DNA of 63,824 nucleotides, counting the filler, from Lenisia limosa (lineage: Eukaryota; Protista; Breviatea): NCBI GenBank assembly GCA_001655205.1. It is 12 parts of 12 records of this genome, joined end to end, with 100 filler letters (N's around TTAATTAATTAA, not from the genome) between each part and the next. Parts side by side here need not be neighbours in the genome. Positions count along the whole stretch, not along the records: positions 10,363 to 30,657 come from LPNZ01009095.1; 11 more parts are not named here. The stretch is one strand, 5' to 3'. Shown in pieces: positions 1-63,824 of this stretch. Under the pieces are notes generated by a model, which was not told the DNA's origin, searched no databases, and saw only the letters and a list, made by a program, of their open reading frames with translations. Position 1 is the first letter of the stretch. Each line of letters starts with the position of its first letter. The translations under genes and the position numbers were made by a program.

Positions 1-84
1 TGGGTGTAGTGTTTTAAAAGATGTTTCTTGTGTAATACCATTCCTCTCCCGTTCTGCCATATACAAATACAATTAAATATCAAG

Positions 85-610
85 GTGACCTATGTTCCTT
101 ACTTGTTGGGAAAAGGCATTCCCCTCGTCCACCCCTCTACAGAAATGCTGACAAAGGTGAGTGGGACAAATGCATCAACTTAGTATTTTTAAAAAACAAT
201 GTATCATTCATTTGTGATATGTCAACCAAGGCCGACTTTCGAGTCGAAATTGAACGAAGTTAACATGAGGGTTTATCCCCGAGTGTACGAGAATGTTATT
301 GAGACTTGTCGGTCAATTATCATACGAGGTATCATACCACTGCGTGGAAAATGATAGTTCACATCGCGTGAAAAAGATCCAAAAAGTGATATGATGGTAA
401 CTAAAACGCAGTTGAAGGATTCAAAATGGGCCCAACATCACGGTCATTGTTATCATATAATGTTGCGTCATTGATACTTAATAGTTGTTGATTGTTCTGT
501 ACTTTGGAAGTTAACTGTATTTATGATGGCTAAATTTCCAGATTACGAGCAGTAGACTTTATGACGGCGTGGTAGAGGTCATCTCAGAAGTGCAGAAAGC
601 AGATGCTTGA
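85..610 (+). CDS. 3' end (last two exons) of a hypothetical protein gene
   Basis: Exons 85-156 and 542-610 are bounded by AG/GT and splice in phase 0 to VTYVPYLLGKGIPLVHPSTEMLTK-ITSSRLYDGVVEVISEVQKADA*. No family recognised. Confidence 0.5.
232..395. repeat. Dispersed repeat family E, copy 1 (intronic)
   Basis: Shares blocks CGA(C/T)TTTCGAGT, ATTGAGACTTGTCG, GTGGAAAATGATA and AAAAGTGATATGAT, in the same order, with 32977-33149. Confidence 0.7.
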
Positions 611-839
611 TGAATTCGGGGCTCGGAGCAATGTTGTTCCTTTTCGAGTATTTTGTATTGTAGTCATATTTATTTTCCTATTTTTGTAACGAGAGATTTT
701 CTGAAGGAGGATGGAAGATGTACTGTTGTGGGGTGGAAAGAAAACAAGTTTGGTAAAGGAAAAACTAAAATAAAACAAATGAGAGAACCCGTGAAAGAAA
801 ACAAGTTAATAATATCAGCACACACAAAAATGAACACAT

Positions 840-3800
840 TTATGACTCAGGAGCTCCAGCATCCTCTTCAACAATTGCAGATTCGCCCTCCTGAACAACG
901 GGCTCGGAAGGCTCAGGCTGAGAGGGGGCCTCTTGAACCTGAGTGTAAGGTAGGAATGAAAATATTAAATAGAACAAGCAGGGTCTGTCTGACCGAAGCT
1001 GTCCTCCATACCTCCCCTCCACCAATTTAAGGAATATTCCATACTCCACAACACCCCTTTCATCTCGTCATAAAGTTGATATCATAAGTAAAATGAATAC
1101 TCAATTCAATATCCCACACCTCAGATTACACATCACATACCTTATCAGACTCTTCCTGAATCTCCTCAGCAGCTCTTTTCAGAGAAGCCGCGGGTAAGGA
1201 TGAGCCTGGAGGGGTGAGATGTCTTTGACAAGTGTTTCATCAGTAATGCTAGATATGATATTATAGGGCAATGTAACACTATACTATGATATATTTAAAA
1301 ACAGTTTCGCTTGTATGCTTTTATCACTTTTTTTGATGATTATGGTGAGAATAGATGTAATGACACCAATATAGCAAGTCATACCCCCACTCCACCCTGA
1401 GGCACTATGGTATAGCCAGCAAGTACGTATCCCGAGTTGCCATGCATGTTCATCTCGGGATGGGTCCGCATTGGAAGGACCTGTGACGGTGAATAGAAAA
1501 TAACATAATAATAATATTAAGAACATATGATGTGAAGTACACCCAACTCATAATTGACACCCTGCCCCCCCACCTGGTGGTAGCGTGTCCATAAGTCAAC
1601 CAATTGTACTTGTACGGCTCTACCAGACTGTTGTAACTGGGCCTGAAGAGTGGCCAGGGGCTGGGGGGGGGGGGGTAAANNNNNNNNNNNNNNNNNNNNN
1701 NNNNNNNNNNNNNNNNNNNNNNNNNNNNNNNNNNNNNNNNNNNNNNNNNNNNNNNNNNNNNNNNCACGAATGTTGATAACAACAAAAGGGCGACGCTTGT
1801 GCAACACACTCCAGCGTGCGTGTAGCATTAGCGATTATCAAAATTGGGTCTATATACATATGTAATATTGTGTGGAATAAATAGCTATATGATATAATAG
1901 ATTGTAAATTTGAAATTATACGGTCTATAGATAAATGTAAAAACTGTTCCTATTAATTACAAGAAGTCACGAACCTGAAGGGTTTTGGAGAAGATGGCGA
2001 AGGGAGATGAGGGGCGGAGGAAATGCAGAAGTGGGGGCACCACAGCGACTGGGCAGAATTTGGTGGCAACAATAAGCGAGTCGAATCCCTAATGATTTTG
2101 CAGGGAATAAAAGTGCTGTAATTCATTTTCGAGGAAACAAATTGATAAAAAATGAGATTAAAGAATCTGAAACGTTGTATTCTACATGTCTCTTCAATTA
2201 ATTGTATTGGTACCTCACAAACAATATAATATATAACTGCTTACTTTATTATTTCAGATGAATTGCCATTGACAGCATTAGCATCCCCAACCATTATTAA
2301 CAATCCTCAAACCTTATTAGCCTCCTCACGCAATTGTTGGGTGTCCTCGTCGTCATCTTCGCCTATCGAGTAACAATAAGGAAAATGGCCTTTCACCCCA
2401 AGACACTTGTTTTTACATAGTCAGAAACAAATATATTACATACACTCGTTGTATTTAATGTCCTCGCAATGCCAAAAAAACTGTAACTTTCCAGAATTTT
2501 GGAAGATTTGCACACTATGGGAAATATATATCGATATATTATTACTATATTCGTCATAAGAAATGAAAGCGATTTTTTAAAAACCAGTAGCCCCACTTTC
2601 TTCTGCAGTCAAAGTGGCCAAGGGAAGGTGCTTGATGTTAGCGGTTTCTTGCTTTGTCAGGTTGAACCATTTCATGANNNNNNNNNNNNNNNNNNNNNNN
2701 NNNNNNNNNNNNNNNNNNNNNNNNNNNNNNNNNNNNNNNNNNNNNNNNNNNNNNNNNNNNNNNNNNNNNNNNNNNNNNNNNNNNNNNNNNNNNNNNNNNN
2801 NNNNNNNNNNNNNNNNNNNNNNNNNAATGCTGTAAATAACATTATATTATAAGATTTTACATTACTTGTATTACTTGAATTAAGCCACTCACCTCAGTTC
2901 CTTTCATTCCTCCACTGAAGAGGTTGAAAATTTCGCCAATTCCTGGGTGCATAAAATCGTTTTTGATGGGGTGATGTATTCACTGATATGGATTCATATA
3001 AACTCTTCTCGCATCATATAATTAAGCCTCCAGTATTTTGACACTAAAAACCTATGGTAATCTAACTGTTATCGTTAGTGCTCCCTACGCTCCCATAAAA
3101 GACGGAATTTCTCGATAAATCCTCGATAAATATCGATATTTTAAAGGTCTTATCGTGACTATTACCCCCCCCCCCNNNNNNNNNNNNNNNNNNNNNNNNN
3201 NNNNNNNNNNNNNNNNNNNNNNNNNNNNNNNNNNNNNNNNNNNNNNNNNNNNNNNNNNNNNNNNNNNNNNNNNNNNNNNNNNNNNNNNNNNNNNNNNNNN
3301 NNNNTCGAACACCAAAGTACGGCCACCCGGCTGGATATTGGCCCGAGCCAGGAGCAGACCCAAGCTGTCAAATCGAAGGTTCCTGGGGGAGGGGATGGGG
3401 TAAAGGTTATGTTTTTTTTGTTTCTATAATCGGTCCCTCTCATATCTTAACTTAACCTTATCATAACTAAACCTTAACTTAACCTTAACTTAACCTTATC
3501 TTAACTCAACCTTAATATTATCTTAACATAATTTCATCGCCCCCACCCCCAACATGATCTTATCGCTCCTTTTAACGATGGCCACTTCTGCGATAATCTG
3601 CAGAGTCGGAGGCATTAAGTAGCCATAGACTGCGTACCTAAAAACGGTGAGGTCTTTTGTTTATGTGGGGAAGGGCTTCACTTCGGTTCAAAACAATACT
3701 GAATTTCTCAAAAAATCCTTGAAAACTGTCGATATTTTACCGGTCTTTTTTGAACCGAAATGAAGCCTAATATGAGGGGTAATTTTTTGGACTCAGTTTA

Positions 3801-6019
3801 GTAATATTTGGCAAGATGGAGCAATTGACTTTCGTCTAAATTGTCCGAAATGGCATTACATACTACTAGGGCTTCCCTACCGTCTCAAAAAAACGGAATT
3901 TCTCGATAACTATCGATATTTTAACGGTCTTTTTCGGAAGCCCTAAACTATCACCTCCAACTTATTGCGCTTTCTTTTGATGTATTTCTCCTTCGAGAAC
4001 CCGGTTTTCTCCTGGAAGGACTTGTTGTGTTCAGCCAATGCAGACACCACAGCTTCTCCTTGGGTGGGGGGGGGGGTTAAAACGAAGGAAATTTCGATGA
4101 ATAATTTTGGCGTGAAGGTACTAATCACGAACCGAAAAATCTGAAACTCCAAAACATGAAAAAACAAGCAAAAACAAACACGAGCAACCAACTCGGGTGG
4201 TTAAAACGAAGGAAATTTCGAAGAAGAATATTTGGGTTATTTGGAACACTTATGAAACAAAAAAAACCCAAATAAACTCTGTTAGCTGATAATACAGGGT
4301 TGATAACAACAAAACAAGTAAGAAGGTGGGGGGATTACAGTTTTTAAACGGGGAAACAAACCCCCGGGTAAAACACAAAGGATTAAAAATACGACCCAAT
4401 GCCAAACAACCACACCTACCGGTAGTGGATTCCTCTTTGATCTTCTGGATGTCTTCTTTTGAGAGGCTTTGGGCCGTATTATCGTCTAACAGGTTGCGGT
4501 TGTCTCCCTCTGAATGCGTTACGGGGCTTGATGTCATGGCATATATCCTAAATGATTGGGTGGATTAATATTATATAATAATCCGAAATTTCTTCTCAGC
4601 GTGATGGAAGTCCAAGCCAGTCGCTTATTCACCACCTCATCCCATCACTTAAAGGGGGTCTCTTATGTTATCATGTAATATTTCAACAATGCATACCCCG
4701 AATAAAATTCACTTTCCCCTCTCCGAGCATCTAGACTGAGTAATTTATCATATAGCTAACTATAGAGATTACGCTGCCCCCCCCCCCACTCTCTTCGAGG
4801 TCAACATGCTTCTCCTCAACAAGGTTGGGAATGCTGTCCATCACAGTGAACTTGCCTTGAGACAGGTCGAAGAATGTTCCGAATTTGTGACCGATAACAC
4901 CTGGTGACGTTAGCAATAAAGGCATTATGTTGATTTTAAATATTGCCTGGATTTTTAATTTGTTAAACTCTTTGTTCGTTTATTGAATTGCTAATTCAAG
5001 TAAGATAAGTTAAGGTGGAGAGACATTTGGATGAAGGGGTATCTATAACCATTGAGCACTCTGCTTGCATAGAGTTATAATGCAAATGACTGGGTGAATA
5101 TTAATCAAATGTATTAAAAAGCTAGATTTTATTTATATTTCTCATTTCAACATATTGACGACATTTTAAAATGCAGTGAAATACCCTGGGTAACCCACCA
5201 AGGGGATCAAGATTTTTCTTTCCAACACGAATTTTGGCACCTTTCTGGACCTAATTGGTGAGATAAATAGCTTGCTGCTTCCTGCTTTCGAGTCGAAAAA
5301 AACAAAACAAAAATAGCTTCAACATGTAATGAACATGTTAAGGATTGATGATTAATATGATGAGATCAATTTTCATTATTTGGAATAAAGTGGCTCAATG
5401 ATGGTAAAACCCTTGTGATATGATATAAACATCATATCTATGCTGTTCTGAATAATATCTAATCGCATTGAATACTATATGTGTTCACTAACATTTGAAG
5501 AAAAACACTCCTACTACGATTATCAACCCTCCTTCTACTGATTATCAACCTCCTTCTACTACGATTATCAACACTCCTTCTACTACGATTATCAACCCTC
5601 CTTCTACTACGATTATCAACACTATTTAAAGGTTCTATAGTATTATCATCTCTCATATAAAATATTTATTAGGACATAAAAAACTTCTTCTTGTATAATA
5701 GCATATAAAATCAACACGTGTTAATATTTACATTGTATTGCGAATACAATGTTTCCATTATACTCTATGTTTTACAATATTACCAAGAACACACTGTGGA
5801 GTAATTCTGAGAGTAGTCAACATGTGCTTCAAACAGAGCACAACCAGATCAAATAATCTCAGAATAAATGGAAGCATTATTCATTCTCCTCCACAATCAG
5901 ATAATACACATCAGTAACAACTCACTCACCGGAAAGAGGAGTGATTGTCCTCCTGTCGTGATCAAGGCAACATACATGCCCTTCGTGACCTTACCCACAT
6001 CGCCAGCCCGAGTCTCCAT
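840..6019 (-). CDS. TRM6: tRNA m1A58 methyltransferase non-catalytic subunit (multi-exon)
   Basis: Spliced exons give METRAGDVGKVTKGMYVALITTGG...KIRVGKE...IGHKFGTFF...GDNRNLLDDNTAQSLS...KEKYIKRK...GFDSLIVATKFCPVAVVPPLLHFLRPSSPFAIFSKTLQ-PLATLQAQLQQSGRAVQVQLVDLWTRYHQ-VLPMRTHPEMNMHGNSGYVLAGY. This matches the Gcd10/TRMT6 motifs DNR..DD..SQ.L and QVLP.RTHP.M. ATG at 6019, stop at 840-842. Confidence 0.93.
3446..3530. repeat. Degenerate TTAAC/TTAACC low-complexity tandem repeat in a TRM6 intron
   Basis: Repeated cttaacttaacctta units. Confidence 0.8.
3671..3771. mobile_element. hAT-type MITE, family C
   Basis: Inverted ends AGGGCTTCACTTCGGTTC...GAACCGAAATGAAGCC. Flanks ATGTGGGG / ATGAGGGG give a 7/8 direct repeat. 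Confidence 0.8.
3867..3945. mobile_element. Family C MITE, internally deleted copy
   Basis: TAGGGCTTCC...GGAAGCCCTA ends around the family core (TCTCGATAA, TATCGATATTTTAACGGTCTTTTT). Confidence 0.75.
4059..4322 (-). repeat. Stacked family A + family B repeats ending at a TRM6 acceptor
   Basis: The minus strand reads TTGTTATCAACCC...TTTGTTTCATAA (A), then GGTTGCTCGTGTTTG...GGTTCGTGATTAGTACC...CGTTTTAA(C)n...CAAG|exon (B). Confidence 0.8.
5511..5621. repeat. About 24-bp minisatellite, about 5 copies (TRM6 intron 1)
   Basis: Unit CTACTACGATTATCAACCCTCCTT. Confidence 0.9.
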
Positions 6020-6365
6020 CACGCTAATCGGTTACTAACTCTGCAAAAATACAAAAAGGAAGGGCAAGATGGGGTAAAAGGCCGTTTGCGTCGATCGATC
6101 TTGTGATAAAGAACTACGCGGCCGTGATTACTCTTAAAAAAAATTTCAGCGGAAGCCATTGAAAAGGAATTTAGTTATAGATATAGCATATTTACATCAT
6201 TAGTTAACATATTAGTAGCATCATACCAGTTTTTAGTCCATCATCACGGAATGTAAGCCCGTTAGCATCACACCACCACCTCCTTGCCACTCTAGACATC
6301 ATCTTGAGTTACGCATACATAAATAGAGCGTTTAGACTGATTTGATACTGTTAGCCCGCTTCAAC
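6020..6365. promoter_or_regulatory. Putative bidirectional promoter region
   Basis: About 350 bp between the TRM6 ATG (-, 6019) and a putative + strand ATG at 6366. Positional inference only. Confidence 0.3.
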
Positions 6366-9300
6366 ATGTCAAATGATGAAGCAGGTTTGTCTTTTGCTAA
6401 GTATAAGCTTACTTTATTATATATACTCATGATAAGACACGTTACGATCTGTATGATGTTTTTAACACCATATAACGCATGACACCACTGCAAGCCATCA
6501 CCATCTCTCAATGCTAGGGTTATAACTATTTCCTACTGGCGCGATAGTGTATTCTTCATTCCCTATTATCCTAGCCTATTTTGCATTGGGGAGATCTGAT
6601 AAGTATCAACAAGCACCTTGACTTATGATAAGACTCATCTCTTCAGAATTCGTGATTCCGTTGTTCCCTATTGACGTGAGATATTTGGCTGCCTACTTGG
6701 GGGAGGAAATTTCGATGAATAATGGGCGAATAATTTGAACTTCAAACAATTAAAAAAGCAAGCAATAACAAACACGAGCAGGGGGGGGGGCAACTTATTT
6801 TTGGATAGTGGTGTTAATATAGTGTGTCTTCCTGTGGATTGTTTACTCCTTCTTGAGAGAAAGGGGGTAAATCAAAGGTTGAATAACTTTGCTTGTCAAT
6901 ACAGCACACGCCACATTAGATGACCATGCCCCATTGTACTTAGGGCTTCATTTCGGTTCGAAAAAGACCTTTAAAATATTGGCAGTTTTCGAGGATTTAT
7001 CGAGCAATTCAGTCTTTTTTCGAACCGAAGTGAAGCTCAAATTGTACTGCATACGTATCTGTTTACACAATCCTGACACGGATATTGAGCTTTATCTTTA
7101 GTCAGTCTTTTCAGGCTTATCGTGGTCACTCTAGATGATATAATGTAATACATTATTGTTGGATGGCAATCTATTTTGCATTAAATGACACCGCAATTTT
7201 CGTGGTGGTCATTAATAAGAATTACCCCCACTCAATCAGTGTTGATTTATTGAATAATATATTTACAATCACCCTCAGTCCCCAGCGTGCAGTAGGGGGC
7301 AGTCCTTCAATGACCTCATCAACCTGCCTGCAACGTCCCCCTGGATTTCCTCCAAGTGAGCGAGGGAGGATGGAGTTTTGTGTTTTCCATTAACAACAAA
7401 AGAAACAACTCCCTCAAGGTTCTCATTTGAGACATCAGCCCATCTCCCTCAAAAACATAATACTCTGCTTTTGATGGGATGCGCTTCAGAAGCCACTGGC
7501 CTGGGCTTTTTTTTTTGTTTTGTTGTTATCAATCTTTGGTGCTTCTAGCAAGCAGAGCTGATTTTGGGCTTTTTTTATTTCATCAATTTTCCTTTTTTAT
7601 ATTACCCTCCAGATTCTCCTTTCCCGCCACGGCGATTGTGGGTTTCATTACACCCTCGCCTGTCTCTTCTTTTAAGGTATATGGGTGTATGATCTTTGAT
7701 TACGTATCTCGGGTAAATAAATGTTTGTGTTATGTCAGGCTTATGTTTCTCTCGTTTGTCTAATAATTCAAAAACAGTGTTTTAATCCTACTACAGATAG
7801 TGGCGTCTTCAATCGCGTGTCCTTCAACTATTGGGGTCGAGCTCTGCGACGCGCGAGGCGACAAACTTTTCTCGGAGTTAGAGTGGTGGATTGTGTACTT
7901 TTTTTCGTCAACTCAATCTCAATTTTTTCAGGGATTGACTGATTTTCCTTGGGAACATAGATCAAATCGGTCAAGACTTAACCAGGTCACTGTCATATAA
8001 AACTTTACATTTCACATTTTTCTCCCCCTCCTCTAATGGGATGCGGTGCTGCAGAAGCGNNNNNNNNNNNNNNNNNNNNNNNNNNNNNNNNNNNNNNNNN
8101 NNNNNNNNNNNNNNNNNNNNNNNNNNNNNNNNNNNNNNNNNNNNNNNNNNNNNNNNNNNNNNNNNNNNNNNNNNNNNNNNNNNNNNNNGGGCATCATACG
8201 CTGCAATATCAGTGAGGACGTGTTTTCGGCCAAATTGCAGATTCCGTCCTGTGATGCTACTGCGTCTAGGGTGGGCAGGGGTAATTTCTGGGGGATGGGG
8301 AAGGTACCAGGGCCTCATTTCGGTTCGAAAACAACTGAATTTCTCGATAAACCCTCGAAAACTCTTGATATTTTGTTGAAAGAAGTTAAGCCTTTGGGGT
8401 ACCTTTTCAAAGGAGGAGGGGCTACTATCTTTGAATTTCCTGGGATGGGAGGAGGTTGATTGAGTTTGGGAGCTTGTTAACGCAATACAACGTCCTCATA
8501 AATTCCCCCTTCAGGTCCAGATAAACCAGCTTGAGTTCCGCACGACATCCATCAAACAGACCCTCCACTCCGAGGCCTTTGCTCCTGCCACCCCCACGTC
8601 TCCCCAAAATAGTCGCACCGAGCTTTCTGGTATGGGGTATTAATATAATACAGAAGGGACTGTTATGAATGTAAATGTTTCAATTAATTCAAGAAAATTT
8701 CAAATATTACACATCTGTACGAGCAAGGAAATAGCTAATACAACAAAAGGGCGATGGGCGTATTAATAAGGTAGTTTAAGTATAGGGGATTGCTATTTCC
8801 CATGGGCCTAGCTTATTGTAAAATTTTATGTTTATCAGACTGATCAAAAAAATCGTTTACATTTGATCAAGAAAAAAGATAAAATTACCGCAGCTGTTCG
8901 GATTATCTTTCAATTGTTCAAACTTCTCCCTTTCTGATGGTGTAGCGGCAGTGGCAAATTCAAATACACTCTTCGCCCCAGTTCTGCAGGAATTGGAGGC
9001 TCTGGTGGGGGGTCTTGGGAGTATTGCAACATATAGTATTGTAATGATTCTTATGCTATAATCAAATATCTCTTATAATACCATCAACAGAGTTGATTTT
9101 GGGTTTTTTGTTTTCCATTTGCACGCAGTCCTACATTTTTCAGTGTTTGGGATTATTTTGCTTCGAATTTCCAATTTCACCCCCCACCCCTTCCAGTCCG
9201 CGGAACAGGAGTCAGACGTTCCCTTCGTCCAGCAAGCCTTGCTGTCATGTAGATTGGCAGCTATTGTGAGAGGGGTGTTTTTAATTGAGAGAGCCTCTAG

Positions 9301-10262
9301 GCTCAAACTTGCTCTATTGTTTGTTCTTGTTTTTCTCAATCTTTCGGAGTTAATATTCTCTTTTCCCAAGTCTTCTCATTTGTCTTTACTGCTCATCCTT
9401 CTTCCCACCCCATTTTTCCTCACATATCCAGACGCACATTCGCCAAGCCCAAAACAGCGACTCCAAGCTGGAAGAGGAGGACCTGATTTCCTCTGTCGTT
9501 AGTAAACTGGAGGTATTTTGGGCTCTTTTTGAGAAAAACAAAGGGTGGGTTAACTTTCGGTTCGGTTTTTGTTTGTTTGGTTGTTATCAACCCACAGGTG
9601 TGCCATACCAACTGGGTTGATTTTGGGCGGGTTCTTAGCTGTGAGGAGAGTTGGATACAGTTATTTTCGTCCCAACTTGAAAATGAGGATATGGTACCTT
9701 CTGTAAGTTGGAGGCAGCAAGGGGTCAGGGATTGTAAGTTGGCAGCAAGGGTCAGGGATTGTAAGTTGGAGGCAGCCAGGGGTCAGGGATTGTAAGGGTA
9801 TTTCTGGGATTTTCAGGATGAGAGGACTGATGAAACAACTTTGGGTCTGGTATTCTGGGCTTTTTGCGACCTCTTTTGGAAGGTCTATTTCAACATCAAT
9901 CTTCCCATTGTTGACTTATATGTTTATATTTGGTTTAATGTCAAGGTTGAATTTATTCATTGTTCCGCCTCCAGGCCCAGAGCACATTGGCGCGATTCTC
10001 AGCGTCCTTTATCAACGATCTTGTCAAACACGTAACTGCAGACACTTCGTCCGTGTTACCGAAAGTGGGGGGAGGACAGGGGACAATAACCAACTTGCAA
10101 GGAACCAAGATATCACAAGGATCTACCAAATACGGTATTTACGGATTTAGAAGCTGCCAAATTCGATAGCCTGGGCACGTGCCAACATTCCAGTCAACCT
10201 GCCATGGCCACCCAAGGGGCTTGAGGCGGTTTTCCTAGCTCGACACGGGAGGAGATCTTCGC
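6366..10262 (+). CDS. Hypothetical multi-exon protein, 3' end cut by a linker
   Basis: GC-richer segments bounded by AG/GT, e.g. VQINQLEFRTTSIKQTLHSEAFAP, DERTDETTLGLVFWAFCDLFWK, AQSTLARFSASFINDLVKHVTADTSSVLPK, KLPNSIAWARANIPVNLPWPPKGLEAVFLAR. The 5' exons are uncertain and no family was recognised. Confidence 0.55.
6941..7040. mobile_element. hAT-type MITE, family C, with perfect 8-bp TSD
   Basis: TAGGGCTTCATTTCGGTTCG...CGAACCGAAGTGAAGCTCAA, flanked by ATTGTACT at 6933-6940 and 7041-7048. Confidence 0.9.
7472..7612 (+). repeat. Family A repeat, near full length, ending at an acceptor AG
   Basis: GATGGGATGCG...CAGAAGCCACTGGCCTGGGC...TTGTTATCAA...GATTTTGGGCTTTTTTT...ATTACCCTCCAG. Confidence 0.8.
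7927..7996 (+). repeat. Dispersed repeat family F, copy 1
   Basis: GATTTTCCTTGGGA...AAATCG(G/A)TCAAGACTT matches the reverse complement of 51283-51347. Confidence 0.65.
9703..9797 (+). repeat. 27-31-bp tandem repeat starting at a donor site
   Basis: GTAAG at 9703, 9734, 9761 and 9792. Unit GTAAGTTGGAGGCAGCAAGGGGTCAGGGATT. Confidence 0.85.
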
Positions 10263-10362
10263 NNNNNNNNNNNNNNNNNNNNNNNNNNNNNNNNNNNNNN
10301 NNNNNNTTAATTAATTAANNNNNNNNNNNNNNNNNNNNNNNNNNNNNNNNNNNNNNNNNNNN
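10263..10362. other. Artificial assembly linker N44-TTAATTAATTAA-N44 (first of 11)
   Basis: The 100-bp unit has stops in all six frames. The 12-mer starts at 10307, 30702, 32494, 33897, 38072, 45950, 53741, 55654, 58363, 60412 and 62646. Confidence 0.95.
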
Positions 10363-10424
10363 TGGGGGGGGTGACATTTACACGATAATGGGGGGGTTGT
10401 TTGCCTTCCCTCCAAATGACAAAC

Positions 10425-13400
10425 CTTCATCAAGACGTGCAAAAGCTCGTCACGTGATCGGATGAGGCCACGCTCAGCGCGCGCCACTCTTTGCGTGAGT
10501 TCCAGGTGCTGGACCTGAGAAGAGGGGTTATAGAGAATAACAACCAGCAAAAAGCCTGAAATATCAACTATTTAGGTGCCCCAGAGGCCCACGTGGAGTT
10601 CGGGTTCTGCAGATGCAAAGACTAGGCTTGAACAAAGGTCCATGAGCCCTGCACGTGACAGCGAAATGTCCACTAAAGAACCTGGGAGTGTGAGGGTCCG
10701 AATGCATAGCTGAGGGATTTACTATATGCTAAGCATGTCGGATCTTTTGAACCATATGTGGCATACCGATTGATTGGATGACAGGGGGAAGTGGCATTTG
10801 TGGGTCTTTGGCAATGATGATGAGTCGTGTTTGCTGTTTGGTTAGAGGAGGGGATACACAGAAAGTCTATTGATACTCAAGGGTTCATGGAAGGGTTATC
10901 AACATACGCTGTCGCTGCCCTTGGTGATGATGTCGGCGATTTGGGGCGAAATGCCACCTGGCGCTAAATGCAGTGCTACCACCGGGGCTGTGGAGATGCT
11001 GCAGAGTGAGGAGTTTNNNNNNNNNNNNNNNNNNNNNNNNNNNNNNNNNNNNNNNNNNNNNNNNNNNNNNNNNNNNNNNNNNNNNNNNNNNNNNCATATG
11101 TTCGCCTATCTAGAAAGCAGAATGATATGGAGACTGAACAACGAATTGAGTATGACATGTGTTATTGTCTGAAATATCATCAATACGCACTCTATCTCTC
11201 ATATTGGGGGCTCCGCACCTAGGGCTTCACTTCGGTTCACAAAGGGAATTTCTCGATAAATCCTCGAAAATTATCTACATTTTATCGGTATTTTTCGAAC
11301 CGAAGTGAAGCCCTATCCACACTGTATCATTTTAAGCTTCGAAGCTCACCTTTCATCCATAGTCGATCCAAAGACAAGGTCTCCGCTGTACATATATCCC
11401 AAAAGGGCTTCGGCCTTGGAGGGGGGGGGGATGAGAGAAAGGGTATACGATTGCACCAGGAAGTGCGTATCACCACGGTACAAGGCTATTGACAATTGTG
11501 TAACAATGATCTGACCAAATAAATTACACTTGAGCCCCTTCGACTGAAAAAAATTGTTGTAAATCGATTTAACATTACCAAAATATTTTTAAACAAAATA
11601 AAATCCAATGCGAAGAAAATTACCATGACTGTTGGGTGCAATGAATAATAGAGAAGGTAGTTTCAAGAAGGGGGTACCCGGGATACCTGGTTGTGCCAAT
11701 CAAGCAGAATCGGCATATCGTGGGCGTAATGCGTCAACGTGGCGTTGGCTAGCCATGATGGTTCGGCCTTCAGCCCCTGGCACTGCCACTCCGACACCAA
11801 CATTTCTGGGGGGGTCAGCTATAAGAACACTTATGAATAAAGCGGGGTTGCTTCAGAGAGGCAATATTCACGAGACAAGTTTACAAAGAAAATGTAATTC
11901 AAGGTAATCGGAAATTGGCACGCGTGATACAAACCCAGGTAATCTCACGCCAAACCCAATTAAGCCTACCTGGGATGCATGACGACAATGGGAGCTTCGA
12001 TGAGGCCACTAGGTCTCTACTGGCTTGGTCGTTGAAGAGGGTCCGTACAAGCTGTGCTCGCGGCTCTGGCGGCAGGGGAGCTGGGGTGGTGGTGAGATGT
12101 GTAGTCAACTCAATTGTAACTGAACACCAATATTGATAAAGACAGGTCACAGTTGAATGATGAAAAGGTGCTATTATCCTTTTTCACAAAACAATTTCAT
12201 ACCCCTCACCTGCAAAGTGTATAAACGCGGCAGTCAACAAGCAGTCGGCAAGTAAAGTTCGGCCCATATCCTCCAAGTTCCGAAGCTCGGACTCCCAGGA
12301 CTCTTGTGCAGGCTCCACTGCCTCCAGGAACTCATTTGCCGCTTCTGGGGGAGGGGGATGAGATTTAACCGATAATTCCCCCTTCCTCCAAAATAAAAAC
12401 AATTCTGTGTATATGCAGGTTGAAAACAAGCAGATATGTCACCAAGGCATTTGATGTGTCAAGCAAGAATAATATTATGTTCAGCAATGATAGCTTAGCA
12501 CTAGGCCTACCCAGGGTCTTTGCTGAAGTAGCGAGCGACGACTTCTGATACGCCGCCTCTATAGCTGCCGACTCGAATGACGACGACAACTGCAGCACTC
12601 GTGCCTGGTGAGGAATGAAGCATGGCAGCATATAAAAAGGTACAAGCTAAGTAAAAAAAAATAAAAATACAATAGTTTTATTACATTATTACAGGATATC
12701 AAGCTAACAAACCAACCTCCAAAGCCTTGCTCTTTTCACGGAGATTGGCTGCACGGCTTCGGTGTTTTGCAAGCTGAACCTTAACCCTGGCTTGTTCATC
12801 TCTGGGGGGGAGGGTAAGCTTGGATGGTTTGACAAGAAAAAGTTTATACGCAATAGTGTTTCAATCAAAAACTGAGAACGCAGCAAAATTTCAGAATACA
12901 TACTCACCTAATTGGTTTCATTTTTTGCTGAATGTTATGGTACTCAAAGAAGTCCAAGGTCCTAAACAGTAATACAAGGACGGTTGGGTCACATTGTTTC
13001 TGTTTGATTACAACGCCCCACAACCCCACCATTGGCAAAGAGTCGCAGCGGCTGGAGACGTCGAAACGGATTCCTGCGTAAATGTAGGGAGAGAAGTGTA
13101 TCGCCTGGGAGGTGAGAAAAAAACAGGCTGGGGAGATGGAAAGGCTACTTTCCCACTACTCCCCCACAGTAAGGCCGTAAGATGCGCCTGCGGAAGACCA
13201 GTGGTCGGGATGGCGTGCAGAGATGCAAGGAACTTGTCGGGAGGTTGAAGGGATCGTCTCACTGCAGGCCATCTGGAGAATAAAACAGTAGGTCGGTAAT
13301 ACTGGAGAAAGTTGCCCCTTCGTCCCCCTGGGTGCCTCTCCATCCCCCCGGGCGCCCCTTCATCCCCCCGGGTGCATACTTGGTGTCGTCAGCCATGCCG

Positions 13401-16400
13401 CGCGGGCCCTGGGCGAAGATCATTGCGGCGGCGACAACCGAAAGAATCTCCTGCGGGGCTGGGTTGAAGGCTCGGAGTTCGGCTACTGATGATCGGTCAA
13501 GCCTGAGGGAGGGGGGTGAGAGACTCTACATCGTGGAGCCAATAATGCTCAGTATGATAGAGACAATAGTGTCGAGCAGACTTTGCTAGCGCGGCCTTTG
13601 AAGAGGCCAGTAAGGGGGCGGCTTGGCTTTCATACTCCTCCAGTGAGGTGGTGATGGTGACAAGGATCTCCTCGAGTCGCCGTGTTTCCGCTACATTGTC
13701 ATTGTTATTGTCATTGCCATTATCATTGTCATTTTTATTGTCATTGTCATTATCATTGTCGTTGTTATTGCCATTATTGTTATGATAAACGCAAGCATCA
13801 CTGTGAGGGTTCCATGGAATACGGACAACAGCTGTTCCTGTCATTCTATCTGAAAACAATCTCACCGTCCTCCTCCTCTGCCTGTTTAGAGACTGTTTGA
13901 GATGATGCACGGTCTTGGCCAATCTGAGTGAAAGGGGTGAGGAAATAGTCATTCGTAATGAAGTAACATTGAGGGGTCTAGAATCAAGCACCCTCGTACT
14001 TGAGCCAGTAATGAGCTGTTGCTGGAGATTTTGTCCTCAACCGCACGGGTCTCGGAATCGATCAATGCTGTTAGCTTTGCTGCTCCATTTGTTTCTTTGC
14101 TGATCTGTGGGGTCAATCGAGCCACCGCTTTTAGGGGAACAATGGGGGCGAATAATAGCCCTGTGGTCCCAAAAGACTCGATATCTCGGAACGCTCAAAG
14201 TTTTTATATTTTGGTGGTCTTTTTCGGACTGTAGGGAAGCCCTACATAAAACAAACAACAACAAACAAGCAGCATATTTCAGAGAAGTTAACCGACCTGA
14301 GCTAAGGCAGCTCTGAGGTTACTGCATCGTTCATCGACCGAGACTCTTCTTTCCCTAAAAAGTGAAATCAATATTCTAGAAGAGCCACAATTGGGAAGAA
14401 AGGTGGCGGTTACGTTACGCAACTTTAGGGCAATTCTAAGTCAACATTTGAAGAAACGTGGCAAAAACCATCCCAGCCAAATGCCAAAGGGACCAGACCC
14501 TCAAACGCTAAGAGTTCCGAAAATGTGTGAATGAACTGGGAAAATGTTCGTGGAGAGAAGAAGCGGGTCCTAAAACCGTAATTTCCACAATTGACCGAGT
14601 TTTCAAAGACCATCAACCAACCTCAAATGCTGCACAACATCGTCATTGGAGGTTTCCACGGTTTTTCTCAGCGCCTCGATACCCGATAAATACGTTGCGG
14701 CAGCGAAGTGCGAAATGTTCTCAGACTCTCCATCCCCTGAATGATCAAACACGTCGTAATTAAACTAATCAAAACTGAAGATGAAGCAACTACCACCCCC
14801 CTACCGGTGATAGTTGGAGCGAGGGACTGTGGGAGGCCCACTTGTACCAGTGTGTACTCAGACCACATTGTGAAGTAGTCTTAATCGTGAAAGACGAGGC
14901 AGTGGGTGTGGTATAGTATATGTTTCACAGGCCGTAAGAATCACAAGTCAAACATACATAGTAATTATGATATGTACATATGAACGCATAATGTCATATC
15001 CCCCCGTGGAAAAGAGCAGCAGAGTATATCACCAACATACTCATTCTGCAAGTTGAGAGTATTGTGGGACATCTTTCCGTGATGGTCTTGAAGGACTCGT
15101 CATCAGGACGCAGCGACAAAACAATGTGCAGGTTTTGCCGAACCTTGGAGGTGAGAAATATCATCCAAATCATCCAAATCTTACAGCGAACAGGTAGGTG
15201 GGATAAGGCAATGTATATGACAAAAACTAAAGAAATATTAACTCTATTGCGCAAAGTATATCCCCCCACCTTCATGTCGAACCAGCCCCAACATGCTGCC
15301 GGCGTGTCCAACAAGGCCAGTTTGTGAACAAACGGTCGGATTCGTGAGAGCACCGACTTTTCCTTTGGAGATTAGTGGTAAGAAAGGGACGGAGATTAGC
15401 GGGAAGAAGAAAGGGGTGACATCGGTGTATGTTTTTGTCAATGGAGGGTTGCAGGGATTACACGATAAATAAGCCTTCTTGCGAGTTCAATACTACTACT
15501 GGGATAAGCAAGCGTATCATATAATACGTTTCATATACAAAAGAAGACTTCATCAATGGAATCAGCCCCTTACCTCGGAAGGACTGTGTAAGTTGGGGAC
15601 CCGCTGGTGCGAGAGAAGAAGTTCGACAGTTGTGAGAATGTCGGAGTTGTTGAGCAGGTCGCCTGTGATGTACAGCGTACACGAGAGTTCTTCTAAACCT
15701 GAGGGGGGGGGGGGGNNNNNNNNNNNNNNNNNNNNNNNNNNNNNNNNNNNNNNNNNNNNNNNNNNNNNNNNNNNNNNNNNNNNNNNNNNNNNNNNNNNNA
15801 AGATACGTGGATAAAGGTGCTCACTTGCTTTGCGGCAGAGGTGCGCCAGGTCCTTGAGGAATTTGGTGTGGGTGTAGTCTGCAGAGGCTTTTGGGATGAA
15901 GAGGGTGTGTCTAGAGAAGTAACGGATAAAAACCAACTTACAAAACACAGTAAAACAAAACAAATCATTGATCCATACCCCCCCACTCAGCCAAGGCCGC
16001 AGCCAGCTTGGTGGTGGTGGTCTTGCCCGATCCTGAGTCTCCAATCAGCACCGCGCGGGCACCAGGTGTGTTCAGGATGCTCCTGAGGGCGTGAGGTTAG
16101 ACAAATGACAATCAAAATAAACATCAATATAACAAGAGAGCTACATATTTGCCATAGTCACCCACAGAAGTCTGACAAGGTGTTCCACTGTCGGTACCGT
16201 CAAATCAACCTGGGGGGTAAGAGAGGTAAGAGGGAATAGGCAATTTGGCAAGAAGGATGGCTGAAGCACTTTTCATGATTATTAAAGGTCCAAGTAAAAG
16301 CCTAGTAATATATCCAAGCATGGACCAGTACAGCGCAATAAAGCAAAGCGCCACCGCCAACATTGCCAGTTTGGCCTGACGAAAGAGACGTGACTTCCTC

Positions 16401-19400
16401 GGGGTACTCCAGGGTGTCCAGGCGTGCTGTGATTCCGTCTATCAACTTGCCCATGTCCGTTGTGGGGATGTAGGGCTGGGGGAGGATGAATCAGGCACTC
16501 ATAAGAGTTAGCTATCAGAGTTGCCTATGTACGAATTCAACAACCCATTGCACACCGCATCTCTGAGGGCCTTATGGGGGTGGATTGAGGAGTACCATGT
16601 CGTTGCCATGCCCAACACTAAGGGGGCAACCTAGGATGGGTGGGTCAGAAAAAGCAATTTAGTTTTCAATACTACTTTTCCCGACTTTAACATCTATATG
16701 TACATGGATAGAACATCTTTGAATAAACAGTCCCCCTGTATTCAAGGCAATATCACCCCCACGCCTTACGTCATCAAATATCTTCTTGACGGTTTCCAGC
16801 ACCAAGTCGTTGTACTGCGACTTATCAATGTCCTCAATCAAGCCGTCTAAAATGTGAGGGGTGTACTGTTACATGGTCACGTGTAACAAGAAAAAAGACG
16901 CAAGTGGTCACGTGAAACAAGGAAAAAGATACAAGGTTGCATAATTGCTAAAGTGTCGGAAGTGAACGGCAAAGCAGTTGCTTACCAACAGGTTGATAAA
17001 GGCCTAACCAGCCTAAGCCCACACAGCAGACAATACTCAGCCTGAGCCCAAAGACCTGACAATACTCTTGCGGTTTCATGCACCCAAAGCTTGACGACGT
17101 CCTCAACTTTCGAGTGGTAGTCCGGGCTAGCCATCTGCATTCCCTGGAGTACGTTAAACACTAGGCTATGGTCTTGAAAAGACGGAATTGCTCGATAATC
17201 CTCGTTAAACATTCATTTTCAGTCACTTTTCGATTGGGAAGCTATATCAAGATAGCCTTGTTGATCAAACTTTGAGCGTTGTGAGCATGTTCATGGCAGT
17301 GTATGTGGCGATGCCCGTCCCACCTCAGCAATTTTGATGATGGACGCGAGGTCGAAGTGATAGGCTTGCCGGTTCTGCGAGGGCGGGAAAACGTGCCGCA
17401 GTGTTGTTACAACCTCGGTCGTGGCCTGAGATATTCTGGGGGGTGGTGATGTTAGCGTAGAGATTGTAAACAAAGATACGAACATAATCAATGTACCGAT
17501 TCAATCAAAACCAACTCACCTCGGAACTGCAGATATGGCAATATCAGAGAACTTCGACAGAGCACGATGGAACAAACTTTCACAAATTACCTAAACTAAT
17601 CAAAACTCATCCGATCAATGATCAATAGAGTGTCTAACTAATCAAAACTAATCAACACTGATCCAGTCAACAGATGTTTTGTATCAAATGCCCCCTAACG
17701 TGCAGAGAGCCATTGGAGGGCCAATCAAGATAGACCGGGATGAAGTGGCTGAGGAGGCTCGTAGGGAGAACAGTGTGTGTTTTCAGGGGGCTTGCTGTGG
17801 CCAAATACGTCACCGAATCTGGGGCAGCTGTGCCTAAGGAGGTTATGAAATGTGGGCTGTGCCCTTCAATATGAGAGATTGCTTGTGTTGAGAGTAAAAG
17901 CGCTCAGAAGCCCACCAGCGTGAAGGTCGGAAGAGCTTATTGACGCCATCTCTTCGAAGTAGGCAATGAGCGATGATGAGGGCGGCCTATGTTGTTAATC
18001 ACAGGCCTTTTGTTCATTTAGGACTCATAGAGGAATGACTAGCTGCTCCCCCTCCCACAGGGAAGTCAAGTGCCTGAGAGTGACAACTGTTTGTTTGTCG
18101 GTGCTTGCAGTGTCGTTTTTACTGGGTCATGAGGAACAAAGAACCACAAATAATACCTCTCTTCAGCATATGACACAACAGACTCTTCAGCATATGGTAC
18201 AACCGACTCTTCAGCATATGGTACAACCAACTCTTCAGCATATGGACCACTGCCTCACCTGAAGTCGATCAGTTCGGAGACGGACGATATCTTGGACTGT
18301 CTATGCAGGAAAACGTCCACGACTTCATGTGTGGGGTTACTGGGGTGATTAGTGTTTCAGTTTTAACTTTGAGATCCTTTAGCGATTAAATTCGTAACAT
18401 CGCCACTATCACCTATACCCCCACCATGGATATGAAGCTTGGTATGGCTCCTATACACCTCCCACCTTGCCTCCATTCGGCTCTTCCACTCCGCGATGGT
18501 GGCTGATTTACCCACTCCGTTGCTACCAATGAGCAGGACGTTGCTGCCGCCAAGAGACAGGAGTGCAAAGAGGAACATAACCCTGCGATGGGTGAGAACA
18601 TCATTTGCTGATATGAAGCAAACTGAAAAACCCAATGAGTATCAGCGTGTATTTGCATAAGATGATAATGTCGAGTCATTACCCCCGTCCATTGAGAGTC
18701 ATATTGAATGTAGTCGTGCTCAGCCACTCCAAACCTCTCATGGTCAGGGTTAGCTACGAATCTCGGTAAGTCTCTAGTTAGTTGTCCGTGAGGGCTACGT
18801 GTTTCTTGGTCCTCAGGATGGGCAAAACCCTAGACTGTGAGCGAATTCACTCTCCCATATATGGATGGAGCCCAACATTATATACTCTGTATGATATGAT
18901 ATTCCCATGTCTGGATTTAATAATATCATATATCATATCATATATCATATGTACTATATATAATATGATATCAGAAAGCACTCCCTCCCACCGCCGGCAC
19001 CGGAAGACCGGACCAAGGCACCCATTTCCCGGACCGGGGGTGGACCACAAACTGAGACAGGCTCTCGGGCAGATGTGAGGCGAAGTCCTGGGGGGCGGGG
19101 GGTGAGAAACATAATCTCATATTCTTGGATTCAAGAGATGTTGCACAGAGATTGACACAACGCAGCAATAAGTTGCATAATGATTGACACAACACAACAA
19201 TAAGTTGCATTTACGATTGACACAACACAACAATAAGTTGCATTACGATTGACACAACACAACAATAAGTTGTATAAAGGTTGACACAAAAATAAGTTGC
19301 ACAGAGGTTGACACAACACAACAATAAGTTGCATAATGATTGACACAACACAACAATAAGTTGCATTACGATTGACACAACACAACAACAGACTCTAATA

Positions 19401-22400
19401 GTTCAATAGTTCCCTACGTCCAATGGAGTGCCTTTTAGTGCCTTGAAAACAAGGTCCTCGTAGAGCGCAAGTCGCGATGAGGGCGAGTTACTACCTTGAG
19501 GGGGAGGGGGGTGATGGCTTTGGGGGCGTACATGCATATGAAGCGGAAGGTAGATAAGTCANNNNNNNNNNNNNNNNNNNNNNNNNNNNNNNNNNNNNNN
19601 NNNNNNNNNNNNNNNNNNNNNNNNNNNNNNNNNNNNNNNNNNNNNNNNNNNNNNNNNNNNNNNNNGTGGGAGCAAAAAAGAGAGGTTATTTCAATAAATC
19701 CTTGATAGCACTACATATCTACAAGCATGCATCATGCCTCAAAGCACAAATCATGAGGGGCATACCTGGAGGTGGTGTAGCCTCAAAGCCCGAGCCGCCG
19801 CCCCAGAAGGCTGAAAATAGGACCAGACGAAGGAGCAAGTCGTTGGACTTCTTTGTGCTGCGGGNNNNNNNNNNNNNNNNNNNNNNNNNNNNNNNNNNNN
19901 NNNNNNNNNNNNNNNNNNNNNNNNNNNNNNNNNNNNNNNNNNNNNNNNNNNNNNNNNNNNNNNNNNNNNNNNNNNNNNNNNNNNNNNNNNNNNNNNNNNN
20001 NNNNNNNNNNNNNNNNNNNNNNNNNNNNNNNNNNNNNNNNNNNNNNNNGTTGGGAGTAGAGGCCCTCAGAATGTTGACAGAGTTCTCAGTAATCAGGGCG
20101 GCTGAGTCGTGAATGAAGAGACAGCTAGGCGCCATACCAACAAAGGATAGTAATTTGGTCCCAAATAACACAATACTCCCAGCTGCCTAAAGCTGCACAC
20201 GATCGTTATACAGTCTACTTCGGACCCCCTCCCCCCACATCCCATATGAGCCTTGCCTGAGTTGACCTTCATGCCCATCTTGTTGATGCTTGCTTTCTGC
20301 ATCTTCAACATCCCTACAAGCGTGAAGACTACCCTCAAGGGAACAGGCAAGATAAACTATGGGCACTCTCAGGGTGATCTGATCCCTCTAAGTTCCTTTG
20401 GGTTTCCCCGGGGCGACTTAATCCCCTTATAACCCTCATGGTCGAAGTCACTGGGTTAAAGGAAACCACTGTTATCAGCAACCTGTTCATGAGAATATCA
20501 GACCCCCACCATTGAGATACGACATCATACGCCTGACAATGATGCAAGACGCATCGGCATTCTCAGCAATGGTCATTTGCTGCAGGTCTGGAGAGGGATG
20601 AGCAACAATTATATAAAATGACAGAAGCATATTCTGTTGTTAAATATTTGACAGTTCAGTTCAGTTCACCTTCAACGGTTCCGGTCCGGGCACTGAAAGT
20701 GGTGTTGGACTCGTAGACATTCGTGAGGTCCTCTGTAGCAAGAGAAGTCTGAAATGGTGAATAAAGCATTCTTAATATGGTGTAATCCAAGACACTTCGC
20801 ACCGTGACAAGTCCGCCATAGTCGACCTCAGCCTTGCGCGGTGCTAAGGGCTGCGGGCAGAAAGCCGTTCCTGTCGTGTTAAAAGGAGGAGCATGTGTGG
20901 AGCTAGTACTAGCTCTTTTGGACATAATGCTATTGTCATAAATTTCTATTTTGGAAAATTCCTCTGCAGCCACTCACCATGGCTTTTCGGCAGGCTCAAA
21001 GCAGCTGAAACAACGCGAGGAACAACCGCCATGAGTATTGGTGTAATTGCGGCCTGATTAGTGAGTATTGGTGTAATTGCGGCCCAATTAGTAAGAATCG
21101 GTGTATTTGCGGCCTAATTAGTGAGTATTGGTGAAATTGCGGCCTAATGAATAAGAATCGGTGTACTTGCGGCCTAATTAGTAAGAATAGGTGAAATTGC
21201 GGCCTAATTAGTGAGTATTGGTGAAATGAAAGGGAATCAAAATATAAATATCGAACAAATCTAAGCTGACAATTTCAAGCCTCGAACAAATCTAAGCTGA
21301 CAATTTCAAGCCTCGAGGAAATATACATCAATGTGTCCACCCCCAAAACGCATCGTTTTGCCCCCCCCCCCCCNNNNNNNNNNNNNNNNNNNNNNNNNNN
21401 NNNNNNNNNNNNNNNNNNNNNNNNNNNNNNNNNNNNNNNNNNNNNNNNNNNNNNNNNNNNNNNNNNNNNNNNNNNNNNNNNNNNNNNNNNNNNNNNNNNN
21501 NNNNNNNNNNNNNNNNNNNNNNNNNNNNNNNNNNNNNNNNNNNNNNNNNATCAGCCATCCCGCTGCTCACATCTCATTGTTACTCTCAATGATTATGCGG
21601 AAGTTCGAAGGGACCTGAATGAGGTCGCCATTTGGAAGGATGACACTCGGACAGTTGGCAAAGGGGGACAGGGCTCTGGCCCACCTGTCGACATGCTGTC
21701 CGTTGACTATGACCCACTGGGGGGGGGGGGGGNNNNNNNNNNNNNNNNNNNNNNNNNNNNNNNNNNNNNNNNNNNNNNNNNNNNNNNNNNNNNNNAATCA
21801 CGAATCGAATAATCTGAAACTCCAAACAAAAACAAGCAATAACAAACACAAGCAACCAACGCTAAAACTAGACATAAACTAGATCACAAAAAGTAAGGGT
21901 GAACGGACAGGTGACAAGCGTAGAGTTCATGATGGGTAAGATATGAATAGAACACACAATTAACAACGGTACGAAAGTATCAAACAATGTATAGCATGAT
22001 AACAACCATCATACATGTGGGGTGTTGTGGGGGTCGCAAACAGCCATTCGCAGCGCCGCCGCCACCGTGCCATCAACCCACACGCCGGCAGCTGTGAAGT
22101 GTCCCAAAACGGAAACGTCATCGTTGCAGTCGAGCGTCTATGTTAGTCAAGTGTGTCATAACAACAAAAGAGCATCTTTAACTGAATAAAACGGCGTATC
22201 AAGTGTTACTCAAAGGAAATTTACCGAGCAACACTAAGCCCACGTCAGCAGAAGCGGCGATGACAACTGGCGGTACGGATACGGCAGACAGAGCAGCAAT
22301 CAGCGTAGAGTGCATGGCCGTTTTGCCCGAAAATGTTGGACCAACTAAGTCTGCAATAGGGGGGGTGGTGAGCAACAGAGTATCATTTTACAGAACCCAA

Positions 22401-25400
22401 GGGGACAACTAAATTTTGTTGTACTATTTCCCTCTGTTAAGTTTCAGAGTTACAACATAGAGGCATGCCCACAGATAAGTTTGGATATTGACAGAGCAGA
22501 TGCGAGTTCGCAGATACGGGCTAAGAAGTCACTAGAGGGCTGCAGGCCCAGTTGTTGGGCAGCCTTGGGCAGAGAGTTCTGCAGCACGGCGTCCGTAATC
22601 TGAGTGGTGAGGGTTCTTTGATAAAAGGAGGAACGGAAACAGATTCCTTGATGTGTGACTTATTTACTGCTTCTCCCCCCTCCCCACAGTAGCCAGGTCC
22701 GGGCTGCAGAATGATGACGTCAGCAGTCTGGAGAGAAGGACGCGTGGCCGGCCTGGGGGCATGCCTGGTTCTATGGGGGTAAGAGATGCACAGGGAAACA
22801 AAAACGAACAAATCGCCGAAATAGCTCCGGGGTGAGAGGGTTTGAAGTAGGGCTTTACTTCGGTTCGAAAAAAGACTGAATTTCCCGATAAATCTTCGAA
22901 ACTTATCGATATTGTACCGGTCTTTTTCGAACCGAAGAGTCTCCCATTGAGGCCCATCCCACCAAGCACTAGTTCAGACGCCCAGCCCACCAAGTACTAG
23001 TTCAGACGCCCAGCGGAGAACTGAAACTTCAACATCCGTGTCGCCAAGGATCGTATCAACCTCGTCTTCATCGTATTCTGAAGGAGTAAAGTGGTACCGT
23101 TGAAAAATAAAATAAAATAGTATTACTGCTGACTAAACAATTAATAACCTATGGCACCAAATAGTAAAATTCAGCACAGAGCGGCGGTAAATAGAACGCA
23201 GTTGCCCCAATTGAAACGGCTTTTCAACAACACTCATCAGTAACATCAGCAGAAAGACCCTCCCCCCACCAGCCACGATATCAGGCCGAACACTCAGGAT
23301 GGAGTGACCGGAGGGAGTGGGTCTTTCGGAGGTTGGTGAGCTTGTCCGGCGCGGGGTCGAGGATGACGATCGGATGTCTCGGCTTGCTGAGGGGTGATTC
23401 ATCTNNNNNNNNNNNNNNNNNNNNNNNNNNNNNNNNNNNNNNNNNNNNNNNNNNNNNNNNNNNNNNNNNNNNNNNNNNNNNNNNNNNNNNNNNNNNNNNN
23501 NNNNNNNNNNNNNNNNNNNNNNNNNNNNNNNNNNNNNNNNNNNNNNNNNNNNNNNNNNNNNNNNNNNNNNNNNNNNGGGAGAGGGGTTGAGGTTGAGGAA
23601 GGAACTGGCAGGAGCGAGTGCCGACGGAACGGGCAGAAGAGCTGTGCTGATTCCTGCTGGGTTAGGCTTTCTCTATGTATGTAGTGTACATAGTATGATA
23701 TATTTCATATGTACTATTATCATATGAAATGTGAAAATGCTATGTATACAGGTATATTACAGGGATTATCTGGTGAACTATACACCTCATCTATAGTATA
23801 CACCCCATCTATAGGGTTTTGATGATGAACACTTTGATCCTACCATTCCCTGATTTCAAACAGCCATCAGAGTGCCCATATTGCAGCAACTATCCAACTT
23901 GGCATTGCAGACCTAGATATGGCACCATCCATCCCACTAGGCATTGACGGTGTGGACAGCAGATCGCCAGTCCCGGGACGCACGTTGACAACGGGGTCCG
24001 AGCTTGAGGGCANNNNNNNNNNNNNNNNNNNNNNNNNNNNNNNNNNNNNNNNNNNNNNNNNNNNNNNNNNNNNNNNNNNNNNNNNNNNNNNNNNNNNNNN
24101 NNNNNNNNNNNNNNNNNNNNNNNNNNNNNNNNNNNNNNNNTATTACTTTTGAATCATGATAGCAATTTAACAAATACTATTTTTATGATCAAAGAAAGAC
24201 AGAAACAACCACCCTGAGTCCAGCGGGGGGGACCTACCGTGCAGCCTCAGTAGCTAGGGCTATGATATCCACTAATCTGGGGAGGGCTGAAAAGCAAGGG
24301 CCTAGGGGGCGGGGGTAAGCGACGGAAATTTCTATGAAGAACATTGGCGTACTAATCACGAACCAAATAATTTGAAACTCCAAACAAACCAAAAGCATAA
24401 CAAACACGAGAAACAATCGTTAAAATTAGACTAAGCCAGATAACTCAAAACACAAATACAAAATCCGAGCCAGGGGGGCGAGTAATAATCAAAGCACGTG
24501 GGGCCAATAAGTAACCTTCAAGCTTACCCTTATTATCGAAGGAGATTTGTACTTTACTGATCATTGCAGTGACTCTTCCAGCACTTGAGATCCATGATGA
24601 GAACCTGAGGTGTGATATGACTAGAACCTGCGGTGTGATATGACGAGAACCTGAGGTGTTATATGACGAGAACCTGAGGTGTTATATGACGAGAACCTGC
24701 GGTGTGATATGACGAGAACCTGCGGTGTGATATGATGAGAACCTGAGGTGTGATATGACGAGAACCTGCGGTGTGATATGACGAGAACTGAGGTGTGATA
24801 TGACGAGAACCTGCGGTGTGATATGACGAGAACCTGAGGTGTGATTTTGAGTTGTTTTATGAAACAACCACATGATGATACTAAAAATAGGTTGTATCGC
24901 CAAAGAAGAGATTGGTGATAAAAAATAAGAAAAAAAATTCGCCCAGCCATTTGTCTTTGCATAATAATCAACCCAAATTAGCCGAACAAAGACCGACCCA
25001 GAAGCGAGCAGTATTCTCTCAGCAAGTTCGGCAAGGTCGGGGGTTGAGGATTTGACGGGGGGCAGTGCTGCCAGGAATGCAGGAGGGACCTTCAGGTGCA
25101 AACTTGGTACCTGCAGTATCAGAGTAGAACCACAATATCACGTATCTTGAGGCCAATAATCCATTAGACAAATCTTCGAAATATATCGATATTTTATCGG
25201 TCTTTTTCAAACCCGAGTGAAACCATAATTATACCTCCCCCCTCCCCACGTCCTCTGCAGTGGCCACAATCATAGCTGAGTGATTGAGAGGTACCAAATT
25301 ATCGCCAATTGTATAGCTCGGATCCTGGGGGGTCAGTTGAGGTGTTCATATGCGTCTCGTAAGCAATAGGGCTATCATGGCCGAGTTACGGACCTTGGCA

Positions 25401-28400
25401 GCAAGAGCCTTAGAAATTCCTGCAATAATGGGGGCAAGAGTGGCAGCAACTTGAGGCCGAAGGTACTCCACATCCCTGATGACAAGCCAACTGCCGCTCT
25501 GTGGGTGTAAAATTGGAAAATTGACGAAACAAACAACTACACCATGGCCACACTATATAGCCCCCCACCATGGCCACGCCTCTGAGCGCGGACACGCCGG
25601 CCGCGGTGTCGATGAGGTTGTCGGAGTGGATAGTGATGCAATGCCGGCCGCACTCGCGAGCCAGCTGATGCATTGTCGTGGCTCTTCCGGAGTCACGCGG
25701 GCCTGGGGTGTAAAATTGGGAAATTTAGGGCTATCTAATAATAATAAAAAAAAAACCCAAAATCAACGAGGGTTGAGAACACAAAGGGGGGGGGGNNNNN
25801 NNNNNNNNNNNNNNNNNNNNNNNNNNNNNNNNNNNNNNNNNNNNNNNNNNNNNNNNNNNNNNNNNNNNNTAGTGAGAGAGCTGCCGGCAGCAACGGACGC
25901 AGTGATGGTGGAGAACAACGAGTGAGCATCGCGAGTAATAACTGCAGACTGGGGGCATCCCAGGTACTCGTAGCCATAGGGCTGAGTGAATGATGCCTGA
26001 GGGTGAGTGAGTAACATGCCGTTTGAATGGGGAGGAAAAGAGAAAAGAAAGAAAGCCTGAGAAAACACAATACCAACCACAAATCGGATATCAAGTACGG
26101 GCCAATCAAAATGATGGGTGCATTCAACAAAGGATGATGAATAGAGTCTCACAAATCCTACCATTTCGACTGTGACTGTTTTGGTTTCAGGATCCCATAC
26201 GTGGCGCAAAAGTGAGCGCCAAAGAACGTTTTTGGCATACTCAAAGTCATCGCATGACTGCAAATCTTCAACTACTGCGCGCCACCACGCCTAAAATGAC
26301 GTAAAAATATGAGTTTCAGTGTTCTGGACTGAGCGGAATTAATCATATCTTGAAATCTCTCTGTCTTTAACATGTCCAACGTATCCATGGGTACCAAGAG
26401 CTCACCAGCTGCAGAATGATGTTGGAAACGGCCAGGTGCACGTGAGTGGGCTGTGTGTCGCGTGAAAGTTCCACCAGCTGTAACGTCATATCATAATACG
26501 GGTAAAGAAGCTAGTTCTTTAACTGCGAACAAGACAATAGCCACAATAAAGCTCTGGTTCTGAGATGACAACCCAGAAATCTTATCCCCCACCCTTGTAA
26601 TGTATCCCCCACCCTTGTAATTTTGTTGTTGATGGAGAGCCCGAGAGCCGCGAGCCCGTTAGCAGGGTCCTCTGTGAAGATCTCCTCGATCTTGGCGGTG
26701 TGGGCTATGGAACATGACGTCAATACGGCCTAAAATGTCAAGAGAAATACAGCTTAAAACGTCGAAGGTCAATATGACTGTAATAACTTTTCTCTTTTCC
26801 CCACCTGTCCAATGAAGGAGGTAGCCCAGCTCTCAATGGCGACAGTGTGGAAGGACTCCACAGCCCTACTAATTTGATTCCTAACGGTGGTCTTGGTCTC
26901 GTCCTACAAGGCTTAGCGAACCGAAAAGGGATTACGTTTAATGTGGTGGATGAGTAGATTATGTTAGGGCTGGCTTGGGAGCTATTTAAACTGAGAGTTA
27001 GCTAGCCCTCTTACCACCACCGCCGCCAGCCAGACTTCCACGTTCTCGGACTGCTGTGATATGACAATTGGCGTGTCCAAGGTCAGCACTTCTCCCTCGT
27101 GACTGGGGAGTTAGGCAACGTTAGAAACTGAGACACAATTTGAAATGATACTGTTTCAAGCGAGAGAATATATGGGCCAAGAAACTCATTTCTATTTTCT
27201 CCAAAACCAGTCCCTCCCTCCCCACCTTGTTAGGGCCACAATTGAGGAGTTTGTGCCGTCTGAATCGTCAGAGCAAATGTGTAATAGGAGGGAGTGGGCA
27301 TTGCAAATAAAATAGCGAATTAAGTTTTCCGAAAGAGTAATGTGATAGAGTCTAATGATTCAGTCAAGATTAAATATAGAGATGAGCTAGTCGCTCAAGC
27401 ATTTCCCTTCCATTTTCGAATCTTTTTCGTGCCTCCCTCACATACACTCATAAACTCAGTCATCCCCACCTTTCTCCCAGACACAAGCGGTGACTCCGGG
27501 CAGGACAGCAGCCAACACCGTGGCCATCGCCTCTTCAGGCTGCGAGGCTCCTGGGGGGAGTAAAATTGGAAAATTTGTGAAATAAAAACAAGCCCAAAAT
27601 CAACTCTATTGGCTGACAACACACAAGGGTTGTTAACCACAAAACACAAAACCCAAGCCAGCCGCTTCTGTAGCACCGCATCCCATCACTAAAGCGCAAA
27701 AGGGGATGGAAGATGGGGGGGGGTACAACTCCATATTGATTGACCAAACGTTTCATGAGTAAGATAGCACTTAGTCCCCCTACCTGCCAGTCCAGCAGTG
27801 GTGGTCTCGGGTGACAGCAGAAGGAGACGGGGGCATGTCAGCCGACGTTGTTCCACTATCTCTACCACTGCCTNNNNNNNNNNNNNNNNNNNNNNNNNNN
27901 NNNNNNNNNNNNNNNNNNNNNNNNNNNNNNNNNNNNNNNNNNNNNNNNNNNNNNNNNNNNNNNNNNNNNNNNNNNNNNTGGTGTGCATTTTGAGTATATT
28001 TTGCGTATATCATTTAAAGCTGAGTTTTAATTCCAAAACATAACGCGACCCACCTTATAGACGATCCTGAGCTCAGCCTTCCAGTCAATGAGCTGCGACA
28101 ACAGGCCTGGTTTATTGGCCAACACGGCGAGCGAGGGTGTCAGCTCAGCCTCCGCTGCCAAGTCCCTTAAGCCGCTGTCTACTCGGTCGAAGAGCTGGGG
28201 GATTAGGAGAAATAAAACAAGTATCTGGGTGATGAATAGCTGCGGGTGTGATGAGGGGTGGAGACCCCATGAATTTCTTGGACCCTATGAGAACATTTCG
28301 ACAGAAGACCAAGCCCATGACAGACCTGAGAAGCCTCAGTGGGGTGTGCGGCTTTGAAGGTATCGGATCTCGCGATACTCTGCATTCCGACCCACAGCTG

Positions 28401-30527
28401 CTGCACTGCCAACCAGGCTCGGAGCACTGACTGTGTGTGGGGTAAAGAGAAAAAACAAATAATAACAAAAAACCCTAAAAACTCAGCATGGAGAAAAATA
28501 ATCAGTAATTGCGATGCCAAATGGTTGCAATTAATTATGAACCGAATATCTCAACAAAAGAAAGACTAATACGAATAATATGGAGGAGTGTATTTAACAT
28601 ATAAGACGGGTCCACAGTCTCAGCCAAGCAATAAACAGCCCACCTCCACGGCCTTCAAACTGCCGCTCCATTTGGCCAGGCTATCAGCAAAGTTGACCGC
28701 ATAACGCGACGCTGATACCGACTACAATGTCACTTGGCTATCAAATAAGGAATAATATGGTATTATCCCCAAGACAAGAATTATCGTTCTTTATTGAGCA
28801 TTAATCGAGAAAATAAGTCTTTCTTCGGACTGTAAGGAAGTCCTAATCATAACGCAAAAGGAGCTTCACAAATCCACGTAAATAACAACCCGGCCCACCC
28901 TTAGTGACTTCTGATGTTCCGCCAGTTGGTCGAAGAGAATGTCATTTTCGACTAGGATTGCATGCCCCTCGTTTCCTGGGGGTGAGGTTAGGGCGAGAAG
29001 GGAACAATAGGCCTGGTCTACAAACATACCTACAGACTGCAGACTAACAGCTCTGCCTCCCCATGCCTCCTCAACCTAAAATGGTTAGAAGTGACTGCAA
29101 TTTCAACATCAAGGTGACACGAACCTTCAAGATAGTCCGTTCTATGCTTGCTTCTCGTCTTGCTCGGTCGCAGATATCTTCCACCTGGTATACATAAGAA
29201 AGACTGTATATGGAGTTGTACCAAGAGAACAGCTTCAGCTGTAGTGTTTCCAGTACAATAACAACAAAAATGCGTCTCAAGTACCGTGGTTGAGAGAGAC
29301 GACAGCTTGAACGCCAAAACATCCCGCAACGTAGCCTTCGCCACCTGTCCAATAAAAAACAGGAGACAATTATCATGGTTCCAGAAATTATAATGGTGTT
29401 TCAATCTTCATTTGAGCAGAAGAATTAAGACTCCACATCAGTCAGCGTTCCCATTTTCCGAGAAAATATTGATACTTCTCGAAGAAGACAGCCAAGCCAA
29501 GCCAGCCCCCGACCGGCAAGACAGTGACACCGGCCGTGCGTGCCAAATTGGCCCAATGCCGATCGCGTACACAGTCGCCTTCTGGGGGGGGGGGGNNNNN
29601 NNNNNNNNNNNNNNNNNNNNNNNNNNNNNNNNNNNNNNNNNNNNNNNNNNNNNNNNNNNNNNNNNNNNNNNNNNNNNNNNACTTTGTGAAAAAATAAAAT
29701 ATGAGAACATGTAGAACACACCACCCACTCAAATTGACCAAAAGAGGCAAGTCGGCTCTGATTTCAGCAATGAAGTTGTCCATTGCTGCCACAATGGGCC
29801 AGTCCAGAATGTTCTAGGTAGTAAAATGACTGGAAAATCGGAGGGAAGTCAAAACAGTTTGGTGGGTATGCCAGAAGAGCAATAATGGCCAATGATGAAA
29901 AGACATGTTTTTAGTATAGTAATCCACCTTAATTTTTTTTTCTCATTGCTATAAACATGTATAATAATGACACCTGCTATACCCATTCCCCCCACTTCGG
30001 AGAGATTGGACAGTAAGCCTCGCCCATCGTTGAGGATTTTGGACAGTGTTTCAGTCTTCACCTCGGTCCACAGTGTATCTGAAAGAGGTAGCAAGAACCA
30101 AGGTAAGTACGCGGCAGAGGATACCTGGCCAATCCCCTCTCCTTCCTCCCCACTGTCTATGTAATCCGTGAGCTTCAATAGGCTCTCAGCGACATCCCAG
30201 CACTCAGTGAGCTGCTGAAGATCTAACACGCACTCTTTTAGGTCCTAGGGGTGGGGGTGACATAAAAAAGAAGAGCATGATTCAATGTTTCATTGGAAAT
30301 CAGAAACTGTCGTTTTTGGAGGTAAAGAGACACCCAGCAACCTGACTTGCCATAAGCGGAATGTCTAAAAGATCAAGTCGATCGTTCAAAGACGTTGTGT
30401 CCGTCTGCAGCACCTCAACCTCGTGGCTCAGACGCTCAATGGCGATTCGCGCGTCATCAACAACAGCTCGGCCTTCGGCCCAGGTTTTCGGAGCCTCCTG
30501 CAGGAACCGGGCTCTGAATGCCGTAAT
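10425..30527 (-). CDS. Highly divergent dynein heavy chain-like protein, linker region to AAA5; C-terminus absent from the contig
   Basis: Exons occur in the expected order. Linker region: CVRDRHWANL, RARREASIE, VLRAWLAVQQLWVGMQSI, KRRWPRCWLLS. AAA1 entry: PYGYEYLG. AAA2 GPTFSGKT and WVIVNG; AAA3 GSNGVGKS and VKLWVHETARV; AAA4 GDSGSGKT and NLHIVLSL. Stalk: ELRAFNPAP, TLLADCLLTAAFI. AAA5: LVSEWQCQGL, MPILLDWHNQ. Confidence 0.9.
11220..11315. mobile_element. hAT-type MITE, family C
   Basis: TAGGGCTTCACTTCGGTTC...GAACCGAAGTGAAGCCCTA is a perfect 19-bp terminal inverted repeat (TIR). Flanks TCCGCACC / TCCACACT match 6/8. Confidence 0.88.
13696..13785. repeat. (TCATTG/TTATTG)n hexamer microsatellite in a dynein intron
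   Basis: Visible directly; it produces the NDNDND and CHCHC ORF artefacts. Confidence 0.9.
18157..18245. repeat. 24-bp minisatellite, about 4 copies
   Basis: Unit ACTCTTCAGCATATGGTACAACC(G/A). Confidence 0.9.
19135..19388. repeat. About 32-bp minisatellite, about 8 copies
   Basis: Unit TTGACACAACACAACAATAAGTTGCAT(TTACGA/AATGA). Confidence 0.9.
21031..21226. repeat. 30-bp minisatellite, about 6.5 copies, two interleaved variants
   Basis: Units GTGAGTATTGGTG(T/A)AATTGCGGCCTAATTA and GTAAGAATCGGTGTA(T/C)TTGCGGCCTAATTA. Confidence 0.92.
21251..21314. repeat. 31-bp tandem duplication
   Basis: TCGAACAAATCTAAGCTGACAATTTCAAGCC, two copies. Confidence 0.85.
22848..22936. mobile_element. Family C MITE with truncated right end
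   Basis: TAGGGCTTTACTTCGGTTCGAAAAAAGACTGAATTT...CGAACCGAAG. Confidence 0.8.
24302..24432 (-). repeat. Family B repeat ending at a dynein acceptor
   Basis: Minus strand CTCGTGTTTG...GGAGTTTCAAATTATTTGGTTCGTGATTAGTACGCC...CTTACCCCCGCCCCCTAG|exon. Confidence 0.8.
24594..24845 (-). repeat. 23-bp minisatellite, about 11 copies, containing the 3' splice site
   Basis: Minus-strand unit ATCACACC(G/T)CAG|GTTCTCGTCAT. The last copy is the acceptor of the exon (G)FSSWISSAGRVTAMI. Confidence 0.88.
27551..27691 (-). repeat. Family A repeat, longest copy (141 bp), ending at a dynein acceptor
   Basis: TAGTGATGGGATGCGGTGCT...GGTTAACAACCCTTGTGTGTTGTCAGCCAATAGAGTTGATTTTGGGCTTG...AAATTTTCCAATTTTACTCCCCCCAG|exon. 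Confidence 0.85.
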
Positions 30528-30893
30528 CTGTATAGATTAGAGTGGTGCTGACTTATTTAGGGGAGGAGGGAGAGTTAAGTAGGAAAGTTTTTGAAACAAA
30601 TAAGCCAAAAATCAACTCTGTTGACTGACAACGCACGAGGGTTGATAACAAAACAAANNNNNNNNNNNNNNNNNNNNNNNNNNNNNNNNNNNNNNNNNNN
30701 NTTAATTAATTAANNNNNNNNNNNNNNNNNNNNNNNNNNNNNNNNNNNNNNNNNNNNCCCCCCCCCCCCGCCTTTTAAGCGAGAGAAATAATATATGATA
30801 CGTATCATATATAGCTATGTCTATATATTAGAAATCCAGGGAAACAAATAAATACATAGGGATACCATGACCCCCCCCCCACCCCCCGCTCAC

Positions 30894-32389
30894 CGAACTC
30901 AGACAGAGAGAAAATGGTCCAAAGTGAAGTGAACGCCAAGTCCAAATCATCCATGTTGTTCTGTGGGGGAGGGGTAAAATTGGAAAATTTATGAAACTAA
31001 AAAGCCCGCATCAACTCTGGGGGTTGAAAGAAGGATATTTTGATACAGAAGATTAGCGTAAAGGTCCCCCCTGGAAAACCCCGGGGCACATTGAACACTA
31101 TACCCCCTTAAATTCCAAAACTTGAGTCCCTAAAAACCCGGATACCTTGAGCATAGTTGCGGTCTCAGTGTGGAACTGAACAGAGTGGAAGTAGGCACGG
31201 GCTTCAGCTAAAAAAAGTTATCAGGGGGAGAGGGAGTAATTTTGGAAAAATTATGAAACAAAAAAAGCCCAAAATCGATCTTCGGTGCTAATACCGTAAA
31301 AGGGGGAGTATGAAAACAATATAAAGCAGTTTGTTGTTATCAACCCTAGTGTGTTGTCAGCCAACAGAGTTGTCCATAACTTCCCAATTTTACCACCCTA
31401 ACCCCCCACGAATACGAGCGACATTGATGAGGACGCCGTACGCCTTCTCAACCACACGGGCGTTGTCAGAAAAGTCCTTCGTGACGTTCAGGACCTGGGC
31501 GGTAAGTTGAGGGTAGGGTTTCCATATGGTCCGAAAAAGACAGGTCAAATATCGATATTAATCGAGGAGATATCGAGATATTCAGTCTTTTTTAGACCGT
31601 AGGGAAGCCCAAAAAAAAGTAAAAATAGAAGTAAAAGCATCAAAAAAGTTGAGAGCAGGAGGTGCAAACACAGAAGTCCGCAGCCAATTTAGGGCAAATC
31701 TATTCCCCAGACAAATCGGCAGGCAGAACAGCTGCAAAAGCGGAAGACAAGGCAACCGCAAGCTTTGCCATGTTATCATGGCGATCCCAACGCAAGTTTT
31801 TTTTCAAGAAAAACGAATAATGAAGTAGCACCTCCAATAGCAACTAAAAAAGTGTAGGTGACTTTTTTTTTGAAAAACTCGAACCGGTTTGCACCCAGGA
31901 AAAAATACGGAAATTTTTTTTTGTTGAGTTCTTTCTATTCCCTCCCTTTTAAGTAGTTAATTCGACACGTCTTTGCACACCCCAAAAAAAGGGAAAATTT
32001 TTCTTAAAAATAAGAATCAATTTATACTGTGATATGACCTCAGCCCCCCCTAGCATAGTCGCGATTTCGTTTTCCTTCCTGGGAGTGGTTTTCTTAGAAA
32101 AAATACAGCAAATTTTCCCGCCCCTACCATAGTGGCCATTTCGTTTTCCAAAAAGAGGACCTTGACAACGTCTGAATCGGTCAAAAAGAGAAAATAGTTT
32201 GAAATCTGCCAAAAAAAAAGAAAATTATAAAAATAAGTCAAAAAGAGAAAATAATAAGAAATTCATATCAAAAGGGCACCATATCCCCCCATTCATACCA
32301 AGACGAGACAGCATTCTCATGGCATCAAGAATGGCGATGAAGGCGTCTTCGTTCTCAGCGTCGCCAAGGAAGCGGTTGAAGGAAACCCT
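30894..32389 (-). CDS. Exons probably from the dynein-like tail, upstream across a linker
   Basis: RVSFNRFLGDAENEDAFIAILDAMRMLS, QVLNVTKDFSDNARVVEKAYGVLINVAR, EARAYFHSVQFHTETATMLK, NNMDDLDLAFTSLWTIFSLSE. Same strand as the dynein gene and loosely tail-like; assignment is tentative. Confidence 0.5.
31514..31610. mobile_element. Family C MITE variant
   Basis: TAGGGTTTCC...GGGAAGCCC ends around the family core. Confidence 0.7.
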
Positions 32390-32574
32390 CTGAAAATGTG
32401 AGGGAATAACTGGTGTGAGGGGGGGGGGGTCAAAAAAATCAACTCTGTTNNNNNNNNNNNNNNNNNNNNNNNNNNNNNNNNNNNNNNNNNNNNTTAATTA
32501 ATTAANNNNNNNNNNNNNNNNNNNNNNNNNNNNNNNNNNNNNNNNNNNNGGTGCAACTTAAATCTGTGTATTTG

Positions 32575-32820
32575 TTCCGTTTTTCGAAAAGCGAATATTC
32601 AGTAGGCAATGTGAACTGAAGGAGGGAACTGATTTCAGCAAAAACCTAAAGTGATAAACCAAAGGAAACTAATAGTGAAAAAAAAAATATACCGAGCAAA
32701 AGCAATATTATAATTGGTATAAACAATCCATACGTTTAGGTCACTTGAAGGCTCCGTAGTAGTTGGGATTAGTTGATTTACAGGAGTAGTGTCGTCAAAC
32801 TTTCTTTTTGTCACTGACAT
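32575..32820 (-). CDS. Putative 5' end of a hypothetical gene
   Basis: Phase-0 splice gives MSVTKRKFDDTTPVNQLIPTTTEPSSDLN-VFAEISSLLQFTLPTEYSLFEKR. Confidence 0.4.
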
Positions 32821-32976
32821 ATTGAAAGCGATCGTATCACTAGGGATGATCAGAAGAGTCAGCAATCAGCATAAGATGGAGGAATTACAAGTTAGTACAT
32901 ATAATATATTACATCATGTGTATAATACTATATCATATTATATCATCTAGTGACACTAGCAATATGATAATATGAT

Positions 32977-33149
32977 CGATTTTCGAGTTGAAATGATGGG
33001 AAAATAACAGGTTCATCCCGAGGGTATCAAAGTGTCATTGAGACTTGTCGATCAATTAACACACGAGTCACGCATGGATATGAGGTCATATCACTGAGTG
33101 GAAAATGATACAGTACAAACATGTGACAATTTCACAAAAGTGATATGAT
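32977..33149. repeat. Dispersed repeat family E, copy 2
   Basis: Collinear similarity to 232-395. Confidence 0.7.
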
Positions 33150-34033
33150 ACATAATGATACAGAATATAATATCATATGATATATTATTAGCTGAATCAA
33201 AACTCAATGTACCCAATACTGACATATAAGGTCCAAGGAAGAGTTCAATGCCATACTGGAAAGTCAGAGAATTAGAAAAGAAACTCTACAATCGCCCTTC
33301 GAATGCAGATTATTACATGATAGGATATTTCAATAGTTAGATGGATTCTCTTCCACTCATTTCACAACAGCTTTGACAGTATCCTATAATGATGTGCTGG
33401 GGTCGAAAGATAATGTTCTTCATTAAAACGACTAACTTATATTCTTTTCCCCATCGTAATATTTCAGTTTTCACTTCAATGAAAATGCGAAGGTAGTAAA
33501 TTTTCGTAAAAACCACAAACATGAGTTTTTGCCTCCATTATTGAAGATATCCTGCACACGACAGCTTTACTGGGGACACTCAGCAAACACTCGTCGGTTG
33601 CTAAGAGGGGATTAAAAAATACTACTGCAATATAGTATAATATCATATATGATACATAATTATATGATTTATATAATCATATATCTATGATATATGATAT
33701 ACCGGTATATATTTCTATTCAAAAACATTAAAAAAAAATATTATGTGATATTATATAGTATATCTGATATATATACTATAATATAATATATCACACCGTC
33801 CATATATCTGTGAATTTTCCTCTATCTGTGAATTTTTTTGAAATATACGAAANNNNNNNNNNNNNNNNNNNNNNNNNNNNNNNNNNNNNNNNNNNNTTAA
33901 TTAATTAANNNNNNNNNNNNNNNNNNNNNNNNNNNNNNNNNNNNNNNNNNNNGTACAGGTGGTTAAATTGCATGTAACATAGTTAGTGGGAGGGTAGACA
34001 ATGAAGGAATTAAGGGGTAAAAATAAGTCTAAC

Positions 34034-37000
34034 ACAATCCCCGGCCCCTTCTATCACCACCACTGACCCTGGCCTTAGCACGAGGTTTCTTAGTTTTGAA
34101 CCAGACGTGGATATCTTTGGCGGCTTCGCCCTTGAATTCGCCGAGACTGTGTGGGGGGGGGGGGGGNNNNNNNNNNNNNNNNNNNNNNNNNNNNNNNNNN
34201 NNNNNNNNNNNNNNNNNNNNNNNNNNNNNNNNNNNNNNNNNNNNNNNNNNNNNNNNNNNNNNNNNNNNNNNNNNNACAAAAACATGAGTATGTCAAATAT
34301 CTCAATCACCCCGTACGACAGTATTAAATTCTGAGCTCATTTCACGTTCATGCCCCATCTGTCACCCCTCCCCACGCAGGTTTGCAAGACTCTAGAAGGG
34401 AGAAGATGACCTCCACAGTAGTCAGCTTGATGTCCAAATGCTTCTCGTGGCTAGGGGTAAGCAGAATCTCGAGTGCACCGTCCACGCCGTTTTCGGGTCC
34501 AAAGACCTGTGAATTCGTAATTTGAATGTACTGTCTGAAAATGATAGTAAATGCTAGGGTAGGAATAACACTCAATTGTTTATCACGGATCTTCTGCATA
34601 TGTCCTTATGGTATCATGTTGGTGGCCTGTCATGTGCCTTTCAACTACACTCACATCTTTGCGTATGTTGAAAAGCTCTTGCTTGCTCTTACTCTGCAAA
34701 GAATGCGTAGTATATGATTTTGTATTAACCTTTTTGGTTACTCAGCTATCATTCCTGACGTATATTATAGCAAAAAAATAAAAAAGGTTGTATCTTGCCG
34801 AAGCCATCACGCTTATAAGAGATATTGGATTATAGTATAATATATTAATACACCCAATCATTTGCCTTACAGTATAATGAGGTTCTCTAACTGTGGATAT
34901 TCTTTTGTACTATACTGCAAAAGAGTATGACGCACCCCTACGATGTGCAGAAGGCCCTTGATGGTGGACACTTCGACCGCATCTCCATAGGCTCGCTGGC
35001 GTTGCTCAAACAGGTCGTCTCTGAGGCATGAGCAGGGCTTCCCTTCGGTACGAAAAAAGACCGTCAAAATATCGATATTTAATGACGATTTTCCGAGAAA
35101 TTCAGCCTTTTTGGGATCGTAGAGAAGCCCTAGGAGCATAGATATGAATATCGTGGTATATGGGCATGTATGAGGGTGTGTAGCGACCAATCACTTGTAT
35201 AAAGGAAGAGGCATATTGCTACCCCAACCAACTTGCTCAGAAGCATGTGGCATTGTGCGTCTCTTCCATCTCTTCCTGCTCTTCCGACCTCCTGAATGTA
35301 GTTCTCGATACTCTGAAGGAGGGGCATGAGAAGGGGGAACTCTGACCACACAATTATATTAAATCTATATCATATATTATACTAATACATGTATATCATA
35401 CGTGGGCTTCTCTCCGGTTCGAAAAAGACCGTGAAAATATCAATATTTATCGAGGATATATCCATAAATTGGGATAGAAGGAATCCTAATCATATGCACT
35501 TACTTTGGGCATGGTGCGATGGATGACAGCGTCGATGTTTGGCTTATTGATACCCATGCCTGGAACGTGAGGGGAATTAGATGAGGGGGGGGGGGGGNNN
35601 NNNNNNNNNNNNNNNNNNNNNNNNNNNNNNNNNNNNNNNNNNNNNNNNNNNNNNNNNNNNNNNNNNNNNNNNNNNNNNNNNNNNNNNNNNNNNNNNNNNN
35701 NNNNNNNNNNNNNNNNNNNNNNNNNNNNNNNNNNAACCGCGGAATTAACTCTGTTAAGCCCCCCACCAAAGGCAATGGTGGCAACGATGATGCGTGTCTT
35801 GTTTTTGATGAACTTGCTCTGGGCTCTTTTTCGCTGTTCACTTTCCATGCCTGCGTGATAGGGAATAGCATCAAGGTTGGACGAACGCAGGAGGGACGCA
35901 ACGTTTTCTGCCTAAGGCGGGTTATACTAAGTTTTTTGGTCGGAAAACACGAGTTGGCAAACCTCCTTTTATAAGGGGGTAAATGGAAATCCAGAATCAA
36001 TATATAATGGAGGGATGGAGGTATCAAGGGAGAGAAAGATACAAGAAAATATCGAAATTAGCATTCAATAAAACATTTTAATCACAAAACACCCCAAATA
36101 CGAATAAAGCCCTCTCCCCCAAAGTAATCTCACCTCAGCCTGGCGGCCGACGTAGACGAGAATACTGCCGAGACTAGCGAAACGCTGACTGGAGGGGGGG
36201 GGAATTGGAAAAAAATTTAACAAAAAAAGCCAGATTCAACTTAGATGAAGAAAGTTGGGAACCACACGAGGATTTGGAAAAACCATAAACCTAGAGGAAC
36301 ATGTATCGGAAACTGGGTTGGAGCTACAATGGGTTGACAAATAAAGTGGGTTGACATATAAAGTGGGTTGACAAATAAAGTGGGTTGACATATAAAGTGG
36401 GTTGACATATAAAGTGGGTTGGAGTTACAATGGGTATTCTCTTTTATTTCTCAATTCAACACAGGCTCCAACCTTTTGAGGAGACTCAGGAGGGAGCTGT
36501 CCTTTTTGTTCTCGGGATCAGCGCTGACCTAATGGGGGGGGGGGGGNNNNNNNNNNNNNNNNNNNNNNNNNNNNNNNNNNNNNNNNNNNNNNNNNNNNNN
36601 NNNNNNNNNNNNNNNNNNNNNNNNNNNNNNNNNNNNNNNNNNNNNNNNNNNNNNNNNNNNNNNNNNNNNNNNNNNNNNNNNNNNNNNNNNNNNNNNNNNN
36701 NNNNNNNNNNNNNNNNNNNNNNNNNNNNNNNNNNNNNNNNNNNNNNNNNNNNNNNNNNNNNNNNNNNNNNNNNNNNNNNNNNNTCTCAGAACCGCATGGG
36801 ACGGAATGCCCAAAGTCCAGGCAAATGACGCGGCAGTTTTCTGTGTCGCTGTAGCGGACAAGGCAAGGATCGTCTACGGGGTCACCAAAGGAAACAATAG
36901 GACGGTGTTGGCGTTATCGAGTACAATAAAATGTTATTAGTGGCAAGTATAGAGATCCCTAAAACTGAACGAAGTACGCAAAGCATGTTGAACAAAGCAT

Positions 37001-37897
37001 ATGATAACCACATGTGTTTATTTGGTATCACTACATACATATGTACAATATACTTTCTTGTTGATAAAACAAGAAATAACCGTGAATGAATGTATGCCTA
37101 CAGAAATGCCCATTTTGAATTGCAGGTAGCGCTGAAGGCGGAGATAGGACTAAAGGGTGAAGAATTGATTGGGGTGATGGAAGAGGGAAAGGCGAAGACT
37201 CAATACAAAGACTGATCCCAAAAAGTACTGAAAACAAATATGTACAAATGGAAGCCACTAAGGTACACCGACCAAACAAAAATCTCAATGTAAAATTCCT
37301 GAATCTTGGAGAATACAAATATCGCAAGATTGCTAGAAATTACTTTTGTTAAAAAAACGGCACTAAACAAATTGAGACTCTTGACTGTCAAACGCAACCA
37401 GACATTGGATTTATCGATTCGTCCAGTGATAACTTAACTTGTTTTTTGAGACTAATTAATTTCAAAATTTGAAGTAAGACATGACCGGTTAACCCAATTT
37501 CAGCCAATTTCAGACACTTAAGTTATCAAATAGTCAAATTAATTTCTCACAAATTAAACGTACATCTTAGTTACTTTTTGCGACCCCTCTCTCCCCCAAG
37601 TCATACCGGTCGGAAGTTGTGGGACCATTCACTGATGCAATGCGCCTCATCCACACAGGCAAACTGTGGGGTGAAAAGGAGGGAAAGAGGAGGAGGTAAC
37701 AAAGAAAACTCCCATGGGAGGTACAGCGGATGCTAACACACTACACTTCAACATATTTGCATATTCAGAGGCGAAAGAAAGAGACCTCTACTCACAGCTG
37801 GCTGCCTTGACCACATTTTTACTTGGCGGACAAACAACTCGGTACAAGCTTTCTCGGGGGAAACGAAGATGACGTCGTATTGTCCGTTTCGACAGCC
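34034..37897 (-). CDS. RECQL4: RecQ-family helicase, RECQL4-like; N-terminal motifs not visible
   Basis: [27 protein letters not shown] (motif II), ILALSATAT (III), SILVYVGRQ (IV), [19 protein letters not shown] (V), [14 protein letters not shown] (VI). C-terminal [24 protein letters not shown] and [16 protein letters not shown] resemble RECQL4. The family call is secure; the subfamily call is from memory. Confidence 0.85.
35033..35132. mobile_element. Family C MITE in a RecQ intron
   Basis: CAGGGCTTCCCTTCGG...GAGAAGCCCTA. A second partial copy lies at about 35403-35460. Confidence 0.8.
36328..36420. repeat. 17-bp minisatellite, about 5 copies
   Basis: Unit AAAGTGGGTTGACA(A/T)AT. Confidence 0.9.
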
Positions 37898-38339
37898 CTG
37901 GAGTGGTCAAAAAAAAGAGAAGTTTTTCAAATGCAACGCGTAAATCAACCATAATTGAATTTCATGTAGGACAATGCCAATTCCAAGGAAATCCTGCGGA
38001 TGTGATGTCTCATTAGGTTATGCTATANNNNNNNNNNNNNNNNNNNNNNNNNNNNNNNNNNNNNNNNNNNNTTAATTAATTAANNNNNNNNNNNNNNNNN
38101 NNNNNNNNNNNNNNNNNNNNNNNNNNNGGATGAAGAATATTGGCGTAAAGGCACTAATCACGAACCAAATAATCTGAAATCCCAAAAAAAATAATAATAG
38201 CAAAAACAAACACGAGCAACCAACGCTAGAAGACAAGGTAAGAAATGGAACATTAATGCAACAACAAAAACAAAACACCAATAAATCAACATCATAATGT
38301 GATTGACAGATAGTACGTGATAAAACTCTTTCTGCCGTT

Positions 38340-41256
38340 ATACTTGCTTACAGTGCGAACAGAGGGGGAACTGCTTGACGTTTCTGAAATCTGCAGATCG
38401 TAAGAAAACTGACCAAAAATAGACGAAAAAACCACAGCAATACGAACGTGCCTATGGGAAATACACCCCCGTATCATGTCATATTATGATATACAAACAC
38501 CACCAAGATATTGGATCATTTATAGTAATATAACAATAACTTACCTATATTTGCCTTACAACTCTGTGCCCACAGTTTTCTGTGTGTATATGCATGCACC
38601 CCCCAATGCACCCCCCCACTGAGACGCTATTGGTCCTTCCGATACTTCGAGGCAGCAGATACCTCTCCAAAAGTCCGATAGGTGACTTGTGGGGGTCTAA
38701 GCAGATAAGGATCTGTGGGGGTCTAACAGGATTTGACTGATAGTCCTTTTAGTTCAACGTATCAATATGATCATTTCGTTAAGTACTCATAGAGCTCGGT
38801 CAGAAGTTTGGACAAATATCGATGTTATAAGGGCTTCCTTCCGGTATTATTTATTCATAGCCGATTTATCGCGAAAAAGTACCCACCTTTTGCAACACAT
38901 TTATCAGTGACGCTTCGAGGCAGGAGGTCCAAAAAGTTGCGGTCAGCCTTGTCCATCAGACACACATGTATAAATTCAAGTAGAAACATAAGATGCACAG
39001 AAAGCAAGATGTAGAAATGCAAGATGTAGAAATGCAAGATGTAGAAATGCAAGGTGTAGAAATGCAAGATGTAGAAATGCAAGATGTAGAAATGCAAGAT
39101 GTAGAAATGCCACTCTAAGGGTATTCGCCCCACTTGTCCTTTACACACACCCTTCTTCACTCACTTTCCTCTTCCACCCTTCTTCACATATGGTATCTAC
39201 AATAGCCTCTCTTAAAAGCGTGGCGGTGTGGACGGTTTTGGCCAGATACAACCTTATTTTTTATTTGTCATTGTTATACATATCCTAGAGATCCCCCACT
39301 CCCCCTCACTTTCCCTTTGTCCCTACCTGTACTTTGCCCCAGGGTGAGGTTGACGTGAGTATCTGAGCAGCCACGACCGGCAAGCCTGTTACCTAAATGA
39401 TCAGGCTTGGATGACGTCATTTCAAAGACATAAGAGCCCGAAATATCTGAAGGTGTTATGATTAGAGGTAATACACCCAAAAGGTGAGACTACATATCAT
39501 ATCATATGCGATAAGACAGGTGGTGCAAAATGGGAAAAGTACATGTATTGCCATCTTGCAGAAATAAATTTGTATTGATTTGTCTGCCTCTCAAAACACA
39601 ATAACAACCTACCACTATTTCAGTCAAAAAAGAACTTCCATTTCCCCGATACTGAGAGTTTTGGTTTGAGGTGCGAAATAAGGCAACAGGCTACAGTACC
39701 TACTGATACTCCAGCCTAAGGGATGAGTGATAGAGAGCGATAGAAAGTGATAGTAGAAAGAGGGGAGTTATGAAGAACCGACCTTGACGCTCCCAATGCC
39801 TTTACGCTCAACCATATTGAGGATCTCTTGCAGGATCAAAAACACAGAGTAAGCACTGAGTTCGTTTGAAAACAATCCCACCGCGAACATAAAACTAGGG
39901 AGTGAACAATTGGGAAATGACACGGACGTTTAATTTAATATTATCAACTACTGTGTTCGACTTCAATCATATACTTAGGACAGCATAATATTATCTCATA
40001 TAGTACTATATATAGCTACATGATATTTCTATTGTGATCTACATAGTGTTGGTCCTCATTTTCGCTTTAACAAGATAAATCATGTCGATATGTAATACAG
40101 TATATTTAAAACAACACCAATAGAAAACAGCAAAACAAGTCGCCCACTCACCCATTTGGGGACACTTCGATACGATGACAGTTTTCGTCCCTGTCCAGGA
40201 TCTGAAAAGGTTAACATTATAGTTTCTTACTCCTATAAATATCGATAAATCTGCACAAAAGCCTCCCAATCTTAGTTGGAAAAGTAAATGTCATATTAAT
40301 ACTATATATTATGTATGTATTATATGATTATATACACACATATATATATATATATATATATGTTGGTGTGATCTGAATTGAAAAAAAAAAAAATCATCCT
40401 ACGTTAATACTTGATAAAACCACTATAAATAACAACTGAATATGATAACTTATGCACATGGTAGAAGATTTCAGTTTGACCAAAAATTAACTATCATATT
40501 CATAAAAGTTATACCATTTTTATTCCAAAGAAGAAAGGCTTAAAAAATCGGTACAACTAGGCACCCCTTTTACCAGGTCAATTCCCTTATAGATCCGTGC
40601 GGACATAGCACTCCACGCTTCCCTCGATTCTCTCTGTGTCCTTGCAGAGGGCGGTGCTAGCTCAATCTGAAGGCGTTGGAAAGATCGTATCAAGTGTTAT
40701 ATCACGTGTACTATGACATGACCATTTACTTAATACCTAAATAAGTACATTGCGTATACCATATTTCATAATGATAACATAAATCTATAAAAATGTACTT
40801 AAACAATCATATCTAGTAACAATGTGGTAAACTGTATCATATAATAACATGTATGTATCATATTATCAATAATCAACATTCCTTACCCCCCCCNNNNNNN
40901 NNNNNNNNNNNNNNNNNNNNNNNNNNNNNNNNATTGCTCTTGTTTTGTTGCAAGGTTTCGCCCTAAAAAGTAAACTCCAAATGAAGCAAAATTCAATATA
41001 TTGCCCCACCGCCCCGCCCTCTGCAAGGACACAAGATCCTAAAAACTGTGATGTGGAAAGCCCTTTTCTGGCCATTGATTGAGAAAATAATGTCAGAAAT
41101 ACAGTTATCGCCACCGCCATATTGTCCATACGTTCTATCGAGATAAAAACGAACCTTGTGTATTATTTTTAGAACAAAAAATGAAGCTCCAATAAAATCC
41201 CCCATGATCCCCCCACCCTCTGCAATCCCGCCAGTGCCGTGCCGGGATACATAACT
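38340..41256 (-). CDS. Scattered putative exons of one or more hypothetical genes
   Basis: Segments ending at GT(GGGG) donors, e.g. LMDKADRNFLDLLPRSVTDK, ILQEILNMVERKGIGSVK, IELAPPSARTQRESREAWSAMSARIYKGIDL. A frame-consistent model could not be built, and no RecQ motif I was found here. Confidence 0.3.
39003..39110. repeat. 15-bp minisatellite, about 7 copies
   Basis: Unit AAATGCAAGATGTAG. Confidence 0.92.
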
Positions 41257-41579
41257 CNNNNNNNNNNNNNNNNNNNNNNNNNNNNNNNNNNNNNNNNNNN
41301 NNNNNNNNNNNNNNNNNNNNNNNNNNNNNNNNNNNNNNNNNNAACAAAGCCTGAATTGTTATTGAAGCCTTCGATGGGACAACAATTCAGCGCATTGATA
41401 CAAATATAGTGATCCATTTCGGTTCATATATCCGTTGTTCGAGTAATATAACCCAACCAAACTACATAATTTGCACCAATACCGTCCAATACAACCGATA
41501 GCCGGTACATTTGTCAGCAATGTCACAGTAAATCTAATTCAACCCGAAGCAAGCACAAGAAAAAAAGATAATGGATCCC

Positions 41580-43703
41580 TTCAAACCATGGAGAATCGTT
41601 TAGCCATGTACTGCAACTGCCTTTTACGGAAGAACTGCACTGTCACCGATGCCGCCACCACCAAGACCCCCTAAAATGTTATTTATAGCATTCTACCCTC
41701 ATAATCCCCTAGGATAGATATTCAAGATGTTTCCCATTTGTGTGTTTAATATTCCCCAATACCTCATTCCTGAAATATACTATGATACACATTACTCCAA
41801 CACATTGAACATTATTTAGCAAGCGTTCGGTACTAGGGACAACTATTACCAGTTCCAACATATATTTCCTTTGATTTCAAGGTGTATTATATGATAAAAC
41901 TTCAACTGCAATTGTAGGACCGGGGTGAGTACAAGACACCAATGTCGTAATTTTATTTTTTATAAAAATTGCAATTAACGTTATATGATCTGCTGTGAGT
42001 ATAAGTAAAGTCTTAGTTGTACCCACAGAGAAGAGGCGAACAATGAAGCAGGTAAATGGCTCTTCACACACCACACTGGAAAGTGCCAGGTACACCATGG
42101 TCTGGCACTGGGGGGGGGGGGGGGAAAANNNNNNNNNNNNNNNNNNNNNNNNNNNNNNNNNNNNNNNNNNNNNNNNNNNNNNNNNNNNNNNNNNNNNNNN
42201 NNNNNNNNNNNNNNNNNNNNNNNNNNNNNNNNNNNNNNNNNNNNNNNNNNNNNNNNNNNNNNNNNNNNNNNNNNNNNNNNNNNNNNNNNNNNNNNNNNNA
42301 GGTTCGAATATCATAAAATAGGATTAAAAACACAAGAGGGGACATGTACATAATTTAATTCTAAACCTCACAACATAATAATCTTAAAACCCGAACGTTC
42401 CAAAAACAAGTGACAGGCAGCAAGATCAATTAATAAAAGTTCGTGTACGTTGTCCTGTATATGCTTGGGTCCGACTCCACCGGTACAGATTGCCCCGGTA
42501 AACTAATAGTATGCCAGAATCACAATCTTAATATTACTTTAAGGGGTGGTTATCAGACATACTATTCACTGTTCATTAAAGTGGAGTTTGGTTGCATATG
42601 GTAACAAAGTATTGCACAGATGCAAATGTAATACTAAACACACGGGGTGCGTAGAGCTGAATGTAATTGTTTTAGTTGCCAACAATAACCACGATTAAAG
42701 GTGTTGGCTAAAAAAAAATAAAAAAATAGTTGAAGCTATGGCTATGAGTATATCGGGTACCATTAAAACACAAATTTTTAATACAACATTCTTAATAAAA
42801 AAGCTATTCTAAAACATGAGGGAGCCTACAATAAAAATGCCGGCGTTGGCAGAACATGGAGACGGTGAAAACGTGATTGTAGCCATGAGGGTGAGCAAGA
42901 AGAACGAGAAGGCTACCGAGTCGTAGGGATCCAGAAGGAGCAGGTCCATGAAGAGGTAGAAGAGGAATATCTGTTACAGGGGTCACCAAATGATGGAAAT
43001 GTTATCAGTGTCACTATCGGAGATGGAAATGTTTCGAGAATCCTGATAGGGGAATGATATTCGTAATGTAAAGCGTTTTCAAATACGACAGCGTTCAAAC
43101 ATGACAATTCAGATAGCTCAATCGGATATATGTAATTCGGACCAGTTTAGAGAGCAGGGGTGGAGGCGGATGTAAGCGGAGAACAAGGAATCTGCAAACC
43201 TCGCATAATGTCAGGCCGACAGAAAGCGAACCGATCCAATCACTTGGCAGCGTGAGGCTCACGAGATAGAGCGAGATCCCAGAGAACGCAATGAGGATCG
43301 CAAGAAGACTCTAGAAAATGTGACGGGGAGCAGTGTACCTACAAAGGCTTCATAAGTTAGAAGGTAGTAGCACAGAAAGGTACTCCAGAGCAGCGAGCAG
43401 GAGAGACAGAGGTCTGAGTGAAGCCTCTTTGAAAAAAGCTGGACCAGAGCCGTTCCTTCCGGACTTATGGTCTGTAACTTATCACTGTCCATTTATTTAT
43501 GGTGTACCGCAGGGGGCTACATTGCGGAAGCTGCACAATCCAAAGATTCCGACCTTCACCCTAATAATAGCTCTCTCAATTCTATCTATATCCAACAACT
43601 GTTAATATCGGTGAAATCATATTACCTTGCTGCTGCTCTGACCTGGCTCTGGCTGCAGTAATAATTGTCCTCTATACTGTCGGAAGCGGAACTGGCAGTT
43701 CAT
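41580..43703 (-). CDS. Hypothetical multi-pass membrane protein
   Basis: Hydrophobic exons SLLAILIAFSGISLYLVSLTL, IFLFYLFMDLLLLDPYDSVAFSFFLLTLMATITF, VLVVAASVTVQFFRKRQLQYMAKRFSMV*. Start and some junctions are uncertain. Confidence 0.45.
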
Positions 43704-43885
43704 TTTTAATTTATGAAAATATTAATTTTTCCGCACACGCTTTTAGCAAATAATACAATTAATACATGAATTTATACATAAATTTTGAGAAAGATGTTGT
43801 GTCACACATAACTACCTTGAGTTTGCTCAACTTTTTCTAATTCTAAGGCACCTCGAGTTCCTGTTGGATCTGATCTGTGTTTATA

Positions 43886-45506
43886 ATGGAAGATGAGGTT
43901 AGATGGGAGGGGTAACGGCTTCGTTCTCGTTCGCTTCTCATAGATCGGCCCGTTCTTCAGTTCTCTTACCCTGATAGGCTCTCAAGACGGAAAACCGGCA
44001 GCTTAGAGCAGCAGCAAGACTTCATCATCATGAAAGAAGAAGTAATGTTCCTGTATGCGGGGCGTCCTCTTTGGTTTCCCAATTTCAAAAGATGTGCGCT
44101 TCTCACCCCTGACGCCTCTCTCTACTATTCTCCCATCGCACCACAACGTCCATTTGAGATTTGTCATGTAAATCATGTAAATCAAATATTTAAGGGTTCA
44201 CAAAAAGGGATACGGAGACTGGTTTGTGTTTTCCTGCTTTCTCTTTTCACTGTATTGACGACATATTTTTTTTCCTGTATTGACGTCTTATTGTTTTCCT
44301 GCTTTCTCTAATTCTTTGGAGTTTCAGATTATTCGGTTCGTGATTAGTACCTTTCCGCCAATATTCTTCATAGAAATTTCCTTCGTTTTACCGAGTTGAT
44401 TTGGTCTTTTCTATTTCATAACTTTTCCAATTTTACCCCCCCCCCCCGCAGGTACCTAGTGCGGATCTTCCAAAGCCTCCCGGACCTGTTATAAGAATGC
44501 CAAAACATGATAAAAGTGGGGGATTGGTGCGAAAACTGGGGTTCCGGGTTTAAGGTCCAGAAAATGGTGACAGATATCTGAACTCAGACTTACGGTAACT
44601 AATCATATCACATCTTTTTCTAGAATTGAACAAAGATCAATATGCATTTGGTTGTCATACCTTGTGTGTTCACTTTTGTCATTAATAATTACTTTTACAC
44701 TAAATCTAAATCGCAAGTCACATTCGGTTAAGGTCCGTTCTGTTCTTCCACTCTGACAGGCTTTGGAACTATAACCTGCTTGGACTTATTATGTTGGACT
44801 AGTTAAATCTTTTGCGACTCCAACCTGCTTTAAGGACTTACCATGTTGGACTAGTTAAAGCTTCTACGACTCCAAATTCAACATAAGTTATTGAGGAAAT
44901 TACCTGATTAACTTGCCAAGGTCGTGGAGTGACCAACATGGGTATGAAGCCTCGGCCGTTCCCCAAAAGTGAGGATAGATCTTCCCTTGGCCATCGCTCG
45001 CGTAACAGCGCGTCTCTGCAGAGTACTGGTAAGCGGATACACAAGGGAAACCGTTATGATAATGGTAGGCGATACGCCCGGCTTCATGTGTATCTAAATG
45101 TTATGTGACTTTAATGTGTATTTTCATGTTATGTGTTCTTGATGTGTATCTTCATGTTAACAGAAATCAATTGATTTCGAGTATTTTACTCCTTCATTCC
45201 TTCATCCCCCCCCCCCCCCCNNNNNNNNNNNNNNNNNNNNNNNNNNNNNNNNNNNNNNNNNNNNNNNNNNNNNNNNNNNNNNNNNNNNNNNNNNNNNNNN
45301 NNNNNNNNNNNNNNNNNNNNNNNNNNNNNNNNNNNNNNNNNNNNNNNNNNNNNNNNNNNNNNNNCATAAATCTTCCATTTTACCTCCCGCCATCCTTATC
45401 CATAGGCCATGTTTCCAACAGCGCGTTGCTGCACCGAAGTAACGGACTTCCGCGAAGACCGGTGGCGGCCACATCCGCCTCTGCGCCGCCGCGTAGGGGG
45501 CTTTAA
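43886..45506 (+). CDS. Small hypothetical low-complexity protein
   Basis: MEDE|ALKTENRQLRAAARLHHHERRSNVP|VPSADLPKPPGPVIRMPKHDK|...GHVSNSALLHRSNGLPRRPVAATSASAPPRRGL*, with GT-AG junctions. Confidence 0.45.
44300..44451 (+). repeat. Family B followed by the 3' part of family A, ending at an acceptor
   Basis: GGAGTTTCAGATTATTCGGTTCGTGATTAGTACC...CGTTTTACC, then GAGTTGATTTGG...TTTTCCAATTTTA(C)n GCAG|. Confidence 0.85.
44770..44875. repeat. About 52-bp tandem duplication
   Basis: AACCTGCTT...GGACTTA..ATGTTGGACTAGTTAAA...CGACTCCAA, two copies. Confidence 0.8.
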
Positions 45507-45532
45507 AAACTTTTTGTGCAGTAAAGACTCAA

Positions 45533-45607
45533 TTGAAACTAGGATCATAAAGAAGTTTTTGTTGAAACTAGGATCATAAGGAAGTCTCTATTGAAGCTAG
45601 GATCCAA
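45533..45607. repeat. 30-bp tandem repeat, about 2.5 copies
   Basis: TTGAAACTAGGATCATAA(A/G)GAAGT units. Confidence 0.8.
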
Positions 45608-46866
45608 GATATCCGGCGGCTGAACTNNNNNNNNNNNNNNNNNNNNNNNNNNNNNNNNNNNNNNNNNNNNNNNNNNNNNNNNNNNNNNNNNNNNNNNNNN
45701 NNNNNNNNNNNNATTGTAGTAAAAGCACTGACTTATAGTGTTGCACAGTAACACTGATATAGTATTTTAGCAATAACACTGACCGACCTTATAGTGTTCT
45801 ATGAGACGCTGCTTCAAATGGAGGGTGCTGAAGGAGGACCACCATCGTCCGAGTCAAGGTTTCACGCAGTCCCCCGCGCAACTCCAATTAAGCCTGTTTT
45901 GACTGNNNNNNNNNNNNNNNNNNNNNNNNNNNNNNNNNNNNNNNNNNNNTTAATTAATTAANNNNNNNNNNNNNNNNNNNNNNNNNNNNNNNNNNNNNNN
46001 NNNNNCTGTTGAAGTCCACACGCTTGGCGAATGAATGAAAACGCATTTGACTGAAGCTCTGCAGAATAAGTTGCGTAAAATATTCAGCACGCATAATACA
46101 CCTTGATCCATAATCAGTATAGTATATAATATATCATTTATGATAGGATAATTCTTATGCGATAAGAATAATGAAACAATATGACAAGCACCCAATAAAT
46201 AATTAATGTGTAATCAGCCGAAGTGCAGCATCTCAATAAGTCACAAATCAGCAGCCTACCAGTAACAGAGAGCGCTGGAACTAAATAAATTAGAAATAAA
46301 AAAAAAAAAAAAAAAAAAAAAANNNNNNNNNNNNNNNNNNNNNNNNNNNNNNNNNNNNNNNNNNNNNNNNNNNNNNNNNNNNNNNNNNNNNNNNNNNNNN
46401 NNNNNNNNNNNNNNNNNNNNNNNNNNNNNNNNNNNNNNNNNNNNNNNNNNNNNNNNNNNNNNNNNNNNNNNNNNNNNNNNNNNNNNNNNNNNNNNNNNNN
46501 NNNNNNNNNNNNNNNNNNNNNNNNNNNNNNNTATGCAGATAAAAAAGGGGGTGGAAATTAAATCTATCACCTTTCTATTTAAATTATCAAGCTTGACATG
46601 AAACAAGGAAACAAAAAGTAATTATTCTTTAAATTGTTACCATAACCCCTTACGCTGAAATGCGAAACGAAAAAGTATCAGGAGGCGATAGGAGATGGTA
46701 TTTGGCCTGAAAGGGATAAATGACCACTTGAGGCAATTATGAGAATCAATTAAAATAAAACGGAATAATAATGTAATTAATGTTCAGGGCAAATAGGACA
46801 ATTGAAGTTATATTCAGTATTGCCCTCCAACAGCAGCCACAATAGCTCTTGAGATGATGTGGGAGT

Positions 46867-47710
46867 TCATGAGTGCTTGGCTTGGTCCTTGACCCCTCGA
46901 AGAGGCATGGAGAATAGTGGCTCTTCGTGAGATGCCTTCATCGGAATGAACCGCTGAGGGGGGGGGGGGTCAAAAAAAAAAAAAAANNNNNNNNNNNNNN
47001 NNNNNNNNNNNNNNNNNNNNNNNNNNNNNNNNNNNNNNNNNNNNNNNNNNNNNNNNNNNNNNNNNNNNNNNNNNNNNNNNNNNNNNNNNNNNNNNNNNNN
47101 NNNNNNNNNNNNNNCGGGAATAAACGCAAATGTTGAAAACAAAACCAAGATTTTAACTGCAGTAAACACAAAATTGGACAGATTTTTTGAGGGTCAAGCT
47201 GTGAAAATTGCAAAGCTCCACCATACTTCATACAAAAACCTGTCAAAACAGACCCTACTATAATGATACAAGAAACTCTTCGACAAACTGGCTAATAAAC
47301 CATCAAAGGACTTCCTCTTCACATAAACTCAAAACAAGACAAAAACGAGATCAAGACGAGGTATCTCCAAAACCCCCCTGTCCAAATCCGAATAAAAAAA
47401 AAAACAATCATTTTGATGATTGACATTTGTCCCCCTTACAATGAGAGTATGGAGATGTCAAGTTATTCTCAGATGAAGCATGGACTATTGTGCTTCCCCG
47501 TGGCCTCTGACCCGGCGCACTCCCTCCAAAGAGCTCCTGAGAACCAAGAGTGACAATGTTCTCATGGTGCCCCGAAGTAACCTGTTCAGAGTAAGTTCCC
47601 AGCAATCCAAGGCCTGAACTCACAGTGACCCCTGAAAATACGTGAGTTCTTCGTCTGGCTAATACTGTCGGACTTTCGCTTTCGAAGAAGCGGTCATCTT
47701 CCTCGCTCAT
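46867..47710 (-). CDS. Hypothetical Ser-rich protein, 5' part
   Basis: MSEEDDRFFESESPTVLARRRTH|ELFGGSAPGQRPRGSTIVHASSENNLTSPYSH|..., head-to-head with BUD32. Confidence 0.45.
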
Positions 47711-47978
47711 TTCATCCCTTCATCTTTGAAAAACAGAACACTCAACTTAGTCCATTTCTCTCCTTTAAACTCAATAAATAGCTTATATATGTCGTTTAAC
47801 GCCCCTAAGGATCAAAAGTCGTGTTTTGTTGATGTTGGTTGATTTGAAATTTATATGGACACTTTCATGGGGTATACACCGGTGAGTCTTTATTCCAGTT
47901 CATTCGAAAACCACTCCTCTTCAATATCAATCTCAATATCAAACATTTAGAAGGTATTACAAATAAACGATAGGAAAG

Positions 47979-49756
47979 ATGTCAGATTTGAAGATTATCA
48001 GCCAGGGAGCAGAAGCGGTAGGTTTGGCCTTGCGCTCTCTTGTACTTATTTGTGTAGAAGGTGTACCGTGGAAAGTTCAACGGCAAATCAGTGATCGTAA
48101 AGGAGCGTTTCGCAAAGCAATATCGTCACCCTGAGCTTGATAAGTCCATCACTGCAAGCCGTCTTCATGGCGTATGATGAGGGATCACTACGTGTTGTGT
48201 TTAAAAATAGGATCCTGCTTGTTCTTTATAATATTATGAAGAGTGAGGTATGGAGCTTTCCCCCTCTTGAACATTATGCTTTTCCTCTCAGATCCTGCGG
48301 ACAAAAACGCTTGAATTCGAATTCGAGAGTCCCTCTTCGTTTATCAGTTTATTTTTTGTTTCTGTTGAATTTGTACAATTATAAGACTATTTTTTTTGGA
48401 ATATCTAGAATCTTCTACCCACCCACACCCATCTTCTGTCTGATTTCTCCAGGAAGTGCGCAGTATGGTCAGAGCAATGAAGGTAAGATAATGTGCCTTA
48501 CGGATTCCTTTTTTTCAAGATTTAAAAGACATGTAAAGCACCTGTTAAGCTTCAATCCATCACCTGTTCAGGCTGGAGTTGACGTGCCGGCCCCACTCTT
48601 TGTCGATTCCAAAAACTCTAGGTACGCTGGACTTCCTTTCAAAGGGACTTCTTTTGTTCTTTTTCTTGTTTATTACAGTATATCTTATAAGGGATTTTTT
48701 AGTATGGACTTTTTGACCAGATACCTATGTCTTTTTCCTGATTTTATATCTTTATCTAGGTCCTCACGACAGACCTAATAAGACTAAGTTTATCATATAT
48801 ATTAGCATTGATGAATCTCAACGTCCAATAACGTTTTAGAATTTTCATGGAAGACATTCCAGGCCTGACTATTAAGCAGCTTCTCTGGAATAACACTATT
48901 GATCCCGAAAGTAGGCTGATTTGTTGGGTAAAAATTGTTACCGCTCACAATGGGGTTTTCTTCCATTCGATATGGTTTTCTTTCCTTTATTTTTTCATGG
49001 TAAAATTAACCCATTTTCAGCTGCTGCTGCTCAAATCGGCCTTGAGGTTGCGAAGCTTCACAACAACTCCATCATCCATGGAGATCTGACAACTTCTAAT
49101 CTCTTCCAAAGATCTTGTGGACGACTGGTGGGTATCTTTACGATTACTAAATGTTGTTTAAAATTTAGTTAAGTGTGATTTAAGCTAGAAAACAAAGCTG
49201 TACGCTTGATGGACCATTTATTGCTTTTGTATAATGTATTCTAGGTTGTTCTTGATTTTGGCCTTTCATACCAGTCCACCCTTGTCGAAGATATGGGTAA
49301 GATATTTGAGAGTTGTCATTATTTTTATTAAATACTCCCTCTTCCCCCCCCTTTTTTTTTGATATTTTCAGCCGTCGATATCTACGTTCTTGAGCGGGCG
49401 TTTTTGTCTACCCATCCCAACTCTGAGGAGCTTGTAGGAGGGATTGCAATTTTGAGATCAGATACATATGATATGTACTGTATATATTATGTATCCGTAC
49501 TTGTATCTGTAGGTGTTTTTTATTATTATTTAGTCATCAATACCTTTGTTTTTGTTGGAAAATATGGATTTCACTCACAGAGGCTCCTCAAAAGACTGTA
49601 TTTATTACTCTTTTATCGAGACTTGTCTTCATAATATTTGGGCCAAGTGTCAATGCAGTCTCTCTTGAGACCTTATCGCTCAGATGGCTGCTGTTCTTGC
49701 TGCCTACTCCAAGCACGCCAAAACAGCCAAGCAGGTCCTGTCTCGTCTTGATCTCG
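47979..49756 (+). CDS. BUD32: EKC/KEOPS complex kinase BUD32/TP53RK; last exon not seen
   Basis: MSDLKIISQGAEA|KVYRGKFNGKSVIVKERFAKQYRHPELD...|EVRSMVRAMK|AGVDVPAP...|LHNNSIIHGDLTTSN|VVLDFGLS...VEDM|AVDIYVLERAFLSTHP. The terminal RGRKR exon probably lies in the 50037-50128 gap. Confidence 0.95.
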
Positions 49757-50382
49757 GTTTGCCCTTTTATGCATTCATGTGGAGTCACTTTCAGTTCTAA
49801 AATGCAATTCCTTTTCTATTATTGAGTCTTTTTTTAGAACTGAAGTGAATTTCCATTCATCCACCTTAATAAGCCTTTTTTTTTTTTTTTCTAATACATC
49901 CATAGAATCAAAGAGGACCTAAATGAATGAAGTTAATGATATTGTTTAGTATAGAATATACTATCAGGTATTTGTTAAATAAATACTATCATAGGATACA
50001 TACAATCTTCAATGATTAATGCTAATTTGCTTTTTTNNNNNNNNNNNNNNNNNNNNNNNNNNNNNNNNNNNNNNNNNNNNNNNNNNNNNNNNNNNNNNNN
50101 NNNNNNNNNNNNNNNNNNNNNNNNNNNGGCTAGATCATTTACCTTGTTACTTTTCGTTCGGTTATATAGACCTTTTTCCTTTTCTTGCACATCAACCTCA
50201 GCTGATTTTGGAGCAAGACGTTGACAGTATATCATACTAAATGTATAAATGTTCTTAAACTTACCAACAAACCGATAAATCAGCGTTGAGTATGCAGGTC
50301 AAATAATCAGCGTTGAGCATGCAGTTCAAATAGTGTCTTTGTCTTCTAAGTTGGTGTAAAGAATAAAGACGTAGAAATTGAG

Positions 50383-53300
50383 TCAGAATTGAGAATCGAG
50401 AGGTAGAATGGTGGAAAGGAGGCAGGAAGAGTGGAGCGGAGGAGAGGGAATAGCCAAAACGTATTTGAATCGTTCAGACATAAACTCGGTGTGCTAGTTA
50501 TTATTTACATAATTAATTTTATCTTTCGAAATTGCCAGATGTTCGCCTGATAATTCAACTGATTCAATTCTTCTCCCGTAGTATTTTACTTGTACATGCT
50601 TTTTTGAAAATGGTTGTAATATAACTACAAGAACTTGTGAACCATCAAGCAAAAAGAAAAATAACATACTACATTTGACAAGAAACAAGAAAAAGGACCA
50701 TAAAAGAAGCAACAACAACAAAACACTACACTGGGGGAGAAGCGGACTCGCGACCAATGGTCGAGTCGCTCTCTTGGAACGAAGGCTCCTCTAATGACGT
50801 GGCCCTAATCAGTAAAAAATAGAAGAGCAAATATTTCGGGTACAAGTGGAAAGAATTCCTCAAAAAAAACAAAAAAAAAACAGTATGTTTTTCTCCAGAC
50901 CAAAGCAGCAAAGAAGCCCCCCCACCTCGACTTCCTCGGGGAAACTGTTGAGCTATCGTGCTGCCCCTATGAAATAATTGCAAGTCAATAACACAAATTA
51001 TAAAGCGTGAACACATGAGGCATTTTACTAATTATTCAACATTCATCCGTACTATCTTTAGAGAGTAATCTACATTTTCTAGACAATATTACATATCATA
51101 TAGTATATTATATAAATGTATGCAATAGTTCAAATAGCACCATACAGAAAATCCTTTGAGAGCAATATTGTTCTGTGCAAGCTCCAAAACAGCCAAACCG
51201 TGGCGCGGCGGAATGGCTCTTTGCTTTTTTCCTATTCTAATGTACGTGTTTGTTTCCCCAAGATTTTCTTTAATGTACACTGACGTGGAAAGTCTTGATC
51301 GATTTCAAATGATATCCCAAGGAAAATCGATCACCACGATCACTGAATACATCAAATAGTATATAGTATTTACCACTCTTGCTTTCAAAAAAACAAACTG
51401 CGTATTAGTCTCCTTGACTACTTTTACGTAAATTATGAATTTCCCTTTCCTACACATAACCCCCCCGTCCAGCATTCCACTGAGTCATAACCTCCCCGTC
51501 CAGCATACCACTGAGTCAGTAAATTGCGTTAATTTAGTTTGAAGCAGTTCGATTTTCTTCTCTAGTGCTTGGACCTCGAGTTGATGTGGCTGAAGGGTCA
51601 TGGGGATGAGGGGGGAAAGAGCATTTTGAAACAAACAGAGCAAAACTCATAATTAAAGCTGATAGTAAAACATTTTACATGAGTGGGGGGGGGGGGNNNN
51701 NNNNNNNNNNNNNNNNNNNNNNNNNNNNNNNNNNNNNNNNNNNNNNNNNNNNNNNNNNNNNNNNNNACATTCGCAGAAAATTGAAATAGGTAATATTATT
51801 TTCATTCGTTATAACCCCCCACTGTGAAGGGTTCAGGGAGCTGCATATCCATTCGAGCAAGAAGGTCAGATTCCTCCTGTGTGAGGGGTGTCATGCCCTT
51901 GAGTTGAAGCACTGCATTCGCAATGGTGTCTTGTGCGGAGTTTCCACGAGAGCGCTGCTGGCCTAATGTGTAACAGTCGGGAAAAGACAGTAATTTATGA
52001 TACAGAAGTAAAGCTCCTAAAATACATACATAACAATAAGAAGAGGTTAATTCTGGATATCAGAGAGGAATACATGGATACTGAGATTGTGTGATAGTCT
52101 CTAGTACAATTATACTATCTTGTAATATTGCCAAATACAACTGTCAACTCTAATAATATCAAAGAATCATATTGAAGGCAAAAGTCACTCTTTATCGCAT
52201 GTTTCACACTGATTTTCAAAGTCGAATCAGTGTTGATATGACATGTAGAGATCAGAAATAAAAACAGGTAGTACTATCTGATCTGTTTTGAGTATGATAT
52301 TTTCCTTTAACTTACGGAATCAAAGTGGAATCTTTGCTCAAGCTTCTGCATCATACCAGATTTTGGGGACTCTTCAGTGGCGACAAGAGGCGGGAGCGGT
52401 TGCGGTGAACTCGGGACGGACGGTGGAGGGGAGTCAAGGTTGGGGGCGGAGGTGGTGTGGGTTTTCTATAATGTTACTCATTAAAATCACTGTGCTCTGC
52501 GATATTTTGATGATAAATAGGAAGCAAGGCATCATTGAGGTATTAATAGGGCTTCACTTCGGTTCAAAAAAAGACTGAATTTCTCCATAAATCATCGAAA
52601 ATTATCGATATTTTACCGGCATTTTTTGAACCAACGTGAAGCCCTAAATATATAATACAAAAAACAGTAAAGGAGGTTATGTAAATAGCATATTGTATCA
52701 TATCATATTTCCCATTTTGGCCCACTTTTGGGGCTTCTTCAATGGGTCTTTGTGGGACAATTGGCTCTACAATGTCAATCACAAGACTTGATGCAAATTA
52801 GGTCTTCGTTTCATTTGGGTAAGTCCAAAAATTAAATAATAATACATAAATTTGAAATAATGAAACCCTCAAAAGATCCGCCAACTCAGAGACTGCTTGG
52901 AATCGCGTGTCAATTTGGCCCACTTCTTGCCTGCCCTTTTCGCAAACCTGTCGTGTTACTACAAACGGATCCAATAAAGTGCAAATAAACCATCTTGTGG
53001 TGAGGGTGGTGGGGGTTATGTTCTACAAAAGACTAGATGCTTTGATAACTGCTAAAAACCCAGTAGACAATACGAGCCCCCACAAAAGACTCCTCTTACA
53101 CCCATCCCTACAAAATACTTCTGATACCTAGGGCTTCACTTCGGTTCGAAAAAGACTGAAAATATCGATAGTTTTCGAGGATTTATCGGGAAATTCAGTC
53201 TTTTTTGGAAAATAAGTGAAGCCCTACTTGTCTCTCCCCTCCCCCACAAAAGACTGCGCCAGTGGACATTGTTCCGCTGCCGCACCCGGGCCAGGTTCTC

Positions 53301-53651
53301 TTTGAAGGGTCTGATATAACTTGGGAACTCCTGGGGGGGGGGGGNNNNNNNNNNNNNNNNNNNNNNNNNNNNNNNNNNNNNNNNNNNNNNNNNNNNNNNN
53401 NNNNNNNNNNNNNNNNNNNNNNNNNNNTTGGACTCAGGGCCATTAAAGAGATTAATTTTGATATTTGAAGTGCGACATAAATTATAACAAACACCACTTC
53501 CGCCACTTTATACACTGATACCCCCCTACCTTCAGGAGGGAGCTGAGGTCGCAGCTATTGATATAGTACAAGTCAGTGAAAGTGCGCGCGCGATACGTGT
53601 AGACAGCTGGGTAGTCTGATGTGAGCAAACCATGCTCGCCAAAGTATTCAC
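50383..53651 (-). CDS. C-terminal part of a cyclic-nucleotide-binding (homology) domain protein, possibly a channel
   Basis: Exon GEYFGEHGLLTSDYPAVYTYRARTFTDLYYINSCDLSSLLK-EFP fits the CNB fold. It is followed by Pro/Ser-rich and coiled-coil exons (QLEVQALEKKIELLQTKL). The N-terminus lies beyond the linker. Confidence 0.7.
51283..51347 (-). repeat. Dispersed repeat family F, copy 2
   Basis: Reverse complement matches 7927-7996. Confidence 0.65.
52547..52646. mobile_element. Family C MITE, full length
   Basis: TAGGGCTTCAC...GTGAAGCCCTA. No clear TSD. Confidence 0.85.
53129..53226. mobile_element. Family C MITE, full length, opposite internal orientation
   Basis: TAGGGCTTCACTTCGGTTCG...GTGAAGCCCTA. 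No clear TSD. Confidence 0.85.
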
Positions 53652-54043
53652 CTGCACGTGTGAATGTGGGTTATGAACAAAGCAATGGGGAGGGGGNNNN
53701 NNNNNNNNNNNNNNNNNNNNNNNNNNNNNNNNNNNNNNNNTTAATTAATTAANNNNNNNNNNNNNNNNNNNNNNNNNNNNNNNNNNNNNNNNNNNNCTTG
53801 GGATTCCAAACTGTTTTTTTTTTTTTTTTTAGTGACCGGGATAAGGCTTGACCTATTCTTCCTGTGAAATCAAATAGCAAATCGATCAAAATTTTCCCGG
53901 TCACTATAATATATTTTTATCGCATACAATATTTCATGTGTAATGTCTTTTTTCCAAACAATGAGAAATTGGTCTTGACGGTTGAGCTTGGTAGCATCAG
54001 CAATCATCACCACCACCACCACCATCTCATCACACCCCCACAG

Positions 54044-55023
54044 ACAGCGCAGCTCTTCAGGAGTTGACCCCTACGCTCCCACTCATCTGTCGCCCCACCA
54101 TGAATCCCCCGCTCGGTATGTGCAAAAGCAGGGCTTTCCAATCAAGAAAATTCATAAATTTCTTGATAAATCATTGATATATTTTTCGATGGTTGTACCG
54201 ATCTTTTTGTTAAGATTTAAAAATGGAGAATTAAATGTGAAGAAATTAGAAATAAAGGTGAGAGATATGAATGTTTTAATTTATAATTGGGGCTTTTCAG
54301 ACCGGAAAAAGACTGAAATTCTCGATAAATCCTCGAAAACTCCGATATTTACCCGAACCGAAGAACACATACCACCCTTTTTCTCACATTCACCATTAAG
54401 GTCCCCACAACGTTCCCCTCGACACTCCCCTGCAGTGTCTCCAAGACATGGAAGAAGATCGCCAAACAAGTAGGCCTTGTGTAATTATACTTCGGCTTCC
54501 CTACGACCCAAAAAATACAGAAGGGGTTTTTGTGTAATAAATTTTCCAATGTTACTCCCCCCACCCAGTCAATACCCCCACCCGGAAGGCAGACGACCAA
54601 GCAGTCAGTACGAGCCTTCTTTTTCTGAGGTTTCGCCGGCCCGTCACTCACAGCCCCCTACTGAGCCGTATATTGTGGGGGGATTATATGAATTTCCTCT
54701 TTAAAAACGTCTGTAGAAGTTGCAAAAGTTACCCGTTTATTTTTGAAAATTTGTTCATAAAAATACCACTTTTGTCCCTTTTTATTGTAACCAGACGCTG
54801 CCACCCCCTTTTTAGAGAAGCCGTGATTTCTAGCAGAGCAATACTATTCCTAGATTATACTTTTTTTTTCTTTTCTCTCAAAAAACAAAGAGGGAGGGGA
54901 AGCAAAGTCTACTTTTTCACCCCCAAGAGAGTTGATATGGGTTCTTTTTTGTTTCATAAATTGGCCTATTTGACTCCCCCCCCCCAGCCGCCACCTGACT
55001 TCGACACTCTTGATGAGTTTTAA
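54044..55023 (+). CDS. 3' part of a Ser/Pro/Arg-rich hypothetical protein
   Basis: Exons QRSSSGVDPYAPTHLSPHHESPAR, SPQRSPRHSPAVSPRHGRRSPNK, SQYPHPEGRRPSSQYEPSF..., PPPDFDTLDEF*. Confidence 0.6.
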
Positions 55024-55868
55024 CCGGTGTTTTGGGGACTTTTACCTTTTTTGAGCCTTTGGGCCGATTTTGACATTTATAATTTATTTCGTTTCTTTTA
55101 ATTTGGGTCGGAAAGAGGGTATTATTTTGAAAATTACTAATTATTTAATTGGGGGCGAGGGGTGCGGGTTATCACATACTTACAGATGAGTATCCACCCA
55201 CGATGAGAGATGTTTTATTTTATTTTGGGTAAAAAGCAAAACACAAACAGGAAACAAACATTCTCATGTGTATAATTGTTTGGAAATTTGAAGATGCCAC
55301 CAGCAAGAGTTTACAAATTTGAAGCAGGAGCCATGTCGATGCTCGTAGCTGATACAACATACAAGAAATCACCGGCACGGCGACGGATCATCATCACCAC
55401 CCTAATGCCATCCTAACACTTTATACTCACACTTTATACTCATCATCTGCGGGCCACTTCCTTTCGAAAAAAGAACTATAGATATATACTGGTTTTTTTC
55501 GAACTGAGGCCGAATCTGTTAACGTAATATCTACTGCGTGGTTTTAATACAGGAAATTACATTAATAAAATACAACAAAGAGACAGGAAACCATAACAAT
55601 AAAAAAAAANNNNNNNNNNNNNNNNNNNNNNNNNNNNNNNNNNNNNNNNNNNNTTAATTAATTAANNNNNNNNNNNNNNNNNNNNNNNNNNNNNNNNNNN
55701 NNNNNNNNNGGGGGATAGATAGGTGGGAAGCAGATTATATCTCAGGGCAACATAATAGGTTCCTCAAAATTATTATGATATGTACTTAGAATGGAAAATT
55801 TAAGAAACAACCCAAAACTCAGAATCAACTTGACGTGGTACAGCCCTGCCTACGGCTCCAGTGAGTAC

Positions 55869-58297
55869 GGATGAGACTGAGAAGGAACACAGAAAACGCG
55901 ATTCCGACCACTACCAGGAGCCATGTTAGGACGTATGTTTGGAGGTGCGTGAAGGAATAAAAGGCCTGCGGGTCATAAGGATCATATCTTGATTCTCGAC
56001 ACTATTTGAATCGTATGGAAACTAATTAACGCTTAAAATCAAACGATAGATCGAGGATTCAGTATATTTGGAAAAAATTAAATCAAATAAGATGATGGAT
56101 TCAATTATCATAGTATAATATATACATATGATAGGTATTATTCTGATGAATGTAAATTTACATTGAGCTTACAGTCAATGTCACATGTAGCTATATAATA
56201 TCATATGCATATTTTACAGTATAATATATCATATCATATAAAATATCAAAGTAAATATAATTACTATCACCAGACGACGCCCCCAACCTCAACAAGAAAG
56301 AAGAGAATGATAATAGACTGTACATGGATGTATAGGAAGAAGGCCCTGTGGTTATGTGCACCCACACACCCAGCTGTCCACCTAGGCGGGTTAGTGGAGG
56401 AGGGAAAAAAGTGAAAACTGATGAAACCATAACGGTGAGTGGTGGGGAAAAATGGAGTATTGGTTAAACAAAATAAATGTTTGCGAAGTGGAAGCTGAGT
56501 ATTTATGAATCAACAAGGGTTAGTGGCGGTGGGAAAATAGAACATTAAATACGCTTATTTGGGAAATCACATTGCAAATTCGATCAAGTCCCGGTGAACA
56601 AAACAGTAGAAACGCCCCCGCATACACACAGCAGTGGTCAAATCGACGAACACAATATCCGCATCTATGACAATGTTTCTGTCGCAATAGCTGCGGGGTG
56701 AGAAAATAATTAATTAGAGGGTGGAGGGGCGGGGCTGGGGNNNNNNNNNNNNNNNNNNNNNNNNNNNNNNNNNNNNNNNNNNNNNNNNNNNNNNNNNNNN
56801 NNNNNNNNNNNNNNNNNNNNNNNNTAATAAAGGTAGTAATCATTGGCTATCACGAAGCGAATAAACTGAAACTCCAAACAAACAAAAACACAAAAACAAG
56901 CAAAAACAAACACGAGAATGGACAGAGCGCGGGTCAGCAAAATATGAAAATTATGAAACAAAATAGCCGAAAATCACCTCTGTTGGCTAGAAACACACAA
57001 GGGTTGAGTACATAAAACAAACAAAATCCAATCCAGTCACTTCTGCAGCACCACATCACGTCACGCAAAATGTAGGTGATTTCGATTAATAGTGCGTTGT
57101 GTTTCACTCCGATCCAATCCGATCCTGGATCGGATCAAGTGGGATCGGATCGCTCAAAAATGAAAATTTTCTACAGGTCGAATCAGATCGGATCGCTGGA
57201 TCACTTTTATGAACCCCCTTCATTTTCCATTTTTTGCTGCCTTTTCTGAGTTTTTGAAAAGACTTTGAAGGGGAATGAAATGGTTAGGATAAATTTTACT
57301 TCAATGTGGTGTAATGGTCCGTGTGAATTGAAACTGGAGGGTTTAATACCCACTCCATTGCTTTTTTTTTTTAATATTTTTATACTTGCAATCCGATCCG
57401 ATCTGAGCTTCTGGATCCTCAAAGAATGACTCAGATCGGATAGAATCAGATCGCTTCCAAAATGTCTCCCAGTCCCAACCGATCCAATCCGATCTCTGAT
57501 CGGAGTGAAGCACTAATCGCGGGTGAAGTAGCCTTTTCTTACCTTCATTTTGAAGCAGAAGCGACATACAACTGTGTTGTAAATGGCATGTGGGTTGACT
57601 TTTTCGAGTATTAGCGTTGGCAGTCCTAAGAAATAATTTACAGTAAATGTCGTGTTTTATCCAAGAAGAACACATTTCAGTTTGGAATGAAGTACAAAAA
57701 GGGTTGAAACTATAAATATAGTAAGTAAAATCACACTGATAAAATAATACTCATAAATAATCACAGCATATGATATAATGATATACTAATAGATAAATAA
57801 GTAATATAATAACAGTATTCCTTTTCTTATTAGATGAGATTGTAATCTAATCAAAATAAATATAATACCAGTAAACATAGGTTTATGCATAGATAATACA
57901 ACTTACACCAACCGCGATAAGTGACACGTAATCCTCCAAACCATCTACTGATGAAAGGCAAACAGTCAAATAGAGGACAAGGTTCAACAACGCCAGGATA
58001 AACACAGTGACCATTACTGTCAAAGAGTAGTTATGGGGGTGGTCATCACAGGTGTGCCAATCAATTGGAAATGCCTAGGGATGTTACAAAAGATAAAAAA
58101 AATATCATATTATATTAATATATGTTATTACGCATACTATATCGATATATCACACAACATCCGCCAACCTGACAAGGCCACGCCGGGCGAGAAATGTGAT
58201 TATTTGGCTCAGAAACCAAGGTGGCGAGACAGAAAAGGTGGAGGCCAACCCAGGCTGTGCGGACCAATATTCGCTGCCACAATGTCCAGGGTGCCAT
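55869..58297 (-). CDS. DHHC-family palmitoyl acyltransferase, ZDHHC12-like, with a DHCC motif
   Basis: MAPWTLWQRILVRTAW...LLNLVLYLTVCLS...VCRFCFKMK|LLRQKHCHRCGYCVRRFDHCCV|WTAGCVGAHNHRAFFLYI...|AFYSFTHLQTYVLTWLLVVVGIAFSVFLLSLI. The Cys-rich domain and TM segments are intact. The 3' end is unresolved. Confidence 0.88.
57097..57515. mobile_element. About 420-bp non-autonomous hAT-like element (family D) in a DHHC intron
   Basis: TIR TTGTGTTTCACTCCGATC / GATCGGAGTGAAGCACTA (16/18), related to the family C TIR. Dense subterminal GATCC/GGATC pentamers at both ends. Flanks ATAGTGCG / ATCGCGGG match 5/8. Confidence 0.75.
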
Positions 58298-59139
58298 CTG
58301 GAGGGGGGTAAAAAGAAGNNNNNNNNNNNNNNNNNNNNNNNNNNNNNNNNNNNNNNNNNNNNTTAATTAATTAANNNNNNNNNNNNNNNNNNNNNNNNNN
58401 NNNNNNNNNNNNNNNNNNGTGAGTGCAAAGGGTGGAGTCTTTGACAACATTGTTGGTTTTATTGGTAAGGTGTTCTGTTTCTGCTCAACTTCAACGCAAT
58501 ACGAACATAGTTGTTGACGAACTCACCAACATCGGACTGTCGGTTGTAAGCCACAAATCAACCCTAACCTCCACCAACTCCCGAGGGCCATCACCATCAA
58601 TAAGGATTGACAACCACATCGTTACTGCCACCGATCAAAATAACCCGACTAGACTTCTAGGTACCAACCCCCCACCTCAACTTCGTTTCATGGGATGCTT
58701 TCCAGCAAATGTATTATAATGAACATAAGCCACCATGCGCTGAAAAACCAGTGCATTTCCAGTCCTGGTGGATTATGTATGTCATGATTTGGGCCATTGT
58801 ACAACGACATGCTTTAAGATTGTCTTGCTTGGAAAATGCTCTACTTGAGTTCTTTGAATATGTGGATGGTGATGGTGTTAACAGGTTGTATTTGATTTAT
58901 GGAGATTCTGGTGGATGGGGTCCCTTCTGTGGTCCCAATCCACAGTGGGCGCTGGACGAGAACCGTGAAATGTCTCGATTGAGAATTACTGTGGAGTGGA
59001 TGTTTAATTTAGGTTGATAAAAATAATAGGTTGAAAAAAATAATAGGTTGATAAATCAAGATACTCTGAAGAATTCCATCATTGTATTTTGTAATCATGA
59101 GAGGAAAGATCCATAGGACATTATTATTGTTAGACCCAC

Positions 59140-59500
59140 ATCATGATTGGCTGTTTCAAGGTCGCCGCTGCTCTCTACGAAGTGCTGGTTGACCTCCTCA
59201 AGGTTCCCGGCCTGGGCTGCCAGAAAGAGCAGTGTTTCTCCCTGGGGGGGGGGGGGGGGTNNNNNNNNNNNNNNNNNNNNNNNNNNNNNNNNNNNNNNNN
59301 NNNNNNNNNNNNNNNNNNNNNNNNNNNNNNNNAAATATAACTATACTCACAATAAACATAAAATAATATTCTTCCATCAATATCTTTTAAACAGCTTGGC
59401 CAAACAACTTTTTTATTGTTATAGAGCAGAAGAAACTTGTCTGTAAATATGTGAAATGAGATCCCTCCCTCCAAACATTATCATTGGTTCCTTCCACCAT
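59140..59500 (-). CDS. 5' end of an ankyrin-repeat protein gene
   Basis: Exons 59477-59500 and 59140-59241 splice in phase 0 to MVEGTNDN-GETLLFLAAQAGNLEEVNQHFVESSGDLETANHD, an ankyrin consensus (G.T.L..AA..G). Confidence 0.7.
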
Positions 59501-60824
59501 AGTTTATGTAGTCTGTCTGAGAAGCCAGGCGAGGCGAGATCACGTTGCGGATGAGTGGAGATGAGTAATCTAAAACGTTCGTATCAAACTTACCTTATTT
59601 TCTCATCTATCTCCGATCTATCTCTCTTCTCTAATCAGGCTAATGGAGAAAGGGCCGCAAACACAAAAAAAGCAAAAAGGGGTGGGTTTTTTCGTATAAT
59701 ATTGTTGACTGAATAATATTGAATAAATTTACTTATTTTTAAGAATCCTTTTATTAATTCACTGAATTACAACAAATTAAGACATCTTTTGCGGAAGTAT
59801 AAAAAGCAAATTTTCAATTTATCGCCATCATTAACTAAACTGAATATTTGGGAGTTCTATTATTGCGTTTATTGATAAATTAGTAAAAGTCACCCAACCT
59901 AAGGATTGAACATGGGCTACTCTGCAAAATTCACTCAGAGGGTAGGGCTTCTTGTATTTGGAGAGTCTTCCAGTCTTCTCCTCTCCATTATTTTACACTC
60001 TAGGTGCAGACAGCCCAGTCCCAAGCCGGAACCGCTGGATCAAGGTCAGTCCTGGCTTTTCTTTAATTCTAAAATGATCTTTCCATTCTCCTCCCCACTG
60101 CATTCCCTGTGTGTGATTAATCGGCTGCATTGTCTCATTTATGCAATTAAGAATAATTTTTGACTCTTTTCCTCACAGAATTTCTCCCAAACCCCGACTC
60201 TATTTCAATTACCCAGTATCAATCTTTTTTTTCTGAGCCGACAAGGGCTTTCCTTCGGTTGAGCAACCAGTCTATCCCTTCGCCCCAAGCAGTCTTTTAA
60301 ACAGCTATAACGAAGCCGTCATAACAGTTATTGATTTGACGCATTTAGACCTCAATCAACAAGAACANNNNNNNNNNNNNNNNNNNNNNNNNNNNNNNNN
60401 NNNNNNNNNNNTTAATTAATTAANNNNNNNNNNNNNNNNNNNNNNNNNNNNNNNNNNNNNNNNNNNNTTTAAGGTATACAGTGGAGGCGATAAGCCCTGA
60501 CACGCACTATCTGTGTCAGGACTTGTCGTGGTCAGTGTATTGTCAGCAGAATCGTAATTTTAATTCAGAATCTATAGCATCTTACGATTATATTATAATG
60601 AGTGTATTATATATATATAGCTACATGTAGATAGCAACGAGAATTAATAAATAAGGATGTATTTGGCCTAAGCCNNNNNNNNNNNNNNNNNNNNNNNNNN
60701 NNNNNNNNNNNNNNNNNNNNNNNNNNNNNNNNNNNNNNNNNNNNNNNNNNNNNNNNNNNNNNNNNTAATGAGATGTTCTTTACTTGATAATGTCAGTGGT
60801 ATTTCGACCTTTGTTGACATTCAG

Positions 60825-63277
60825 CTTGTGCATGAGGGAAGATCTGTTGATGAGCAACTTGTCAAAAGTCTTTACCCCCGGGTATCCCCGCCGGTCGATC
60901 GGGAAGATCCGGTTAGACATGGGGCATGAATAACAATACAACGAGATTTGTGTCATCCATAACTCTACTCAAAGTTCCCTTTTACGATTCAGGCGAAAGG
61001 CGTAGTCCAGCCAAAGGCTGTTGTACACCCCAGGTTCCTCCCGTTTAATAGCGAAGCCGTTATTGGATACGGAAAAGAATTTGGTAGGAGAGGGTTTAAC
61101 AACGTAGATAGTGTGATTCTTGGTATCATATATATATCCTTTTAGCTACCCCCACCCTCCAGTTGTTTCATATTTCAATCCGCGTATGGTAATTGTTTTA
61201 CCAACAGTTTGTTTTTGTTTGTTTCTGCTACATTAATTTCCCATTTCACCCCCAGAAACGACTGGCCTGGGCTTTGTCAGAATTGATTTTGGGCTTTTTT
61301 GTTTCAAACATTCTTTTTTTTTTGTTTCAAACATTCTTTTTTTTTTGTTTCATTCTTTTTTTTTTNNNNNNNNNNNNNNNNNNNNNNNNNNNNNNNNNNN
61401 NNNNNNNNNNNNNNNNNNNNNNNNNNNNNNNTTGTCTAGTTTTAGGGTTGGTTGCTCGTGTTTGTTATTGCCTGCCTTTTTTGGTTTTTGTTTGGAGTTT
61501 CACATTATTTGTTTCGTGATTAGTACCTTTACGCCAATATTCATCATCGAAAGTTCCTTCGTTTTACTCCCCCAAACAGCTGCTGTACTCCAGGCCCCGG
61601 GATCACAACTACCACCCACATACCCGATGTTATCTCGAAGGTTGCAGCGGTTGCCCGATCTCATATCACAGGTGAGGGGTGATCCTTGTTGAACTATAAT
61701 TAGGGCTACCCTGCGGTCCCTAAAAGACCAGTTAAAAGCGATATTTATCGAGGATTTATCGAGAAATTCAGTCTTTTTTGGGACCACCTACTATAATCAA
61801 TCCACAACACACGGAGACTGTGAACATGGTGATTCCATAAACATGATCTCAGGGGGTTAAAAACGATGGATGGAATTGGGAGAAGATGAAACCATTCGGA
61901 TAACTGTATATTATAGTCAATGACATTTTATGTACTTATGACACGCCGGCTTCGGCTATCTTATTCTTTTTTTTTATTTCTCATTGCTAATTATGTTACA
62001 TTTAGAAACTAGTGTGATAACTGTGCCATGGATTGGGTGAATCCATCATTCCTCACCCCCTAGTTGCGTTATTTCTAACCCTCCTTAGATGCAGCTTGTT
62101 GCCGCTGACCGCCCTTCTCGTCTCGCCTTCCTCCATTGGCGCCTAAGTGGCTCAAATAGGGTCGCCGTTCGCACAACGTCGGAAGTAAACAGCAATGTTC
62201 CGACAATCGATGGGGCTGTGCAGGTGCGTCCGCTGGGGGAGGGGGGGTAGAAGCGACTGGCCTTTGCTTTTTTATATACTAATATATATATGTATTGTAA
62301 TACCCACACACACAGGCCCACACAAGCACCCTCGCAAAGTACCTTGCCCCCGGGNNNNNNNNNNNNNNNNNNNNNNNNNNNNNNNNNNNNNNNNNNNNNN
62401 NNNNNNNNNNNNNNNNNNNNNNNNNNNNNNNACCCAGTCACTCCCGACCTTGACCCGACGGCTACGAAGAAGTGGTGGTCAACGCAGAACCAAGTATCTC
62501 CTGAGGGCCAGAGAAGCGGCCTTGATGTGGGAGGGGATGTTCTTAGTGTGGAGAGGGCCCTTTTTGGGCTTCTTTGTTTCATAAAATTTTTAGTTTTACC
62601 CNNNNNNNNNNNNNNNNNNNNNNNNNNNNNNNNNNNNNNNNNNNNTTAATTAATTAANNNNNNNNNNNNNNNNNNNNNNNNNNNNNNNNNNNNNNNNNNN
62701 NTCATCTCCCGTACAATGGACTGACCTGGACTTTTTTTTTTCTGTTTCATAAATTATCTAATTTTACCTTGATGGTATGCGGTGCTGCAAAAGCGACTTC
62801 CCTGGGCGTTGTTTGTCTTGTTGTTATCAACCCTTTCAAAAGTTTTCCAATTTACCCCCCCCCCCAGGCCGAATTAGAAGTTGCTGAAGAATTTGCTGTT
62901 CGTCTTGAAAATGCAGCCTACAGACTTGCAGTGATGCTTGACGGATACCCCATGCCGGATGTGGGGAGGCGTGTACTGTTGTTTGTTCGTTTTGTTGTGT
63001 TTGTTCGTTTTGTTTTGTTGTTTGTTCGTTTTGTTTTGCTTAGTTTTGTTTTGTTTGTTTTGTTTTGTTTGTTTTGTTTTGATTTGGTTGTTTTGTTTTG
63101 TTTTGGTTGTTTTGTTTTGGTTGNNNNNNNNNNNNNNNNNNNNNNNNNNNNNNNNNNNNNNNNNNNNNNNNNNNNNNNNNNNNNNNNNNNNNNNNNNNNN
63201 NNNNNNTTTGATTATTATTTATTTTTTAGGACCTCCTCTTTGCCAAGGAGCATGAAATCGAGTCCATGGAAAAACGA
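60825..63277 (+). CDS. Exons of a hypothetical protein; crosses the 62646 linker and may be two genes
   Basis: LVHEGRSVDEQLVKSLYP, AKGVVQPKAVVHPRFLPFNSEAVIGYGKEF, AAVLQAPGSQLPPTYPMLSRRLQRLPDLISQ, MQLVAADRPSRLAFLHWRL..., AELEVAEEFAVRLENAAYRLAVMLDGYPMPD, DLLFAKEHEIESMEKR. Phases are consistent where checked. Confidence 0.55.
61432..61579 (+). repeat. Family B repeat, near full length, ending at an acceptor
   Basis: TTGTCTAGTTTTAGGGTTGGTTGCTCGTGTTTG...GTTTCGTGATTAGTACCTTTACGCCAATATTC...CGTTTTACTCCCCCAAACAG|exon. Confidence 0.85.
61701..61789. mobile_element. Family C MITE variant with an 8-bp direct repeat
   Basis: TAGGGCTACC...GGGACCACCT, flanked by ACTATAAT at 61693-61700 and 61790-61797. 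Confidence 0.8.
62980..63123 (+). repeat. TTTTG-rich low-complexity intronic tract
   Basis: Visible directly. Confidence 0.85.
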
Positions 63278-63489
63278 GTGGGGCGGAGGGAGTGTATAAT
63301 AATACTATATTATGCCTGAAAGAAAAGATGTGAAGAACTGTTATGGGTCACAAGAGTGGGAGTTGAAAGGTATGTGGTTATATTGGGTCACACGCGAAAA
63401 CAAATGTCTAATGGATTTCACTACTTTTTTTGATACAGATATTTTGCTTATAGCTTCCATATATGGGTATGTTGGGGAGTTGAAAGGCA

Positions 63490-63655
63490 TGGTATTCACT
63501 TCGGTTCGAAAAATGACTGAATTCCTCGATAAGTCCTCGAAAACTGTCGATTTTTTACCGGTCATTTTGAACTAGAGTGAATCCCTAGTGGGTATGTGTG
63601 AGTTGAAAAGATGTGTCGATATTTTAAGGGTCTATTTGAACCGAAGTGAAGCCCT
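63490..63655. mobile_element. Degenerate family C copy followed by a second right-end fragment
   Basis: TTCACTTCGGTTCG...GTGAATCCCTA, then GTCGATATTTT...GAACCGAAGTGAAGCCCT. Confidence 0.7.
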
Positions 63656-63824
63656 CCCCCAACCCTCTTACACTCAAGCGCACCCTCAAACATCGACTCA
63701 AATCGAACGCTCGACAAGGCGCTGGTTAGAGGGGTGGATGCACTCTGGCACGAAAAACAGATATAATATGGAGGATGTGTGACAAAATATCGATATATCG
63801 GCATATCAATGAAGTCTATGCCCC

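Follow-up and report, generated by a model that had tools for sequence, protein, structure and literature searches.

A very divergent dynein heavy chain gene with a degenerate AAA1 site in a flagellated protist, a probable non-motile pseudo-motor

Non-motile dynein heavy chains are a functional class of recent recognition, comprising DNAHX, described in 2025, and the re-evaluated DNHD1, both of which are animal proteins. A precedent for such chains with degenerate AAA1 is available, and DNHD1 was proposed to be non-motile, being at the same time needed for flagellum formation (PMC11785096). Class 11, to which DNHD1 belongs, is metazoan-specific, and the aberrant and orphan dynein classes are in general widespread and are not pseudogenes; the same survey comprised 75 orphans and classes 10 and 14-17, with the ATP sites being explicitly left unanalyzed (Kollmar, 2016; PMC5100056).

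The window analyzed here is a whole stretch of 63,824 nucleotides (filler included), in which a dynein heavy chain gene was located on the minus strand, its positions being within LPNZ01009095.1 (10,363-30,657). Exon borders were set by homology and splice rules, not by cDNA. The Pfam matches are collinear (DHC_N1, AAA_6, AAA_6, AAA_7, AAA_lid_1, AAA_8, AAA_8, MT), all of them being weak and each lying below the gathering score; the AAA_6 score reaches 11-14 bits here vs. 45-150 bits per exon for canonical genes of the same genome. The domain order of the superfamily (tail, AAA1, AAA2, AAA3, AAA4, coiled-coil stalk with the microtubule-binding domain, MTBD) is present, and PDB alignments fall at homologous residue numbers of DYNC1H1, DNAH6 and DNAH2. 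The gene is single-copy with normal read depth, and its host genome is that of the canonical dyneins, as judged by intronic repeat families common to both sets of contigs. The contig ends at 10363, just past the AAA5 start, with AAA5, AAA6 and the C-terminus (the C-terminal third) as well as most of the tail lying off it. Contig C7841 was considered as a continuation of the gene and rejected, being another divergent dynein. On the whole, we regard it as fairly likely that the locus, which belongs to a heterotrophic flagellated protist, is an intron-rich, single-copy, intact gene encoding a strongly divergent dynein heavy chain, non-motile and maintained.

The AAA1 region was completed with a second assembly, namely the N-free ENA contig L001 from the same sample, which is 100% identical to the window on both flanks of the gap at 25796-25869. 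Its features are the following:

26162-26290, minus strand: exon directly upstream of AAA1 (AWWRAVVEDLQ...TVTVEM), AG/GT borders, phase 0; corresponds to L001 8249-8377
25870-25996, minus strand: AAA1 exon a (..YGYEYLG..ITRDAHSLF..SSLT), last 6 bases in the N gap; Pfam AAA_6 positions 1-30; L001 8543-8675
25796-25869, no strand: assembly gap, really 39 nt (6 exon bases, GT donor, 31 intron bases; L001 8670-8708 and a Logan contig)
25569-25702, minus strand: AAA1 exon b, degenerate Walker A GPRDSGRAT (25702-25677); Pfam AAA_6 positions 39-87; borders AG/GTGGGG
25394-25498, minus strand: AAA1 exon c, degenerate Walker B SGSWLVIRD, with SGSWLVIRDVEYL; R-D pair at 25477-25472
25235-25324, minus strand: AAA1 exon d, sensor-I loop, with AMIVATAED; TAEDVGR vs. 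TMNPGYAGR
24988-25110, minus strand: AAA1 exon e (EVPSLHLK, VPPAFLAALPPV, ..TPDLAELAERILLASG..); the donor is the less certain of two options
23949-24012, minus strand: putative AAA1 lid exon (..ALKLGPRC..SRDWRSAVHT); L001 10426-10512, AG/GT borders, in phase, homology weak
22473-22599, minus strand: exon with the AAA1 lid end and AAA2 start (..FLARICELASALSISKLI); L001 11870-11996

The gap proved to be 39 nt long, not 74, and an independent Logan contig spans it with the same length as L001; its flanks are continuous and in frame. The final 6 bases of exon a, by which ..SSLTIT+G is completed, are contained in it, together with the GT donor and the first part of a 126-nt intron. The first-pass annotation had placed the AAA1 Walker A motif inside this gap, which is incorrect, the motif being located at 25702-25677 in exon b. 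N gaps of this assembly conceal coding exons, and their lengths are mostly over-estimated.

All the motifs quoted in that annotation were found on the minus strand, and its proposal of a catalytically degenerate AAA1, made for Walker B and sensor I, can be extended to Walker A and to the arginine finger of AAA2. The Walker A motif GPRDSGRAT corresponds to GPAGTGKTE in at least ten canonical dyneins of the same genome, i.e., Lys is replaced by Arg and Thr by Ala, with an additional Asp within the loop. In Walker B, the Asp-Glu pair is replaced by Arg-Asp (IRD vs. FDE; SGAW.C(F/L)DE in the paralogues). The sensor-I loop is 2 residues shorter than TMNPGYAGR and has lost Asn, Pro and Tyr, and the arginine finger supplied by AAA2 to the AAA1 site is Ser (HSC vs. 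SRC). In exon e, PPAFLAALPPV had been read in place of LPDNLKALFRPV; the absence of the LFRPV Arg stands under either candidate alignment, whereas the pairing itself is ambiguous, since MAFFT preferred to align EVPSLHLK with ELPD-NLK and to place an insertion of some 7 residues after it. The putative lid exon, the first 23 nt of which are within the N gap 24013-24140, possibly retains the sensor-II Arg. Judging by the predicted exons, every checkable catalytic element of the AAA1 ATP site is lost. Exon a aligns 1:1 with the paralogue L003. Because the canonical paralogues of the same genome share 58-75% mutual identity in the AAA1 blocks and all possess GPAGTGKT, DEF, TMNPG and LFRP, while the identity of the divergent gene to them in the same blocks is 17-41%, the degeneracy of AAA1 is not due to chance.

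The following AAA modules present a different picture with respect to their P-loops:

22244-22350, minus strand: AAA2 P-loop exon, intact GPTFSGKT (22342-22319); spliced junction with 1:1 spacing to the paralogue motif RHG.M.VG...GK
22015-22137, minus strand: AAA2 exon (..LGHFTAAGVWVDGTVAAALR..)
21571-21716, minus strand: AAA2 exon (WVIVNGQHVDRW..LPNGDLIQVPSNFRIIIE), aligning to human DYNC1H1 2297-2345; borders checked
21374-21549, no strand: N gap concealing an entire AAA2 exon (L001 12964-13075); arginine-finger position SIHSC vs. TVSRC in a paralogue
18466-18582, minus strand: AAA3 P-loop exon, intact GSNGVGKS (18527-18504); Pfam AAA_7, 21.7 bits
18259-18339, minus strand: AAA3 exon 2 (..VVDVFLHRQSKISSVSELIDF)
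17916-17986, minus strand: AAA3 Walker B exon, YFEEM vs. F(I/V)DD(L/I)N in the paralogues
17700-17833, minus strand: AAA3 sensor / Arg exon, LKTHT..SLLSHF; paralogue C11044 has GGGRQ, then R-rich RRVLSRF
17056-17590, minus strand: three more AAA3 exons including the AAA3 lid (17590-17520, 17435-17324, 17143-17056); Pfam AAA_lid_1, phases checked
15041-16082, minus strand: five AAA4 exons (16082-15987, 15910-15825, 15698-15574, 15362-15270, 15143-15041); Pfam AAA_8, aligning to DNAH6 2563-2605

The GxxxxGK[ST] signature is kept in AAA2, AAA3 and AAA4, in line with the earlier reading of the three P-loops, that of AAA4 (GDSGSGKT) being located at 16042-16019 within exon 16082-15987; the N gap 15716-15799 in the AAA4 region is intronic. 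The canonical AAA3 segment is GGGRN..RF.RHF. SLLSHF, noted previously instead of RF.RHF, was recovered in exon 17833-17700, upstream of which about 25 residues are absent. The sensor and Arg residues of AAA3 are lost too. The AAA3 lid displays the best residual similarity to the same-genome canonical dyneins (45% identity to the paralogue C11044 over 60 aa), and the top PDB matches of its region are DNAH2 / I1-beta.

The remaining part of the gene comprises the stalk and candidate exons at both ends of the covered region:

13168-14104, minus strand: stalk CC1 and MTBD exons (14104-14000, 13923-13866, 13690-13565, 13485-13380, 13272-13168); H1-H3 spacing canonical
12187-12438, minus strand: open stretch with a post-stalk (CC2 to AAA5 start) exon (..LLADCLLTAAFIHFAG); Pfam MT positions 293-325, weak
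29852-30536, minus strand: two open stretches, likely linker exons; open frame, no Pfam match

The MTBD-like segment reported previously is indeed present: exon 13485-13380 encodes a typical MTBD helix 1 (..ELRAFNPAPQEILSVV..), the W..a / F..L helices are found, and after splicing H1-H3 are canonically spaced. An N/D-rich microsatellite at approximately 13700-13790 is intronic. The post-stalk stretch is 34% identical to the paralogue C11044, and the tail gives a weak DHC_N1 match.

Extreme as the divergence is, both the splice sites and the reading frame have been preserved. AG/GT borders were found in all 29 exons checked, each of the 24 junctions keeps its phase, and not one stop occurs among 1029 codons, which agrees with the first impression of a maintained gene with open exons. 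GC content is 55% in exons vs. 42% in introns, with GC3 being higher than GC2. These data bear on the explanation that the locus is a pseudogene, i.e., a once functional divergent dynein silenced so recently that disabling mutations are yet to accumulate. Such a history would be consistent with the destroyed catalytic site, with the failure to detect orthologues in the databases searched and with the lack of RNA support, as the study provides a single RNA run (which may not cover the organism), the contigs of which match intronic repeats only; moreover, DNHD1 was itself long seen as a ‘ghost gene’ (PMC8754002). However, neutral decay to 60-30% amino-acid identity gave in simulations 16-27 stops on average and never fewer than 9, the 1:1 spacing with the paralogues extends across splice junctions, and all the repeat insertions seen at the locus are intronic. 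Considering these facts, we believe that recent silencing is rather unlikely.

It is likewise unlikely, and slightly more so, that the gene is orthologous to one of the aberrant classes already named, be it DNHD1 (class 11), DNAHX or classes 10 and 12-17 of Kollmar. Degenerate AAA1 is common to the gene, DNHD1 and DNAHX, and the genome contains two fungal-type Zn_clus matches, with which a chytrid-like host would be compatible, chytrids being holders of classes 10 and 17. Nevertheless, classes 11 and 13 and DNAHX occur in animals only and class 12 in Holozoa only, while neither Wnt nor nuclear-receptor zf-C4 and a single SH2 were found in the 49-Mb assembly, the incompleteness of which makes this a weak argument. 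Since markers of animals and Holozoa appear to be missing from the genome, the gene is unlikely to belong to DNHD1 or DNAHX. A HMMER search with two exons at the AAA1 N-terminus (one region) against 1.84 billion representatives gave no true match, and none of the databases searched yielded an orthologue or relative. The link to DNHD1 drawn in the first-pass annotation was thus not upheld, this class being metazoan-specific (PMC5100056) and the genome being without Wnt, nuclear-receptor or SH2-rich signatures. The gene also differs from DNAHX in Walker A Lys, Walker B and MTBD insertions, and from class 12 in possessing an MTBD.

A still motile or ATP-driven dynein, operating through non-canonical AAA1 chemistry (Arg for Lys, with Asp as the catalytic base) or driven from AAA3/AAA4, would fit the P-loops of AAA2-4, the acidic pair in AAA3 Walker B (FEE) and the normal appearance of the stalk and MTBD, but is quite improbable, because the AAA1 site has lost four distinct elements together and AAA3 its sensor and Arg residues, and dyneins are not known to move without AAA1 hydrolysis.

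As every checked catalytic residue of AAA1 is gone, the protein would most likely act as a non-motile microtubule-binding pseudo-motor. Its AAA1 is expected to be incapable of ATP hydrolysis and probably of productive Mg-ATP binding; lacking hydrolysis, the protein could perform neither the ATP-driven linker swing nor the microtubule release cycle. Its role, for which a tether or axonemal scaffold had been suggested in the first-pass annotation, would probably be structural or regulatory, non-motile and microtubule-bound, most likely in the flagellum, with nucleotides at AAA2-4 serving a structural role. More tentatively, AAA1 may be proposed to be probably empty, given the loss of Walker A and Walker B together with sensor I and the arginine finger, and not ATP-locked as in DNAHX. 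Empty AAA1 in canonical dynein corresponds to the tight microtubule-binding state, so that with its normal stalk and MTBD the protein might permanently cross-link microtubules or tether the axoneme in a rigor-like manner. In other NTPases, nucleotide binding can survive the replacement of the P-loop Lys by Arg, which makes the term ‘nucleotide-free’ uncertain for this AAA1.

Pseudo-motor dyneins have been described so far only in animals (DNHD1, DNAHX), and the gene is most likely a protist case. If so, a maintained protist dynein with a fully dead AAA1 and a normal MTBD would mean that pseudo-motors recur as an outcome of dynein duplication, and it would provide a natural “rigor” dynein for studying the communication between the ring, stalk and MTBD without AAA1 chemistry. 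The rigor-like tether, if true, would imply a repeated origin of pseudo-motors in dynein evolution.

In comparison with the known systems, the gene has the same domain order as the canonical axonemal dyneins encoded in its genome, such as the DNAH2 / I1-beta-like one on C11044, all of which, unlike it, keep GPAGTGKT, DE, TMNPG and the SR finger; with respect to motile dyneins (classes 1-9) in general, it is devoid of the AAA1 Walker A Lys/Thr, Walker B Asp-Glu, sensor-I Asn and the AAA2 arginine finger. It resembles the orphan and aberrant protist and fungal dyneins (Kollmar, 2016) in being lineage-restricted, very divergent and intact, with a dynein-type tail (a weak DHC_N1 match in this gene), and differs from class 12, the stalk of which has no typical MTBD and coiled coil, in its typical MTBD helices. 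DNHD1 is similarly a highly divergent heavy chain, the AAA1 of which is poorly conserved and lacks the catalytic Walker B residues (PMC11785096). Unlike the gene, with its non-animal-looking host genome, DNHD1 is confined to metazoans and reportedly contains numerous disordered insertions, whereas in the modelled parts of the gene apparent insertions proved to be introns; no similarity between the two was detectable in the one region compared (AAA1 N-terminus). DNAHX (dynein-X; sea urchin XP_041462850) is also non-motile, with a degenerate AAA1 Walker A (Thr to Val in DNAHX) and a sensor-I loop without the conserved Pro and Tyr. However, it occurs only in animals, retains bound ATP as well as Walker B and the Lys of Walker A, while K, T, D and E are all replaced in the gene; it clearly derives from the outer-arm alpha chain, while the gene is close to no class and its PDB matches show no outer-arm preference; and its insertions in the stalk, MTBD (pre-H3, H5) and AAA4S block microtubule binding, while the MTBD H1-H3 spacing of the gene is canonical. 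By analogy, the protist protein is probably a counterpart of animal DNHD1 and DNAHX that would have originated independently of both.

The minus strand of the piece 10363-30657 (LPNZ01009095.1) carries an intron-rich gene, hereafter the divergent DHC gene, whose open stretches matched the dynein modules of Pfam weakly, yet in strictly collinear order. Its upstream part was read on L001, an ENA contig of the same sample that contains no N and overlaps the gene.

Pfam matches in the divergent DHC gene, all below the gathering score
Upstream part, on L001: DHC_N1
25871-26290, minus strand: AAA_6, first match
25413-25724, minus strand: AAA_6, second match
18366-18641, minus strand: AAA_7
16985-17212, minus strand: AAA_lid_1
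15968-16096, minus strand: AAA_8, first match
14997-15371, minus strand: AAA_8, second match
12187-12438, minus strand: MT

In phmmer searches against the PDB, the AAA2 exon aligned with residues 2297-2345 of human DYNC1H1, the AAA4 exon with DNAH6 2563-2605 and the AAA3 lid with DNAH2 2620-2655, all within 13-19 bits; the Walker A exon gave no PDB match at E<=10, and the only match of the DHC_N1 exon, a designed fibre protein, was discarded. Taken together, the collinear Pfam matches and the PDB alignments identify the predicted product as a dynein heavy chain, remote from every solved class. Its best residual similarity was to the I1-beta/DNAH2-type paralogue of the same genome, which gives a weak hint of axonemal origin.

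L001 (NODE_898 of ENA ERZ3820729), found through the protein of a neighbouring ORF, was 100% identical to the window flanking every gap, over approximately 19.7-30.6 kb, and adds a further 4 kb upstream. All eight gaps listed here were closed by this contig, and three of them concealed coding sequence; long C or G homopolymers adjoin most of the eight.

N gaps in the window and their true lengths according to L001
29596-29680: 40 nt in place of 85 N
27874-27978: 60 nt in place of 105 N
25796-25869: 39 nt (L001 8670-8708) in place of 74 N, hiding 6 nt of an AAA1 exon
24013-24140: 85 nt in place of 128 N, hiding 23 nt of a putative AAA1-lid exon
23405-23576: 180 nt in place of 172 N
21733-21795: 48 nt in place of 63 N
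21374-21549: 174 nt in place of 176 N, hiding an entire AAA2 exon
19865-20048: 112 nt in place of 184 N

The exon ending ..SSLT at 25870 continues into the gap 25796-25869 for six bases, giving I, T and the opening base of a Gly codon; these are followed by the donor GTAGGT and a 126-nt intron ending, in L001, with ..TTTTACACCCCAG; the next exon (25702-25569) starts with GPRDSGRATTMHQLA. Since L001 reads through this gap, its flanks are continuous and in frame. A Logan contig of run X1 spans the gap with the same length as L001, both assemblies deriving from one common sample and hence not being independent data.

The genome to which the window belongs (49 Mb in 11,727 contigs) contains at least 10 canonical dynein genes, the AAA_6 exons of which scored 45-150 bits and carry the AAA1 motifs GPAGTGKTET, SGAW.C(F/L)DEFNR, (I/F)(I/F)T(M/L)NPGYAGR and LP.NLK.LFRP. 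The divergent DHC gene was aligned with these paralogues residue for residue over two AAA1 exon junctions. Its AAA1 Walker A reads GPRDSGRAT, with Lys replaced by Arg, Thr by Ala and an Asp within the loop; in the Walker B (LVIRD) Asp-Glu is changed to Arg-Asp; the sensor-I loop (TAEDVGR) is two residues shorter and devoid of Asn, Pro and Tyr; and the Arg of LFRPV is missing. The arginine finger supplied to the AAA1 site by AAA2, encoded by an exon lying entirely within the window gap 21374-21549, is SIHSC, versus TVSRC in a paralogue. On an uncertain alignment, the sensor-II Arg (..DWRSAV..) may be kept. Identity in the three AAA1 blocks was 58-75% between paralogues and 17-41% between the divergent DHC gene and paralogues. 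The first-pass annotation had described a degenerate AAA1 and had placed its Walker A inside the gap 25796-25869; the degeneration was confirmed and proved to extend to Walker A and the AAA2 arginine finger, whereas Walker A lies outside the gap.

The P-loops of AAA2 (GPTFSGKT), AAA3 (GSNGVGKS) and AAA4 (GDSGSGKT) are intact, with FEE in AAA3 replacing (I/V)DD of the paralogues. AAA3 canonically carries the form GGGRN..RF.RHF. The corresponding segment reads LKTHT..SLLSHF here, versus GGGRQ followed by the Arg-rich RRVLSRF in the paralogue on contig C11044, and approximately 25 residues are missing upstream of it. [quoted passage not shown] N/D-rich and Gly-rich tracts near the MTBD were considered as DNAHX-like disordered insertions and rejected, both being removed by in-phase GT-AG introns. 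The N/D-rich tract is an AAT/GAC-type microsatellite at 13700-13790 (minus strand) that is open in frame and resembles a disordered stalk insertion.

Intactness of the gene was examined on 29 exons, which were delimited manually using homology together with splice rules and then verified with a script, in five blocks. All 29 exons are bordered by AG and GT, with GTGGG and GTGAG as recurring donors; each of the 24 junctions was in phase, and not one stop occurred in 1029 codons. The GC content was 55% in exons versus 42% in introns, and GC3 (60%) exceeded GC2 (48%). When neutral decay was simulated on the gene's own sequence with substitutions only (indels would add frameshifts), the mean number of stops was 16, 24 and 27 at 60, 40 and 30% amino-acid identity, respectively, the lowest count in 30 runs at 60% identity being 9. 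Zero stops against 16-27 simulated ones indicates that the divergence built up under selection keeping the frame open and spliceable.

The divergent DHC gene is present in a single copy, at a depth equal to that of the rest of its contig, and its introns carry dispersed repeat families common to the canonical dynein contigs, so it is part of the same genome. The sole RNA run of the source study yielded contigs on intronic repeats only and is evidence neither way on expression. A word-index protein search with a linker exon recovered the window's own ORF alone, and a HMMER search of the AAA1 N-terminal exons against 1.84e9 representatives revealed no relative; its single match, P0002, was judged spurious because it possesses no Pfam domain and aligned through an internal repeat only. 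None of 73 pattern matches in a JGI metagenome scan was confirmed. Searching proceeded exon by exon.

A second divergent DHC, represented by its 3' half (post-stalk segment, AAA5, AAA6 with ..GSWLVLQTVDL.. and C-terminus), lies on the minus strand of contig C7841 at approximately 22900-29800 (L025, L029), and its exons scored about 20 bits each with Pfam Dynein_heavy versus 58-68 for canonical genes. C7841 was considered as the source of the 3' end that the divergent DHC gene lacks, and was rejected because this contig carries a post-stalk segment of its own and only repeats are shared at the DNA level. The segment of the divergent DHC gene from AAA5 to the C-terminus, like its tail beyond L001, falls outside the contig.

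Two AAA1 introns share a 3' end of approximately 20 nt, TT(T/C)CCAATTTTACACC(C)CAG, which constitutes the acceptor site. Its 18-mer, with one mismatch allowed, occurred 833 times in the 49-Mb genome versus 0 for the reversed control, and read depth over these spots was 100-3000 times the single-copy level; it looks like a short interspersed element forming intron 3' ends, in the manner of introners. Tandem repeats were also observed in the introns, one with approximately 13 copies of a 23-nt unit and one with approximately 8 copies of a 30-nt unit, as were at least three further dispersed families, copies of which occur in canonical dynein introns on contigs C10852 and C11044 as well.

Repeats in the introns of the divergent DHC gene
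Window 25703-25722 and 25499-25519 (L001 8782-8801 and 8985-9005), also L001 6967-6982: shared intron end
Window 24594-24880 (L001 9625-9945) and L001 13194-13433: tandem repeats
L001 3551-3609, 3973-4031 and 6895-6953: dispersed repeats
L001 10073-10155 and 12596-12678: dispersed repeats
L001 9291-9337 and 11536-11582: dispersed repeats

In AAA1, the Lys that contacts phosphate, the Thr and Asp that coordinate Mg, the catalytic Glu, the sensor Asn and the Arg acting in trans are all gone; the site would then be incapable of ATP hydrolysis, and productive Mg-ATP binding is probably absent. By established dynein mechanics, neither the swing of the linker nor the release from the microtubule that ATP triggers can cycle once AAA1 chemistry is lost. 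These mechanics are likewise summarised by Chai et al. (PMC11785096). Neither step would be expected to cycle in the divergent protein, while the P-loops of AAA2-4 would hold structural nucleotide. Given a stalk and MTBD of normal appearance, and since an empty AAA1 corresponds to the strong-binding state, the protein would most likely play a static microtubule-binding or scaffolding role. This proposal broadly matches the non-motile tether or axonemal scaffold of the first-pass annotation, an interpretation that is partly supported.

Searches of the genome for marker families revealed no Wnt, nuclear-receptor zf-C4 or LHC (chlorophyll a/b-binding) proteins, one SH2 match, two fungal-type Zn_clus matches and at least 10 dynein heavy chains, a profile pointing to a host that is probably a heterotrophic flagellate outside animals and holozoans and that may resemble a zoosporic fungus. 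Kollmar distinguished 17 dynein classes and 75 orphans and argued that aberrant dyneins are bona fide genes, leaving their ATP sites unanalysed; classes 11 (DNHD1) and 13 come from metazoans, class 12 from holozoans, classes 10 and 17 from chytrids and classes 14-16 from oomycetes (PMC5100056). DNHD1 is devoid of the Walker B residues, according to Chai et al. (PMC11785096). The divergent DHC gene is unlikely to represent DNHD1. DNAHX is a non-motile chain found only in animals, with its origin in the outer-arm alpha chain; it retains Walker B as well as the Walker A Lys, is ATP-bound and bears insertions in the stalk, MTBD and AAA4S (PMC11785096). The tested features by which DNAHX and class 12 are defined were absent from the divergent DHC gene. 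Judging by its predicted protein, the gene is best filed among the non-motile dynein heavy chains.
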